Shown: piece after piece, positions 1-64,000 of the stretch | Layout of the letters: every line of letters begins with the position of its first letter | How positions within the stretch are numbered: position 1 is the stretch's first letter | Virus record (IMG/VR): IMGVR_UViG_3300020732_000008 | Span: 39,933-103,932 of that record | Reading direction: 5' to 3' (one strand) | From: a virus | DNA: 64,000 nt | Program-made: the position numbers and the translations under genes | Notes under the pieces: generated by a model | What the model saw: only the letters and a program-made list of their open reading frames with translations | The model's database searches: none | What the model was told of the DNA's origin: nothing

Positions 1-255
1 ACCATCGGGAGCGTTCCAACGAATATTTTGAGTGCCGTCTTCATTTTTAGTAACAAAGATATCAAATGGGGTTACTAACATGTATCCACTGATCAAAACA
101 TCTAAAAAGGGTATGCAGGCCTTCATACCGGGATCACCGGTAGAAAGCTCTAGCTCGCCCTTCTTCCACCAACCAGGAACAAAGTTCTTTGCTGGTTGGG
201 GTACACCTACGGACGAGTTAATGCCGGTGGATGGCACAAATCTAATAAGCTTCAT
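1..255 (-). CDS. Hypothetical phage protein, runs off window edge (MKLIRFVPSTG...KACIPFLDVLISGY...)
   Basis: Read manually: ATG at 255 with upstream GAAGGA, open to position 1, same strand as neighbours. The K-x-C-x-P-F-L-D motif is typical of a conserved phage family. Not in the ORF track. Confidence 0.75.
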   Translation of the reverse strand, partial: MKLIRFVPSTGINSSVGVPQPAKNFVPGWWKKGELELSTGDPGMKACIPFLDVLISGYMLVTPFDIFVTKNEDGTQNIRWNAPDG

Positions 256-295
256 ATGTTCCTTCTTATACTCCGAATTATTAAAAGATTATATA

Positions 296-580
296 TTACG
301 CCTTAGGAAGACCTGTAACTGGATCTAAAGTTTGAGGAGAAGCTAAGTTTGCATTAGGGTTTGTAAAGACCCCCGTAGCAGCATCGTAGGTCCAGCCCAT
401 TTGAGCTTGCCCATTCTCGATCTGTACGAAGGTAGGCTGCGCCATGAAACGTGCAGCATCTACACCCTGAAGATTCATAACCTGATTTACAACGCCATCA
501 ATAATGAGGGCTATAAAGTAAGGTTGTGTAGGAATCGCCACAGGTTGAGGTACTGGTGGTAGTGGGGGGAGCGTTGTCAT
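296..580 (-). CDS. Small tail-fibre-associated hypothetical protein
   Basis: ALIIDGVVNQV...GWTYD pattern is typical of small ORFs beside phage fibre genes. Confidence 0.6.
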   Translation of the reverse strand: MTTLPPLPPVPQPVAIPTQPYFIALIIDGVVNQVMNLQGVDAARFMAQPTFVQIENGQAQMGWTYDAATGVFTNPNANLASPQTLDPVTGLPKA

Positions 581-592
581 TGCTGACCTTTC

Positions 593-1747
593 TTAGTAAT
601 TTGGAGTAGCGCTGTAGTCATCCAGGGAATTACCCTGGTTGTATGAAGAAGGTGAAAGAACTATACCATAGGTGGTTGATACGGTGGCTCCTGTAGCCGT
701 GTAGACAAGGTCAGATCCTACCTGTGTTACCAGATTATCAGAGTAAACCTTTATGTCTATATTCTTATTATTTTGGTTGGCTGTAACTGAAAAGGCCTTG
801 ATAACTGAGGCTACGGTCCACTGATACAGCTGGCTTACCGCATTAGCTATAGACTGCAGTACCTGGACAGTAACTGGGTAACAGGTCTGGCAATTACAGG
901 AATAGTTAGTTCCAGCAACATAGGAACAGCTATTGCAACCAGAATAATAGGTGTTTCCGCTAACGCAGCTATTGCAACCTGAATAGTAGGGAGTTCCTGC
1001 GTTTGTATTACAGGTCTGATCTGAGTTACAACTGTTGCATCCCGCATAGTAGGTGTTTTGATAGCAAGGTCCGGCAGCGTTAACGTAGTTATAACAACCG
1101 TATCCACCACCAGAACCACATCCATAACAGCATATTTGAGCCGCATTTCCAGGTACACAGTACTGGTTAGTACCACAGGGGCTGTGGGTACAGTACTGGT
1201 TACCAGCGTATGTGCAGTATTGGTTTCCAGCGTTAGTTCCACATACGGAGCTATTGCAATATGAATTAGATCCACAAGGGTTACTATTACAAGCAGTGTA
1301 TCCGTTATTACAGGTCTGACAGTTACAGCTAGTAGAGCTTTGACTTGATGTTACAGCAAACCAGTTTCCGCTATCTGTAGCCCACAAAACTAGTCCTGTT
1401 CCATCTCCGGCACTATCAATAGTTTGGGTTACTGAGGCTGCTCCCTGACCAATGCTTTGAGTGGCGATAGGGTATGTTGAAGGGTTGTCAGTAGTAGTAG
1501 CAGCGCCGGTTTTAACAAACCAGTTGCCTCTAAGAGCGGTCCAGGGTTGTCCGCTATCAGCGGTGCCTAAACCGGTAGTGGTATCTGCACGAGTAAACGT
1601 ATCAGAGATTAAGGCAGCAAACCAAAGTCTCCAAGTGGTTCCTACCTTTACAAAGCCCTGGCTTACAGTTCTCCAAGAATTACCGACTTTTACATTGACG
1701 CCTGAAATTGTGCGCCAGGTACCATTTATGTTTACCTTACCAGTCAT
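593..1747 (-). CDS. Virion/fibre protein with central Cys-rich repeat domain
   Basis: N-terminal VKVGxxWR repeats and DTFTRAD motif; central GNQYC and YYSGCNSC repeats. Confidence 0.6.
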   Translation of the reverse strand: MTGKVNINGTWRTISGVNVKVGNSWRTVSQGFVKVGTTWRLWFAALISDTFTRADTTTGLGTADSGQPWTALRGNWFVKTGAATTTDNPSTYPIATQSIGQGAASVTQTIDSAGDGTGLVLWATDSGNWFAVTSSQSSTSCNCQTCNNGYTACNSNPCGSNSYCNSSVCGTNAGNQYCTYAGNQYCTHSPCGTNQYCVPGNAAQICCYGCGSGGGYGCYNYVNAAGPCYQNTYYAGCNSCNSDQTCNTNAGTPYYSGCNSCVSGNTYYSGCNSCSYVAGTNYSCNCQTCYPVTVQVLQSIANAVSQLYQWTVASVIKAFSVTANQNNKNIDIKVYSDNLVTQVGSDLVYTATGATVSTTYGIVLSPSSYNQGNSLDDYSATPNY

Positions 1748-1983
1748 TACACGTATACCAACCAGACGTCGCCATCTTGACCCTGGCTATTTGTAGGGGT
1801 TGCAATAGAGGATGTAGTGTTTCTTACAACATTGAGGGAGCTGTTTGAGGTTGTTACTTGTCCGTTAGAAACGGCCACAGCACCGAGTGATGTGGCGGTA
1901 ATTCCTAGAGAAGCTGCACTAATCTGTGCAGATCCAAACGATACCCATTGATTTGTAGATGCATTCCATTTAGCGATAGTCAT
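1747..1983 (-). CDS. Small structural hypothetical protein
   Basis: C-terminal GQDGDVWL fibre motif; translationally coupled. Confidence 0.6.
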   Translation of the reverse strand: MTIAKWNASTNQWVSFGSAQISAASLGITATSLGAVAVSNGQVTTSNSSLNVVRNTTSSIATPTNSQGQDGDVWLVYV

Positions 1984-2564
1984 TAGTTAACTCCGTAGAC
2001 TAATGCGGTTCCTGACATGGAGCCGGTAGACAATACAAGGTTTACAGAAGAAATTGCTACAGAAGATTTATAGAGACCGGCTGCCATAATAGCTGTTCCG
2101 TTATTTCCCTCTAAACGTCCCATCTGCCAAGATGTAGTATCCTGAGTATCTTGAAGAGTTATGATCAATCCGTTAGTAGTCACTCCAGAAGATAGTGGTA
2201 CTTGAAACAGAGCAGATGTGATAGTTGATCCACCAATAATGGCTCCAGCATAATCAGAGGAGCCGGTGCCGCCATCACTATTTAAAGTGATAGTAAGGTT
2301 AGCGGCAGCACTAGCGGTTAGTCCTTGAATTACGATACATACATCTTTATATGATGGGTTTACTGCAAGGTTAACAGTTCCTCCGCTTAGGGTGACCTGA
2401 GACATTAGGTTCTTTCCAGCATTGTTTAACGGGCTGGCATTCATCCACACATCGCCATCAGATGGGTTTGAAGGGGTATTGGTTCCTACAAACAGTCTGC
2501 TGCTTGCATTAGTGTCTGTAAATCTAAGGGGACTTGAGGGTACCCCGTTTTTTGCTACTGCCAT
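1983..2564 (-). CDS. Putative tail/fibre protein
   Basis: PSNPSDGDVWM motif and C-terminal SGTALVYGVN motif. Confidence 0.6.
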   Translation of the reverse strand: MAVAKNGVPSSPLRFTDTNASSRLFVGTNTPSNPSDGDVWMNASPLNNAGKNLMSQVTLSGGTVNLAVNPSYKDVCIVIQGLTASAAANLTITLNSDGGTGSSDYAGAIIGGSTITSALFQVPLSSGVTTNGLIITLQDTQDTTSWQMGRLEGNNGTAIMAAGLYKSSVAISSVNLVLSTGSMSGTALVYGVN

Positions 2565-2575
2565 TTACTTACTCC

Positions 2576-2917
2576 TTAGGAGAGCTCTGAGCCAAAAGCC
2601 TGGAATGCCAAGCCGGTGCTGGTGCTATACGCACCGATTAGATCGTTAGGAGCTAAGGTAATTCCAAGGGTATAGGTGATAGTTTCACCGGCTGCTACGG
2701 AAGCACCGTAAGCGATGTATTGCTTTGTTGAGAGGGTAGCCCCACCCTGACGTACGGCAATGTTATACGTGGCAGTGTTACTGCTGGTATTGCATACAGT
2801 TATTGTTGAGATTACTGAGCCGAGGACGTTGCTGTTAACTGAGTAGATTACCGACTCATTTGTACCTACGCCTGATGTGGGATTAACCTGCCCCAGGATT
2901 TTATAAGCTGTTGCCAA
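2576..2917 (-). CDS. Small virion structural protein
   Basis: MATAYKILGQ...AFGSE beta-sandwich family common in freshwater phage structural regions. Confidence 0.65.
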   Translation of the reverse strand: MATAYKILGQVNPTSGVGTNESVIYSVNSNVLGSVISTITVCNTSSNTATYNIAVRQGGATLSTKQYIAYGASVAAGETITYTLGITLAPNDLIGAYSTSTGLAFQAFGSELS

Positions 2918-4004
2918 CTGAAGGCTCCTTTAAATAGAAAGCAAGATTTTGTTGAAGACGTACTTCATTTGGTTGCAATTCTACAGCCTTAGTGCCATAT
3001 TTAATGGCTCTTTCTAAGAGAACTTTAGCCTCTTCAAGATCAGATTCAGTGGTAGATAGGTAATAGCAGGATATGGCAGCATAATCCCAAGGCTGTGGTC
3101 CCCACGCCCATGACTCACATAGGAAATCCAAAGGCTTTTCTTCAATAGATAAAGCTAAAGTAGATGCTTCTAGGCATTCTTCCCAACGCTTTTCTTCATA
3201 GTAAAGCTTAGCCAATTCCACATAAGCTTCACGACGTGCAGGGTCTTCTTCTACAGCTGCCTTAAACCACTTGATCATTTCCTCTAAATCTGGGGAAACC
3301 ATATTAGCTATGTAACGCATAGCTGCAGCACGCTCTGGCTTCCATTGAGCATGGGGCATAGATAGGTATCGTTTAAACTCCTCAATTGCTTGAGGATATT
3401 GGGTGTGAAAGAAAAGCTCACGGGCATAGTAGAAAGAACTCCGCTCATCATTGGGAGCTTCTTGAACTGTAAGAGCTAAAAGAGGCAGGTACTGTCCACG
3501 TGATTTAGATGCATCAGCACGGTGGTGTATCTCAAGATCAATATACTCTGCCGTCTCTTCAATGCGGTCTGGGACTAGGATCTCGTGTACGGCATTCTTC
3601 CAACGATACCCATGACGTGTGTGGATGTGATCCCCACCAAAGGTTAATCCCGGGGTACCATCTGGATTAAAGTTCCAAGTGTACTGGTAACGAGGTCGTG
3701 TGACCTTGGTCTTTTCAAGAGCCTTACGCCATCCAGGCATAAGCATCTCATCCATATCGACGGATACACAATAGTCAATGTTGTCTGGAAGTAGGGCTAG
3801 GGCCGCATTACGGGCGTCATCAAACCGCCAAGGCTTAACGCTGATTGTGTGGCACACAATACCAAGGGACTTAGCTAGCTCTACGGTTTTATCTGTAGAT
3901 CCAGTATCAACTATCATAAGATAGTCAGCGTCCTTATTGTGCTGAGCCCAACGAGCTACATGCTGCTCTTCATTAAGGGCAATAGTGTATACAGCTATTT
4001 TCAT
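2901..4004 (-). CDS. Glycosyltransferase family 2 with C-terminal TPR repeats
   Basis: IVDTGSTDKT, RFDDARNAAL, DxD-type SVDMDE, VHE; TPR-like helices in the C-terminal half. Confidence 0.9.
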   Translation of the reverse strand: MKIAVYTIALNEEQHVARWAQHNKDADYLMIVDTGSTDKTVELAKSLGIVCHTISVKPWRFDDARNAALALLPDNIDYCVSVDMDEMLMPGWRKALEKTKVTRPRYQYTWNFNPDGTPGLTFGGDHIHTRHGYRWKNAVHEILVPDRIEETAEYIDLEIHHRADASKSRGQYLPLLALTVQEAPNDERSSFYYARELFFHTQYPQAIEEFKRYLSMPHAQWKPERAAAMRYIANMVSPDLEEMIKWFKAAVEEDPARREAYVELAKLYYEEKRWEECLEASTLALSIEEKPLDFLCESWAWGPQPWDYAAISCYYLSTTESDLEEAKVLLERAIKYGTKAVELQPNEVRLQQNLAFYLKEPSVGNSL

Positions 4005-4010
4005 AGCTTA

Positions 4011-4016
4011 AGTATA
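4011..4016 (-). promoter_or_regulatory. -10 box TATACT, 6 nt before the ATG (probable leaderless promoter)
   Basis: TATACT-taagct-ATG with no SD sequence. Confidence 0.55.
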
Positions 4017-4019
4017 GCG

Positions 4020-4442
4020 TTAGTTAGTACCAGCTAAGTTAGACATAACTTGACGGCCATAGATTGTGGTTCCACCGTCAGGGCTAAGGAACTCATAGAT
4101 GCTACGAGCAGTAGTAGCCTGTCCCGGAGCAGTTCCAGCGTGCCAAGTAATTCCCGTCCAAGTAACTGTATAGGTAGATGGGTTAGAAATCTCTAAGTAC
4201 CACTTATGGGCGTATGTTGATGGCATAGTTGCAACATTCCAAGATAGGGTTGCATTACCAGAAAGAACAACCTTTGAGTACCCGCTACCAGCATTTGTGC
4301 TTCCAGCGATATTCTGATTAGGTGCTCCTAAAGAGACAGTGCCAGAGACTCCAGTTGTATATGAACCTGTGTAAGTTGTTCCAGCGTTAATGTATGCAAG
4401 AGTATTCTTTTGCATAGGCTGTGGATATTCTGTAATAGGCAT
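4020..4442 (-). CDS. Tail-fibre-related protein
   Basis: TVTWTGITW...DGGTTIYG motif shared with the two upstream paralogues. Confidence 0.6.
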   Translation of the reverse strand: MPITEYPQPMQKNTLAYINAGTTYTGSYTTGVSGTVSLGAPNQNIAGSTNAGSGYSKVVLSGNATLSWNVATMPSTYAHKWYLEISNPSTYTVTWTGITWHAGTAPGQATTARSIYEFLSPDGGTTIYGRQVMSNLAGTN

Positions 4443-4993
4443 TAGTTCTGTGCCACTACCCTTCCTAGAAATAAAACGCCGTCAGTAGTAAATATCTCAA
4501 CAAGGAGATAGCTTTGAACTGCAGAGGGTGGATTTCCACCATTTTCCCATCTAATTTGGGGAGTAAAGGGTACATATCCATTATACTGAGCTTGAAAGAC
4601 GATAGAGTTTCCAGCAGCGTTTGGTATAAACTCAACGTAAAAACTAGAGCCTACTTGAGCAGCAATTACCCCTCCAAGTCCAACTCCCGCACTGGCAGCA
4701 TCTGTCTGTCCTAGATTATTTGCCTGCACTTGTCCATAGATGTTGGCTGGAGTGGTACCTGCGTAAGGAAAAAGATCGTTACCGACAGGATGGAGTGGGT
4801 ATGCCGTTACATCTATGCTCGCATAAAAAGTAGACGTTGACGGTTTAAAAATTCTAATATAAGGAGTTGTCCAAGCGCTAAAGTAAACACCAGAGGCGGG
4901 ATTAGTAAAAGTTGTCTTAACAATAGATGCGGTTGCAGTGTTGTACGCTGTATTAGCGCCAACAAGTACCGCTGGGGTTGAGGTAAGTGTCAT
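4442..4993 (-). CDS. Tail-fibre-related protein
   Basis: IRWENGGNPP...FTTDG..FLG motif. Confidence 0.55.
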   Translation of the reverse strand: MTLTSTPAVLVGANTAYNTATASIVKTTFTNPASGVYFSAWTTPYIRIFKPSTSTFYASIDVTAYPLHPVGNDLFPYAGTTPANIYGQVQANNLGQTDAASAGVGLGGVIAAQVGSSFYVEFIPNAAGNSIVFQAQYNGYVPFTPQIRWENGGNPPSAVQSYLLVEIFTTDGVLFLGRVVAQN

Positions 4994-5003
4994 AGTCTAT
5001 TCC

Positions 5004-5480
5004 TTAGAATGAGTAAAGTAGCTTGCCATTGATAGTAACCCCATCAAAACTGGTAAATAGAAGAGTAGGAGCACCGCTTCCAATGCTCGCCGGTGCTGAT
5101 CCACCATCCCACACAACGTTATTAAATGTAAGGGTGTACGATGTTGGAGCTACAGTGACTCTCCATACTGTTGGCTGGTACATGGTCACACCGTAGGCGT
5201 CTACATACGTACCAGGCATTCCCACAAAGTTAACCGTTAAGTTTGATGTTAAATTAAGCAAACTAATAAAAGCACCATCAGTAGGATTTATTGTAAGGGT
5301 AGAAGTTGTAGCAATTGCAGCCTTTTGCTTACCACCAAGAGTTGTAGCTACATTGTAATTTCCCCAACTTCCAGCGGCTGGACTGGTCAGGTTAAATACT
5401 TGAACACGAGAAAGGTGAGCACTATTCTGGACAATATCCTGGGACTGTCCAAGTACCTGTGGCACTGAGGTGACTGACAT
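5004..5480 (-). CDS. Tail-fibre-related protein
   Basis: VVWDGGSAP...FTSFDGVTING motif. Confidence 0.55.
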   Translation of the reverse strand: MSVTSVPQVLGQSQDIVQNSAHLSRVQVFNLTSPAAGSWGNYNVATTLGGKQKAAIATTSTLTINPTDGAFISLLNLTSNLTVNFVGMPGTYVDAYGVTMYQPTVWRVTVAPTSYTLTFNNVVWDGGSAPASIGSGAPTLLFTSFDGVTINGKLLYSF

Positions 5481-5767
5481 TACTTCCTCTTTCTAAACAA
5501 AGACTTACGCTGAGGTACTTCTTCTACTTCAATAACTTCTTCGGCTTCATCAAAGCCGGTACCGTTCCATAGTGTACGAGAGACACCCGTAAGGGTATCT
5601 GGATACCAAACACCGTTTTCAAATGTCCACCCTACCGTTGGGCGTGGTTCTGCATCTGTTACATCCACCTGAGTTAGGTGGGCTACATCTGGACCGAGAT
5701 CTTGACCGAGTGTGGCGACAACCAGGTGTTTAACCTGGTTGCCGTCCATTAGAGCTATATATGCCAT
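5480..5767 (-). CDS. Small fibre-associated hypothetical protein
   Basis: P-x-VGWTFENGVW motif, similar to 296-580. Confidence 0.6.
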   Translation of the reverse strand: MAYIALMDGNQVKHLVVATLGQDLGPDVAHLTQVDVTDAEPRPTVGWTFENGVWYPDTLTGVSRTLWNGTGFDEAEEVIEVEEVPQRKSLFRKRK

Positions 5768-5773
5768 CCTAAG

Positions 5774-5779
5774 AGTTTA
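5774..5779 (-). promoter_or_regulatory. -10 box TAAACT, 6 nt before the ATG (probable leaderless promoter)
   Basis: TAAACT-cttagg-ATG. Confidence 0.5.
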
Positions 5780-5781
5780 CC

Positions 5782-8700
5782 TTAGAATGTTTGCTTATCG
5801 AACCAACGAATGATCGCTAGACCGTCTGATCCATTACCACCGTTAGAGTTGTAACCGAGGTATGCAAGGCCTGACATATCGAGATCGACGATATCGCCGG
5901 CATCGAAGTAGTCACCTTCCCATGTTACGTCAAACAAGTAAGCGTTAGATGGTGCAGCTAGAGTTGTCCAGCCACCAACCTGTGTGTAGGTACCGTTAAC
6001 GCCGAGGTAGTTAGTTGTGTTAACTGCGGTGAAGACGATATCAACGAGAGGACGATCTTCACGAATAATCGTGTTGGTCTGATCCTTCCAACGGATTGTT
6101 GGACGTACACGCTTTGTTGTTCCTGAGAACACTGGGCTGTTGATCGTTGAAGTTGGAGACGAGGTCAAACGAGCTGCAAGCGTTGGGATGGTGATAACTG
6201 TACGAGGCAAGATCTGGAATGTCTGAGACATTGTTGTGACCTTGAAGTTACCGTCATCCTGTACTGTGATACGAAGACCGTTAGAACCTGAAACAATCGC
6301 TGCAGATGAGCTTGGCTCAATATCTGTGGCGTTATAAAGTGGGATCCACTTGTAGTACTCAGGTGAAGCGGCTTCGTATGAAACAGCGAGGTTTGCAGGG
6401 AAGTGCAAGATTGGCTGATCTGGAGCCTGACCAAAGTTGGTCGAACCTCCACCGCCACCGGCACCGGTGTTAGCAATAGCGTCGATACCACGGGCAAAGT
6501 AGTTACCCATAGCTGAACCCCAAGAGGTAATAGTTGACTGGGTTAGGTCGACGATGAAGTTACCGCCACCCTTACCGCCGCCAGCTACTCCACGACCTGG
6601 AACCATCTGTCCATTGAACTGCGCACCAGTAGGTGTTGTAAGGTTGGTAGCACCACCTTGGATGTTGGCGTTAGTACCTGATACAGACCAAGTAGACCAA
6701 CCAGCTCCACCGCCTCCGCCACCAAGGGCGACGCCGACAAGTGAACCAGAGTTAAGACCTGAGATAACGGTACCTTGTCCACCATCACCAGCGTAGCCAG
6801 GGATTACGGTGTTGTTGTTACCGGTATTCATAATGGCGAATCCGCCGTTGTTACCACGCTGAGGGAATGAAGGTTGAGTGTAAGCAGCGGTTGTCTGCCA
6901 TCCACCTGTCCAGTTCATTGTGGTTGAAGCTGATGTTGACTGCAAGAAGCTCTGACCATTCTGACCAGGTGTGAGAGATCCTCCACCACCGCCAGCAAGA
7001 GCAAGAGCTGCTGAAGTTGAGTTGTAAGCTGCGTGACCGCCGTTGTTAGCACCCTGAATACCAAACATCCAGTAGATGTTGTTAGAGTTGTAGGTACCTC
7101 CACCTCCGCCGCCTTCTGCTGCAAGAGTCCATCCGGAGATCAAACGGGAAGCACCAGTCTGACCTTCGTAGTAGATCGTTGCACCGTCAGGGCGCTTTGG
7201 AAGCGTTGCGGTTGCTGAAGCTTCAAGTACAGGGTAGAGCATGTTGTACTGAATGTTGTTCACAGTAGCTGACTGAGCACCGTTAAGTACGGAGAAACCT
7301 ACACGAGCGTAAGCAGCTGCGGCCACTGGCTGGTAACCGGATGTAGTTGCTACTGGAGCCACTGCACCGTTTACACCAACACGAGCACCGTAGTTAGCGG
7401 CTGGCATTTCAGTTGCGTTAGCAGCATATCCTGTGTAACCAAGGAACATGTTTGGACCAACAGAACGTGAAAGAACGTTGTAATCAGCATCAAGCCATTC
7501 AATAAATGCGTTGATTGGACGATACTGGTTAGCAAGACCAGAGCCATAAACCCACATAGAAGCTGAGTAAGTGGTACCTGCGGTAACACGTACTGGACGG
7601 TGAGCGGTTTCAATGTTGCCAGTCGTGGCTGTGTATGAGTTAAGAACCATAGAGGTTTCAAAGCCATAAACAGGAGGCTGCCATGTTGTTGGGGTTCCAC
7701 CAAGTTCAAGCTGAACGTTGTCGACCCAGAAGGTTGTGCTTGGCTGCTGGAACAAGATAACTGGATATACGAACTGAGGTGTTGAACCGTAGGCGTATGT
7801 TCCGTTTGAGAGTGTTGCAGCAATTGCTGGGGTTGTAAAGGTTGTTGATACACGACGCCATCCTGCAGGAATAAACTGCGATCCGGTTGGTGTACCAAAG
7901 GTGATCGATGTAGAGGCTGGAAGGGCTGCTGTAAGAGCAGTTCCGATTACGATCTGAGTTGAGTTAACGATAGAAGAAATCGCTACACCAGATGCAAGAC
8001 CAGTTACTGAAGAGGATACAGTCATACCAGCAATAAGGTTAGCTGTGCTTGTCAAGGTGATTGTTGTTGCACCCTGAGCGTTTGTTCCTGAAGAAGATGT
8101 GGTTACTGAAGCACCATATCCTGTAAGAGGAGCAGGCTGACCTTGACGTACGAAGAAGCCGTTTGCCTGACCAGCATCGATAGAAGAGGTAGTTCCTGAG
8201 GTTGTACCACCAAGGTAGTTAGCGTTAACTGCTGCGTTGTAAGAGTTACCAACAGAACGAAGCTGGAACAAAACCGGTGTAGTTGTTGTAACAGTGGCGT
8301 TTGAGTAGATGTACGCAGACAAGGTGTAGGTCTGACCTGGGATATAAGGGATACCTGTAGAACCGGTAGTTGTGACACCACCAGTTGAAACAGTTGTACC
8401 TGTAAAGGAGGTGAAGTTAACCCATGAAGGTGAGGCTGTAGAAACACCAGAACCGGTAACGACGTTAAGTGAGTTCTGCCCTACAGTTCCCGCATAAGAA
8501 GCAACAACTGGGGTAGAAGACATCGTTGTAGCAATTGTCTGGTTAAGGGTTACAACGTTACCTGAAATGTTGACGATGAAGGTACCAGTTGAGAGGTAAC
8601 CTGCAGCAACAAGGAACATGTCAGGCAAGAGGTTAGCTGTGCTAGCCAAGGTTAGCTGGTAAGAACCAGAGTTACCTGTACCTGTTGTTGTAAGAACCGA

Positions 8701-9645
8701 ACCAACCTGTTCCGCTAACTTAGCAGGAAGACCTGAGTTAGTTAAAGCGAAGGTAGCAAATGCTGTACCGTTTTGCTGAATCAAGCTGTTTGAGATAAGT
8801 GTTGTATCTTCAAGCTGAGCAAGACGAGGTGGGAGAAGGTTGTTAGAAAGGTTTGCACTCTGATTAGAAGAGTAGCTGTTGTTAGTAAATGTATTCGTAC
8901 CAGAAAGTGCGTCAATACCAACCTGGTTTGTCTGATAGAACAAGATCTGGCCCTGCTGGATGGTTGAATCACCGTTGTCGAAACGAACGATGCCTGAAAC
9001 AGCACCTGAGTTAGCCACTGTCAAGTTAACAATGTTACCGACTACAGAAGAAACCTGGGTGTTAGATCCAAGACCTGAGGTTGTTGTTGCAACTTCAGGA
9101 GAAGCAGTTGTAACTGCTGATCCACCGTAGACGTACTGTCCAACAACGATACCGTTAGCGTTAGGGAATACTTCGATAGAAGATTGTCCCGAGATACCTG
9201 TAGCACCACGGTAGAGAACTTCTGGATCCCAACCAAGAACGTTAAGGTCAAAGTCTGGGTTAGTGAGGTAGTTCCATACTGTTACAGAACCAAATGTGGT
9301 TGTACCACCGTTAGTTCCTGGAAGAGTAGAGGTTGTATCAGATGCGGCGGTAAGTGCGCCGAGGCCACCTTGTCCACCTGCACCGATTAGAATTGGGTAA
9401 GCAGTACCTGGTGTTACAGAAAGATTCTGAACTACGACGGCACCACCGGCGCCACCACCACCTGCTGAGTACTGTGATCCACCACCGCCACCGCCACCGG
9501 CACCAACAAGGATGACCTGTGCGGAGCTTACACCTGCTGGAGCTGTCCAGGTGCCACTAGTGGTAAAAACCTGCTCCTTGATATTGACGCGACCAGAGTT
9601 GTCGTTAGGAAAGACAACGAGATCTTTATATGAAGAAATTGCCAT
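5782..9645 (-). CDS. Large glycine-rich virion/fibre protein with inserted carbohydrate-binding-like modules
   Basis: FTTSGTWTAPAGV...VGAGGGGG start and GGNGSDGLAIIRW end; internal GQTYTLSAYI...FWVDNVQLELG CBM-like module. Confidence 0.75.
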   Translation of the reverse strand: MAISSYKDLVVFPNDNSGRVNIKEQVFTTSGTWTAPAGVSSAQVILVGAGGGGGGGSQYSAGGGGAGGAVVVQNLSVTPGTAYPILIGAGGQGGLGALTAASDTTSTLPGTNGGTTTFGSVTVWNYLTNPDFDLNVLGWDPEVLYRGATGISGQSSIEVFPNANGIVVGQYVYGGSAVTTASPEVATTTSGLGSNTQVSSVVGNIVNLTVANSGAVSGIVRFDNGDSTIQQGQILFYQTNQVGIDALSGTNTFTNNSYSSNQSANLSNNLLPPRLAQLEDTTLISNSLIQQNGTAFATFALTNSGLPAKLAEQVGSVLTTTGTGNSGSYQLTLASTANLLPDMFLVAAGYLSTGTFIVNISGNVVTLNQTIATTMSSTPVVASYAGTVGQNSLNVVTGSGVSTASPSWVNFTSFTGTTVSTGGVTTTGSTGIPYIPGQTYTLSAYIYSNATVTTTTPVLFQLRSVGNSYNAAVNANYLGGTTSGTTSSIDAGQANGFFVRQGQPAPLTGYGASVTTSSSGTNAQGATTITLTSTANLIAGMTVSSSVTGLASGVAISSIVNSTQIVIGTALTAALPASTSITFGTPTGSQFIPAGWRRVSTTFTTPAIAATLSNGTYAYGSTPQFVYPVILFQQPSTTFWVDNVQLELGGTPTTWQPPVYGFETSMVLNSYTATTGNIETAHRPVRVTAGTTYSASMWVYGSGLANQYRPINAFIEWLDADYNVLSRSVGPNMFLGYTGYAANATEMPAANYGARVGVNGAVAPVATTSGYQPVAAAAYARVGFSVLNGAQSATVNNIQYNMLYPVLEASATATLPKRPDGATIYYEGQTGASRLISGWTLAAEGGGGGGTYNSNNIYWMFGIQGANNGGHAAYNSTSAALALAGGGGGSLTPGQNGQSFLQSTSASTTMNWTGGWQTTAAYTQPSFPQRGNNGGFAIMNTGNNNTVIPGYAGDGGQGTVISGLNSGSLVGVALGGGGGGAGWSTWSVSGTNANIQGGATNLTTPTGAQFNGQMVPGRGVAGGGKGGGNFIVDLTQSTITSWGSAMGNYFARGIDAIANTGAGGGGGSTNFGQAPDQPILHFPANLAVSYEAASPEYYKWIPLYNATDIEPSSSAAIVSGSNGLRITVQDDGNFKVTTMSQTFQILPRTVITIPTLAARLTSSPTSTINSPVFSGTTKRVRPTIRWKDQTNTIIREDRPLVDIVFTAVNTTNYLGVNGTYTQVGGWTTLAAPSNAYLFDVTWEGDYFDAGDIVDLDMSGLAYLGYNSNGGNGSDGLAIIRWFDKQTF

Positions 9646-9677
9646 TAGTTAGCTACCTGTCCTTAGGTCCTGAGTTA

Positions 9678-9980
9678 TTACTGGTATACGCCAGAGATGA
9701 AGAAATCTACTGCTGATGCAGCATCTGCTGTTACTACTACCAAGTCGCTTGGGTTAGCAACAAGACGTGCATCAAAGTTAACTGTTCCGTTTGCTGGAAC
9801 TTGAAGATTTGTGCAGAAAGAATATCCGCCAACTGTAAGTGTTACGTAGCGGGTATTGGCTGTCTTGTTTGACAAGACAACGTTAGTGATGATTGCGGCT
9901 GTAGATGCTGTGATGCTTACGCCAGAGTCGGTAGTACCTGCGGTACCACGACGAATAAGTGTTACTGTAGGTGTAGCCAT
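9678..9980 (-). CDS. Small virion structural protein
   Basis: IITNVVLSN...VDFFISGV pattern; SD upstream. Confidence 0.6.
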   Translation of the reverse strand: MATPTVTLIRRGTAGTTDSGVSITASTAAIITNVVLSNKTANTRYVTLTVGGYSFCTNLQVPANGTVNFDARLVANPSDLVVVTADAASAVDFFISGVYQ

Positions 9981-10318
9981 TATGCTAGAACTCCCATGTA
10001 TGCGTAGGTTTGGATATTACTTGCTGTTGAAGATACCGCAGCAACCTGAGTGGCTCCTGCAGAGTTTACTGCTGATACTTGAGTAGTTCCAGCGGTGTTA
10101 ACGAGACCAACCTGAGTTGTTCCTGTTGTTGTAATAGTAGATACCTGGTTTGATGTGGCTGCCACAATGTCATTGACACCCAAAACAGAACCGAGGGTTA
10201 CTAAAGCGTTTGCGTAGTATGCGTAGTCCGATGCTGAGCTGACTCCACCAGCAAGGGTGGTTGTCATGTCCGCAGTTAGCGCATTGATCTGCGTTTGCAG
10301 TGTTGCGTAGCTTGTCAT
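9980..10318 (-). CDS. Structural hypothetical protein
   Basis: GTTQV/GATQV repeats; coupled to the next gene. Confidence 0.6.
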   Translation of the reverse strand: MTSYATLQTQINALTADMTTTLAGGVSSASDYAYYANALVTLGSVLGVNDIVAATSNQVSTITTTGTTQVGLVNTAGTTQVSAVNSAGATQVAAVSSTASNIQTYAYMGVLA

Positions 10319-10394
10319 TGTGGGGATTACCTGCTTTCCAAGGTTTCTAGAAGTATATCAGATTTGACAAACCTGGATACTTTAAGTAAGGAGA

Positions 10395-13300
10395 TTATGC
10401 CTGGGCTTCCGTCCAGGACAAACGAGCTGAGATTTGTGATGACGATGCACCGATGTTGGTAGCCAAAATCACCAATACGTCAGGACCGTTAGGGAATCCT
10501 GGGGTAGAGACGTTTCCGTTACCAGACATGTATGAGTTTCCGATGTCTTTTGCACCAATAAGAGAGTACACAGAAGAGTTGTAGTTTGAAGCTCCACCAC
10601 CGTTTTCAGAGAAGAACGAGAAGATAGAGTCACCGCCCTGGGCTACTGCTGATGCGGTCTGGATAGCTCCTTGACCATAGCCATTATCGAAGAAGATAGC
10701 TTGAGCCAAAGAGGACTGACCAACAGAGTCACGGGTCCAGTCGTTAGGTAGACCTGTATAACCAACCTGAGGTGTGAAGGTAATAGTTCCAGACACTGTG
10801 GTTGTATTAGCTACGCTTAGGTATACCACTGAACCACTGATAGCTGTGATATACGCACCAGATCCAATACCTGTACCAGACACAGTCATACCAACCTGAA
10901 GGCCTGTAGTACCACCGGTATTCAGAGCTGCGTCAGAGATAGTGATCGTGCTCTGACCTGAGGTTCCTGCAACTGTAGAACGGGTAGCAGCAAGCTGAGC
11001 AGTGGTAAGGGTGTTATAGCTAATAGACGATGGGTTCAAGATAACGTCGATACGGTATGAGCCGTTAGTCTGGACACCCACAGATTGAAGCTGGAGGGCC
11101 ATGCGGTTGATCAACTCACGAATACCGAAGTTACGTGCTTGAGCGTTATCCACTGTAGGGGCTACACGGATTGCGATCAATGGACGGGTAACACCGGCCG
11201 CAATCTGCTGATACTTAGTCATACCAGCTGTAAAGATTGGGAGCAAGTCAGCCTGGTATCCGCCATCCATAACTACTGAAGAACCCCAGTGCTGGATGAT
11301 AGGTGCGCAGTTCTGAGTAATAGGTAGGACTGAAACCTGTGCGTTTCCACCAGTTCCTGTAAATGAAGAGTCAGCAGCAAATGTTACTGGGTTCAATGTA
11401 CCTGAGTATGTAAATGGCTGGTCGGGGTATGTCATGGTTACTGAGGCACGACGTTGTGAGATCGTAATTGGATAAGCATTAAGAGTTGTATTCAACGCAC
11501 CAATAGATGAGATCTGCATGATTTCAAGGTTAGTATCATCCTTAACTACGATATAACCTGGATTTGCCCATTCCCAAATAGCATCAGCTTGAACGTACAT
11601 AGTCGTATCGTTAGGTGCTAATTGAGACCCGATTACACCAGAACCTCCAGCAACCATCTTGCCGTATGTAATCGGTGAGTTATCTACTTCGTAACGAGCT
11701 GGCAGGTTACCTGACTTCTGGTAAGCAAGCTGGTTAACGTTAGAGTTAACAATACGGTGTACGTAAATGATATTTCCACGTGGACCACGAACACCGAAAC
11801 GAATAGTTCCAGCACCATACCAAGAGTAATCGATGTAGATCATCTGCATGCGCTTTGGATCGAGGTTATAGCCAGAAGGACCAGTACCATCGCACTTGTC
11901 CATGTTCCAGTTAGCTTGAGGAATACGGATATTCTGTGTGATTGTTGCACGAGCACCGGTCTGTGAAACACCCTTATAAGCTGGGGCAATGTAAAGCTGG
12001 GTATCTGAAGAGATAGCAGTAACAAGGTAAGAAGAACCCTTGATTACAATCTTTTGACCGGCCACGATCTGCTTACGGAACTGAGTTCCTACACCAGTGA
12101 TTAGTGGGCTGTACTGTGTCAAGTTAAGACGGCCGCTTAGTACCTTCTCTGAGTGGCGACGGTTAACATAAATCTCTTGTCCATCATAGGCAAAGTAGAA
12201 ACCGTTTTGCTCATCAAACATTCCAGAACGAGTCTCTGCACCCCACCAGTTAATCGCATGTGCGTATGAGGACTGTCCATTAGGTGTCAAATCACTAAAT
12301 GATACGGCCTGTGTAAGGGTAACTTTATATTGGAACACGTTCGAGTTTGTTACAGCAGTAACTGTAAACGTTCCGTTATAAGGATTGTAACCATTTGAGT
12401 TTAAAGTCTGAATATTTTCAATGTATACAACAGCACCTGCTTGCAACCCATGATCTTCCATAGTTGTTACGGTGACTGTCTGGAGTCCTACAGAGCCCGC
12501 ACCCATTGAGATTGCATCAATATTAAAGGTGGGGGTTAACTTTGCACCAGTAGAGAACTGGACTGCTTTACCCGCTTGGTAACGGAAATAACGACGTGTC
12601 TGACGAATAGCCTGAAGACCTGGTACGTTATTGTAAGTTGTAATAGCAACACCGGCATCGTATGGGCGGTGAATAACGTAACCGTCTGACTTAGTAATGA
12701 TACGTCCAGTAGATGGAACAGATACTGAGCCATACTGCTGGTATGCAGTGAATACCAAGGTGTTTACCGTTGGTACCTGCTTGATTACATAGTCACCATC
12801 AAAGGAGTTAGTTCCAGAAATAGAGATGGTTGCACCAGGATAGATTCCATGAGGGTACTGGAATGTTACTGTAATAGTAGAAGGTGTTCCGTTGTCTGTT
12901 GAAGCAGACCATGGATTCATTGTATTTGGTGCTACTAATGCCTGACCAAGGGGAAGGGTTCCTAGTCCAGCAAAGTTACCGCCTGGGATGTGTGCACCAT
13001 CAAATACGTCTCCACCGTAGACTACAGAGTCATTCTGGAAGATAGTTTCACCAGATACAACTCCACGACCACGATATGTAAAGGTGTAGATAGTAGGTGC
13101 TGAAAGAACTTGGAAGGTTCCTTCTACACGATAGTTTTGAGTTTCTTGAACGTTTATTACCTGACCTACTGAAAGGCCGTGAGGAACCGAGGTTGTTACT
13201 GTGATAATTGAGCGGGGAGAAGTTCCATCACCATAAATGGATGTTGCTGCAATAGAGTTACCGCCGTTAGGCTTAGCAAAATAGCTAGGGTAGTTAGATG

Positions 13301-13721
13301 TAAGAAAGATTGATTCCCATTTAGAAGGCTGAACTGAATATTCAAAGTCGGTATCGATCAAGGACTGCGGTGTAGAAACACGCTGCTTCTGAGCACCATC
13401 AGTTAGAGTCTCATCCGGAATGGTAGTCTGAGCGTATTCATCGACATATACCTGGATATTGTCAGTAGACAACATTGTTACGCCACTAAACTTAGCTGGG
13501 TTTAGAACAATTACGGTAGAAAGAATACCCGTTCCATTATCAACCGAGGTTACTGAGGTATAAGAGGTGCTAGGATCTGAGAAGTTGTAAAGAGTAACGT
13601 TACGTGTTACGTTAGTAATGAGCATGATGCGCTCAGGACGAATCCAACGCTCGTTAATTGTAAGGGTATAAGTAGACGGATTAAAAGTATAATCTGTCTC
13701 CTGCAATACATTTCTTGACAT
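10395..13721 (-). CDS. Large tail/baseplate-associated protein
   Basis: 1108 aa; repeated TVTT..PHGL modules; RQTRRYFRYQAGK and IDYSWYGAGTIRFG motifs of phage fibre proteins. Confidence 0.7.
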   Translation of the reverse strand: MSRNVLQETDYTFNPSTYTLTINERWIRPERIMLITNVTRNVTLYNFSDPSTSYTSVTSVDNGTGILSTVIVLNPAKFSGVTMLSTDNIQVYVDEYAQTTIPDETLTDGAQKQRVSTPQSLIDTDFEYSVQPSKWESIFLTSNYPSYFAKPNGGNSIAATSIYGDGTSPRSIITVTTSVPHGLSVGQVINVQETQNYRVEGTFQVLSAPTIYTFTYRGRGVVSGETIFQNDSVVYGGDVFDGAHIPGGNFAGLGTLPLGQALVAPNTMNPWSASTDNGTPSTITVTFQYPHGIYPGATISISGTNSFDGDYVIKQVPTVNTLVFTAYQQYGSVSVPSTGRIITKSDGYVIHRPYDAGVAITTYNNVPGLQAIRQTRRYFRYQAGKAVQFSTGAKLTPTFNIDAISMGAGSVGLQTVTVTTMEDHGLQAGAVVYIENIQTLNSNGYNPYNGTFTVTAVTNSNVFQYKVTLTQAVSFSDLTPNGQSSYAHAINWWGAETRSGMFDEQNGFYFAYDGQEIYVNRRHSEKVLSGRLNLTQYSPLITGVGTQFRKQIVAGQKIVIKGSSYLVTAISSDTQLYIAPAYKGVSQTGARATITQNIRIPQANWNMDKCDGTGPSGYNLDPKRMQMIYIDYSWYGAGTIRFGVRGPRGNIIYVHRIVNSNVNQLAYQKSGNLPARYEVDNSPITYGKMVAGGSGVIGSQLAPNDTTMYVQADAIWEWANPGYIVVKDDTNLEIMQISSIGALNTTLNAYPITISQRRASVTMTYPDQPFTYSGTLNPVTFAADSSFTGTGGNAQVSVLPITQNCAPIIQHWGSSVVMDGGYQADLLPIFTAGMTKYQQIAAGVTRPLIAIRVAPTVDNAQARNFGIRELINRMALQLQSVGVQTNGSYRIDVILNPSSISYNTLTTAQLAATRSTVAGTSGQSTITISDAALNTGGTTGLQVGMTVSGTGIGSGAYITAISGSVVYLSVANTTTVSGTITFTPQVGYTGLPNDWTRDSVGQSSLAQAIFFDNGYGQGAIQTASAVAQGGDSIFSFFSENGGGASNYNSSVYSLIGAKDIGNSYMSGNGNVSTPGFPNGPDVLVILATNIGASSSQISARLSWTEAQA

Positions 13722-13734
13722 TTAGTAGACCTTC

Positions 13735-14145
13735 CTAGATCAGGTAAATCGGCGGTATAACAGAGGTTGCGGTTGTTACATAAGTTGTGTTAATGTTCTT
13801 AGGGAAGTAAAATCCAATACCCATTCTAGCATCTGCAATGACCTGTGCGTTCAAAGCAGTATCACCAGGCGTTCCAGCAGGACCAGTTACTCCGGGGGCT
13901 CCTGTAGGTCCAGTCGCTCCTGCAGCTCCTGCAGCTCCTGCAGCGCCAGTAGGTCCTGTTGGACCCGTTACTGAGGCACCCGCAGGTCCTGAAGCATAAG
14001 GTAGAGAATTCCAAGTAGTGACTCCGTCACCAATTTTAAATTTAGATGTATCTGTTTCTAGGGCTAACTCACCCTGGGCTAATAGAGTATTAGCAGCAGT
14101 CCATTGTGCGGCTGTTCCACGACGTAACTGTAGCTGAATAGACAT
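13735..14145 (-). CDS. Collagen-like fibre protein with Mtd/hyaluronidase-type N-terminal domain
   Basis: QLRRGTAAQW...GELALETDTSKFKIGDG..WNSLPY followed by Gly-X-Y repeats. Confidence 0.8.
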   Translation of the reverse strand: MSIQLQLRRGTAAQWTAANTLLAQGELALETDTSKFKIGDGVTTWNSLPYASGPAGASVTGPTGPTGAAGAAGAAGATGPTGAPGVTGPAGTPGDTALNAQVIADARMGIGFYFPKNINTTYVTTATSVIPPIYLI

Positions 14146-14477
14146 CAGACTCCTCCGAAGTTAATAGCGGCAACTCCGCCGTAATTTGTTGTGGGCCCAC
14201 CACCATCTACATTGATAATGCTAGCACCTTGGGCACCCGTTGGTCCTGTTGGACCTGGAATAGTTGAAGCAGCACCTGTCGGACCTGCGATACCTGTAGC
14301 ACCTGTAGGTCCTTGAGGACCGGTAGGGCCAGGAACTGTAGACGCAGCACCAGTTGGACCTGTAGGTCCGGAGGTTGTTGATACAGAGATCCAGGCTACA
14401 CCTGTCCATTGCCAAGTACGAGTTCCGTATGTATAGCTTTGTCCAGGGGTAGGAGAAGCTGGGAAATTAATAGCCAT
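14145..14477 (-). CDS. Collagen-like fibre protein
   Basis: INFPASPTPGQSY..RTWQWTG.AW motif plus GPT repeats. Confidence 0.75.
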   Translation of the reverse strand: MAINFPASPTPGQSYTYGTRTWQWTGVAWISVSTTSGPTGPTGAASTVPGPTGPQGPTGATGIAGPTGAASTIPGPTGPTGAQGASIINVDGGGPTTNYGGVAAINFGGV

Positions 14478-14479
14478 TG

Positions 14480-16075
14480 TTACCTCACGTAGATTTCTAC
14501 TCGTGCTGAACGGTTAATACCTGTGTATGTCTGGCAGCAGTTGATCTGATCACCGGCTGAGTAGTTACCGAATGAGCTATCCATACCAATACCGCCACCA
14601 ACGTCATCGGATCCTGGAGCACCACCACTTGCTAGAGTAGCTGGGCTAGTATACGGCCCCTCACTGTTCTCATTCCAGATAAAGCCCCAACGAATACGGT
14701 CGTATGTTGGATAAGAAGAGTTGTAATAGTTTTGACCGTTAAATCCATAAAAGTGAATGTCAGCTTGAGTAGAGAATATGCCCTGTGTTTGACCAGTTCC
14801 TGGAAATGTCAATGCATCTTGAACAAAGTATCCACCGTAGTTATACGGACTGCGACTAACGTAGCTTCCTATGCTTCCACCATTAGTTGGATCAAAAGAG
14901 CTAAACATATTTAATGGAGATATTCTTGTACCGGCATAGAAGTTCTTTTGTTCCCAAGTCCAGTTTCCGTTATATCCACCTGGTAGAGAACCACCAGGTG
15001 TAGTGATATCTGGCCAAACTGCAAGCATGTCTTGAGCCTGGAAGTAGTTAAAGACATCGTACTTGGCGTCCGCATTAGCACGAGTTAAATCCGTAGGGTT
15101 AAGGGTATTAGCTGTAGTCCAATAAGAGGCTGAGTAATTAAAGGTGGTTCCACGAGTGGCCTTCATAGCCATCATCCATCCACCACCGTCAGCTTGTGGA
15201 TCCATCAAACAGTAGACCTGTTGAGCTTGACCGTTTAGCCAGATCCAGTAAACACCGTTTGTAGTGTAACCGTAATCTCGTTGGAGCTGTTGAGCTGAGA
15301 ACCCTGGGGTTGCAGAAGTCAATCCATCGCCAGCAATGTTGTATCCCTGATACCTAGTGGCTAATGCGTTGTAGTTCTGTAACACATCTGATGCACTTAG
15401 TGCGTAGTTTCCATAGTAGTGAAAGTTTCCAAAATATCCACGGAAGTAACCCTGGTCATCCGCAGCACCACTAGAACCAGCACCCATAGATATTGTATTG
15501 TTACTACCACTTGATGAGTATGATACGTTGCTCTGAGTAGCGACCAATACTCCATTTATGTAGAGATTTTGTGTTTGCAGTGCGTAGTTAAAAGTGAGCA
15601 CTACGTAATACCAGACACCTGCTGTAAAAACTCCGGAGTAAAGTCGGTTTACATACGTTGTGCCTTGCCACACTTTACCAAAGAACGTTTGTGCAATAGA
15701 GGCTACCGGTGGCATTCTCCAGCCACTGGTATTAGACATCATTAAAATATTTCCGCTTTGTGTTTGAGGCATTACCCAAACTCCCATAGACCAGGAATTT
15801 GTTGCACTACCTGAATAAGGTAGGGGCGTGTTTATAGTGATTGCGCCACTTACGCCGTTGGTAAACCAAGACCCACCTCCCTTAGTGGTCCACGTTGCGC
15901 TGCTCTGTGTAGCCGTTGCATTGTATGCAGAGCCACCAGAAGCTAGGTTAATCCAAGAATTAAAAACCCCGTTATTTCCTGAAGCAGGGGTGGGCCCATC
16001 TAGGTGGCAAAGTAAACCAGTTTTAACTAAATGATTTACACCACCTGGAGTAAGAGCTGCGGCACTAAAGGACAT
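14480..16075 (-). CDS. Lectin-like receptor-binding protein (LamG/ConA domain plus fibrinogen-C-like domain)
   Basis: WYYVVLTF...LYINGVL...ALSASDVLQNYNA (LamG); NGVYWI...QVYCLMD...GGGWMM (fibrinogen-C N-terminal motif). Confidence 0.8.
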   Translation of the reverse strand: MSFSAAALTPGGVNHLVKTGLLCHLDGPTPASGNNGVFNSWINLASGGSAYNATATQSSATWTTKGGGSWFTNGVSGAITINTPLPYSGSATNSWSMGVWVMPQTQSGNILMMSNTSGWRMPPVASIAQTFFGKVWQGTTYVNRLYSGVFTAGVWYYVVLTFNYALQTQNLYINGVLVATQSNVSYSSSGSNNTISMGAGSSGAADDQGYFRGYFGNFHYYGNYALSASDVLQNYNALATRYQGYNIAGDGLTSATPGFSAQQLQRDYGYTTNGVYWIWLNGQAQQVYCLMDPQADGGGWMMAMKATRGTTFNYSASYWTTANTLNPTDLTRANADAKYDVFNYFQAQDMLAVWPDITTPGGSLPGGYNGNWTWEQKNFYAGTRISPLNMFSSFDPTNGGSIGSYVSRSPYNYGGYFVQDALTFPGTGQTQGIFSTQADIHFYGFNGQNYYNSSYPTYDRIRWGFIWNENSEGPYTSPATLASGGAPGSDDVGGGIGMDSSFGNYSAGDQINCCQTYTGINRSARVEIYVR

Positions 16076-19000
16076 TAGAGAATGTCACCCATTACTACCC
16101 AAGTATCAACTGCAACTTTGTGAAGAACTGCTGCGCTGTACTGGGTTCTAGTCTTAGGCTGTGTTGGGCTAGATCCTGCAGACTGAAGAGTCGTTGTAAG
16201 AGGGAACTGAGCAGAGAGGGTTACGGTTCCTGTTCCAGCTTGAACAATAGTCAGGGTTGTACCAACTGGGTAGGGTGTAGACGAGTTAGTTGGTATGTTT
16301 ACCTGAGTAGCTGTAGAAGTATTCATGTAAACAAACGCCGAGGAATCGGATAAGACTGGCACGTATTGATTAGCCGTCTGAGTATTGACGTTAGTCAAGA
16401 TAGACTTATTAGATAAGGTCTGAGCAGCAGAAGCTGTCACAGCAACTGTAGTGTCTAGTGTGATCTGACCAGTTACAGGGTTAGCAATGATTCCGTTGCC
16501 AAAGTCTGTATAGCCAGCAATCTTTTCAAACAAGATAGGTGTTGTACCAAAGACGCCTGTAGACGACATCTTACACTGCCAGCTTGTTCCACCATAAGTG
16601 TTTCCAAGGTTAACCTGAACAATAGATGCTGCCATCTTTGATGGAGTATCAGCGTCATTGTCTCGAATGAGTACAGTCTGTACTCCAGTAGCTCCAGGAG
16701 TAATACAAAGCCAGATACCATTTTGAACTGGATTTGTTTGATCCTTAAGAAGTACACGATCATTATATTGAACCGTGTATCCATCAACAACGAGTGGGCC
16801 CGTAGCGGTTAGTACAAACTGATCAGCGGCTGTAAGTGGGTCGTTTCCATAACCAAAACCACCAACTGTGTAAACTCCAGGATAGTTAACTGCATTAGAT
16901 GCAGACTGAACGCTCTGGTGTACTTGGTATTGAACCCATTCTGGGGCAAACTGTCCATAGCCACCGTAGGACATTAGCAGTTGTCCTGCTTGTCCAGCAC
17001 CAGGAGACTGTACTACCGCATTAAATGGGATTATATCTGTTCCAATAGTTCCTACAGCATCTGTATAGGTTGTAAAGGATTGTCCACCGTTATAGTTTCC
17101 CTGAAGAACTTGAATAATTGCAGCAGCAAGTTTAGGAAGAGTATCAGAATCGTTATCACGAGCCATGATTGTTGAGGTACTAGATGTGCCCAACTGAGTT
17201 ACTACATAGACTCCGTTTTGACTTTGATCGGCCTGATCTTTTACAAGTACACGGCAGTCATAGATAAGTGGGAATCCATCAATAGTGGGTACGCCATAAG
17301 CGGTGAATGTTAGTGTCTGAACACTTAGAGGATAATCATTTGTGGTGTTTCCTGAAAGATTAGAGGTAACACTCAAAGGACCCGTAGTTGCAACAAATAC
17401 AGGCTCTTTAATATTAAGCTGAACGAATTCAGGTCCACCATTAACGATGTTTCCATAAGACATCAAGAAGTTACCAGCAGTTGTAGAACCTACGGTTGTT
17501 TGCTGTACAGAGCCTGAGGAAGATCCAAATAGAATTTCACCCGGTGTTAAGCCGCCAAGAGCAGGTCCCGCAGCTCCAGTTGGTCCAGTAGCTCCTGGAG
17601 CTCCAGAAGCGCCTGTCGCACCGGTTGCACCGGTCGGTCCCCAGTAACCTGAAGGGGCAAGTTCTGCCCAAGCGTTAGTTCCACCCATTGAGGTGGTCCA
17701 GGTGTACTCAACACCTGTGTTGTCATCAATCCAGTGATCACCAACAGCAGGTGCTGTTGGAGCTGTTAGAGAGAATGTGTATTTACCAGGGCCGCTTGCA
17801 CCGGTAGCACCGGTTGCACCGGTAGCTCCAACACCTGTTGGACCTGTAGGACCAACTAAACCGGTTGCACCAGTTGGACCAGTAGCACCTACACCAGTAG
17901 CACCAGTAGCACCAGTGGAACCCGTTGGGCCTACACCACCTGTAGCACCTACAGGTCCTATAGAGCCTGTAGGGCCTTGTACTCCAGTAGGGCCAGTAGC
18001 ACCTGTAGGTCCAACTTGTCCCGTTGCACCGGTAGGTCCAAGGCTTCCAGTAACTGTAAAGTTAATATTATCGACACCGATAACAATGCTGTTTAATGTT
18101 CCAGAACCTTCTTGGTACTGAATAGCATTAAGACCAGCACGTGTGCTACCGATTTGAACGTAAAGGTAGTCGCCTGCTTCAACCTGCATTGCAACATGGT
18201 TGTCGTAGTCCGAAGCACGAGTAAGGATTGTTGGATTACCCTGTGAATCAGAAAGACGTGTTACTACATAGATGCCGTTCTGACGAGCATCAGATTGGGT
18301 ATTAATAAGAACACGATCAAGAACATTTGGGGTAAATCCGTCAACAATAAATGGGTACATGGTTGCTGCAGCGATTGTTAATGTAGCACCAACACCAAAT
18401 CCACCATCAGCACCTTGAGTACCGCCTGTATAGGTAGCAACATATGGCTGAGTAGATTCAAGACGTACAGAGTTGTGTGCGTTAGCTTGACCAGCAGGTC
18501 CCATTGGACCTGTATCACCCTTAGGGCCTGTAGATCCAGTTGTACCAGCTAAACCTTGCGCACCAGTATCACCCTTAGGTCCTGTTGGACCGGTAGCACC
18601 CGTTGCACCGGCAACGCCTGCTCCTGTAGCACCTGTCGCACCAGTAGGTCCTGGAACTGTTGAAGCAGCACCGGTGGCACCTGTAGGTCCAATTAATCCA
18701 ATTGGTCCTTGAGATCCTGTGGGTCCTGTGGCACCAGTAGATCCAGTTGCGCCCACATTTCCTTGAGCTCCAGTTGCCCCAGTTGGGCCTTGTAATCCTG
18801 TTGCTCCTGTAGAACCCGTAGGTCCAACAGCTCCTGTTTCACCCGTCGCTCCTGTGGCACCTGTTGCTCCTGTCGCCCCTGATAATCCTGTTGCACCAGT
18901 TGGTCCTGCAGAACCAGTTGGTCCAACAATGTTTTGAATGTCATGCCAAGCGCCGCTGTTCCAAATCCAAAGAGCACCAGCAACTACATATGCGTCGCCA

Positions 19001-19662
19001 TTATTTGCTGTTGGATGTGCAGCGATAAGCTGTGAATAAAAATCATACGCACCAAGTACGTTAATACCCTGTCCTTGTGCACCAGTAGCACCGGTAGGAC
19101 CTACGGGACCTGTCTGTCCTTGAATACCTTGCGCACCAGTAGGACCAGTGTTTCCTGTCGCACCTGTAGAACCAGTAGCTCCAGTTAAACCGGTTGCTCC
19201 TGTCGCTCCAGTTGCGCCCGTGGCACCAGTTGCTCCAGAATTACCGACTGATCCTGTTGGACCAACCGGACCTGTAACACCCTGAATGCCTTGTGCACCG
19301 GTAGCACCGGTTGCACCTGTAGCTCCAACAGAACCTGTTGGACCTTGAGCTCCCGTTGCACCATTAGGTCCTTGTGGACCTTGTGCTCCGGTTGGACCCT
19401 GAACACCTTGTTGACCTGTTGGGCCAGTAGATCCTGTCGGACCTGCATAACCTGGCGCACCAGTAGGACCGGTAGCACCGGACGCTCCAGTTGCACCGGT
19501 AGGACCTGTTACTGACGCTCCGGTAGCACCAGTAGCACCCGCTGCTCCTGTAGGACCTGTTGGGCCTTGTGGACCCGTGTATCCACGTGGTCCGGTAGAA
19601 CCGGCGTTGCTGTTATTGCCGTAGCCGCTTAAATCGGGAAAGTCAAAGTTGTCATTGCTCAC
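16075..19662 (-). CDS. Large collagen-like tail fibre protein
   Basis: Long GAT/GPT triplet tracts; three DRVL..Q....QNG(I/V)(Y/W) repeat domains. Confidence 0.85.
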
Positions 19663-20753
19663 TGAGGGTCTCCATAAGGGATAGATACCTGGTACTTAGT
19701 AAATACTTTTCCTTCAAAGTAAGTCTTAGTCTTACCTGATGAATCTTTAAACTGTAAATCCCAATACGAGGTGTGTGGAAGATCTGCAGTGTCTGCACCC
19801 GTTAAGTACATTGTGAGGGTGTCTGTAATTCCGCCATTAGCACCTGATGCAGACTTGCTGAATGTTGGAGTAGCAAGAATAAGAGGTCCAATGGTGTTGT
19901 CTGGAAAATCAGTAAACATGCGGATTTGTGCAAATGGCGTAAAGGTTGAGATATCTGCAGCAAATGTCCAGCTATGCTCATAGTCATCACCAGAGTAAAG
20001 AGATAGATCCAGTTCTTGTACGGGACCAGATGGTGTGGCATCTCCGTAATTTGGCATCTCCAAGTATACACGCTGTGGCAATGAGCCATCGTCCACTTCT
20101 TGAGGAATATAGATCGGGACATAACGGTTTGTGCGTGGTGCAACACGTCGTAGATCAAATACGGTTACAGCATGCATACCAATATCCAAAAGCTGGCATA
20201 GCTCTTTGTACTGCTCACGACGCTGGTAGATAATCTCCATAAGTTGGCGATAACGCTGTGAGCGAGGGATTGTCACACCGTCTGGTGAGGAGATATCGAT
20301 ATCAAAAGATGCATCTGTAGCAAGGGTATAGAGAGCTTGAATAGAAGCCAACAGAGCAATTGGATACTCATTTACATGGCTAATGTTCTGGATTGTTGGC
20401 TTGACCCCATTAACGGTAGTCATAAACTTACTGTGCTGTTCAAAGGCATCCCAGATGTAATGGTTAACTTCAACATCTGTAAAGTATTTGTAAGATAGAC
20501 CGGAGATAACCACAGTCTGAGTGGATGTAGGTATGTAAGGAAGAACTACAAGTCCTGTTACTTCTTCTACTGTGCAATCGTTAGATACCTCAGTACCATT
20601 GATGGTTACTGAAAGGCTTTGAGCATTAACTGGGGCTACCGTCAGTTGAAAACGGCTATCGTGCCCATTACCAGCAAAGGATTCTGTAAATGAACGGGCA
20701 ATATCACCAAGCTCTGCTCTAACTCGGTTAGAGAGACTAACTATATTTGCCAC
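19659..20753 (-). CDS. Putative head-tail connector/adaptor
   Basis: RVRAELGD N-terminus, [10 protein letters not shown]; second gene after the major capsid gene. Confidence 0.5.
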
Positions 20754-20811
20754 TAATCCTCCAAAGTTTGATGTTCATATAATCCCAGTATTACATAGGA
20801 TACGTCTGCAT

Positions 20812-20854
20812 AAAAAAGACCCCACTCCTACAGGAGGGCGTAGTAGGAGTGAGG
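20812..20854 (-). terminator. Intrinsic terminator after the capsid operon
   Basis: CACTCCTAC/GTAGGAGTG stem followed by a U-tract on the minus strand. Confidence 0.7.
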
Positions 20855-20869
20855 AACCTGTGTTGCAGC

Positions 20870-21235
20870 TTAGAGTCGGCTGTCTAGGTAGCCTTTTTCT
20901 CGTAGATGCGTTGCTACATTGCTAGGGACTTTATACTTTCCACCAGCTTTGAATGAGTAGTGATTGCCTACTCCCACTGTTACGAAATCAAGATCTTCGA
21001 TGACACGAATAACTTCGCTCTCATCGGCAGATGTAACTCCGAGATCTTCAACTTCGTCAATTACTGTTGCAATTGGTCCCTTAGTGAGATCAAGGGTTTC
21101 TGTCGCTAGTTTATGCTGCGCTTCCGCAGTTGCCATAGACATCTGTTCTGCACGCTTCTGAAGTTCTTCAGCGTTTGACTTTAATAGTTCTTCACGTTGA
21201 CGTCCTGTGACGTCTGTAACTTTAGCTTTTGCCAC
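20870..21235 (-). CDS. Hypothetical protein immediately after the capsid gene
   Basis: AAGGAG SD; well-formed ORF. Confidence 0.7.
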   Translation of the reverse strand: MAKAKVTDVTGRQREELLKSNAEELQKRAEQMSMATAEAQHKLATETLDLTKGPIATVIDEVEDLGVTSADESEVIRVIEDLDFVTVGVGNHYSFKAGGKYKVPSNVATHLREKGYLDSRL

Positions 21236-21299
21236 GATTATTATTCTCCTTGGGTTGTTAGGGTGGGGGAGGGCTTCAAGGTCCTCCCCCGATTACTAT

Positions 21300-22376
21300 T
21301 TAGTTGGTTTCTGCAATGATTACAGACTGGTCAGTGATAAGACCAAGACCGTAGATTGCGTACCAAGCAAGTGCGTGCTCACGACCGAAGTCCAAGATAC
21401 CACCATCACGAAGCTCAACAGGAAGTGAGATAGCGTGACCAAATGCGTTATCACCAATGAAGATTGCTGAATAACGATCTGCAGCACCGTTACCGGTTGT
21501 GGTTGTAGGAGATGTGTATCCTCCACCAGTTGGGTAAACGATTGATCCTGAAGCTACCGCTGTGTCGGTTGTGTAACCTGCACCTGCGCCGCCTGGGACC
21601 TTCTTGATCTGGGTTGTCTCAATGAAGACTGTGTCGTACAAACGACCGATCTCACCGAGCATGAAGTTTCCTGGAGCAGCGTACTTTGTGACTTCAATAA
21701 ATTCTGGATTGTCACGGAGCTTACGGCTCTGGTGTGGGTGAACGAAAGCAACATAGGTCTCACCGAGGCGAGGAATGTTCTTTGTTGAGAGGGTCTCTAC
21801 TGCGTCCTTAACGGTTGCAGTTGTAAGAGAGAAGTTACCGGTCATAGATGCACGGGATGATCCCTGTGTACCGTAGTCGTACCAGTTGTTAACTGTACCG
21901 GCAGATGAACGGTCGTAACCGTAGATGACAGAAGATGCTGCCATGAGTGTGTCGCGTGCCTGGCCATCAAGATAGAGAGCCATGTTACGACCAAGAAGAC
22001 GTGAAGCAGAAGCCATAACGTCATCGAATGAGGCGTTGAGAAGAAGCTCTGATACTGCGATTGCGTATCCGTGCTCTGCAACGGTGATTGAGAACTGCTG
22101 TGCAGTCAAAGCGTTAGTTGACATACGGACACCTTCAACAAGAGCTGAAGCGAAACCGAGGTTGTTGTAACGCATGAAGTTAATCTGGAGACCAGGTGCA
22201 ACGTTCAATTCTGTCTTCTTAACAGCGAACTGTTCGAAGCGAAGGATTGGCATTGACTGGAAAAGGATTTCCTTTGACCAGATTGTCTGAATTGCTTGTG
22301 TAAGCTGGCTATTAGCGCCAGAATACGCTGTTGGGGCAGCGGCTAGATTGCCGGTACCTGTTACGGCTGATGCCAT
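21300..22376 (-). CDS. Major capsid protein (N4-gp56-like family)
   Basis: 358 aa; YVAFVHPHQ..LR, GEIGRLY, DFGRE..LAWYAIYG; follows portal and scaffold. Confidence 0.9.
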   Translation of the reverse strand: MASAVTGTGNLAAAPTAYSGANSQLTQAIQTIWSKEILFQSMPILRFEQFAVKKTELNVAPGLQINFMRYNNLGFASALVEGVRMSTNALTAQQFSITVAEHGYAIAVSELLLNASFDDVMASASRLLGRNMALYLDGQARDTLMAASSVIYGYDRSSAGTVNNWYDYGTQGSSRASMTGNFSLTTATVKDAVETLSTKNIPRLGETYVAFVHPHQSRKLRDNPEFIEVTKYAAPGNFMLGEIGRLYDTVFIETTQIKKVPGGAGAGYTTDTAVASGSIVYPTGGGYTSPTTTTGNGAADRYSAIFIGDNAFGHAISLPVELRDGGILDFGREHALAWYAIYGLGLITDQSVIIAETN

Positions 22377-22426
22377 GTCGGTATTACTCCTTAGTTAGTT
22401 AATTAATTAACGGTGGATCAAACTAC

Positions 22427-23203
22427 TTATCCGAATATTCCCTTGTTACCGTTATTGACGTTAGGTAGTAGTCGTGAACGATACTTTGCGTACTCGGTAA
22501 CCGACATTGCAGCGATATTTTCTGCAGTGAACTGTTGTTGATCCGAATTGGTGTCGAGGGGTCCGGAGGCAGGAGCTGTAAGGCTCGTGCCCTTCATTTC
22601 TCTACGGGCAGACTGTAAGGACTGCTGCGTATTTGCAAGGATACTGGATGTACGTTCCTTAAGTCCTGCAATGCTTGATTCAATCTCATCAGGAGTATTT
22701 CCTGCGATCAAGTCAACCAATTCAGGAAGAATGTTTTCTCTCTCTTGGGAGACGCGAGCTGAACGATACTCTTGGAGTTCAGCATATTGACGTTCCTTAT
22801 TTAAAAGGGTCAAGGACTGCTCACGAGCGGTTCGTTCTTGCTCTAGCTTGTCTGCCCATTCTTTTTCTTTTGATTCAAGAAGTTGACGAAGATCCATCTC
22901 CGACTCAGCCTTCTTACGGGCTTCATCTTCTGCAGCTTGGCGAGCACGCTCGACTTCTGCTAGACGCTCTTCACGTTCCTTCTTTAGGGTCGCTACTTCA
23001 TCCTTTAGCGATCCAATAGTTTCGTAAACTTTATTCTTCTCAGTCTCACGTGCTTTACGGACGTCTTCCTCAGTAAATGTACGAGTTGATTGAGTTGGAG
23101 TTGTTGAAACTGGCGTTGTCAATGTTTCTGTATGTGTAGGGACATCTGCTAGAAATGCCTCCTGCGCTACAGGGGTATCGACTACGTTAGTTGATTCAGT
23201 CAT
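22427..23203 (-). CDS. Capsid scaffolding protein
   Basis: Coiled-coil, FTEEDV..AR, C-terminal MSVTEYAKYR; lies between portal and capsid genes. Confidence 0.8.
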   Translation of the reverse strand: MTESTNVVDTPVAQEAFLADVPTHTETLTTPVSTTPTQSTRTFTEEDVRKARETEKNKVYETIGSLKDEVATLKKEREERLAEVERARQAAEDEARKKAESEMDLRQLLESKEKEWADKLEQERTAREQSLTLLNKERQYAELQEYRSARVSQERENILPELVDLIAGNTPDEIESSIAGLKERTSSILANTQQSLQSARREMKGTSLTAPASGPLDTNSDQQQFTAENIAAMSVTEYAKYRSRLLPNVNNGNKGIFG

Positions 23204-23313
23204 GCTTATTCCTTAGGTTTGAGAGGTCGTTGTCCGAATTAATGCCACGATGACCTGCGGATTAGTTGAGTAAGTACAGGATTCCAAAAGTAACTACATT
23301 TGTCAGCCTATAC

Positions 23314-25032
23314 TTATAATCCCCCACCTGGTGAGTCCTGATCGTCAGGATTCCTGCGTTGGGGAAGCTTTGTGCCATAGGCTTTTGTGACGAGTTCTTC
23401 AGCAAGAGCTTGAACTGTTTGTGCCTCGAATGGCGTAACAACTCCGGCCTGTCCATCTGGACCTGGACCAACTCCTGCACCAGCTTCGCCTGTGCCTGGA
23501 CCTGGTTCAACGTCAGCTGTTGAAGGCTGGAAACCAGTAAGTGATGTAATAGCTGAAACTATCTGAGCTTCCATAAGCTGCAGTACACCCTTAGCCTTAG
23601 AATCCTCAATAAGTTCAATACGAATTTCTTCAAGCTTCTCATCTGGGAAGGCCTCACCAAGAGCACGAAGAGCACCCTTACGGCTTTCAAGATTAAGCTT
23701 CATCATTGCTGAGATCTCGTTCAATAGAACAAGCTTGTCAAGAGGTAGTGGATCTAACCAGTGAACTGATGACTGGTAGCTAATTGGATCATTAGGATCA
23801 AGTTGCGATAGCTGATCAGGCTTAATTGGACCATTAAATGATGGGTCCCATGTAAAACGCTCTGGCTCTTTAAATGCGACTGTACGTAGGATCAAGTCGT
23901 TAATACGCTTGATTCCTTCTCCATATTGAACTGTCTTTTGGTTATAGCGGTTCATCAATGGCTGGTACTGAATAGAAAGTGCAACACCTGAAGTATTAGA
24001 AATAGGTTGTACCTGACCAAGAGCGGTCTCAGGAACACCAATCATTTCGTGCATTGAGCGCTTTAGGATCTCTAGATACTGAATAGCTCCCTGTAATCCC
24101 TGTCCGCCACCTTCTAGGTTAAAGACGTTAGCATCTTTAGGGAGGTTACCCCAAACTTTCTTAGGTCCCTTTTCAAGGTTAGATGCTTTAGCACCGGTGA
24201 TAACTGTCACAGGAGAAGCGTGGTACTGAATGATGTCAGCAATATCAGTTGCAACTTCATTGTAGTTACGGTTCAATACGATAATGTCGTGACCATCAGA
24301 TAGGCCCCATGGGGATCCAGAGATGCGTACGTTAGCAATATGAATAATAGGTACAACGCCAATAGGATTAGGACGTGAATCGATAAGCTCATCATTGATA
24401 TATTCCTCAATGCGCTCATCTGTAAGAATTTCGGTATATGTGTAAACCTGACGTGTACCCTCTAGAGACGTACCCCAAAAGCGATACTTAAGCTTAAAAC
24501 GAATTAAACGTGAGCGATCATGCGGGTGAAACTCTGGAAAGCAGAATGATGCGTTAAGTGGAAGGACACGTACTTTACCTGGGGTAACCATTCCAGTAAC
24601 AGGGTTTTCATACGCCTCTTCATAGGCAACCTTTACAAAGCAATCTCCTGAGACTCCGCCTTGCTGTCCCATCTCCCACATGATGGAGTGCTTATCGTTG
24701 TCGTCTTCCCATACACGCTTAAGAATGTCTGGAACGATTCCTTCAGTCTCATACGGACTACGGAAGTGCGCTGCACGACCAAATGTAAAGTTAATGATGT
24801 AATCCGTGAATGCACGGTAATAGTTGTAAACCATCTGCGCATCGCCAAGCTCACGACGATAGGCCCAGTGATGGCCAAGATACATAGCCCAGTTAAGTGA
24901 ATAACGATTTAAGCGTGGACCGTGTACTTCGAATTCTTCATCAGCAAGCTCAACCAGTCCGAGAGGTGAAATAGAGATTGTTAAGTCAGAAGACGCTGCT
25001 CTATAACTGGGAGGTGAAAAATCGATAGACAA
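23314..25032 (-). CDS. Portal protein (SPP1 gp6-like)
   Basis: 572 aa; GDCFVKV, NPIGVVPIIH, SGVALSIQYQPL; downstream of terminase. Confidence 0.9.
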   Translation of the reverse strand: MSIDFSPPSYRAASSDLTISISPLGLVELADEEFEVHGPRLNRYSLNWAMYLGHHWAYRRELGDAQMVYNYYRAFTDYIINFTFGRAAHFRSPYETEGIVPDILKRVWEDDNDKHSIMWEMGQQGGVSGDCFVKVAYEEAYENPVTGMVTPGKVRVLPLNASFCFPEFHPHDRSRLIRFKLKYRFWGTSLEGTRQVYTYTEILTDERIEEYINDELIDSRPNPIGVVPIIHIANVRISGSPWGLSDGHDIIVLNRNYNEVATDIADIIQYHASPVTVITGAKASNLEKGPKKVWGNLPKDANVFNLEGGGQGLQGAIQYLEILKRSMHEMIGVPETALGQVQPISNTSGVALSIQYQPLMNRYNQKTVQYGEGIKRINDLILRTVAFKEPERFTWDPSFNGPIKPDQLSQLDPNDPISYQSSVHWLDPLPLDKLVLLNEISAMMKLNLESRKGALRALGEAFPDEKLEEIRIELIEDSKAKGVLQLMEAQIVSAITSLTGFQPSTADVEPGPGTGEAGAGVGPGPDGQAGVVTPFEAQTVQALAEELVTKAYGTKLPQRRNPDDQDSPGGGL

Positions 25033-25107
25033 GTGATCTCGTTTCTATAAAAAGAAAAGGTCCCCTACCCCCCTTACGAGGAGTAGAGCACCTTAAGTAT
25101 AACCTAC

Positions 25108-25512
25108 TTAGTCGTTAACTTCGGCAGGGTTGATTCGCTTGTAGCTTGAACCGCTGCGGATGACTTCTTCAATCTTTGTTTCTGCATAATCCTGGAAGTT
25201 TCCTTGAGAGAACTCAGAAAGGAAATCAGGTGCTTCAACCCATGAAGCTGAGCCAACGTGGGCACGCTCTGACATGGTTTCTGCAGCAGGCTTTTCAAAG
25301 ACGTTCATATTGTGGTTAGGACGACCAGCTGGTGTGTCATAACCCTGTGTTAGACCGAGTTCGAAATCGTTTGGAACATCGGTGTCTGTTGCAATTCCCT
25401 CTTCAAAGCGAAGAGGTCCACGAAGACCTGTCTGAGCTGGGCTGATCTTACGCTCGTAGGCAGGTGATCCCTTTTCAGGGAACTGTGGAGTTGGGGCAAT
25501 ATTTGATGCCAT
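25108..25512 (-). CDS. Conserved hypothetical protein between terminase and portal
   Basis: AGGAG SD; good ORF. Confidence 0.7.
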   Translation of the reverse strand: MASNIAPTPQFPEKGSPAYERKISPAQTGLRGPLRFEEGIATDTDVPNDFELGLTQGYDTPAGRPNHNMNVFEKPAAETMSERAHVGSASWVEAPDFLSEFSQGNFQDYAETKIEEVIRSGSSYKRINPAEVND

Positions 25513-25601
25513 TGTATTTTCTCCTATAGGGTTGAGATTGAGGGCCTCAGGTATAAGTATCAGACTTACACCTCTAATTTTTGTGCTAAACCCACCAATA
25601 T

Positions 25602-27233
25602 TTATCTACCAAAGAATGGGGACGCACTTACCTCTACGGTAGGCATAACCATCTCTTGGGTTAATGAGCAGGCTAGGGACAGTGAGTCCACATAGTCATC
25701 ATGGGCATGGGCTTCATCTGGAGCAGCAACCAAGAAGTTAGGGCCCCTATATTGGACCTCAGCGTCTGTCATCTGTTGATAGAAGCGCTTCCAAGTACGT
25801 AACCGACGAGTTTTAGCGTGTGCAGGCCAGGAAATCAACTGACGTTGAATCAATGCCTGTAGATGCTTCCAACGCTTAGATTGTTCCTGTGGGCTAGAAG
25901 ACATGGCTACAACTTCAGCTCTAGGTAGCAAGATCTTTAAACGACCGGCTACAGCATCTCCTACGCCGTTTGTATCCACAGCCACAGCATAGACGTCATA
26001 ACTTTCTAGGAAGTTAACGATCTGGAAGTATTGCTCTTCCCAGTCATCTCCTTGCATCTCTAACCAGTTAAGGACACGGTGGTCGTAGTAACCATATTCA
26101 TCCGGCCTATCCCAGTCAACCCAGACTACAGTAACAACTGTTGAGTCCATCTTACGTGCCGGATCGATACCTACAACAACGGGGGTCTTATGGTGAGACT
26201 TAACAAGCTCTGCAGAAGTATCGCCTAGATCATCCATAGCGGATGAGGTTACGAACATTCCACGTTCCAATAACCACTTACAGTTATATGACATCTGGAA
26301 TTCATCAGATTCTTCACCTAAGCGAAGTTTCTCTTTCTTAATAAACTTCTCATAGTTAGGGTTGTACTTAACTACATCTCTCCAGTCCCACTGGAAATGG
26401 TTCTGACGACCTTTACGGCCTTCGCTTTGACGACGCTTATTAAGCTGGATGGCACGGTAGAAGTTGTTCTTAGAGCTTGTAGGTGTACCAGTTTTAACCA
26501 TAGTAGCGTTGTAATACGCACCCATAGGTGAAATAGACTTGGCAACAATAAAGTCATCTGCTTCTTGACACTCATCAATAATCATGAGATGGAAAGACTT
26601 AGACTCAATCTTAGCTCTTGGGTTAGCGGTCATCATCATTACTGATGATCCGGAGTTCTTAAGTTTAATGTTTCTGGTTACACCGGGTGTTTTAGATACG
26701 CTGTCGTCAATCTCAGCATCACCAAGGATGGCAATAGCATTCTCACTAGTTAACCGTGAAACTGTACGGGAGTACAGGGTTTCAGCCTGTGCTTGTACAG
26801 GGGCAAACATTCCTACCCATAGTCCTTCTCTAAACTTACCCAATAGCTCAGGATACATACGAGCAAGACGTGGAAGAAGAACCATAAGAGTTGCCACGGT
26901 ATCTGCAACGGTTTCAGACTTTCCAGACTGACGAGCAGCTAGAGCAGTAATCTCCTCGCCATCGTTAATGATGACGGACTCAATAATACGTCTAGCTAGT
27001 GGTTTTTGGTAAGGGTGGAGATCGTGCCCAACAAGGAGCACCATAAAGTCCATAACCTTGTCAATAAGCTGTAGTACGAATTCTTTAGAGAGTTCATCTA
27101 ACTCTTCCTCATCTTCTTGATGTAGTTCTTCAAAGTCCTCATCTCCTTCCGATGAGTCCGCCAAAGCCTGTAGCTCTGGAGGTAATAACTCTTCTTCATC
27201 ATCAAAGTCTTCAAACTCAAAGTCATCTCTCAC
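25602..27233 (-). CDS. terL: Terminase large subunit (likely GTG start at 27233)
   Basis: PYQ, Walker A ARQSGKS, Walker B MIIDECQ, TGT motif; nuclease GIDPA and HDDYVDS. Confidence 0.93.
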   Translation of the reverse strand: MRDDFEFEDFDDEEELLPPELQALADSSEGDEDFEELHQEDEEELDELSKEFVLQLIDKVMDFMVLLVGHDLHPYQKPLARRIIESVIINDGEEITALAARQSGKSETVADTVATLMVLLPRLARMYPELLGKFREGLWVGMFAPVQAQAETLYSRTVSRLTSENAIAILGDAEIDDSVSKTPGVTRNIKLKNSGSSVMMMTANPRAKIESKSFHLMIIDECQEADDFIVAKSISPMGAYYNATMVKTGTPTSSKNNFYRAIQLNKRRQSEGRKGRQNHFQWDWRDVVKYNPNYEKFIKKEKLRLGEESDEFQMSYNCKWLLERGMFVTSSAMDDLGDTSAELVKSHHKTPVVVGIDPARKMDSTVVTVVWVDWDRPDEYGYYDHRVLNWLEMQGDDWEEQYFQIVNFLESYDVYAVAVDTNGVGDAVAGRLKILLPRAEVVAMSSSPQEQSKRWKHLQALIQRQLISWPAHAKTRRLRTWKRFYQQMTDAEVQYRGPNFLVAAPDEAHAHDDYVDSLSLACSLTQEMVMPTVEVSASPFFGR

Positions 27234-27462
27234 TATGTGTGGTTCTCTCATGGATCGTATTAATAATGGCCATAAGTGCTTCTGCACCTAGTCGTGCCTC
27301 TTCTAGATAGGCTGCTTGTGGATCTCTCTGCCAGGCAGATAAGTTACGACTGGTTGAGTAGACGGCGTTTTCAGACCATCCAAGTAATTCATCAGTAGGT
27401 AGGCGTGAAGCACGCTTCTCTATTCTTGACTTAACTCGTTCATTTCTGTTTCGTCTAAACAT
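27223..27462 (-). CDS. Hypothetical protein upstream of terminase
   Basis: GGAG SD; overlaps the terL start. Confidence 0.65.
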   Translation of the reverse strand: MFRRNRNERVKSRIEKRASRLPTDELLGWSENAVYSTSRNLSAWQRDPQAAYLEEARLGAEALMAIINTIHERTTHSER

Positions 27463-27755
27463 TCAATTTCTCCAGATCGTATAGTTTCCCAGCTAGGATC
27501 ATCTGCTTTTAAACCACGACCGTTAATGGCATAGGTTAAAGCTTGACTCTCAGTATACCCTGTTTTTTTCCATACACCGATGACAAGAGCTTGTTTAGTG
27601 AATGGGAGTCTTACAGAGGTTCCATACCCTCTTCTAAACTCTCCATCTATCTCTTGGCTATAGGCACGCTCCATAAGACCTCTTGGCTTTACTGGGTAAG
27701 TAAGGCGATGAAAATAAATCGGTCCTAAGTCTTTAGTCGTTGCTATAGTGACCAC
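27420..27755 (-). CDS. Hypothetical protein
   Basis: ORF within a contiguous operon. Confidence 0.6.
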   Translation of the reverse strand: MVTIATTKDLGPIYFHRLTYPVKPRGLMERAYSQEIDGEFRRGYGTSVRLPFTKQALVIGVWKKTGYTESQALTYAINGRGLKADDPSWETIRSGEIECLDETEMNELSQE

Positions 27756-28500
27756 CCAACCCCTCGTTAAGGATAGGCGCTCTGTAACCGCTCTTTCGGT
27801 ATTCCTTAAACGCCCTATCGTAAGCTTTACTAAACTCTTTTTGTCTCTTCTTTTCAGCCTTCATAGAGGCAAGGTTATATTGAGAAGCCTGTTGGGTTCT
27901 AGCAAGAAGAGCGACCTGTTGACGAATCTCAAGGGGGAAGTCAGAAGTATCTGCTGGACCACGAGGCTTTGCATCGAGGAATGTTGATATGACCTCACCC
28001 TTACTTACGTTAGAGTGAAATAGATCCCACTCGTCCTCATCTACTTCGTAGTAGTTGTAAACAGTGCCATCTCTAAACATAACAGTTAAAACTTGACGTT
28101 GTTTTGAGTATCCAGCTGCAAGAGTTCTTGGTCGTTCTGGATTAGACGTGCTTGTAGGCATTTCATAATCGCCACGACCGAGATCAGCAGGACCATAGAG
28201 TAGCTCTCCATTTAAGCCTGCTTCACCAAATGCAGGAGAAACATAGTAGTCGTTTCCTGAAGTTGCACCATAATTGGCTGCCTTCTCACTGTCGATCGCT
28301 AATTCATCGGCAACATCTAGTGAGTACTCTTCCATAGGCTTATCGATGACATGTCGGCCTTTAATACGTCCAGCAAGTAAATCTGAGGGTATACCCCTGT
28401 TTACAGCTTCTTGATAACGTTCAGTTTCAGTCTTAGGACGGTTCTTATTACGAAGCTGTCGTTCTAACCTACGTTGAAGCTCTTCTTCTCTACTGGCCAC
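27733..28500 (-). CDS. KTSC-domain protein
   Basis: AAGYSKQRQVLTVMFRDGTVYNYYEV...F....SKG KTSC signature. Confidence 0.75.
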   Translation of the reverse strand: MASREEELQRRLERQLRNKNRPKTETERYQEAVNRGIPSDLLAGRIKGRHVIDKPMEEYSLDVADELAIDSEKAANYGATSGNDYYVSPAFGEAGLNGELLYGPADLGRGDYEMPTSTSNPERPRTLAAGYSKQRQVLTVMFRDGTVYNYYEVDEDEWDLFHSNVSKGEVISTFLDAKPRGPADTSDFPLEIRQQVALLARTQQASQYNLASMKAEKKRQKEFSKAYDRAFKEYRKSGYRAPILNEGLGGHYSND

Positions 28501-28753
28501 AGATATGTACTTCTAACTTTGTCTCGGGTAGTTTCTCTCCGCAATCATTGCAGACATACCAACGTAATTCATTAAATTTATTTTGTGCTGTTGAACCTAG
28601 AGGAATGCTAGAACCATCGCCATCATCTTGACGATCGTATTCATGAATAACTTTAGGTTGAGCTAAGACCTCTGGTGGAAATGGACCATTAGGTCTATGT
28701 GCTTTAGAAGGAACTGGATGTCCTTGTTTTGTGACTATTCTCTCAATTCTCAT
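28490..28753 (-). CDS. Hypothetical protein with C-terminal zinc finger
   Basis: CNDC...HIC. Confidence 0.65.
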   Translation of the reverse strand: MRIERIVTKQGHPVPSKAHRPNGPFPPEVLAQPKVIHEYDRQDDGDGSSIPLGSTAQNKFNELRWYVCNDCGEKLPETKLEVHICGQ

Positions 28754-28943
28754 TGGTAGCAGCCTTCTTAGCTGCTGTCTTAGGCTTTTCTTCTTTAGGT
28801 GCGTCTAAACGTGGCAATGTGCCATCTACAGCGTCTTTACGTAAGAACCAGGGGAGATCCATATCACAGAAGATCTGTGGACGTGCTCCACGTGTTTCTA
28901 CCAACCAAATAGCCTCATTTGTACAATTTAAGCATTTTGCCAT
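28743..28943 (-). CDS. Small Zn-binding hypothetical protein
   Basis: CLNC...FC; GGAAGG SD. Confidence 0.65.
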   Translation of the reverse strand: MAKCLNCTNEAIWLVETRGARPQIFCDMDLPWFLRKDAVDGTLPRLDAPKEEKPKTAAKKAATNEN

Positions 28944-29141
28944 TTATTTACCTTCCGTCAATGTTGCGAGTAGTCTGTAACTACTGCTAGTCTAATACTA
29001 ATGCAGTAGAGATACAGCATTCATAATCCAGTAAGTATAACGGGGTTGCAAGTAGGTTCGGTAGACATAGACCTTACCGCCGGTTGGCAAGTGACAGTTG
29101 TCCATCGGTCTCAACTTGGCCCTCTAGACCCAGGGGATAAT

Positions 29142-29624
29142 GTGAATTATAGTGCAAAAATTAAGTTATTCAGCGCAGTACTAAGCTGCCTGTTATTTCT
29201 AGGGCACAGTGGTGCCTGGGCATTAAGAGCCCCAATAATTCCAATTAAATATGCAGCGGACTCCTGTAAGCCCGCATTCTTGACCTTAAAGACCTATGAC
29301 AAAGCCTCACTTGTGAGACTACTTGAGTGGGCCGGATTTAAGGGTAGGGCTCTAAATAACGCCATTAATGTCGTTTACCATGAGTCACGTGGAAACACTC
29401 TTGATCACAACACCAATGCTAGGACTGGAGATAACTCTTATGGGTTGTTTCAGATCAACATGCTAGGTGAGATGGGTGTTCAACGTAAGGTTTGGCTAAA
29501 GCTCACCTCATACTCTCAATTATTTGATCCCATTACTAACGTAAGGGTTGCATTTCAATTGAGCAAAGGTGGAAAAGACTTCAGTGACTGGCCTTCTTCG
29601 GACTTAATACCTGCACAGATATAA
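29142..29624 (+). CDS. Secreted lytic transglycosylase (SLT-like); likely GTG start at 29142
   Basis: Signal-peptide-like N-terminus; catalytic HES, SYGLFQIN, LFDPITN, DFSDW; AGGGGA SD. Confidence 0.85.
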   Translation: MNYSAKIKLFSAVLSCLLFLGHSGAWALRAPIIPIKYAADSCKPAFLTLKTYDKASLVRLLEWAGFKGRALNNAINVVYHESRGNTLDHNTNARTGDNSYGLFQINMLGEMGVQRKVWLKLTSYSQLFDPITNVRVAFQLSKGGKDFSDWPSSDLIPAQI

Positions 29625-29627
29625 CAG

Positions 29628-29655
29628 AAAAGCCCGCCATATGGCGGGCTTTTTT
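29628..29655. terminator. Bidirectional intrinsic terminator
   Basis: AAAAGCCCGCC-ATAT-GGCGGGCTTTTTT between convergent genes. Confidence 0.85.
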
Positions 29656-29669
29656 GTTAGTTAGAGCTA

Positions 29670-30353
29670 TTAAGCAAGTGTTACAGCAGAACCGTAGTTT
29701 GCAGTTGTTCCTGCAGCAGGAGTCTGTGTAGCAACGGTAGCAGTTGCACCGAGTGCAGTTGTGGTTGTGAAACCAAGAGCTGAAAGAGCTGCGGCTGCAA
29801 CGGTCTCAGTGTCACCAACAACGTTAGGTACAGCAAGCTGGTAGATGTACTCACGAAGGTTGACTGAAGAACCGATAACGAGATCAGCACCAGCAATTGG
29901 AAGTTCGTACTCAACTGTTCCGTTATTAGCAAGAGTTGCACCTGAAGCGTTATTTTCAGTTGTAACTGTTCCTACAACGAGGCCAGCTGCAACGATCTTA
30001 GTTGATGCTGCTGAAAGTGAAAGACCAACGACTTCTGGAGCTGTTACATAGCCAGCACCTGGCTCTGTTACAGGAGAAGTAAATGCTGGGTATCCGCTTG
30101 TACCTGAAGTTGCAATGCTGTTAATTCCTGGATTTACGTTCCATGTAAGACCATTAAGGTTTACTGTGGTTGGATCTGAAGAAAGCTTTGCAGATGCGAG
30201 AGTTCCGTAGACTGTCCAACCATGATTCTGGGATGGGCTAACAGAAACTGTCTGTGAAGGTGATGTCTGGCGTACATCGTCTGGCTGAATTGGTAGGTTT
30301 CCCCACTCAAATGCAACTTGGACGTTACCAGAGCTATCTACTGGGTTTGTCAT
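29670..30353 (-). CDS. PASTA-domain protein
   Basis: Two PASTA-like units: PEVVGLSLSAA...GSSVNL and VPNVVG...QTPAAGT..GSAVTL. Confidence 0.75.
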   Translation of the reverse strand: MTNPVDSSGNVQVAFEWGNLPIQPDDVRQTSPSQTVSVSPSQNHGWTVYGTLASAKLSSDPTTVNLNGLTWNVNPGINSIATSGTSGYPAFTSPVTEPGAGYVTAPEVVGLSLSAASTKIVAAGLVVGTVTTENNASGATLANNGTVEYELPIAGADLVIGSSVNLREYIYQLAVPNVVGDTETVAAAALSALGFTTTTALGATATVATQTPAAGTTANYGSAVTLA

Positions 30354-30443
30354 TTATTACCTTTTCTCTAGAGAGGTTTAAAGCCCCATGCGCTTAGGGA
30401 CAGGACTAGTTTAAGTTAGCGATACTAGAAACGTCTCGCTTTA

Positions 30444-30587
30444 CTATTCTTCATCATTTCTAGCATTTTTAGTGCTTTGGCTACTTTCGATAGCCTGTTT
30501 ATTAGCTGCAAGCTCTCTACGAGCTTTAGCTTCTTCTTTAGACCAGTCGATGGCTCCGCCACCCTGATTAGGTTGAGGATGTGTCAT
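30444..30587 (-). CDS. Small hypothetical protein (47 aa, MTHPQPNQGG...)
   Basis: Read manually; ATGA overlap with the upstream stop. Confidence 0.5.
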   Translation of the reverse strand: MTHPQPNQGGGAIDWSKEEAKARRELAANKQAIESSQSTKNARNDEE

Positions 30588-30877
30588 TTTTTATGTGCTC
30601 TTCTCTTATTCTCTTTTGCAGTGTTCTTACCGTGCTTTAGAGGTCGGAGATTACTGCTTGAGTCATTATCGTGGTTATTATCTTTGTGATCTACGTCTGT
30701 ATCTCTAGATAGCTTTCCATGCTTCTTTTCGTACTTAGCACGGGCAGCATTCTCGGAAGTGGTGTGCCACTTACCTTTTGAATCTTTATAGTGTTTTACG
30801 ATAATCTTGCGACCACCATTAGCAGCAGAGCCCTTGTACTCTTTACCACCAGCTACTTCTTTTTTCTTAGTAGCCAT
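30584..30877 (-). CDS. HNH-like basic protein
   Basis: DVDHKDNNHDND..SNLRPL...N HNH motif. Confidence 0.65.
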   Translation of the reverse strand: MATKKKEVAGGKEYKGSAANGGRKIIVKHYKDSKGKWHTTSENAARAKYEKKHGKLSRDTDVDHKDNNHDNDSSSNLRPLKHGKNTAKENKRRAHKK

Positions 30878-31041
30878 TATTTGCCCTTATTTTTAGACAT
30901 AGCCATATTGTCTATAAGGTTAGGGTATGGACGACCGGCAGCTTTAGCACGTGCCTTAGCAGCTGACTTCTTCTTAGAAGACAGCTTCTTATGCTTGCCA
31001 CCATCTGGATCTTTCTTATCCCATACTTCTTTCTTAGCCAT
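30877..31041 (-). CDS. Small Lys-rich protein (54 aa, ...AKARAKAAGRPYPNLIDNM...)
   Basis: Read manually; TAATG coupling at both ends; motif recurrent in phages. Confidence 0.7.
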   Translation of the reverse strand: MAKKEVWDKKDPDGGKHKKLSSKKKSAAKARAKAAGRPYPNLIDNMAMSKNKGK

Positions 31042-31316
31042 TAGCAGTCACAATCCCATGCACGTAGAGATTTATTAATACGGCTGTTTGGATCATTAGC
31101 GGCTTTGCTTCCAGTATTTTTAGCCTTCATACCTTTCATACGGGCACAGAAAGACTTATGACGCTTGTTCTTATGATCTTTGCTAGGAGCCTTTAGATCA
31201 TGTCCCTCTTTCTTAGCAGAGGCACGTCCCTTGGCGTTTAACCCACCATTAGGGTTCTGACCTTCTTTACGTGTCCAAGCAGCAGACTTATGATGCTCTT
31301 TTTTCTTAGTAGTCAT
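31041..31316 (-). CDS. Basic phage protein (DUF6321-like)
   Basis: AAWTRKEGQNPNGGLNAKGRAS, SFCARM, NSRINKSLRAWDC. Confidence 0.75.
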   Translation of the reverse strand: MTTKKKEHHKSAAWTRKEGQNPNGGLNAKGRASAKKEGHDLKAPSKDHKNKRHKSFCARMKGMKAKNTGSKAANDPNSRINKSLRAWDCDC

Positions 31317-31516
31317 TAAAATAAATCCTTACGACTTTTCTCTGGATGATCTGACGTATTAACGCATGTATGATTGTACGATTCTTTTTTACCAGCACGA
31401 ATAGCTCCGGCACCACCAAGACGGGTTACGTGGTGTGCACAGTCTAGGCACGTCCAAGAGTGACTGGTAAGGCCATTGACCTTACCGTTCACCTTGTATT
31501 CAATGCGCTTAGCCAT
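31316..31516 (-). CDS. Small Zn-finger hypothetical protein
   Basis: CLDC...HTC. Confidence 0.55.
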   Translation of the reverse strand: MAKRIEYKVNGKVNGLTSHSWTCLDCAHHVTRLGGAGAIRAGKKESYNHTCVNTSDHPEKSRKDLF

Positions 31517-33016
31517 TTATTTTTCTACTGGTGTGAACTTACCTGTTGCACCAGATGTAATCTGATCAACAATATTAGAAGTAGAAGCTCTAACGCCACG
31601 TTGACGCCCTGTACGAGGGGATCTTAAGCGTTGCTGAGCTGGAGCTGCACCAGGAACTGTTGTAGCAGCTACAACTGGACGATCATTAGGGCTCTTCCAG
31701 ATTGAACGGTTGCCCTTTTTCCAGTCTTGAATCATCATAGATGTATAGGTCTTATGATCAATAGCATTGGCTGGAGGAGCTGATGGGACAGCAAATTTAC
31801 GTGTTCCCATATTTGCTCCACCGGCATCACGGCCCAGCTGAGTAATACCAAAGCCCTTTGGATGCCACTTAACTTCTTTAAATCCAGTTTTAACATCGCC
31901 AGTTGGCACGTAAGCTTTTCTGGTTACTTTGCTATCGTAAATCTGAGAAGTTAGGTCTTTATGAACGGTATGAACATTAAGGCCCGTGCTCTTTAACCAA
32001 CCACGTACGTGGCTGATGTCATGGCCGGTGTGGTGTGCGATCTCTGCAATCTTGGTATCAGCAAGTCCCTTATTCTCACGTGCTTCACCTGCGGTATTTT
32101 CACCCAGGTAATAGTTAAGAGAAGGAACCTTTTTCTCAGCTTCAGCTTTAACTTCATTGATTCCATGAATGTGCTCTTGAGCTTCTGCAGGAGTAATGTG
32201 TCCACCACGTAGGGCTGACATTACTTCATGGCGCTTAGCGTTTGATCCCTTACCAATAACCTTGCCACCTTGAGCAGCAAGAGAGTTTCCAGAGGGTCTT
32301 ACGAGCTGATTCTGAGCCTCTAGTGGTGTGAGCTGCTTGTTTTTAAGCTTTTCAATAGTGTTAGGACGATTTACTTCACGTCCTGCAGACATCATCTCTG
32401 AACGTGTCTTAGAGTTAAGGCCTGCTGTCTTTGTCTCTACTGCAGCTTCACGAGCTTTTACACCAAAGTAAACCGTACGACGTGCGTTGGCTTGTTTTCC
32501 TGATCCACCAGGAACAGTGGTCTGTCCAGCGATAGATCCAATATTAGCGACTTTATCTGCAGTAGCTTTTTCACTTGCAATCTTTTCCATGGATTTTCCA
32601 CCCACATCTACAGTTTGATTACCTGTAGCTGTTGTGGTTACTCCTGTTACAAATTTACGACTCTTAGCAACACGTCGTTGCTCTAAACGTTCTGAACGGC
32701 TAAGTGGTACACGAACGTTACCTCCAGCATTAGGAGCAGCAAATCCCTTACTAGGAGTTACTGGCCTCTGACGCTTACCAACAACTCCGGTACGTGCTGG
32801 AGCTCCTCCAGGACCGGTACCTGTAAGAGGTACAGCTGCAGTATTGATTGCAGCATTAGCTCGTTGATTGGGTACGGCGTTACCTGTTGGTGCAGGTGAA
32901 GAAGACCCTGGCAATTCTGAGATCTGTGCATTTAACTCAGAAACTTTACCTGGAGTTAAATCTTCATGAGTTAGATCTGCTCCAGGCTTTCTAAACTGAC
33001 GTCCTTGTGTTGTCAT
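31517..33016 (-). CDS. Basic low-complexity hypothetical protein (499 aa)
   Basis: Long ORF rich in K/R/A/T/G; coupled to neighbours. Confidence 0.7.
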   Translation of the reverse strand: MTTQGRQFRKPGADLTHEDLTPGKVSELNAQISELPGSSSPAPTGNAVPNQRANAAINTAAVPLTGTGPGGAPARTGVVGKRQRPVTPSKGFAAPNAGGNVRVPLSRSERLEQRRVAKSRKFVTGVTTTATGNQTVDVGGKSMEKIASEKATADKVANIGSIAGQTTVPGGSGKQANARRTVYFGVKAREAAVETKTAGLNSKTRSEMMSAGREVNRPNTIEKLKNKQLTPLEAQNQLVRPSGNSLAAQGGKVIGKGSNAKRHEVMSALRGGHITPAEAQEHIHGINEVKAEAEKKVPSLNYYLGENTAGEARENKGLADTKIAEIAHHTGHDISHVRGWLKSTGLNVHTVHKDLTSQIYDSKVTRKAYVPTGDVKTGFKEVKWHPKGFGITQLGRDAGGANMGTRKFAVPSAPPANAIDHKTYTSMMIQDWKKGNRSIWKSPNDRPVVAATTVPGAAPAQQRLRSPRTGRQRGVRASTSNIVDQITSGATGKFTPVEK

Positions 33017-33681
33017 TATGAGTTACCCAATCCTGCATCGTCTTTTACTTGATCTGAAGTTCCAGAGCTACTAGTAGACGTAATAGGTGATGGTCCACTT
33101 GAAGCCGGAGTTGATGGTGAGCTTCCTTCAGGTGTTGACTGTGTGAAGGTACTTGTTCTACTTCCCATACCAGCGGTTGTTGCTCGTGCAGAGCGAGAAG
33201 CTTTAGATGTGCTAGGGAGTCCTGAAGCAGTATGCATTGCTAGGAATGAATCCATATCACCACCGGAACCGGTGTGACGTTGAAAGGATCGTTGATATCC
33301 TGGGCTCTGCTGTAATGCCATTTCATGAGAGATAGCGTTGTTCTTAACCATAGAAACTGCGGTTTGCTTATTAAGAGGTCCACCACTTGGGTTAGTTCCT
33401 GGCTGTGACGTGCGTAGTGCGGTCCAATCAGCTTCTGTTTTTAAAACAGCTTCTCGGTCCAAACGACGTGCACCAGATACTCTGATGTTCTCGTTAGCTT
33501 GGTGAGTAATTCGATCTCGTCGATTCTGCTCACGGAAAGATTCATTGGCAACCATCTGTCGTTGCCGTGACATACCTAGGGCTGCTTCACCTAGTTTTCC
33601 TAAAATGTTACCTGCAATAGCTCCGCCTCTACTACCCTTTGCTACAGGTAGGTTTACGTTGCCGTTAAAGTTTCTCGCCAT
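33016..33681 (-). CDS. Hypothetical protein with Ser/Thr-rich tail
   Basis: ORF coupled by TAATG. Confidence 0.65.
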   Translation of the reverse strand: MARNFNGNVNLPVAKGSRGGAIAGNILGKLGEAALGMSRQRQMVANESFREQNRRDRITHQANENIRVSGARRLDREAVLKTEADWTALRTSQPGTNPSGGPLNKQTAVSMVKNNAISHEMALQQSPGYQRSFQRHTGSGGDMDSFLAMHTASGLPSTSKASRSARATTAGMGSRTSTFTQSTPEGSSPSTPASSGPSPITSTSSSGTSDQVKDDAGLGNS

Positions 33682-33979
33682 CTAGTTCAGCCTCCGGCTG
33701 GTATATGCGCACTGCCCTCGCATTACGGGAATGTAATACTGACGCATGTTTATTGTAATGATGATTGCAGAAATATAAATCCCCAACACTGAGGTAAATG
33801 TGTACAAATGCTCGTGCAGAGCACGAATCACATTGCTGTCGCTGCGGCCCCTGCGCTTCCAGCTCCACCGGCATCAGTTCCTTCGCCAAAGCTTCCATCT
33901 TGATCCCCTGCTCCGGGCATTGACGACCCATTAGCTCCTTCAGATCCGACCATGCCGTCTGGAGAGCCAATGTCCCCAC
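33665..33979 (-). CDS. Small Zn-finger protein (true start probably downstream of 33979)
   Basis: CDSCSARA...LYFCNHH motif, common in actinobacteria. Confidence 0.55.
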   Translation of the reverse strand: MGTLALQTAWSDLKELMGRQCPEQGIKMEALAKELMPVELEAQGPQRQQCDSCSARAFVHIYLSVGDLYFCNHHYNKHASVLHSRNARAVRIYQPEAELDGEKL

Positions 33980-34094
33980 CGAGACCTGAATAGATTAGAT
34001 TGTTGTATGGTTGAACCAGTGGTCCAAAGCTTACGCCGCCTGTGGCAAAGGGCATAGAAGCACCCAAAGTAAACTGGTGCTTATTCTTTTTCAT
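33828..34094 (-). CDS. Gly-rich hypothetical protein
   Basis: First ORF after a short intergenic gap. Confidence 0.55.
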   Translation of the reverse strand: MKKNKHQFTLGASMPFATGGVSFGPLVQPYNNLIYSGLGGDIGSPDGMVGSEGANGSSMPGAGDQDGSFGEGTDAGGAGSAGAAATAM

Positions 34095-34129
34095 GTCTTA
34101 TTTTCTCAGACAGAACTTACGCTGTAAGG

Positions 34130-34699
34130 TTAAGCGTATTGTACGTAAACCCGTGTCTCTCCACCAGAGTAGACGTCATATTCTTTTGCAGCATCAATGG
34201 CAATAGCCATTTCTTTCTTTGCTTTTTCAACAGTTCTTAGATCCTTCTTATACAAAGATCCTGCGGCATAGTCTCCACCGCTACCTGATGAGGTTACACC
34301 ACGAGCTTCACGATCAAAAGAGTAGTCTTCATCAATCCAAAATACAATTCCCTGCACTGCAACGATGAATGCACCGTCATGTTGTGCGAAGTCTCCGTCA
34401 TCCTTCATATCATAACCGCCATCAACAAAGAGCTGACGCATTGCGGGAATGAAGGTGCGAGCCATCCAAGTATCTAATTCTTCTACAGTCATACGTGACT
34501 TACGAGGTTTTGGGGCTTTCCATGCTTTTTGCATGAGATCCATACCACGACCCATACCACAACCTGCAATAAGGATTCCGTTGTTATCGATTACTTTATC
34601 ATTTGCCATTTGAAGGCGTTTGTAATCACCGACTGTGGATTGGGTATCAGCACCCATTACAACCCAGCCATCACCTTGTACTGCAGCAATTGTTGTCAA
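34130..34699 (-). CDS. Proteasome beta-subunit/HslV-like Ntn peptidase (TTG start at 34699)
   Basis: Mature N-terminus TTIAAV...MGADTQ, DK, GSGGDYAAG, DVYSGG; AAGGA SD. Confidence 0.85.
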   Translation of the reverse strand: MTTIAAVQGDGWVVMGADTQSTVGDYKRLQMANDKVIDNNGILIAGCGMGRGMDLMQKAWKAPKPRKSRMTVEELDTWMARTFIPAMRQLFVDGGYDMKDDGDFAQHDGAFIVAVQGIVFWIDEDYSFDREARGVTSSGSGGDYAAGSLYKKDLRTVEKAKKEMAIAIDAAKEYDVYSGGETRVYVQYA

Positions 34700-34821
34700 T
34701 TCAGTTCCTTTAGGTTGTAGTGTGCCCGTCACGCAATAATTACTACCAAGAGACAAATAATGGGACTTGTAAATACACCACGGGCTGTCTGCACCCCGCA
34801 GACCATATCTAAGTGTAGCAG

Positions 34822-34892
34822 CTCCCGAACATGGATTCGAACCACAACTGAGTGCTCCAGAGGCACCTGTACTACCGTTATACGATTCGGGA
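34822..34892 (-). tRNA. tRNA-Gln(CTG)
   Basis: Acceptor TCCCGAA/TTCGGGA; anticodon arm GGTGC-CTCTGGA-GCACT; T-loop TTCGAAT; no encoded CCA. Confidence 0.9.
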
Positions 34893-34914
34893 AGGACCTG
34901 GGGTGATACTCTCG

Positions 34915-34986
34915 CTGGTCATCCTGGAATTGAACCAGGTACCTCCCGATTATAGGTAGGGCGCTCTGCCATTGAGCTAACGACCA
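34915..34986 (-). tRNA. tRNA with TAT anticodon (Ile-UAU-like, atypical)
   Basis: Acceptor TGGTCGT/ATGACCA; D arm GCTC/GAGC; loop CCTATAA; T arm CCTGG-TTCAATT-CCAGG. Confidence 0.75.
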
Positions 34987-35135
34987 AAAAGTGAAACCTC
35001 AAGCCCAATGCTCATAGGCGCTTTAATCCGTCATCTAATGACAGAACCTTTTGGGCGGTACTTGAGGTTTCTGGATAAAATGATTGGGATGGCAACTCGG
35101 AGGTTACCGAATCCCAATCTGATAACTATAACATA

Positions 35136-35618
35136 TTACTTAATAGGGATCGTGCGGGCCTTCAAGTGTTCGGGGACCTCACGTTCAAGAGAAATCTTAA
35201 GAATTCCCTCTTTCAACGAGGCACCTAGAATTTTGACATCATCAGCGACACCAAATTTCTTTTCGAACTCTCTTGCGGCGACACCCTTATGTAGATACGT
35301 TTTATCCAAACTTTCTCGAACGCCGGAGACTGTAATTACAGAATCCTTAAATTCGATCTTAATGTCCTCTTTACTGAAGCCAGCGACCGCAAGTTCGATT
35401 TCATACTTGTCTTTCCCTAGGTCAATGATGTTATAGGGCGGGTAGCTGGAATCCCGGTTAGATTGGGCAATGGACTGCCATTGAACCAGATGTGGTTGAA
35501 TTCCCACTGTCCAGGGCGTAAGGGCCCTCTGAAGGGCTGCGAAGGGGTCTACATAGGTTGCTGTAGGGACCTGCTTGTGATTAATCTCTTCTTTGCCGTA
35601 GATAGCGTGTTGATGCAT
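35136..35618 (-). CDS. Small heat shock protein (Hsp20)
   Basis: YPPYNI, IELAVAGFSKEDI, YLHKGVAAREF, ASLKEGILKISL. Confidence 0.95.
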   Translation of the reverse strand: MHQHAIYGKEEINHKQVPTATYVDPFAALQRALTPWTVGIQPHLVQWQSIAQSNRDSSYPPYNIIDLGKDKYEIELAVAGFSKEDIKIEFKDSVITVSGVRESLDKTYLHKGVAAREFEKKFGVADDVKILGASLKEGILKISLEREVPEHLKARTIPIK

Positions 35619-35892
35619 GATTTATATCTCCTTAGACGATATATGTATGTTTACGGTCCCCAAGACGGGCAACCGCTAGCCAATATTAACATAAGCCACT
35701 GCCTATTTATTCCAAGAGTGACGAGGTGACGACCCCTTGTGTGATTTATAACACTTTCGTTACCTTGGGACATCGGTTACCCGTCATAAAAATAATACAT
35801 TCTTCGTATGAACCCCATTTGACCTCTCAGCACCCGGCGATTCTCAGGATTCACTACCCTCCTCCCCCTCTATTCTTCTTATGACCGATCTA

Positions 35893-35912
35893 TACCCCCC
35901 GAATTTTCACCC
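35893..35912 (+). promoter_or_regulatory. 20-bp repeated motif, copy 1 (TACCCCCCGAATTTTCACCC)
   Basis: Aligns without gaps to copies at 37096 and 37696. Confidence 0.55.
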
Positions 35913-36203
35913 ATTAGAACATCTGTTCGATCGCCCCTTGGCCACTGCCCCCCATCTTGAGGTCATGCTCACCTGTCTCACCTGGGCGGAGTGTCTGAGT
36001 GGCTCATTTAAGGGTGGGGGTATCTGGTCGGTAAGCGAGACCACCCCCCCACTAGGTAGAAGTCTGCCCTAGTGGGTTTCTCTTTGCGCTCATAATGGCG
36101 TACGGTTGAGGGCTATCACGCAATTAGTGGTAGCCCTCTTCAGTATGCCCTTATGGGGCAGAACTGTGGATAGTCCACAGTAATCTCAAGCAAAGGAATA
36201 AAA

Positions 36204-36665
36204 ATGACAACAGCAACCGCAATCCTCGTTTCCCAAAGCAACCGTCAAGGTCGCAAGGGTTCAGAGCAGGCACTAGGTGAAATTGCCGAGGCTTATCGCT
36301 CTGAGCAGGTGTCTGTCCCTAGTCCGTATGACATTACAGGACTCCGTACAGTTACCAAGAAGGATAAGACGGTGATTTATTCACCTGCTCTCAAAATGGC
36401 ACACGCTGCTTATCTCCACGTTAATCTCGGATACCCTGTGGGTAAGGCTCTAAGCCTTGCCAATCAGTATTCAGACGTGGAAGGCACCGACATTTTGGTC
36501 ACCTTCTATGGTAAGGGTACTGACGCCAATGTGCGTGAGGCTATCAACTCTCACCACGCCGTCACTATCCAGAACCGCAAGGATACTGAGGTAGACCGTG
36601 CTTACGCTGCTCTCGAAGCGGCTAAGGCTCGTTTGGAAAAGTTGGGTGTGCTAGTGAGCGCATAA
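36204..36665 (+). CDS. Hypothetical protein, first gene of the plus-strand arm
   Basis: AAAGGA SD; 153 aa. Confidence 0.8.
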   Translation: MTTATAILVSQSNRQGRKGSEQALGEIAEAYRSEQVSVPSPYDITGLRTVTKKDKTVIYSPALKMAHAAYLHVNLGYPVGKALSLANQYSDVEGTDILVTFYGKGTDANVREAINSHHAVTIQNRKDTEVDRAYAALEAAKARLEKLGVLVSA

Positions 36666-36920
36666 AGGAGAATAGGGGGTAGAGAAGCCCCCTACACCTT
36701 CGCAAGCCCATCAGTAGAGATACTGGTGGGTTTGAGTGGGTGTTATGCACCCTGTCATTTGAGCGCAAAGAGGATAAATTGTTGTTCTGCCTTCCCTATG
36801 TGGTGGCTCAGAGCGGTGGTCAATAGACCTACCCTCTGGGCCACTACTTTTATGCCCTCACACCTGTGTGGCTGTATAACCAGGTCTAGAGGGGGTGGGG
36901 CTCACTCTTATCAGGTATTT

Positions 36921-37071
36921 AGTGAAAGATAGATAGGTACTGAACACCTCGTTATCGGACTGGCTTAATGCATCTCGAGGCGATGTTCTATTCCTGTAGG
37001 TATAACCTATAGATAGGGCTGTAAACGCACTTTCCGTATAACCGCTATTAGGTATCTATCTATCTCTCACT
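36921..37071 (+). ncRNA. Candidate structured ncRNA domain closed by a 20-bp stem
   Basis: AGTGAAAGATAGATAGGTAC / GTATCTATCTATCTCTCACT (19 of 20 paired) with internal hairpins. Confidence 0.6.
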
Positions 37072-37095
37072 CTCTATCTTATTGAGAGTTATCGG

Positions 37096-37115
37096 TACCC
37101 CCGATATTTTTACCC
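37096..37115 (+). promoter_or_regulatory. 20-bp repeated motif, copy 2 (TACCCCCGATATTTTTACCC)
   Basis: Directly upstream of the RBS for the 37130 gene. Confidence 0.55.
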
Positions 37116-37129
37116 CAAAGGAGGCAGTT

Positions 37130-37333
37130 ATGAACTGCATCTATTGTGGCGCTGATGTGCCACAAGATCGTTGGAACCTAGACAAGCATTACTGTATGTC
37201 TAGGGAGTGTGTAGACAAGGCTCTAGCAGAGTCTAGGTCTAACTTCCGCTTTGTGCTTATGCCTAAGCAGGGTTTTGCCTATGTCTACAAAGATTCCCCC
37301 GATTTACTCAATGGTAGGAGTTCAGGCAGATAG
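37130..37333 (+). CDS. Small Cys-motif protein
   Basis: AAGGAGG SD, then MNCIYC...CMSREC. Confidence 0.75.
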   Translation: MNCIYCGADVPQDRWNLDKHYCMSRECVDKALAESRSNFRFVLMPKQGFAYVYKDSPDLLNGRSSGR

Positions 37334-37359
37334 CCTGACAATTCTCGAAAGGAGTCATC

Positions 37360-37596
37360 ATGTCTATAACAATTACCCTCTCAGCTGAGGATTACTTCCA
37401 CATCGTCAATGTATTACTTGACGAGTGCGGTAGCCAAGAAAGTGAGGCGGTTATCTCCCGTATGTACTCATCTAGGAATGGAAAGTTTTTGCCTTGTGTT
37501 ATATGTAGCAATCCTGAGCAATATCGTGCCTATTATGGTGCCAAGGGTTACTGTATCGACTGTATCCCTGACAGCGAGAGGAAGGTAAACGCATGA
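37360..37596 (+). CDS. Small Zn-finger protein
   Basis: AAGGAG SD; CVIC...CIDC. Confidence 0.75.
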   Translation: MSITITLSAEDYFHIVNVLLDECGSQESEAVISRMYSSRNGKFLPCVICSNPEQYRAYYGAKGYCIDCIPDSERKVNA

Positions 37597-37691
37597 GCAT
37601 TTTAGACCCCATGCAATCGGGCCTACCCATCACCTTGATGTGGCTAGGCCTTTCCCTATGTATTGGCTATTTGCTCATAGGTAAGAAGTAA
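37593..37691 (+). CDS. Small membrane peptide (32 aa)
   Basis: Read manually; ATGA coupling; single hydrophobic segment followed by KK. Confidence 0.55.
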   Translation: MSILDPMQSGLPITLMWLGLSLCIGYLLIGKK

Positions 37692-37695
37692 TCAG

Positions 37696-37715
37696 TACCC
37701 CGCAAAATTTGACCC
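37696..37715 (+). promoter_or_regulatory. 20-bp repeated motif, copy 3 (TACCCCGCAAAATTTGACCC)
   Basis: Intergenic, just before a terminator. Confidence 0.55.
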
Positions 37716-37723
37716 GTTAAATT

Positions 37724-37750
37724 GCGCATCTCGAGAGAGGTGCGCTTTTT
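37724..37750 (+). terminator. Intrinsic terminator
   Basis: GCGCATCTC-GAGA-GAGGTGCGC-TTTTT. Confidence 0.75.
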
Positions 37751-37786
37751 ACTGTGCCAAAAGGTGCAGGAATTAGGGAGGACACA

Positions 37787-37948
37787 ATGAGAAATGGAAC
37801 ACTTTCACCAACAGAAAGTACAAGTTGGGAACCTGTCTATGGAAATTACAAGACAAGTGACCAGTACTGTCCACACTGCACCTCAGGGTGTAACTCGTGT
37901 GGTTACGGTAAAGACAAAACTTGTAATTGCTGCGAGGTCTCAAAATGA
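37787..37948 (+). CDS. Small Cys-rich protein
   Basis: GGAGG SD; CPHC..GCNSC...CNCC. Confidence 0.65.
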   Translation: MRNGTLSPTESTSWEPVYGNYKTSDQYCPHCTSGCNSCGYGKDKTCNCCEVSK

Positions 37949-38157
37949 TGTGGTACCTCAAGGCTTTGATCCATCGCTATTACATGGGCTATTGGCCAAA
38001 GAAGCCAGTTTCCATTAAAAAGGCGATTAGACGAGCTGAAAAGGGATTAGTGATGTTAGTTGATGAAATGAATATGACTTCATCAATGATGAAGAACTAC
38101 ATTGAGCCGGATATGTTGGCTCAAATTGATAGAACGATTGAAAAGATTCTTGGATGA
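37945..38157 (+). CDS. Hypothetical protein
   Basis: ATGA coupling. Confidence 0.6.
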   Translation: MMWYLKALIHRYYMGYWPKKPVSIKKAIRRAEKGLVMLVDEMNMTSSMMKNYIEPDMLAQIDRTIEKILG

Positions 38158-38224
38158 GTAAGGCAGCCAATAAATCCCTCGGATTTGTTGGTTGCATTAT
38201 CTATCCAAAAGATAGATAAAAAGG

Positions 38225-38358
38225 GGGAACAACACAGGACTGTGGACGCTAGGCGTATTTATACGCATAGGCTAGGCCATTGGAACTCGAAGGAATGTGC
38301 ATTAAAAGCTAGAGGAGCCGATGGTGACCCGAGCCGCCCCCTTCCCTGTGTTATTCTT
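38225..38358 (+). ncRNA. Candidate ncRNA domain
   Basis: GGGAA.AACACAGG / CCTGTGTT.TTCTT closing stem. Confidence 0.5.
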
Positions 38359-38363
38359 AACAG

Positions 38364-38496
38364 GAGAACAGCGAGAGACTATACACAGCAAGGCCCGGCA
38401 TCCTCCCCGTAAGTATTAACCGACCACTTAGTGGAACGAAAGAACACGGTCGCATGCCCCCCCTTAGCCAGTGTATCTTCCACCCTCGCTGTTCTC
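38364..38496 (+). ncRNA. Candidate rod-like ncRNA with C-rich unpaired tracts
   Basis: Perfect 12-bp GAGAACAGCGAG/CTCGCTGTTCTC, extended by ATACAC/GTGTAT, AAGG/CCTT and GGCAT/ATGCC. Confidence 0.65.
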
Positions 38497-38501
38497 TTTT
38501 T

Positions 38502-38808
38502 ATTTGACATGATGGAAGGCAGATAATTACGACGACTGCCTGTAAAGTGCACAGCCTTTCTATGTTAGTACCCAGTGATATGGCGAATCATAAGATTGCT
38601 GCTAAATACACGCTTTGTTCTTGTAAACGTCCTGTGAATAAAAGTTATGGAGGATCCATAATATAAGGCAACGCATGCCGTATATTCCCGGAGCGACGCA
38701 GTGAGCATGTACTGTTTACAAATATCACGACAAAGCTAAAGGTATGGATAACGTGGTCCTCACGTGCAATATGTCCTCCGTAATTATCTGTCTCCCACTA
38801 TGTCAAAT
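38502..38808 (+). ncRNA. Candidate ~300-nt multibranched ncRNA
   Basis: 30-bp closing stem (28 paired) plus nested GCTTTGT/ACAAAGC, TTGTAAAC/GTTTACAA and several hairpins. Confidence 0.7.
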
Positions 38809-38830
38809 GACATAGTTAAAGGAGGAGAAG

Positions 38831-46908: not shown

Positions 46909-47437
46909 CGTAGCTGTAGAAGCCGAGAGTAAGGAAGAGGCCTTTAAAAAGGTACAGCGCTTCCTATTAGAAGAAAACAATGCACCTTGGTCTGATTGGC
47001 ATGTTGTAGGTGGTGGACGTTGGAGCAACTCCCATTATGAGGATAGCTCTGAAAACGTGCTAGGCTACAAGGACGCTGACTTTAAGAAGTCATTCCAAGA
47101 TAGTTTGACAAATCGTTTAAACGAGTTAGAAAGGATCATGAAGGATATACAACCTCAAAAGATTCTTATTAACGGTAAAAGCTATTTGTCAAAGATGAAG
47201 AAGATAGCTCAATCTCAAGCTCCTTGGGTACCAATGGATCCAAGCGCTAGCCCATTCGTATTTGATAGGCTAATGTGGAGACTAGAGCAAATGAGCAAGA
47301 TCCTCAACAATGAGTGGACATCTGACAGCTATTTCTATGATATAGAAACCTGGACAGCTGACGCATCATCATTCTTAGATCGAGTATCTAAGAACCCAGA
47401 TAAACAATGGTTAGTTCCTGTGGACTTTCACTGCTAA
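46892..47437 (+). CDS. Hypothetical phage protein
   Basis: DWHVVGGGRWS and WLVPVDFHC motifs of a recurrent phage family. Confidence 0.75.
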   Translation: MHCLHNVAVEAESKEEAFKKVQRFLLEENNAPWSDWHVVGGGRWSNSHYEDSSENVLGYKDADFKKSFQDSLTNRLNELERIMKDIQPQKILINGKSYLSKMKKIAQSQAPWVPMDPSASPFVFDRLMWRLEQMSKILNNEWTSDSYFYDIETWTADASSFLDRVSKNPDKQWLVPVDFHC

Positions 47438-47461
47438 CCAAAACCCCAATCGGAGGCAACA

Positions 47462-47728
47462 ATGGCAACAAAGCGTCAAGCGATTATCTGGAAGGTAGTT
47501 CTAACCAAGAACACCAATCCAGGTGGTGCATGGTTGGCACAAGCCACATCAAGCACTATCGAAGATGGACAAACAGGCGAATACTTTGAGGCATTCTCTA
47601 ATGCATCAGCTGCAAAGCGGTGGGTTAAAGCTCAAACAGGTCGCAAAACAATCTCGTGGGTCGAGTCAGGTGAAGATGCTAAAGGTAAGCCAACAGCATT
47701 TAACGCTGGCTATGAAGTAAAGGTTTAA
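47462..47728 (+). CDS. Hypothetical protein
   Basis: GGAGG SD. Confidence 0.7.
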   Translation: MATKRQAIIWKVVLTKNTNPGGAWLAQATSSTIEDGQTGEYFEAFSNASAAKRWVKAQTGRKTISWVESGEDAKGKPTAFNAGYEVKV

Positions 47729-48207
47729 TGCAGACCTTTATGCCCTATCCAGATTATGCACTTACTGCTGCAGCGCTTGATACTAAGCGACTTGGTAAAC
47801 AACGGGTAGAAGCATTCCAAATACTCCGGGTAAGGATGAACCTTACCCAGGGTTGGAGGAATCACCCTGCGGTGCTAATGTGGAAGGGATACGAAGGTTC
47901 TTTATGTAACTATGGAATAACTATGTGTGAAGAGTGGATTAGACGAGGTCATCAAGACCATCTTTTACCCCAATTCATTTATTATTCAGAATACTGGGCA
48001 CATGATAGGTTTAATCCACCATGGTGGTTAAACAACCCAACGTTTCATATGTCACATAGATCAAACCTTAAAAGAAAAGATCCTATACACTATAACTTCC
48101 AAGATGTCCCAGATGACTTGCCATACCAATGGCCAGTTATGGAAACAGAGACATTTAGGATTATAGAAAAGAAAGTAGCAAAAAGTGGAAACAAAATTAA
48201 AGTGTAA
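47728..48207 (+). CDS. MSMEG_6728-family pyrimidine-dimer glycosylase/DenV-like protein
   Basis: MQTFMPYPD, LDTKRLGKQRVEA, GWRNHPAVLMWKGY, HMSHRSNLKRKDP. Confidence 0.85.
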   Translation: MQTFMPYPDYALTAAALDTKRLGKQRVEAFQILRVRMNLTQGWRNHPAVLMWKGYEGSLCNYGITMCEEWIRRGHQDHLLPQFIYYSEYWAHDRFNPPWWLNNPTFHMSHRSNLKRKDPIHYNFQDVPDDLPYQWPVMETETFRIIEKKVAKSGNKIKV

Positions 48208-48289
48208 TATCTGTAAAGATCAAGGCTTCATCTATTACGGAAACTCAGAAGAGTTTGATGTAGAGAAGTGTGAATGCCAAAAGGACTAG
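48185..48289 (+). CDS. Small Zn-ribbon peptide (34 aa)
   Basis: Read manually; CNICKDQG...CEC. Confidence 0.5.
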   Translation: METKLKCNICKDQGFIYYGNSEEFDVEKCECQKD

Positions 48290-48297
48290 AACAGCAA

Positions 48298-48348
48298 TTA
48301 GCCCCCGTCTTAAACCCGTCTTCTCTCGGGTTTAATAGCGGGGGCTAA
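48298..48348. terminator. Long hairpin at the convergence of the two arms
   Basis: TTAGCCCCCG..TTAAACCCG / CGGGTTTAA...CGGGGGCTAA. Confidence 0.75.
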
Positions 48349-48386
48349 ATGTTTGTGTTGGGCGGGCGGTGTATTAGGACCTTAGG

Positions 48387-48521
48387 TTACTTGACATCCT
48401 CGTCATCTTCTTCGTCCCAAAGGTCATCAAAATCGTCCTCATCAAAATCGAAGTCATCATCATCAAAATCATCAAAGTCTTCGCTCTCGAAGCCGTCCTT
48501 ATCGAACTCTGCGTTTGCCAT
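48387..48521 (-). CDS. Hyper-acidic 44-aa peptide
   Basis: Read manually: MANAEFDKDGFESEDFDDFDDDDFDFDEDDFDDLWDEEDDEDVK; starts 8 nt after the nrdJ stop. Confidence 0.7.
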   Translation of the reverse strand: MANAEFDKDGFESEDFDDFDDDDFDFDEDDFDDLWDEEDDEDVK

Positions 48522-48529
48522 AACTACCC

Positions 48530-50554
48530 CTATCCTATCTTGATTTCACACACATCGGTTGTGCAATAAGCCTCACCGCTTCCCTCTATCGCATTGCCTT
48601 GATAGATAGGAGACAGATCGATGGTCTTAATCTTACCAATATATGCCTCGTACTCTGCACGAGAGATCTCAGTGTAGGGCTGTTGAGGGTAAACGTCATT
48701 GCCTTTAGGCAAGAAACTGACGGTCTTGAGTCGGCCCTCATACATATGAAGAACTGTCCCAATATCCTTGGCTTCCTTGTCCTTATCAAAGGAAAGAGTT
48801 ACAGAAACCGAATTATCAGCCCAATACTGCTGGGCTAGTGCTGCCAGGTTGGCCTTCTCAAAGATAGAGACTTCCTGCTCTGGGCGTACAGCCACAGATT
48901 TAACCGGGAAGTAGACAACGGCGGTATTCTCAGGATCAGTTACAGAATCCTCTACCTTGTACTTTGCTGCCTTAAACAACTTAAGCATAGGATCAGACTT
49001 AGCAAAGCGAATAGAGCGAAGAATGTACTCTCCACCGATAGGCCAGTGAACTCCAGGAGTCTCACCAGCTAGAATCGATACTGTGCCGGAAGGCTTAATT
49101 GAGGTGGTCTTAATAGACTCACGTACACATAGCCATTCTGAGTAAATGTGATCCCACTTCTGGACCTCGCTGTAACCGGCATCTAACCATTCACGTAACT
49201 TGGGTAGTCCTTTGGTATCAGCAAAGGCAGCCAACCCAGATACAGAACAACCAATACGACGATTACGCTGCATGATGGCGTTGGTTTGAGGCCAATGGGT
49301 AGGAATGAGGGTTACAGTCTTGGCATACAAATAGGCAAACTTAAGAGTACGAAGGTAATCCTTCAGGTCTGTGTGACGATTGATGTACGTTTCAACAAGG
49401 GTACAACATTCGTATGATTCTAGGGTCTGCTCTGCACAAGGGTTGTAGCCGGCAGCTCTATAGTCTTTGTTGTTGACCGGATCATTTAGACGTCCGTACT
49501 TACGAGATACATCTAGCCAGATAAAGCCAGGCTCACCATTTAGGGCAATAGCCTCTGTAAATGGAGAGTAATCCATACCTACAGTCGCTTCGATAGAGTT
49601 ATTAGACATCCATCCCCAACCAGAGTTCTCACCCGTTGGGTCGTAGGCATTGCGCTCTGGGAATACAGAGGAATTCTTTAAATTAAAGAAGTCTTTATCA
49701 TCTGGTTGTCCCATAGCCAGCTCAGCTGAACGACGGACGTTTCCAGAAACGACACATACGCCGATTAGGTTAGCTACGTCTACGATGTCCTTTGTAGTGA
49801 GCTTATCCCCGGCACGACCTGAGAAGATCTTACTAATATTCTTATGAAGCTTTTCTAGTGGTGCAGATCCCGCTGCTGTTCCTCCGAACGTTTTGATTGG
49901 AGTGCCCGCTGGACGGATCGCTTCGTAGCTAAATAGTGGTACTTCCGAATCTGGTCGGAGGTAAGCATTGATGAGGAGTTGGACGGATTCGACCCATCCT
50001 TCTCGGCTGTCTGGGATGCTGTGTTCATAAGATCCTTTTGGTTCATAGATAGTGAAATCCTTACTTGCTCCTTTAGTATCAAATCCCACACCTACTCCCA
50101 ACATTGAGGCTTCCATAAGGAAGACAAATGGAGAGGCTGGATCGATCCTGCTCATATCTGACGTGCTGACAAACGCACAGTTCTGCAACGCTGCAGAGTT
50201 CTTCTGTTCCATAACGAAAGGAGTACCCATCATCCAGAGACCACGTCCTGGTGGGGTCCACTTAAGGTTGAACATTCGGTCAAATGCTTCTTGGGCAGAT
50301 GACTGGGCTTGCTGACCGTTCCATGGGAGACGGTTGTCTTTACAGTGATCCTTCTCGATGGAATACATGCCCTCGATGACTCGTTTGCAAACGTCTGCCC
50401 AGGTCTCTTTATTCCCGTCTTCCTTAATACGGCTGTAGGTACGCATAAAAGTAATCTCACCCACCGAGTTGCCACCGGCATCCGTATAACCCCAAGGTAC
50501 TGGCTTGCCCTTATAAGAATTTAGAAAATCTTCATTTAGACGAAAAGAAAACAC
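48530..50554 (-). CDS. nrdJ: Class II (adenosylcobalamin-dependent) ribonucleotide reductase
   Basis: TPPGRGLW, LQNCAF, GNVRRSAE, NPCAE, TTSIKPSGT, C-terminal CTTDVC. Confidence 0.95.
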   Translation of the reverse strand: MFSFRLNEDFLNSYKGKPVPWGYTDAGGNSVGEITFMRTYSRIKEDGNKETWADVCKRVIEGMYSIEKDHCKDNRLPWNGQQAQSSAQEAFDRMFNLKWTPPGRGLWMMGTPFVMEQKNSAALQNCAFVSTSDMSRIDPASPFVFLMEASMLGVGVGFDTKGASKDFTIYEPKGSYEHSIPDSREGWVESVQLLINAYLRPDSEVPLFSYEAIRPAGTPIKTFGGTAAGSAPLEKLHKNISKIFSGRAGDKLTTKDIVDVANLIGVCVVSGNVRRSAELAMGQPDDKDFFNLKNSSVFPERNAYDPTGENSGWGWMSNNSIEATVGMDYSPFTEAIALNGEPGFIWLDVSRKYGRLNDPVNNKDYRAAGYNPCAEQTLESYECCTLVETYINRHTDLKDYLRTLKFAYLYAKTVTLIPTHWPQTNAIMQRNRRIGCSVSGLAAFADTKGLPKLREWLDAGYSEVQKWDHIYSEWLCVRESIKTTSIKPSGTVSILAGETPGVHWPIGGEYILRSIRFAKSDPMLKLFKAAKYKVEDSVTDPENTAVVYFPVKSVAVRPEQEVSIFEKANLAALAQQYWADNSVSVTLSFDKDKEAKDIGTVLHMYEGRLKTVSFLPKGNDVYPQQPYTEISRAEYEAYIGKIKTIDLSPIYQGNAIEGSGEAYCTTDVCEIKIG

Positions 50555-50603
50555 GTAGACCCCATTTCATGTATTTATTGACTGTTATCAGGTATAGCTA
50601 AGA

Positions 50604-52067
50604 TTAAAGATCTAATCCCTCTTGGATTATCTTAGTGGTTTGATCCTCATCAAGTCCACCGTTAGGAAGCTCCCTGAGGGTGTTAGCTTTATCACCAAAG
50701 AGGGCGGACATTACACCGCCGGAGGTTTGACGCTCTACTGTCATGCGTACGAACTCCTTATTCTCTTCAAGTTCCTTCATCTTAGCAACAACTTTAAAGA
50801 GTCTGTCAATCTCTTTTGATGTGTTAGGATCCGGATAACCACCGTTCAATTCTTCGGTAAAACGTGCAAAAGCCACTCTTTGGCCCTGCATTTCGATAAC
50901 TGCGTTCAATAAACCCTTAAGTTGGTCTTTAGTCTTGACCTCAATTGGGATATTAAATGAGCAGCTGTTATCAGGTTTAAATGCTGGGCAATTGCCCGAT
51001 ACAAAGCAGGTATTGCATTGACGCAAGGAGTTGGAATTGCTTCCAATGACGTTAACATCCTTTATAACATCGTTGCCAAAGTCATCTTTTTCAATAATCT
51101 TCTTGGAAGATACCGAGAAAACGGGCAGATTTACGACCTCATTTGAGTCACGTACGGTTAAATTATTCCGCACTTGAGTAGGCCTGTTATCAACTTCTCT
51201 ACCCTCTGTTTCCGAGTATCCCGGGTCATCTATACCACCACTGTTATCAGCTAACTTCAACTGTTCTCTCCTTGTTAGGTGTTCTTCCAGCTTCAGATAG
51301 GAATAGATGGCGAGCTTTGTTACCTCGTTGGCATCATCAGCCATTATCTTGTCAAAGTCTAATCCGGCCTGTTCAACGACGCCCTTATAACGTGGGCGGG
51401 CCTCATCCTTCATCTTTGCCTGATAACGCACAAGCTTGGTTCCATCCCAAACCACAGTTTCTCCACGCATCATCGGTGAGACCCAAGCAAGGCTGCTGGC
51501 GGTCTGTACAGGGACGTTACGGAGGTTGGAAGGGTTGGCACACGCAATGCCATGAAAAGTGGTCCCATGAGCGCTCTGAAGGCTTCTTACACGGGCAGCT
51601 AGAGTTACGTCCTGATCGATTGTGCGTCCCAAGATCCCCACGTGTGGGTACTTCTGGGCAAGCTTCATAAGCTCTGGGTAGCCCTTATGCCAGATAGGGA
51701 GAAAGCGGTCAACCCCGAACTCTTCCCAGAAGAGCTCTCGTTGTTTATCCACAAACTCAGGGTCAATGACATCCAATTCTGATGCCATAAAAATATTAGA
51801 TTCGTTTAATGCGACCCAGTCCTGGTAGTCAGCGGCGTAATCCTCTAGATCCAGGGCAGATAGCTTTGCTTCACGTGCCTGGGTTCCGCCCCCGTCCACG
51901 AATACACGGACGTCGTCAGGGTACTTCTCCTCTAAAAGGTAGTCCTTAGTTACCGGCAAGCCCCGCTTAGCTAGGCGCCAGTAATTTACACCAATATTCT
52001 TGACACCAGCTTCTATAAGAATATTCCTATGGCTGGGGACTTCTCCCCCAAGAAATACGATCTCCAA
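50604..52067 (-). CDS. Possible TGT/DpdA-like fold protein with C-terminal Cys cluster
   Basis: VFVDGGG, ELD, LPIWH and FHGIA resemble TGT-like barrel motifs; C-terminal CNTC-x5-C-x8-C. Confidence 0.45.
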   Translation of the reverse strand: MEIVFLGGEVPSHRNILIEAGVKNIGVNYWRLAKRGLPVTKDYLLEEKYPDDVRVFVDGGGTQAREAKLSALDLEDYAADYQDWVALNESNIFMASELDVIDPEFVDKQRELFWEEFGVDRFLPIWHKGYPELMKLAQKYPHVGILGRTIDQDVTLAARVRSLQSAHGTTFHGIACANPSNLRNVPVQTASSLAWVSPMMRGETVVWDGTKLVRYQAKMKDEARPRYKGVVEQAGLDFDKIMADDANEVTKLAIYSYLKLEEHLTRREQLKLADNSGGIDDPGYSETEGREVDNRPTQVRNNLTVRDSNEVVNLPVFSVSSKKIIEKDDFGNDVIKDVNVIGSNSNSLRQCNTCFVSGNCPAFKPDNSCSFNIPIEVKTKDQLKGLLNAVIEMQGQRVAFARFTEELNGGYPDPNTSKEIDRLFKVVAKMKELEENKEFVRMTVERQTSGGVMSALFGDKANTLRELPNGGLDEDQTTKIIQEGLDL

Positions 52068-52068
52068 G

Positions 52069-52530
52069 TTATTCCCACCTGTCTAATGGTCCGTCTAGTA
52101 TGATTTTTGCTACTAACTTCTTTTGTGCGTCAATCTCATTCTGGATTTCACTCCAAGGTTTAATTCCTCGCTTTGTTCTTACGAACTTTGGGGAGGTAAA
52201 CAGGAGGGCAGGTATGCCTATGGCAATCGCCGCCTTACAGCGGTCAACGTCTGGGTCTACAAGCCAATCTACACGTCCCTGGGCTTGAAGGAGCTTTAGA
52301 TGGCGTATCTTGAGGTCTTCACCCTCAAAAGCTGAATTATTACTGAGAATGTCCCCCCAGTTAGTAAGAAGATTATTACGAAGAAAGTTTTCAGCTTCTT
52401 CACGTGTTCCGTCAGTAGACAGCACAACACGGGTCGTTGCGGAGAAAGTGCGATAGAGCTTTAAGCCCTGTTGAATTGGATCACCATTCTCAGTTCTTAA
52501 AACCCCATCCATTGAGATGAGGACGGTCAT
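52069..52530 (-). CDS. HAD-like protein (first catalytic Asp missing)
   Basis: ISMDGVL motif I variant, LST, K, LVDPD. Confidence 0.6.
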   Translation of the reverse strand: MTVLISMDGVLRTENGDPIQQGLKLYRTFSATTRVVLSTDGTREEAENFLRNNLLTNWGDILSNNSAFEGEDLKIRHLKLLQAQGRVDWLVDPDVDRCKAAIAIGIPALLFTSPKFVRTKRGIKPWSEIQNEIDAQKKLVAKIILDGPLDRWE

Positions 52531-53438
52531 TATGCCTTCTTTGTTGCTGCTCTACGGATTAGTGTCTCAGTGTCAGGAAGGTTTACTCCGTATGTAGAGA
52601 GCTCTGCTTCCTTCTTCATTTCGTCTTTATATTCTTTTATTTCTTTAAGAGCATGCACAGCACCTGAGCGCTTACCTGCTTGCCAACGATAATTATTGAA
52701 ATCTGCGTATCCTGCGCCTACTTGACTAAAGGCTAGTTTGCGTCCCCCATGAATATCATCATAGAATGCAACAGCTTGGTCAACAACCAAGGCTAACTTA
52801 CGCTCGGCGTTAAGACGATAAGCATTGTTAGAAGCGCCGTGTAATTCTCGTAGTGCTTGGGAGTAACGATTCAGTAGCTCAACTGCCGTTTCGTAGTCCC
52901 TATCTACCTTTTGTTCCCACGCACGTGTATAAGGAATAGAGGGTGTGATGTCAGGTTCTACGACCCAACTGTCGGTGTCCAGGCTGTAAGCAGCATATGG
53001 ATTTAGGTCCCGAATATCAGATTGGGGATTGACATAGTAGGTTAATTCAAACCCATGCCAGCGCTTAGTCGCTGGCATGATGTCAGCGTTAAAGTCCTCA
53101 TTAAACATGTGGGCGATCTCTTCATTAGAAAGACCCATATATTCGGTGTTATATTTTCTAAAAGACATGTAATCAATACCAACTAGGCAGTCAAGATCAC
53201 CCGGATCACGTGAGGCCGACCATTGGTATGAGATGCCAGAGCCTGCTAACCACATCTTGGTCCAACGCTCTGGGCTTACGTATCTCTTTGCAAGATACGT
53301 CATAAGAATTCGCATAATGCCGTTACGTACGGCTGGACGTAGCTGATTACCCATAAATAAACGGGCATCCAAATGGGTTTCAGGCGTGCTGAAATAGGAC
53401 GTGTCGCTTGGTTCGATGCGTACCTCTGAGAATCCCAT
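52530..53438 (-). CDS. Pol-beta-superfamily nucleotidyltransferase
   Basis: LAGSG...DLDCLV...ELTYYV signature. Confidence 0.7.
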   Translation of the reverse strand: MGFSEVRIEPSDTSYFSTPETHLDARLFMGNQLRPAVRNGIMRILMTYLAKRYVSPERWTKMWLAGSGISYQWSASRDPGDLDCLVGIDYMSFRKYNTEYMGLSNEEIAHMFNEDFNADIMPATKRWHGFELTYYVNPQSDIRDLNPYAAYSLDTDSWVVEPDITPSIPYTRAWEQKVDRDYETAVELLNRYSQALRELHGASNNAYRLNAERKLALVVDQAVAFYDDIHGGRKLAFSQVGAGYADFNNYRWQAGKRSGAVHALKEIKEYKDEMKKEAELSTYGVNLPDTETLIRRAATKKA

Positions 53439-53488
53439 GTTCCTATTTTCCGTCTATTGAAGGTGTATGTCTGCGTAAATACAAAGTG

Positions 53489-53521
53489 AAAGGGGTAGAC
53501 CTTAAAAGATCTACCCCCTTT
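53489..53521. terminator. Hairpin terminator
   Basis: AAAGGGGTAGA / TCTACCCCTTT. Confidence 0.65.
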
Positions 53522-53539
53522 AGCTAACAATGCTCCAGA

Positions 53540-53866
53540 TTATGAAGTAGGTGAGTCAGTCGCACCGGATTCTGGAGGTGTAGCTACCGCATTCAACTTC
53601 ATTGCTGTGTATTCAGCGGCAGCCTGTGCAGCAAGATCAAATACGATCTCTTGTGCATAGCGGCGTACCTCAATTAGAGTTGCGTCACGGTTTGTTGAAA
53701 CGTTTGTAAGTGCAGCAGCGCTGCGCTCAATGTACATGTTTCCTTCAACGTCAACAAGAACTACAAAGCCGTAGTTAATCTGTGGACCTTCTGGCTTTGG
53801 CTGCTGATCATCGGTAGTTCCATCAGCATTAACGATTGTTGCATCGCTTACATTTTCTTCTGTCAT
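53540..53866 (-). CDS. Hypothetical protein
   Basis: AGGA SD. Confidence 0.7.
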   Translation of the reverse strand: MTEENVSDATIVNADGTTDDQQPKPEGPQINYGFVVLVDVEGNMYIERSAAALTNVSTNRDATLIEVRRYAQEIVFDLAAQAAAEYTAMKLNAVATPPESGATDSPTS

Positions 53867-53875
53867 TTTTTATTC

Positions 53876-54448
53876 CTATTCATATAGTCCGGACTGTTCT
53901 CGTGCCTTTGTTACCATGAACGTCTTTGCTGGGCAGAAGTCGCAGAGAAAGGTATAAGTCGTTGGTGTCAAAGACAACCCCAACTCTTTTCTATCAGCTG
54001 CAGTCTTTGGTATCAGCTTTTTATTAGCTGCTTTCCAATCTGGACAACGACCCTTAGGGCGTAGATGTTCAGAGAAACACTTCATGGCGTCATCATAAAA
54101 GATGGCCTTAGTTAGGTAGTAATCAGGGTCGATATCAGCGAGACCTCCACCAACACGAGTACGAAGATTCTTAATGATCTCTTTACGTACTTTCTCCTGC
54201 GACCATAGCTTTACACCAATGTCGGATAGGAAACCGTTGTGTGGAATACCGGCACTCTCATGCTTTTCAATCATGATTTGCAGTAGGTGATCATCATCGG
54301 GATGTCCCTTAAAATCAGGGAGCTCTTCGATTGTGTCACAGTTATAGCAATACAGTAGACGGATCTTAGGACCTTCGTCCTTAATCTGTACGTACTCTCC
54401 ACCCGCATCTGCAGGGGTGCCGCCTTGCCCTAGGATTGGAATACTCAT
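53876..54448 (-). CDS. Cys-motif hypothetical protein (probably leaderless)
   Basis: CYNC, CDFC; TAGGAT -10 box 6 nt upstream. Confidence 0.7.
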   Translation of the reverse strand: MSIPILGQGGTPADAGGEYVQIKDEGPKIRLLYCYNCDTIEELPDFKGHPDDDHLLQIMIEKHESAGIPHNGFLSDIGVKLWSQEKVRKEIIKNLRTRVGGGLADIDPDYYLTKAIFYDDAMKCFSEHLRPKGRCPDWKAANKKLIPKTAADRKELGLSLTPTTYTFLCDFCPAKTFMVTKAREQSGLYE

Positions 54449-54462
54449 AGGGATATCCTACC

Positions 54463-55551
54463 CTACTTTTTATCAGGCCTTGGCGGTGGGAGCATAGCTC
54501 CGGTCTCAAAGATGCTGCGACGATTAGGAGGGGCAGCGACGCCCAGCTCTCCGGTGGCACGGGTTTGTACCTGAGCAGGACCCACTGTGGGTAGATCTAC
54601 GACCGTAAACTCACGGCCATTAACAATTCTCTTTGTGCCCTTTGGCTTTTTAGGGGCTGCTGGAGCAGCAGCAGCTGCACCTTCAGTTACTGGGCTTTCT
54701 TCTTTCTTACGAGCAGCTGAAGCAGCTAAACGAGCAGCTGAGCCATAGTTACGCTCTACAGAGGTGTCCTTGTTACGTTCTGATACATCTGGACGTACGG
54801 TTACACGAGTTCCAAGTGGTTCTCTAGAGAACGGAGTATCTGAAAGATCATCTACGCCCTGTGTACGGACGTTTTGCGTAGCAGGTCCTGATCTACGAAC
54901 CTCATTCTTACGAATACTTGCCTGTGCTTTACGAGTGTTGGATCTAAACTTTTTTGTATCCAGGTTACCGCTTTCATCAAGAGAGCGAAGTAGAAGTTTA
55001 TGAGCCCTGGTTAGGCTTTCCCCGTTAGCTTGACGAGCCTTAGCATTGTCTACAAGCTTATTTACATTCTGCTCATGTTCTGCAAGATTCCCAGTATTTT
55101 CTGTGGGGATAACTCTTTGAGCAATTCTATTTACTTCTTTCTTACGTCCAGCAGTCTTTCCCTGAACTGTAAGGCGTCCAACGTTATCAGTTTGACCATT
55201 TTCAAGCTTGATAATCTCTGCATCACGTCGTCCTGCGATTGGTTCTGCAGCAAAACCGGGACGGGTCTCTGCTTCACTCTCGATCTTATAACCAGCATAA
55301 GACACAGGTGTTGTAACTGCGGTTTCACGTGACAGGCGGGCTTTATCTTCTAATGCTTTTACTGCGGCCGCATGGTGGGTAGCACACAGTGGTACACGTT
55401 TAATTTCAGACTCTTCTTGCTGACCACCGCCAACTTGTGCAATGTAATGAGTCGCTGGCTTTGAACAGTTGCCGGATTTACATGCTAAGCCCGTACCGAC
55501 ATGACCACTGCCGACAGGTTTTTGGGTCCATGGGGATTTTTTCTTACTCAT
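54463..55551 (-). CDS. Basic low-complexity protein with N-terminal Zn motif
   Basis: CKSGNC...CATH; rich in R/K/A. Confidence 0.65.
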   Translation of the reverse strand: MSKKKSPWTQKPVGSGHVGTGLACKSGNCSKPATHYIAQVGGGQQEESEIKRVPLCATHHAAAVKALEDKARLSRETAVTTPVSYAGYKIESEAETRPGFAAEPIAGRRDAEIIKLENGQTDNVGRLTVQGKTAGRKKEVNRIAQRVIPTENTGNLAEHEQNVNKLVDNAKARQANGESLTRAHKLLLRSLDESGNLDTKKFRSNTRKAQASIRKNEVRRSGPATQNVRTQGVDDLSDTPFSREPLGTRVTVRPDVSERNKDTSVERNYGSAARLAASAARKKEESPVTEGAAAAAPAAPKKPKGTKRIVNGREFTVVDLPTVGPAQVQTRATGELGVAAPPNRRSIFETGAMLPPPRPDKK

Positions 55552-55739
55552 GCTTTATACCCGTTGGTCCCTCTCATGCGGTTACGGCTATCTCCAATGA
55601 AAGGCACATCTGGAGGCAGCGAGGCTCTGAACTCAGACAATCTCTGAATCTCGTTCTTTGTTTTCTCAAAGCTAGCACGTTGTCTAGCTGCGTTCTCCGG
55701 TGATGGCCTACTTAACTTGCCACGACGTATCGGATCCAT
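55548..55739 (-). CDS. Hypothetical protein
   Basis: ORF in operon; ATGA coupling. Confidence 0.55.
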   Translation of the reverse strand: MDPIRRGKLSRPSPENAARQRASFEKTKNEIQRLSEFRASLPPDVPFIGDSRNRMRGTNGYKA

Positions 55740-55748
55740 GGTTCTACC

Positions 55749-56021
55749 TTATTCGGTAGCACCCATCTTGTCGTAGTAGTCATTGCGTCCACGAGAACGG
55801 AGAGGAGTTGCACCGGTTGACATAGGCTCAACCTTTACAGGAGCCTCTTTATCAATAAAGTCATAGTTCATGTAAGGATTAAGAGCTGCACGGTTAGCCT
55901 TAACAATCTCTTCACCCATACCAGGATCTACCTCAGTATTAGGACGTACCTTACGATACTTTCCATCTGTTGTTCCTTCAGCCAATGAAGCTGTTAGTGA
56001 ACGGGAGTTATTCTGTGTCAT
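55749..56021 (-). CDS. Hypothetical protein
   Basis: ORF in operon. Confidence 0.65.
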   Translation of the reverse strand: MTQNNSRSLTASLAEGTTDGKYRKVRPNTEVDPGMGEEIVKANRAALNPYMNYDFIDKEAPVKVEPMSTGATPLRSRGRNDYYDKMGATE

Positions 56022-56266
56022 TAGTTGTCCATACCTTTGTTCGAAGCTACATGTTTAATATCATTAACGGCAGCAACTTCTGCAGCCTTCTTATGTGGTG
56101 CTAAAGCTTCCATAGCTGATTTGTGCTCTTTGACTGACGCCTCTGTGGCACGGAAAGCTTTTCTAGATTGACGCTTAGAGCTACTTGGCTTTAACACTCT
56201 TTTTAACCTTTCCATCTGCAGTCTTCTTCTGTGGCTTACCTTCTTGGCGTACCTTTTGCTTAGCAC
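56021..56266 (-). CDS. Basic hypothetical protein (start uncertain)
   Basis: TAATG coupling to the next gene. Confidence 0.5.
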   Translation of the reverse strand: MLSKRYAKKVSHRRRLQMERLKRVLKPSSSKRQSRKAFRATEASVKEHKSAMEALAPHKKAAEVAAVNDIKHVASNKGMDN

Positions 56267-56363
56267 GCTCTACATCCTCTAGCTTTTTCTTTACTAGAGG
56301 CTGGATAGACATAGGAACGGGCTGCCCGGTTAGGGGATTAGCCATAAGTGCCTTTTTTGCCAT
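56181..56363 (-). CDS. Lys-rich hypothetical protein
   Basis: First ORF after a short intergenic gap. Confidence 0.55.
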   Translation of the reverse strand: MAKKALMANPLTGQPVPMSIQPLVKKKLEDVERAKQKVRQEGKPQKKTADGKVKKSVKAK

Positions 56364-56405
56364 AGGAATAGTGTCCCTTACTTAAACTAGATTGTCTTTA
56401 CAAAA

Positions 56406-56588
56406 TTAACGGCGCTTGCCGGACATCATGCTCTTAGCTGCCTTTGAGTAGCGGGTATTTCTGCAGTCTCCGCACTCGCTGGTATTTCCGGCCCACATAT
56501 GCTCTAGTGGAGTCATATGAGTACCACAACCAGGACAAGCAACTGATCCCTGATATATTGTCTCTGTTGAGATCTCTTCCATTACCAA
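56406..56588 (-). CDS. Small Zn-finger protein
   Basis: CPGC...CGDC. Confidence 0.65.
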   Translation of the reverse strand: MVMEEISTETIYQGSVACPGCGTHMTPLEHMWAGNTSECGDCRNTRYSKAAKSMMSGKRR

Positions 56589-56956
56589 AAACCACCGCTC
56601 TGAGCATTGCGCTCTGTACCTTGGTAGCCAGCTTGACCACCAGTAAAGTCTACTCTTGTTGGTGGCTGATCGTGATTGACGTTAATAACGTCCATAAGGC
56701 TGATTGCTCTGGTTCGGTATCCAAAGCGAGGCGGTAGCAACGTCTGGTTGGGAATTCTAGGACGTACGACACGCTGTACATCTTCTCTTGGCATCGTGAC
56801 CACGGCTAGAGCTTGTGAAGTCAAAGCCTCCATGGTGTTAGCAAATGGGCCCATGTAGTCATAACGAATACCTAGGTCAGCTTGCTCATTTTCTTTACCA
56901 ACGATGTTACGACCCTTGGTGTGGTCATATACGCTATCAGCGGAGTTCATTACCAA
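56582..56956 (-). CDS. Hypothetical protein
   Basis: Coupled ORF. Confidence 0.65.
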   Translation of the reverse strand: MVMNSADSVYDHTKGRNIVGKENEQADLGIRYDYMGPFANTMEALTSQALAVVTMPREDVQRVVRPRIPNQTLLPPRFGYRTRAISLMDVINVNHDQPPTRVDFTGGQAGYQGTERNAQSGGFW

Positions 56957-57489
56957 GGAGCTTTCAAGTGTGCGAACTGTGCGTTCTTCTGTGGATTAAA
57001 TTCACCCGGAATGTTAGCGGAGACGTTAGCCTTGCCATCATTAACAAGGTGTGGTGCTGGTGCAAGCTTAAATGTTGGAGCTTGACGATTTTGTCTTAGA
57101 ACCATTCCACCCTCTACATTTGTAGGAGTAAATCGACGATTCACACCACGATCAGGTCCAAGACCTTGAGGCCATAAATACTGTGCGGCATCAATGCGCT
57201 CGCCTTTGTGAACACCACGTTGATAACCACGCTGGTTTTGTCGGTTCTTTAATGAATCTAATACTACGTCTGAAGTTGAGTAGGGCTTACCCTTATCATC
57301 ACGACGTGATCGCATCGTGCCAAGGTAGCCGTCAGGATATTCTGCTTCAGGTACACGACCAACACCAAGGCGTAGGTAATCCATGTCGCTTCGAGGAACG
57401 ACAGGGGTACCTCCACCACCGGTGGTGGTATAGGCGCCTACATAACCGTTAGCACCGAGGTACTGCCAGTTTTGATGGGCTTGTGGCAT
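56950..57489 (-). CDS. Hypothetical protein
   Basis: AAGGAG SD. Confidence 0.7.
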   Translation of the reverse strand: MPQAHQNWQYLGANGYVGAYTTTGGGGTPVVPRSDMDYLRLGVGRVPEAEYPDGYLGTMRSRRDDKGKPYSTSDVVLDSLKNRQNQRGYQRGVHKGERIDAAQYLWPQGLGPDRGVNRRFTPTNVEGGMVLRQNRQAPTFKLAPAPHLVNDGKANVSANIPGEFNPQKNAQFAHLKAPW

Positions 57490-57533
57490 TTCATCTCCTT
57501 AGCAGACAATGAGATAAGTTTACGGGTAAATAC

Positions 57534-57558
57534 AAAAACCCGGGCTATTAACCCGGGT
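57534..57558 (-). terminator. Intrinsic terminator after the lysis cassette
   Basis: ACCCGGG/CCCGGGT stem followed by TTTTT on the minus strand. Confidence 0.65.
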
Positions 57559-57573
57559 AATTGTCTGCTTAAA

Positions 57574-57876
57574 TTACTTAGTTGCGTCCAAAGCAGCCTT
57601 AGCTACAGCTGCCTGAGCATCTGTTACAGCTGCGGTAGCAACTGAAGAGATAGCTGAGGTTGTTACTGCATCTAGGTGTTCCTTTTTAGCAAGATCGTTA
57701 ACTACACCCTTAGGGTTGAACTTAGCGATCAAAGGTCCAACTACACCGATTGCTGCTGCCCATAGGACATGCTTTAGGTGGTGGTTACCTGTCTGATAGA
57801 TACCGATAGCAGCTGCTGCAGTTGCATAAACATAATGCTCAACAAGAAGCTTTTCTGATGGTGTGATCTTTGCCAT
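57574..57876 (-). CDS. Putative holin
   Basis: Two hydrophobic segments and P..AKFNPK, resembling actinophage holins; downstream of the endolysin. Confidence 0.6.
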   Translation of the reverse strand: MAKITPSEKLLVEHYVYATAAAAIGIYQTGNHHLKHVLWAAAIGVVGPLIAKFNPKGVVNDLAKKEHLDAVTTSAISSVATAAVTDAQAAVAKAALDATK

Positions 57877-57879
57877 TTA

Positions 57880-58113
57880 TTATTCCTTTACCTGTTCTAC
57901 GTTGTTGACGTATGGAGTAACGATGTGCGAGTCTGCTTGCACATTCGGCTTTGATGAACTGAAGTTAGGCGATGCCGCTCCAGCTAACCCTGCCGACAGT
58001 GCTAATCCTACATGCTTTGGATCGGTTGCAAAACCAGAGGATGCCCAAGCCGAGATCGTAGCCATACTAGAAATACCCATAGATATGGGGCTTTTGAAGT
58101 TAAACTTAATCAT
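57880..58113 (-). CDS. Small membrane protein (holin-like)
   Basis: Hydrophobic segments; ATGA overlap with the endolysin stop. Confidence 0.5.
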   Translation of the reverse strand: MIKFNFKSPISMGISSMATISAWASSGFATDPKHVGLALSAGLAGAASPNFSSSKPNVQADSHIVTPYVNNVEQVKE

Positions 58114-58982
58114 GTTCCGGCCTTTGCACACATAGACAAGTAGGTGTTAGGTCCAACTATACCCTCTTTTTTCTCTACTGCCAACCCTGGATACTTAGAC
58201 TGGTAGAGGGGGATCAAGGCTATCTCTTCAGCCGTTAAAACACTAGACACTAAATTAGCTGGGAGTAGACCGGCATTAGCGAGCGCCCTAGCGACCAAAA
58301 GTTCTGCTGTTCCCTTTGAACCCGGCTTTTTAAACACCGCTGAACCTGGAAAGGGAGGGGCAACAATAACCGTAGTCTTAGCAGGAGGCGTTGTTGTCGC
58401 CGTGTGATTGACAGCGGCAACTCCACCACCGGCAACAGCGGTGGCTCCAGCAACACCAACAGCTAAAGGCTTGTTTACATTCGCTTTATTAGCAGCCGGT
58501 TTAACTGCCCCTGGATATGCGGGACGAACGATTGCTAGTACATAAAGATATGGACGGTGTACACGGAAGACACCATCTCCATTTGCAGGATTACCCGTAG
58601 ACTTATCTGGTCCAGTGTTGAATCCAATACAAGTCAATCCATCACGAGAGGCTGCTTCTATAATCTCTACGTGATCAGCAACGCCGTTGCCAGACCATGA
58701 ATAGAACACTAAGTCTCCTGGTTGTCCGCTGTATTTATCTACAACTTGGCCCTTCTTTTGAAACCAAGTAAGACCTGCGGGACAATAGGCAAATCCTTTT
58801 TCAGTCTGTGCAGATACTATCGCTGACAAACCAACCTGTGCAAAGCACCAGCTAACGCCCATGGCGCAATAGCTCTCGTTAGGAATTCCGTACCATGCTC
58901 CGTATGGGTTCTCATTGTTAGGTCCTTCAATAAATCCCACCTGTTGTTGTGCAATATTAACTACGTCTAATCCGCTGCTCAC
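58110..58982 (-). CDS. CHAP-type endolysin
   Basis: YGAWYG, YCAMGVSWC (catalytic Cys), PGDLVFYSW, DHVEI; C-terminal GIVGPNT binding-domain motif. Confidence 0.85.
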   Translation of the reverse strand: MSSGLDVVNIAQQQVGFIEGPNNENPYGAWYGIPNESYCAMGVSWCFAQVGLSAIVSAQTEKGFAYCPAGLTWFQKKGQVVDKYSGQPGDLVFYSWSGNGVADHVEIIEAASRDGLTCIGFNTGPDKSTGNPANGDGVFRVHRPYLYVLAIVRPAYPGAVKPAANKANVNKPLAVGVAGATAVAGGGVAAVNHTATTTPPAKTTVIVAPPFPGSAVFKKPGSKGTAELLVARALANAGLLPANLVSSVLTAEEIALIPLYQSKYPGLAVEKKEGIVGPNTYLSMCAKAGT

Positions 58983-59464
58983 TGATAGATTAACCTTTCA
59001 GCTAAGTCTCCTGGTGTAACAAGATTATTAGGTTTATGGCTTAGTTCGAACTCAGCCTTTGCATAGCACTCAGCGACTAACTCAGAGCAAATATAACCCA
59101 TGCGTTTAGCTAGGGAGTTCCAAAGCTTTTGAGGAGGTAAACGAAGACCCAAGATCCTAAAGAAAATGACTGCGATGTCAAAGAAGCCGTATGGTTTACC
59201 CACTAAGGTTTTTGCATAGGCAACGATCTGGTCACGCTTTGTCTGATCTAGACTCCCCTCATGCTGATTCCAAGCAATGATTGGATATTCAGAGACGTCG
59301 CTAAGTGCCACCCCAGTTGGGTTGGCTTCGACGATCTTGCCATCTCCAACGTAGATAACCGCATGGTTCCATCGGCTAGACGTACCTACCCGGATGAGCC
59401 TACCTACTAGGCCCGAGGTCTTTACTACGCCGTAATCTCCTGGACGTGGTTCATACTTTGCCAT
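58979..59464 (-). CDS. Permuted papain-like NlpC/P60 enzyme (YiiX/YebB-like)
   Basis: PGD, SRWNHAVIY, GKPY, YICSELVA, VTPGDL. Confidence 0.85.
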   Translation of the reverse strand: MAKYEPRPGDYGVVKTSGLVGRLIRVGTSSRWNHAVIYVGDGKIVEANPTGVALSDVSEYPIIAWNQHEGSLDQTKRDQIVAYAKTLVGKPYGFFDIAVIFFRILGLRLPPQKLWNSLAKRMGYICSELVAECYAKAEFELSHKPNNLVTPGDLAERLIYQ

Positions 59465-59873
59465 CTTCTTCTGCCTGATTCTCTAGAATATCTTCTAGGT
59501 GCTCTATTTCTTTCTCTTCTAGCTTCTTGACGTCCTTTAATAGGGCACGCATTTCTACTAGCATCTCGTCTATTTGTACCAAGGCTTTACGAGTTGCTCG
59601 AAGTATCTGTGCATCACGTTTAGTCTGCCCGATCATGGCGATACCAATAATAAGTTCTACTGTTACTGCTAGCCATGAGGCTACATTCATCCACTTTACA
59701 TAGGCATGGGTGTCTGTAAACCAAGTAGGTTGAGCCCACCAAACAAAGGTAGCTACAGACCATACCGATACAAAGTACCAGTTACGGATTAATCCCTGGA
59801 TCTTCCAAGAGATCTGCTCACTAAAGTTTAAAAAATCGCCGGTATCAGGGTGGACGTACTTTCTTTTAATCAT
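59451..59873 (-). CDS. DUF1003-like membrane protein
   Basis: Two TM segments, YVKWMNVASWLA, IAMIGQ..RD, then coiled coil. Confidence 0.65.
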   Translation of the reverse strand: MIKRKYVHPDTGDFLNFSEQISWKIQGLIRNWYFVSVWSVATFVWWAQPTWFTDTHAYVKWMNVASWLAVTVELIIGIAMIGQTKRDAQILRATRKALVQIDEMLVEMRALLKDVKKLEEKEIEHLEDILENQAEEDGKV

Positions 59874-59882
59874 GTACTCCCC

Positions 59883-60197
59883 TTAGATAAGCTCGGTCTT
59901 TACCTTCATTACTTCAATTTCAGTTCTAATAAGTTGCTGATGCTCAATTAGGTGATCTACTTTGTTGATCAAACCTGTCTTGCCATCGTTATAAAGCGCA
60001 TATTCAATACGGCTAGTGCGCTTATCCATCTCTGTAAGAACAGAGAGTTCTTCTCTAATATCATCTTTTAAAGAAGATAGATGACTATCAATGACCTTAT
60101 CTACACCGTGTTTAAATAACCACCAGATGCCGGTACAGACTGCACCAAAGGTAAAAATGTAACAGTAAGCTACGTTTGCCCAATCAGAAGTGGTCAT
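59883..60197 (-). CDS. Membrane protein with coiled coil (lysis-associated); start at MTTSDW
   Basis: AGGAG SD; one TM segment; LYNDGKTGL motif. Confidence 0.65.
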   Translation of the reverse strand: MTTSDWANVAYCYIFTFGAVCTGIWWLFKHGVDKVIDSHLSSLKDDIREELSVLTEMDKRTSRIEYALYNDGKTGLINKVDHLIEHQQLIRTEIEVMKVKTELI

Positions 60198-60261
60198 AGA
60201 TTCTCCTAAATACAAAACCGGTGTATGCATATTGTGCATGACACCGGCCTGTATGTCAGGA

Positions 60262-61458
60262 TTAAATCCTGGATTTAAATTCCTGTCCTCTAAACAATGT
60301 TTTTCCATCATCAATATGCACTAACTCAACGTGGAAAGAACCTTCTGGCTTGTATGTAACTACAGAGATTCCCTGTTGCCAGTTCTCATAGTAAGTTACT
60401 GGCTTACCGTCGATTCCAATCGATCCCTTAACACTTGGTACTGCGCCGTCTACACGGCATAGGCAACCAGGTGAAACAGCCATCGATTTAATCTTTCCCA
60501 CACGATCAAATGTGGTACGAGATTGGATCTCTTGACGGTGGATATGACCAAAGATTGTAGATACATGGGGCATCTCGTTGGTATAGCCGGCCGCTGTTGA
60601 GCCGTTAGATCGGACTTTATCGCCATGAATAGCACGAAGCTTTTCATTGATCCAGTGCGCACCAGCTGGATAGGCATCTACATATTCGATATCTAGTTCA
60701 TCTAATCGTAGGAGGTAAGGAAGGGACATGACAGGCCATGACTCGGGGATGTTAGCCCTCTTAAGTCCAAAGGCAGCCATAGCGTTCAAGCTAATGAACT
60801 TCTGCATACGGCGATCATGGTTACCCTCAAGGACAATAACCTTGGCATCAGGAGCAGCGGCTCGTTGATCAGCCAAGAATATGTGACCCTTATCAATAGC
60901 CATCTGTGCAGTGTGTGCAAAGTTAGCTTCTTGCTCATACTTTCCATACATTGGGAGGTCTAGGAAGTCACCCAGGTTTACCACCTGTTGAACACCGACC
61001 TCATGCTCTAGATAGTTAATGATCTGAATAGCTACATCCATAGCAGCTTCATCATGGAATGCGTCCATAGTTCCGTCTTCATATAGACGATAACCGATCT
61101 GTGGATCGGGTAGAACTACAGCTACTTCCCACTCAGTATCAAGAGGAGCTTTCTTAGATTTAGGTGCAGCCTTAATAACTGTAGGTGCAGCTTGTTGCAC
61201 TACAGGCCAGGCTGGTCCCTCTTCCCATTTAGGGTTGATCTGAATGCCGACGAGATCCTTTACCTGCATCTCACCGTCTGCATCTTTAGAGGCGGACTGA
61301 TAAACGCTGATACGACTTAGCGTTCCTACCTCATCAAGATCAATATTATTGCGGTCTAGTAGATCTTTGATAGCGCCGAGGGATGCATGCTTATTGACAT
61401 CTTCTCGTACATTTCGGATCTTATCGCCTAGTCCATCTTGGGGGTTTGACATATGCAC
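60262..61458 (-). CDS. Calcineurin-like metallophosphoesterase
   Basis: LPDPQ, LGDFLD, EGNHD, IHG, GHIH motifs. Confidence 0.9.
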   Translation of the reverse strand: MHMSNPQDGLGDKIRNVREDVNKHASLGAIKDLLDRNNIDLDEVGTLSRISVYQSASKDADGEMQVKDLVGIQINPKWEEGPAWPVVQQAAPTVIKAAPKSKKAPLDTEWEVAVVLPDPQIGYRLYEDGTMDAFHDEAAMDVAIQIINYLEHEVGVQQVVNLGDFLDLPMYGKYEQEANFAHTAQMAIDKGHIFLADQRAAAPDAKVIVLEGNHDRRMQKFISLNAMAAFGLKRANIPESWPVMSLPYLLRLDELDIEYVDAYPAGAHWINEKLRAIHGDKVRSNGSTAAGYTNEMPHVSTIFGHIHRQEIQSRTTFDRVGKIKSMAVSPGCLCRVDGAVPSVKGSIGIDGKPVTYYENWQQGISVVTYKPEGSFHVELVHIDDGKTLFRGQEFKSRI

Positions 61459-61709
61459 TCCTTCATTCTGTGTTTACGAATTGTCTCTGTTGAGAACTTA
61501 ACGCCGACTGTTCTCAAGAACTCACTGATTTCTTTACCGGTCATAGGAGTATCGTGAAGTAGTGCATCTACTTCCTTTTTATCTTCATCGGATAGAGAGA
61601 GAACCCACCAACCTATTTTGCATAGCTTAGTCTCGAAGATTTGGTTCTCTTCCATGTACTTATCCAAGGCCTGACGGATCATTTGCCATCTCCATTGCGT
61701 ATAAAACAT
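61428..61709 (-). CDS. Hypothetical protein (CKI...HR..EC.C)
   Basis: Upstream of the phosphoesterase; GGAG SD. Confidence 0.7.
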   Translation of the reverse strand: MFYTQWRWQMIRQALDKYMEENQIFETKLCKIGWWVLSLSDEDKKEVDALLHDTPMTGKEISEFLRTVGVKFSTETIRKHRMKECICQTPKMD

Positions 61710-61742
61710 AAAAGCCGGTAGAGGACTTCTCTACCGGCCTTT
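61709..61742 (-). terminator. Hairpin terminator
   Basis: GCCGGTAGAG/CTCTACCGGC flanked by A/T tracts. Confidence 0.7.
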
Positions 61743-61755
61743 ACTATACTACAGA

Positions 61756-62091
61756 TTAGTAGGACATGCCCATTTCACCTTCGAAGTTAGGCTTCTGACG
61801 ACGCATAACTGGAGGAACGATTGGAGCGTTAGCAAGAGTCGAACCAGCTGCTGGCTCGGTCTGCTTCATGTACTTTGAGCCTACGCTGTAAGCTGCGCCC
61901 ATCTGAGAGGTAGGCTTACGAATTGCGGCGCCACCTAGGGTTGGGTCGCCAGCGGCTGCATTGCCACGCTTGACGGACTTTCCACGCTGTGGCTTAGCTG
62001 CGGTGAACTTAACACCGTCTTTGCCCATTGGCTTACGTGGTGCTCCGACCTTTGCCATGCCTGCAAGGGCTTCTTGTTCTGGATTTGCCAT
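61756..62091 (-). CDS. Basic hypothetical protein (start at MANPEQ)
   Basis: AAAGGA SD. Confidence 0.65.
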   Translation of the reverse strand: MANPEQEALAGMAKVGAPRKPMGKDGVKFTAAKPQRGKSVKRGNAAAGDPTLGGAAIRKPTSQMGAAYSVGSKYMKQTEPAAGSTLANAPIVPPVMRRQKPNFEGEMGMSY

Positions 62092-62141
62092 ATGACTTCC
62101 TTTAAATAGAGTTGAGATCTCGCTATAAGGATACAAGATTA

Positions 62142-62423
62142 TTAATTAATAAAGATGGTAAATACAATGGCAGAGATTTCTCCATCTCTGGAATCCACTG
62201 TGGTAAAGCCTGGAATACACGCTAAACGCATGCCTCTTGGGGCTACATATCCGCTTGCGATGGCGATTGCTTTTACAGCCTGGTTAACTGCTGAGGCTCC
62301 TACGGCACGCACCTTGATCTGCGGTGCTTCATAAAGAGCGTGGGCAATAGCTGAGCCCAGCGATTGGGCGTTTGAACTTGCGCCTACACGCAAAAACTTT
62401 TCTTCTTCTTTCTTTTCAGTCAC
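62142..62423 (-). CDS. spoVS: SpoVS-family nucleic-acid-binding protein
   Basis: LRVGASSN...AIA...RAVGASAVNQAVKAIAIASGY..P.G...IPGF...SAIVF. Confidence 0.9.
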   Translation of the reverse strand: MTEKKEEEKFLRVGASSNAQSLGSAIAHALYEAPQIKVRAVGASAVNQAVKAIAIASGYVAPRGMRLACIPGFTTVDSRDGEISAIVFTIFIN

Positions 62424-62475
62424 TGTTTGTGGTCCTTTAGGGTCGAGTTAATGTAGTGCCCTCAAGGACCTAGTA

Positions 62476-63147
62476 TCAGGGTTTTTCTCTATATTTGGGG
62501 TCTAAAAGCTTGTCGATTATCTCTCGTTCATAAGACAGCTCACCAAGACCACAAGCAATGCGAGCCAAGGCATAAGAGTCAGCAGCGTTGTCATTGTCGA
62601 ATTCTACTCCCCACTTCTTATAGGTTTGCATCAGGATCTGATTCTTTTGAACACCCTGAGCTTTACCCGTAACATACTTCTTTACCTGAGTAGGTGCAAC
62701 TACTACTGGATACCTGGCGTCTTGGTTATCCTCATCATAAAACCAGAAGAGAAGCTCTAGCTTGACCATTCCCCCCAGTTCTCCGGCCATATGAGCCATC
62801 TGAGCACCATAGGCATACCCTTCAATGGCAGCGCCCTTAATCTGCTCATGGGACCACTCAAGGTAGTTGCTTAAGAATGAACGAATGTCAGACAGACGTT
62901 CGACACCACGACCTTGGCCTTCATATACCTCGGTGTAGTAGCGACCGTCTGCTGTCATACTCGTTATAGCGAAGCCGCTATAAGACTGATCAATACCTAT
63001 AAAACGTGGCTCTGGGTCATCCCAGGGCAAGCCACCATCATAGATCTTAGGATTGAGTTTCTTCTTCAAGATCCCACTCTTCTCTAAAGGATTTGATTTC
63101 AGCATCACGGATAGAGATAGCGTTAGCCATATAAGCAAGGTCCTCAT
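62476..63147 (-). CDS. RuvC-like Holliday junction resolvase (start probably downstream)
   Basis: FIGIDQS, AIEGY, PTQVKKYVTGK, DNAADSYALA. Confidence 0.85.
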   Translation of the reverse strand: MRTLLIWLTLSLSVMLKSNPLEKSGILKKKLNPKIYDGGLPWDDPEPRFIGIDQSYSGFAITSMTADGRYYTEVYEGQGRGVERLSDIRSFLSNYLEWSHEQIKGAAIEGYAYGAQMAHMAGELGGMVKLELLFWFYDEDNQDARYPVVVAPTQVKKYVTGKAQGVQKNQILMQTYKKWGVEFDNDNAADSYALARIACGLGELSYEREIIDKLLDPKYREKP

Positions 63148-63295
63148 CTGAGGCAGTGCTCTTTAATGAATTGTAGATAGTAGTAGCTTGCTCCAGATTT
63201 AACTCCAGAAGCTTTAGCTGATCCTTACGACGATTCTTAAGAAAGGCTACCTGCTCAGCTTGACGCTGTGCAATCTTTTCTGATCTTTTACTCAT
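63047..63295 (-). CDS. Coiled-coil hypothetical protein
   Basis: ORF in operon. Confidence 0.6.
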   Translation of the reverse strand: MSKRSEKIAQRQAEQVAFLKNRRKDQLKLLELNLEQATTIYNSLKSTASDEDLAYMANAISIRDAEIKSFREEWDLEEETQS

Positions 63296-63380
63296 TTGTT
63301 TAACTCATATACTGATAGTAGGGACATGAATATAGCTCCAGTGAGCAGTAAACCTAAGACAACCTTAACCCGTGTGCGGA

Positions 63381-63614
63381 TCATGCTAACTCCTTCTCAA
63401 TGGCTTGAATGGTAGGGCAGGGGTAACGGGCGGGGTATATATCGCCTTCCTCACCACTGTCGCAAGCAACGCAGCATACCTGTGGGTTGTTGGAATTCCA
63501 TGTAAATGGTCTATGTATCGCCACTACTGCGCGAAGGGCAGCAACAGTTACACCTACCACGCTGCAACTATGGTCAAGTTCATCTAACTTTGCCAGCAAT
63601 TCATCGTGGGTCAT
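63381..63614 (-). CDS. Small actinophage-type protein
   Basis: ALRAVVAIHRP...CVAC...YPCPTIQAI motif. Confidence 0.75.
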   Translation of the reverse strand: MTHDELLAKLDELDHSCSVVGVTVAALRAVVAIHRPFTWNSNNPQVCCVACDSGEEGDIYPARYPCPTIQAIEKELA

Positions 63615-63808
63615 TTCTCACCCCTAGCGATAGCGGCGGCATTGCGATAAGCCGCAGTGATGTCACACCTTTGGCACAGAATGTTTGATTTATGCTTTGG
63701 ATGATTCTTTTCAGCGTAATCCTCAATCTCTCGCGCTATCTGCTCGCGGAGTTGTTTAATAGCCTCGGGAGCAACTATCTCTAGTCGGCGCAGTTCTGAT
63801 TTGCTCAC
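63611..63808 (-). CDS. Small hypothetical protein
   Basis: LREQIAREIE...AAAIARG motif. Confidence 0.7.
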   Translation of the reverse strand: MSKSELRRLEIVAPEAIKQLREQIAREIEDYAEKNHPKHKSNILCQRCDITAAYRNAAAIARGEK

Positions 63809-63880
63809 TTATCCACCTCGCTTTGTTGAAAACGAATTTGCTTCCTCATCGCTGAGGATTTGCTTAGTTAGGTTCATAAC

Positions 63881-64000
63881 TCAACCGCTTTTCGATATAA
63901 CAACAACGCCTCGAAAGATGTTGTTGTTCGCACTCATTTTACTTTGTTGCGGTTCGTACTCACCCCTAGCGATAGCGTTCATAACATCATCACGGTCTAA
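63881..64000 (-). CDS. Partial hypothetical protein (3' end)
   Basis: Open frame from the window edge containing AIARGE. Confidence 0.5.
   Translation of the reverse strand, partial: LDRDDVMNAIARGEYEPQQSKMSANNNIFRGVVVISKSG

Follow-up and report, generated by a model that had tools for sequence, protein, structure and literature searches.

Within a 673-nt gene-free gap in the early region of a phage genome, a short hairpin (hairpin 2) and the multibranched, stem-closed domain that follows it (domain 1) together belong to a small and new family of non-coding phage RNAs. Our analysis supports a reading of the whole gap as a series of + strand RNA folds in tandem, each closed by its own stem. 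Long gaps in phage early operons, which are usually annotated gene by gene, are ignored; the one described here harbors a non-coding RNA element under stricter conservation than the neighboring proteins.

Genome context of the gap

The window (i.e., the whole 64,000-nt stretch of DNA analyzed here) covers the right-hand end, 64 kb in length, of an IMG/VR virus record of 103,932 bp that is rated complete. Terminase, portal, and major head protein are encoded on the − strand. Identity of the head protein amounts to 73% with the Streptomyces phages LuckySocke, Alone3, and BRock, and to 83–93% with many uncultured viral contigs. The nearest cellular relatives of a whiB gene (41016–41318) are found in Actinomycetota, including Acidimicrobiia and lake MAGs. 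Based on this phage WhiB and on the capsid likeness to Streptomyces phages, the host presumably belongs to the phylum Actinomycetota. The + strand early arm starts at ~35 kb and consists of small, mostly orphan genes, several of which are preceded by strong, purine-rich ribosome-binding sites. Within this arm, the gap separates a 76-aa ORF from a 190-aa ORF, and neither of these flanking proteins had a homolog in the closest complete kin. An identical 190-aa protein is encoded on 7 contigs on record (6 besides the present phage). The 190-aa ORF also includes an in-frame internal ribosome-binding site and ATG at ~39142–39157, which is 91% identical to the site preceding the next gene (39726–39747), and its homologs cover just its Cys-rich C-terminal part; two genes may have been read here as a single ORF, or the ORF may represent a fusion.

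Five RNA modules with closing helices

The original prediction had placed a tandem chain of stem-closed RNA domains between these two genes, and all of its helices are present in the sequence. Overall, the gap is composed of five back-to-back RNA modules joined by linkers of 1–5 nt, and the features referred to below are:

37927–38157, + strand: 76-aa ORF, the upstream flank of the gap.
38163–38195, + strand: hairpin 1, with a 15-bp stem, a 3-nt loop, and two G-U pairs, starting 6 nt past the stop of the 76-aa ORF.
38197–38219, + strand: hairpin 2, with a 9-bp stem, found before domain 1 in all three clades described below.
38225–38358, + strand: domain 1, 134 nt, multibranched, closed by helix P1.
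38225–38238 with 38345–38358, + strand: helix P1 of domain 1, 14 positions with one C-A mismatch.
38276–38328, + strand: core hairpin of domain 1, consisting of an 8-bp helix, an apical element, and then UGAC (38325–38328).
38363–38497, + strand: domain 2, rod-like, 135 nt, -47.1 kcal/mol.
38363–38375 with 38485–38497, + strand: closing helix of domain 2, 13 bp.
38497–38505, + strand: U-rich run (T5 A T3), read from the sequence, directly 3' of the closing helix of domain 2.
38502–38808, + strand: domain 3, 307 nt, multibranched.
38502–38531 with 38779–38808, + strand: closing helix of domain 3, 30 positions, 87% complementary.
~38797–38816, + strand: alternative small hairpin, overlapping the 3' side of the helix that closes domain 3.
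38818–38833, + strand: Shine-Dalgarno sequence and ATG of the 190-aa ORF (38831–39403), the downstream flank of the gap.

We evaluated folding energies relative to dinucleotide shuffles. The whole 673 nt reached -218 kcal/mol, corresponding to z = -6.8 on the + strand versus z = -6.3 on the − strand. A strand bias was clearest for hairpins 1 and 2 taken together (z = -8.8 on + versus -4.9 on −; -30.1 versus -21.8 kcal/mol, i.e., 8 kcal/mol better on +), which bears out the earlier proposal that the G-U pairs of hairpin 1 favor the + strand: both turn into A-C mismatches on the − strand. Domain 2 scored z = -5.5 on + versus -4.5 on −, domain 3 scored z = -4.4 on +, and domain 1 alone was at just z = -0.6. 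When simple shuffles were used instead, 25 other 673-nt segments of the window averaged z = -1.9 (sd 1.9), and the gap itself (z = -5.4) compared with values of -4 to -6 in other early-arm segments, coding ones included. Energy alone thus fails to single out this stretch, because structure-rich controls from the early arm score similarly; it is singled out by the comparative evidence on hairpin 2 and domain 1. A scan with sliding 150-nt windows, which cut through long-range helices, revealed nothing special across the stretch. Elsewhere in the DNA analyzed, coding segments at 43200–47600 (a VWA-domain gene and its neighbors) have z-scores of -4 to -6, as low as those of non-coding islands, and late-gene segments range from near 0 to -2.

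Hairpin 2 and domain 1 form a new RNA family

Hairpin 2 with domain 1 is the only part of the gap for which relatives were found. A 99-kb viral contig (L101, equivalent to L102; genome G021), reached via a distant homolog of the 190-aa protein, includes a 56-nt piece of domain 1 at 89% identity, and exact scans with this piece led to a second complete phage (L103; genome G022) and to the metagenome contigs L104–L107. Overall, six further copies of the core are available (L101, L103, L104, L105, L106, and L107), from two other complete phages and four contigs, and the seven sequences form three clades: the window (G000), L101 with L105, and L103 with L104, L106, and L107.

At the center of domain 1 lies a purine-rich apical element of 36 nt (38283–38318), which is invariant in all copies save for one A/T position (35/36). 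This element is enclosed by the 8-bp core helix (38276–38283 with 38318–38325), and the UGAC right after the helix is invariant across copies as well. Among six distinct sequences, the core helix displayed a standard pair in all 66 cells (100%), 5 of its 8 pairs were altered on both sides, and its covariation score was reached by 0 of 500 shuffles, in a sample that is small (7 sequences from 3 clades) and whose pair counts are few and partly inherited. As a control, sliding the pairing partner by 1–3 columns reduced pairing to 26–62%. The same six sequences include G-U pairs at 4 of the 8 positions and no A-C cell, which favors the + strand. The apical element is co-oriented with the flanking genes in the window and in L101, and also in L103, where orientation was judged from flanking reading frames. 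In the aligned sequences, the pairing and covariation of the core helix show that hairpin 2 with domain 1 is under RNA-level selection.

The surrounding architecture is shared too. Helix P1 measures 13–15 bp in each clade, with sequences that are unrelated between the three clades and pairing that is nonetheless kept, and a hairpin of 7–9 bp sits in the same place in the G021 and G022 lineages, before the A-rich linker that precedes P1. One stem pair of hairpin 2 is A-U in the window and G-C in these two lineages. Between close kin, hairpin 2 and domain 1 are 90–100% identical, compared to 75–82% DNA identity for the flanking genes, and across the clades bearing the 35/36 invariant element the ATPase protein is just ~55% identical. 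Two other candidate features were dropped on inspection by eye, namely a pseudoknot of the pyrimidine spacer with the apical element, which was inconsistent across clades, and a start codon after the core helix, whose position co-varies with its pairing partner and reads CUG in one lineage.

To describe the distribution of the family, we used a covariance model of the core (R1), which scored 93 bits for the window copy and 93–102 bits for the other copies. R1 identified one copy each in G000, G021, and G022, and nothing in 21 other related records (G001–G020 and G023) or in 72 further early arms fetched via the conserved ATPase; this outcome indicates that the family is real, rare, and single-copy. 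Scans of IMG/VR with the left and right halves of the core yielded no new clade, and an exact 21-mer from the core had 0 matches in one genome per GTDB species. By blastn, the stretch had no match among 50,697 cultured phage records or 20 records of capsid relatives.

Comparison to Rfam 15 with cmscan gave no match for the 673-nt stretch at gathering threshold, and with permissive filters and E up to 10 there were only chance-level matches and none to 6C, 6S, ROOL, GOLLD, intron, or riboswitch families. The homologous islands of L104, L107, and L101 returned weak chance-level matches and an unrelated tRNA only. A canonical tRNA gene (69 bits) is located at L107:2760–2833, ~1.2 kb downstream of the domain 1 array. 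The window copy combines all the features by which we define the family (the 36-nt element, the co-varying 8-bp helix, UGAC, a closing helix of 13–15 bp, and the preceding hairpin), and the family is new relative to Rfam 15, though not necessarily relative to the large catalogue of candidate viral structured RNAs (PMC10690425).

Other modules and comparable arrays in related phages

The original prediction had suggested following individual domains across related phages. This comparison provided relatives for hairpin 2 with domain 1; hairpin 1, domain 2, and domain 3 had no detectable homolog in related records, and the case for these three modules is for this reason built on folding energy and on analogy with kin. 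A terminator scan listed hairpin 1 as terminator-like with a weak tail, and this hairpin likely marks a 3' end or serves as a weak terminator. In domain 2, the helix that precedes the U-run encloses 109 nt, a loop size that is atypical for a terminator and far beyond the limit of the scan, in which it is not listed; the U-run is a possible intrinsic termination point. The closing helix of domain 3 is similar in its inner 13 bp to the helix that closes a 260-nt domain in L101 and L105, with one compensatory U-A to G-C change between domain 3 and L101, and no alignment was obtained between these large domains outside the closing helices.

Comparable stem-closed chains were observed at matching places of the early arm in G001, G021, G022, and L146, with differences in module content between related phages. 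The chain of G021 is composed of a hairpin, domain 1, and the 260-nt domain, whose 24-bp closing helix includes two G-U pairs and no mismatch, while that of G022 reads as a 227-nt domain, a hairpin, domain 1, and a 105-nt domain. L146, the closest kin by ATPase (68%), has a non-homologous structured gap of 440 nt with the same neighboring genes, and G001 has a 450-nt island homologous to the first island of the window (36660–37100). Across the large domains of these kin, closing helices are 88–100% identical and interiors are 69–70% identical, below gene level. Helices are thus kept while interiors drift, which identifies the closing helices as the constrained part, and RNA-level selection is evident at these helices as well. 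One domain shared by L103 and L106 is 99% identical inside, and its closing helix displays two double compensatory changes.

Search for partners and targets

The three complete carriers of domain 1 have in common a set of genes that G001 and G002 lack, consisting largely of a tail-fibre block, a RuvC-like resolvase, and unannotated ORFs, and no gene of this set carries an RNA-related annotation. The tail-fibre block (5004–10318), which includes a 1287-aa glycine-rich-domain protein and its neighbors, is also found in the other two complete carriers, G021 and G022, and this hints at a shared host. In a duplex scan with the apical element, the best values were -29 to -30 kcal/mol in G000, G021, and G022, versus -31 to -32 kcal/mol in control genomes that lack the element. 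A search with a 23-mer at 3 mismatches, sense and antisense, returned one match in 401 sampled Actinomycetota genomes, which is about the chance expectation. Since both target and look-alike searches were blank, antisense action on a conserved target is not supported, and the simplest reading of an invariant, purine-rich apical element would be that it has a protein ligand.

Proposed role and alternative explanations

We consider that these data are best explained, with moderate confidence, by self-folding modules of an early transcript whose closing stems provide insulation or processing, and among which domain 1 displays a sequence-specific docking element. The gap would be transcribed along with the + strand early genes, and its RNA would fold co-transcriptionally into self-contained modules, each one independently because its two ends pair. 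The closing helices (13–30 bp) would then insulate neighboring modules and ribosome-binding sites from mutual interference, and they are also plausible substrates for a double-strand-specific RNase of the RNase III type, which would release modules and set mRNA ends. We infer that the modules are probably cut out or insulated at these long closing stems. Along the chain, the upstream message may be protected or terminated by hairpin 1, a transcript may stop at the U-run past domain 2, and domain 3 may form part of the leader that precedes the 190-aa gene. The apical element of domain 1 is most likely a sequence-specific docking site, for which a protein seems a likelier partner than an antisense target.

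A bolder version of this explanation, which we put forward tentatively and consider unlikely, is that domain 1 acts in trans, with its invariant apical element capturing a specific host or phage protein at an early stage of infection, and that the array provides a plug-in platform for the exchange of RNA effectors. Possible targets would include, for instance, the machinery of translation, RNA decay, or defence, and the restriction of the element to three phages with a common tail-fibre block would then reflect adaptation to one host. Should the modules indeed be released, and should a host factor be bound by domain 1, the result would be a new RNA-based tool of host takeover or counter-defence in phages of abundant freshwater Actinomycetota, and the stem-closed layout would offer phages a general means of carrying and exchanging RNA parts. 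Otherwise, the gap still adds a clean, new family to those of Rfam and provides a concrete set of substrates for actinobacterial RNase III.

The strongest alternative, which we see as possible although somewhat unlikely, is a purely cis-acting punctuation, in which the modules only terminate, stabilize, or separate early messages, as in the early region of T7-type phages. They would then act as protective hairpins at 3' ends, as RNase III sites, as a terminator behind domain 2, and as a leader that controls the 190-aa gene. Several features of the chain would fit such a role, including a terminator-like hairpin 1 right behind a stop codon, the U-run after domain 2, and a domain 3 helix whose 3' strand overlaps an alternative hairpin beside a ribosome-binding site. 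The large domains of kin, in which interiors drift faster than genes around conserved closing helices, and the variation in module content at the same place among related phages are likewise consistent with it. However, punctuation leaves unexplained why 35 of 36 nt are invariant in phages whose core proteins are ~55% identical, and why this element is more conserved than the flanking genes, as well as the 99% identical domain interior of L103 and L106. Its variant as a leader is further weakened by the gene downstream of domain 1, which differs between phages, so that domain 1 is not the leader of one gene.

The original prediction favored an array of small RNAs similar to actinobacterial 6C RNA, with C-rich loops that pair with G-rich targets. 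Such targets of the exposed loops could be, e.g., Shine-Dalgarno sequences; we regard this reading as improbable. The three C-rich tracts on which it was based are real: those of domain 2 lie opposite each other in predicted internal loops, one of them contains the anti-Shine-Dalgarno core CCUCC, and the purine-rich ribosome-binding sites of several early genes could serve as partners. The presumed Actinomycetota host and the C-rich single-stranded tracts would also recall 6C RNA (RF01066). Yet the suggested cmscan check against the 6C and 6S models found no match on either strand, even at E up to 10, and 6C is made of two short hairpins, unlike the multibranched or rod-like domains of 134–307 nt seen here. 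In the sole module with relatives, moreover, the C tract is not conserved: the corresponding spacer of domain 1 is pyrimidine-rich in L101 and L105 and non-C-rich in L103, L104, and L106, and the conserved part is the purine-rich apical element rather than a C-rich loop. For domain 2, there are no relatives in which conservation of the tracts could show. A C-rich + strand is equally a G-rich − strand, and this composition by itself does not tell the strands apart. An exact scan for homologs, with the C-rich tract of domain 1 as a probe, gave chance matches only.

We find it very improbable that the gap functions at the DNA level, be it as an origin of replication or a packaging site, or else as an invertible segment or a decayed miniature transposon between inverted repeats. 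Such an element could account for a − strand that folds about equally well overall, for the equal numbers of A-C mismatches and G-U pairs in the domain 3 helix, for the recurrence of domain-closing helices of similar sequence (38518/38785 and 40823/40986), and for a sporadic presence among kin. It would not account for compensatory changes with G-U intermediates on just one of the strands, or for the clear + strand preference of hairpins 1 and 2; in addition, no iterons, direct-repeat family, or target duplication were seen, and the family is present as a single copy per genome whose orientation always follows the genes.

Finally, a protein-coding origin of the signal, through translation of ORF 38185–38412 (75 aa) or of a mini-ORF, can be set aside as having next to no chance of being correct. 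The original prediction had named the reality of this ORF as an alternative that would count against it, and the frame of this ORF is indeed open across the core in all six distinct sequences, spanning 43–113 codons from stop to stop among the copies; the apical element also contains a conserved ATG, four codons, and TAG (a 5-codon mini-ORF). However, peptide conservation in this frame is limited to the ~13 residues that the invariant RNA element specifies, with unrelated peptides on either side among relatives, and changes beside the core compensate each other as base pairs. An in-frame start codon upstream is missing from one clade, neither this ORF nor the small ORFs on the − strand of the gap matched a PHROG family, and the mini-ORF lacks spacing between a purine-rich tract and its ATG. 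From the sequences compared, ORF 38185–38412 is not supported as a gene.

Comparison with known systems

RNase III stems are known from the stalks that flank 16S and 23S rRNA in rrn operons, from the early intergenic sites of T7, and from dicF-dicB of prophage Qin. The modules described here would be similar to these in that they fold separately within one polycistronic transcript, each bracketed by a long-range helix of its own flanks, and, as for the processed sites of T7, they sit between early phage genes. In both cases, helices are kept by compensatory change and interiors may drift. RNase III substrates typically extend over about two helical turns, however, and three of the five stems here are shorter (13–15 bp): relative to a norm of ~20 bp or more, the closing helix of domain 3 (30 positions, 87% complementary) and that of L101 (24 bp) compare with 15 for hairpin 1, 14 for P1, and 13 for domain 2. 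The enclosed modules also differ from rrn units in being neither rRNA nor mRNA, in that one of them has its own strongly conserved apical element, and in that cleavage is a prediction here.

Species 1 and 2 RNAs of T4 are stable small RNAs co-transcribed with phage tRNAs. Like these, the modules are non-coding, structured, phage-encoded, and would be embedded in an early polycistronic transcript; unlike them, they include no tRNA-like fold within 38158–38830, and there is no sequence relation. In terms of genome organization, a parallel is found in the PeSL cassettes of T4-type phages, where promoter-early and stem-loop motifs mediate modular shuffling (PMC2839356, PMC4122927). As for these cassettes, intergenic structured elements are here located in a hyperplastic early region whose gene content is shuffled between close relatives, and module order differs between G000, G021, and G022. 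The elements described here are nevertheless much larger and mostly unique in sequence, and the repeated promoter-like motif of PeSL has no counterpart: promoter-like sites in the stretch are rarer than in shuffles, and none recurs as a motif beside the stems.

Additional structured elements in the early arm

The first non-coding island of the early arm (36660–37100) has z = -7.2. It includes a stem-closed domain at ~36872–37079 with sequence homologs in G001, G021, G022, and metagenome contigs, and these homologs make the domain a second conserved RNA family, with a wider distribution than that of domain 1. Three exact copies of a 12-nt motif, CYTTCCCTRTGT, are found on the + strand within 1.6 kb (36790–36801, 37650–37661, and 38340–38351), and once in the early arm of the relative G001 (L098:9414–9425); each copy either leads into a downstream hairpin, at its 5' strand, or makes up the 3' side of a closing helix. 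Closing helices of the form GGCAG(A/G)...CUG(U/C)C were observed at 38518–38792 and 40821–40996, at L101:6866–7125, and on the − strand of L103 at ~1918–1693 and 1521–1417. The domains that share these helices are otherwise unrelated, and this closing motif may represent a shared recognition or recombination feature.

Follow-up and report, generated by a model that had tools for sequence, protein, structure and literature searches.

A long closing helix in the early arm of a ~100-kb phage, best explained as a divergent member of a new intercistronic RNA stem family

What is the 307-nt element (38502-38808) that the strongest long-range stem of an uncultured phage closes, and is it the element as a whole or only its closing helix that calls for an explanation? 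The original prediction, made from the letters of the DNA alone, had proposed a large, multibranched non-coding RNA held together by this helix. The window analysed here (the whole 64,000-nt stretch, in which all positions are given unless a related locus is named) comprises bases 39933-103932 of a 103,932-bp IMG/VR phage record (IMGVR_UViG_3300020732_000008) that was judged complete. All genes from ~35000 to 48200, including the neighbours of the element, are carried on the + strand in what we refer to as the early arm, and the presence of whiB leads us to presume that the host is probably an actinobacterium. The genes that orient the reader are as follows.

34130-34756, - strand: gene for an HslV/proteasome-like peptidase
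34821-34986, - strand: genes for tRNA-Gln(CUG) and tRNA-Ile(UAU)
38831-39403, + strand: downstream early gene, encoding a 190-aa protein
41016-41318, + strand: whiB, in the early arm
41939-43378, + strand: gene for an AAA_5/CobS-like ATPase
43389-45392, + strand: gene for a VWA protein
47728-48207, + strand: gene for a pyrimidine-dimer DNA glycosylase (PF03013)

The element occupies the 3'-most part of an ORF-poor gap of 670 nt (38158-38830), right before the Shine-Dalgarno sequence (SD) and ATG of the 190-aa gene. That it is non-coding was confirmed, as no + strand ORF of at least 40 aa runs across it and the small internal ORFs are unconvincing. Such gaps are a general trait of the region: about one third of the early arm (35000-42000) is ORF-poor, with large gaps at 36666-37129, 38158-38830, 39404-39745, 40719-41015, and 41319-41607, which is an unusual size for a phage.

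The closing helix and its surroundings consist of four parts, in which R2 denotes a stem family of related phages that is described below.

38498-38531, + strand: 5' arm, purine-rich, holding GATGGAAGGCA as R2-type core and aligning to the R2 5' arm
38532-38778, + strand: lineage-specific non-coding insert at the apex, 247 nt long
38779-38812, + strand: 3' arm, pyrimidine-rich, holding CTGTCTCCCAC as R2-type core
38818-38833, + strand: SD (AAAGGAGGAG) and ATG with which the following cistron starts, 18 nt past the 3' arm

The inverted repeat between 38502-38531 and 38779-38808 is just as had been predicted, with 26 Watson-Crick pairs, two G-U pairs, and two A-C mismatches over 30 nt, and it extends to 34 nt at 38498-38812, where 31 of the 34 positions are paired (28 Watson-Crick and three G-U). 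When the arms were closed with a tetraloop, the helix reached -39.4 kcal/mol and was the best long-range stem in the 103.9-kb genome, while the best stems of eight dinucleotide-shuffled genomes reached only -23 to -34 kcal/mol and were all weaker. The full 307 nt had folding z-scores of -4.55 on the + strand and -4.84 on the - strand. The helix by itself does not decide between the strands, having two G-U pairs and two A-C mismatches either way and energies of -39.4 vs -37.1 kcal/mol; our stem detector, which treats the strands symmetrically, favoured the + strand for most strong stems but did so only marginally for the 38498-38812 copy. The 5' arm, searched for as an exact pattern, had no match in IMG/VR. 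Two other readings of the arms were dropped along the way: a promoter formed by TTGACA and GATAAT in the 5' arm, whose spacing is 12 nt and which the promoter scan did not flag, and a resemblance of the arm ends to integron attC sites, since these ends are not common to the other members of the family.

Inside the helix, little stands out from chance. Without the arms, the insert folds like its own shuffles (z of -0.01 on the + strand and +0.42 on the - strand), so that the closing helix supplies the entire thermodynamic signal. The nested helices and hairpins that had been listed for the interior do exist as strings in the sequence, although their number and strength are at chance level. No similarity beyond noise was found between the insert and the related loci, blastn against 50,697 phage records gave no match to the element, and we detected no constraint on the insert. 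At gathering thresholds, Rfam found only the two tRNAs in the window, and its check of 38502-38808 gave no match at E up to 10. Because the interior shows no above-chance folding, a single large multibranched RNA with a specific fold is not supported; the interior also lacks any homologue or Rfam match. The suggested resemblance to 6S RNA or Ms1 likewise found no support: all are of comparable size and are closed by pairing between their two ends, but the interior of the element is unconserved and offers no evidence for a conserved central bubble. A Y-RNA-like reading was also considered and dropped; a phage-encoded Ro/TROVE protein was looked for and is absent. Hence, the elaborate interior fold is not to be taken at face value, and the closing helix alone is supported.

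Relatives of the phage place this helix in a wider context. Using the AAA protein as query, we retrieved 25 loci of related ~100-kb phages at 51-68% identity, and the 670-nt gap has no sequence in common with any of them. A long-range stem scan of all loci revealed closing helices that resemble one another, and 14 of these stems, all from relatives and with the window excluded, were aligned into a covariance model that we call R2. Its arms read 5'-GUGGAAG-(AU/GC)-ACAUAGG, paired with CCUAUGU-(AU/GC)-CUCUCAC-3', and across the 14-stem alignment the helix keeps one irregularity, a conserved G-U pair adjoining an A that is always unpaired opposite a C. Compensatory changes occur in 11 of the 19 R2 pairs, which, as with R1 below, is a count of non-independent events, since many copies are related by descent. 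In 20 related loci the model found 21 sites, and seven further IMG/VR loci added 11. The score of every site in these 27 loci is far higher on the strand of the early genes than on the opposite one (e.g., 106 vs 32 bits); all sites lie on that strand (+), within the early arm and a few kb before the AAA gene. Of 2.9 million IMG/VR contigs scanned for an exact copy of the core of the R2 3' arm, only 13 had one, and those examined all belong to this group.

What the stems enclose is far less constant than the stems themselves. The inserts are mutually unrelated and range from ~30 to 250 nt, and they and the neighbouring small genes vary among phages while the stems persist. Large inserts recur, as in the stem at L004:253-556 (38 bits), which carries 240 nt, and in those of L005, L011, and L025, which carry ~150-190 nt. 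For 16 of the 31 stems, among them that of the element, an SD-led start codon follows at a distance of 11-29 nt from the end of the 3' arm. The window itself has one canonical copy.

36909-37083, + strand: canonical R2 stem-closed element enclosing ~100 nt

This copy scores 44.1 bits on the + strand (E 4e-13, with E-values of the R1 and R2 models being rough because of a short calibration) and 20.3 bits on the - strand. Downstream of it is a small gene ending at 37333; most relatives have conserved this gene, and there too an R2 stem precedes it.

Does the element belong to this family? With filters off, a search of the 13.5-kb early arm on both strands gave two significant R2 matches only, the canonical copy at 36909-37083 and the element itself, at 38499-38803 on the + strand (15.3 bits, with a similarly rough E of 0.0018). 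There was no match to the element on the - strand at E up to 5. We count the match as weak because a search with default filters misses it, and several conserved R2 positions differ in this copy. In register with the consensus arms are GAUGGAAGGCAGAUAAU and AUUAUCUGUCUCCCAC, and the A-C mismatch is kept at the aligned position, while the adjoining G-U is replaced by G-C and an extra A-C lies one step outward. The 11-mer GATGGAAGGCA also occurs in the 5' arm of the R2 stem at L025:5124-5134. Finally, 18 nt separate the end of the 3' arm from the ATG at 38831, and AAAGGAGGAG lies between them. From the weak match, the aligned arms, the common 11-mer, and the 18-nt spacing, we therefore interpret the closing helix as a divergent R2-type stalk with an unusually large apical insert, the match being weak but significant. 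We also take the helix as a feature of + strand RNA, because copies in the family always score far higher on that strand. Together, the closing helix is real and exceptional, and membership in a new family of intercistronic RNA stems, specific to this phage lineage, explains it best.

A second element of the related phages bears on what such a stalk may carry. Using nhmmer, we found a ~290-nt element, R1, in many related loci and always on the early-gene strand. Copies, with others existing, include the following.

L010:4938-5230, early-gene strand: R1 copy
L019:5715-6011, early-gene strand: R1 copy
L028:5480-5779, early-gene strand: R1 copy
L016:7150-7445, early-gene strand: R1 copy
L012:6550-6850, early-gene strand: R1 copy
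L007:1085-1390, early-gene strand: R1 copy
L011:6230-6530, early-gene strand: R1 copy
L029:2971-3265 (also given from 2970): R1 copy recognised by both the R1 and the R2 models

An alignment of twelve distinct copies has compensatory changes in 29 of 50 internal pairs, and 92% of its cells are paired, vs about 40% when the partners are slid. Several conserved G-U pairs fix the strand, the loops are conserved and purine-rich, and the closing helix is 27-32 bp long with a purine-rich 5' arm. Despite this covariation, the R1 interior has a folding z-score of +1.0, and for this reason a z-score about 0 does not disprove a function for the insert of our element. R1 is not in Rfam, and Rfam searches of six related loci, at gathering thresholds and at E up to 10, gave nothing relevant. 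From these comparisons, R1 is a strong candidate for a new structured phage RNA. In L010, L024, L025, and L028, it lies between homologues of the gene ending at 37333 and of the 190-aa gene, i.e., in the same slot as our element, and because R2 also recognises the closing helix of the L029 copy, an R2-type stalk can carry a conserved RNA.

Our element resembles R1 in size, in its place in the early arm, and in a closing helix with a purine-rich 5' arm, but the interiors are not homologous. A MAFFT alignment had suggested membership in R1, which was rejected by an HMM and a covariance model built without the window. On the element, the latter gave 6.4 bits on the + strand and 4.9 on the - strand, aligning the closing helix alone and leaving 255 nt as an insertion; nhmmer with the R1 HMM, including an enlarged one, did not find the element, and Smith-Waterman scores against R1 members were not above those of shuffles. 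R1 is also absent from the whole genome behind the window and from the complete genomes behind L004, L005, and L026, of which L004 and L005 are among the closest relatives of the window. We regard the R2 stem family and the R1 RNA of the related phages as more striking than the element that led to them.

As for what the element might do, our preferred though tentative reading, in which we place a little less than even confidence, is that of an RNA stalk between cistrons that acts in cis and carries a lineage-specific insert; it probably serves processing or stability, as a site of the RNase III type. An RNA-level role in cis is suggested by the strand asymmetry, the covariation of the arms, the tolerance of any insert, and the fixed position before ribosome-binding sites. 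Under this proposal, the element would be a module of a presumed early polycistronic + strand transcript, and the stalk would most likely be a double-stranded recognition site, placed a short way before the sites at which ribosomes bind to early genes. Processing by an endonuclease that is probably of the RNase III type would separate the cistrons and leave defined, hairpin-protected ends adjoining the SD; the stalk may also insulate the SD from upstream sequence. A cut through both strands of the stalk would release the insert as a ~250-300-nt RNA, and the 247 nt at the apex would be a lineage-specific insertion.

A stalk for processing, stability, or insulation is favoured because the helix is longer than 22 bp, because mismatches shape cleavage, and because phage T7 provides a precedent. 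The idealised RNase III substrate is 22 bp long, roughly two helical turns, and mismatches modulate its cleavage (PMC3867540); the helix of the element, at 30 bp or more, exceeds this length. In T7, five intercistronic RNase III signals are cut in the early polycistronic mRNA, and these share with the R2-type stems that they are double-stranded, lie between cistrons of an early operon, occur as several related copies per transcript, and contain internal mismatches (PMC3867540). The T7 sites are, however, compact hairpins without sequence relation to the element, which encloses 247 nt and whose cleavage is putative. Because the phage encodes no RNase III (a gene for one was looked for and is absent), a double-strand-specific nuclease of the host must be assumed. 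Several considerations count against the stalk reading: the R2 match of the element is weak, its two strands fold almost equally well, a functionless 247-nt insert would be odd in a phage genome, and RNase III has little sequence preference, such that the conservation of the arm sequences fits a sequence-specific binding protein better than processing by this enzyme.

That last point opens the alternative in which the stem is the RNA site of a sequence-specific phage or host protein that controls the translation or stability of the downstream message, with no need for processing. The R2 arms are conserved beyond what pairing needs, including the invariant unpaired A and C and the G-U, and the distance from stem to SD is short and fixed. 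There is also an analogue in the ESAS repeats of Cluster K mycobacteriophages, for which a specific RNA-binding protein has been suggested and which are still unexplained (PMC3203893). Like R2, these are imperfect inverted repeats with a variable spacer that lie just upstream of the translation starts of a subset of non-structural genes, in one orientation and conserved by gene family; they differ in having 17-bp arms and spacers of mostly 4-13 bp, compared with R2-type arms of 20-34 nt and spacers of 30-250 nt (PMC3203893). R2 also has other sequences than ESAS, and its covariation and strand asymmetry point to RNA. We nevertheless judge a protein site unlikely as the main explanation, given that no RNA-binding protein presents itself as a candidate, the small early proteins having no Pfam or PHROG match, and that the element departs from the consensus at several conserved positions. 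The idea that all 307 nt form an autonomous, trans-acting RNA, excised via the closing helix and binding, e.g., RNA polymerase, fits the size and the helix, and it gains from the structured 290-nt R1 that often occupies the same slot in relatives and from R1 itself demonstrating that real RNAs can lack a folding signal. It is nonetheless doubtful, with an interior at z about 0, no homologue in any search and none in Rfam, an R1 model that aligns only the closing helix (6.4 bits), and Smith-Waterman scores at shuffle level. On a related note, R2-type stalks might be generic excision scaffolds into which RNA cargoes are swapped, which we hold to be possible but not likely. If so, the cargoes would be R1 in one clade, the 247 nt here, the 240 nt in L004, and the ~150-190 nt in L005, L011, and L025, and the insert of our element would be a fast-evolving functional early RNA, e.g., a decoy or host-takeover RNA, set free when the stalk is cut.

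The remaining explanations dispense with a processed or bound RNA. The original prediction had held that homologues keeping only the terminal inverted repeats would indicate a DNA element. Such an element could be a MITE-like insertion bounded by terminal inverted repeats, or else a repeated cassette for recombination and gene shuffling like the T4 PeSL stem-loops. The first half of the original expectation came true, in that the stem is all that is common to the relatives while inserts and adjacent small genes differ, and the PeSL stem-loops are a precedent, being repeated, conserved, and situated between small early ORFans in plastic regions with variable gene content (PMC2839356). The second half did not follow: the asymmetry and strand specificity of the stem family, along with its link to ribosome-binding sites, lead us to favour an RNA stalk over a DNA element. 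A conserved G-U and A-C on one strand is not needed by a symmetric protein-DNA site or a transposon end, the copies in the family occupy orthologous positions in one orientation with arms that covary, and the element itself is present as a single copy in the genome and has no target-site duplication or direct repeat at its flanks. PeSLs moreover combine a sigma-70 promoter with a terminator stem (PMC2839356), whereas scanning the element revealed neither a promoter nor a terminator signature. A DNA-level element is thus improbable in our view. PeSL-like recombination between repeated stems could, by analogy, explain the swapping of inserts and neighbouring ORFans. An intrinsic terminator or attenuator between early genes seems very improbable; the stem is intergenic in an operon and the short-loop members of the family look like hairpins, but the 3' arm is followed by GACATAGTTAAAGG rather than by a U-tract, the terminator scan left it unflagged, and a 247-nt loop would presumably be too slow for a hairpin to form co-transcriptionally.

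Intercistronic stems are a known device of phage early operons, with the T7 RNase III sites, the T4 PeSLs, and the Cluster K ESAS as examples; for uncultured actinobacterial phages of ~100 kb, descriptions of such stems are, to our knowledge, very scarce. Here, one strand-specific stem with a fixed G-U/A-C irregularity recurs before the starts of early genes and tolerates inserts of up to 250 nt. If the stalk is indeed a processing site, it would offer a testable handle on how early expression is organised in these phages, and it could explain why about one third of the early arm is non-coding.

The remainder of the 670-nt gap holds further stem-closed features upstream of the element.

38163-38195, + strand: 15-bp hairpin with no U-tract, immediately behind the stop codon at 38157 where the upstream ORF ends
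38221-38345, + strand: first large domain of the gap, with a 36-nt core at 38283-38318
38358-38502, + strand: rod-like stem-closed domain abutting the 5' arm of the element

The 36-nt core is identical to L040:1563-1597 (- strand, co-oriented with the early genes of L040), with diverged flanks, and in both phages this block lies within a tandem array of stem-closed domains; no other IMG/VR contig has its 22-nt core. The folding z-score is -6.8 for the whole gap and -8.5 for the corresponding gap of L040. A coding reading of the ORF at 38185-38412, suggested by a tblastn match in L040, was rejected, as the similarity is the 36-nt identical block and the matching region of L040 has no corresponding ORF of at least 45 aa. 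Elsewhere in the early arm, 37724-37745 has the look of a true intrinsic terminator, with a GC-rich hairpin of 9 bp and TTTTT after it.

Downstream, the 190-aa protein is conserved in most relatives over its Cys-rich residues ~102 to 190, and its N-terminal half was matched in L028 only (45% identity over the full length). Searches of IMG/VR and JGI metagenomes with the protein found no relatives, and a large protein collection held only the identical protein, on seven contigs, and a single distant relative. Within the ORF, an in-frame ATG at 39155 is preceded by AAAGGAGAA, and the ORF may encode either a two-domain protein or nested starts. The minimum-energy structure predicted for 38480-38900 has both the SD and the gene start paired with 38862-38883, within the gene's own coding region, and this modelled pairing of 38818-38885 could occlude the ribosome-binding site of the 190-aa gene.
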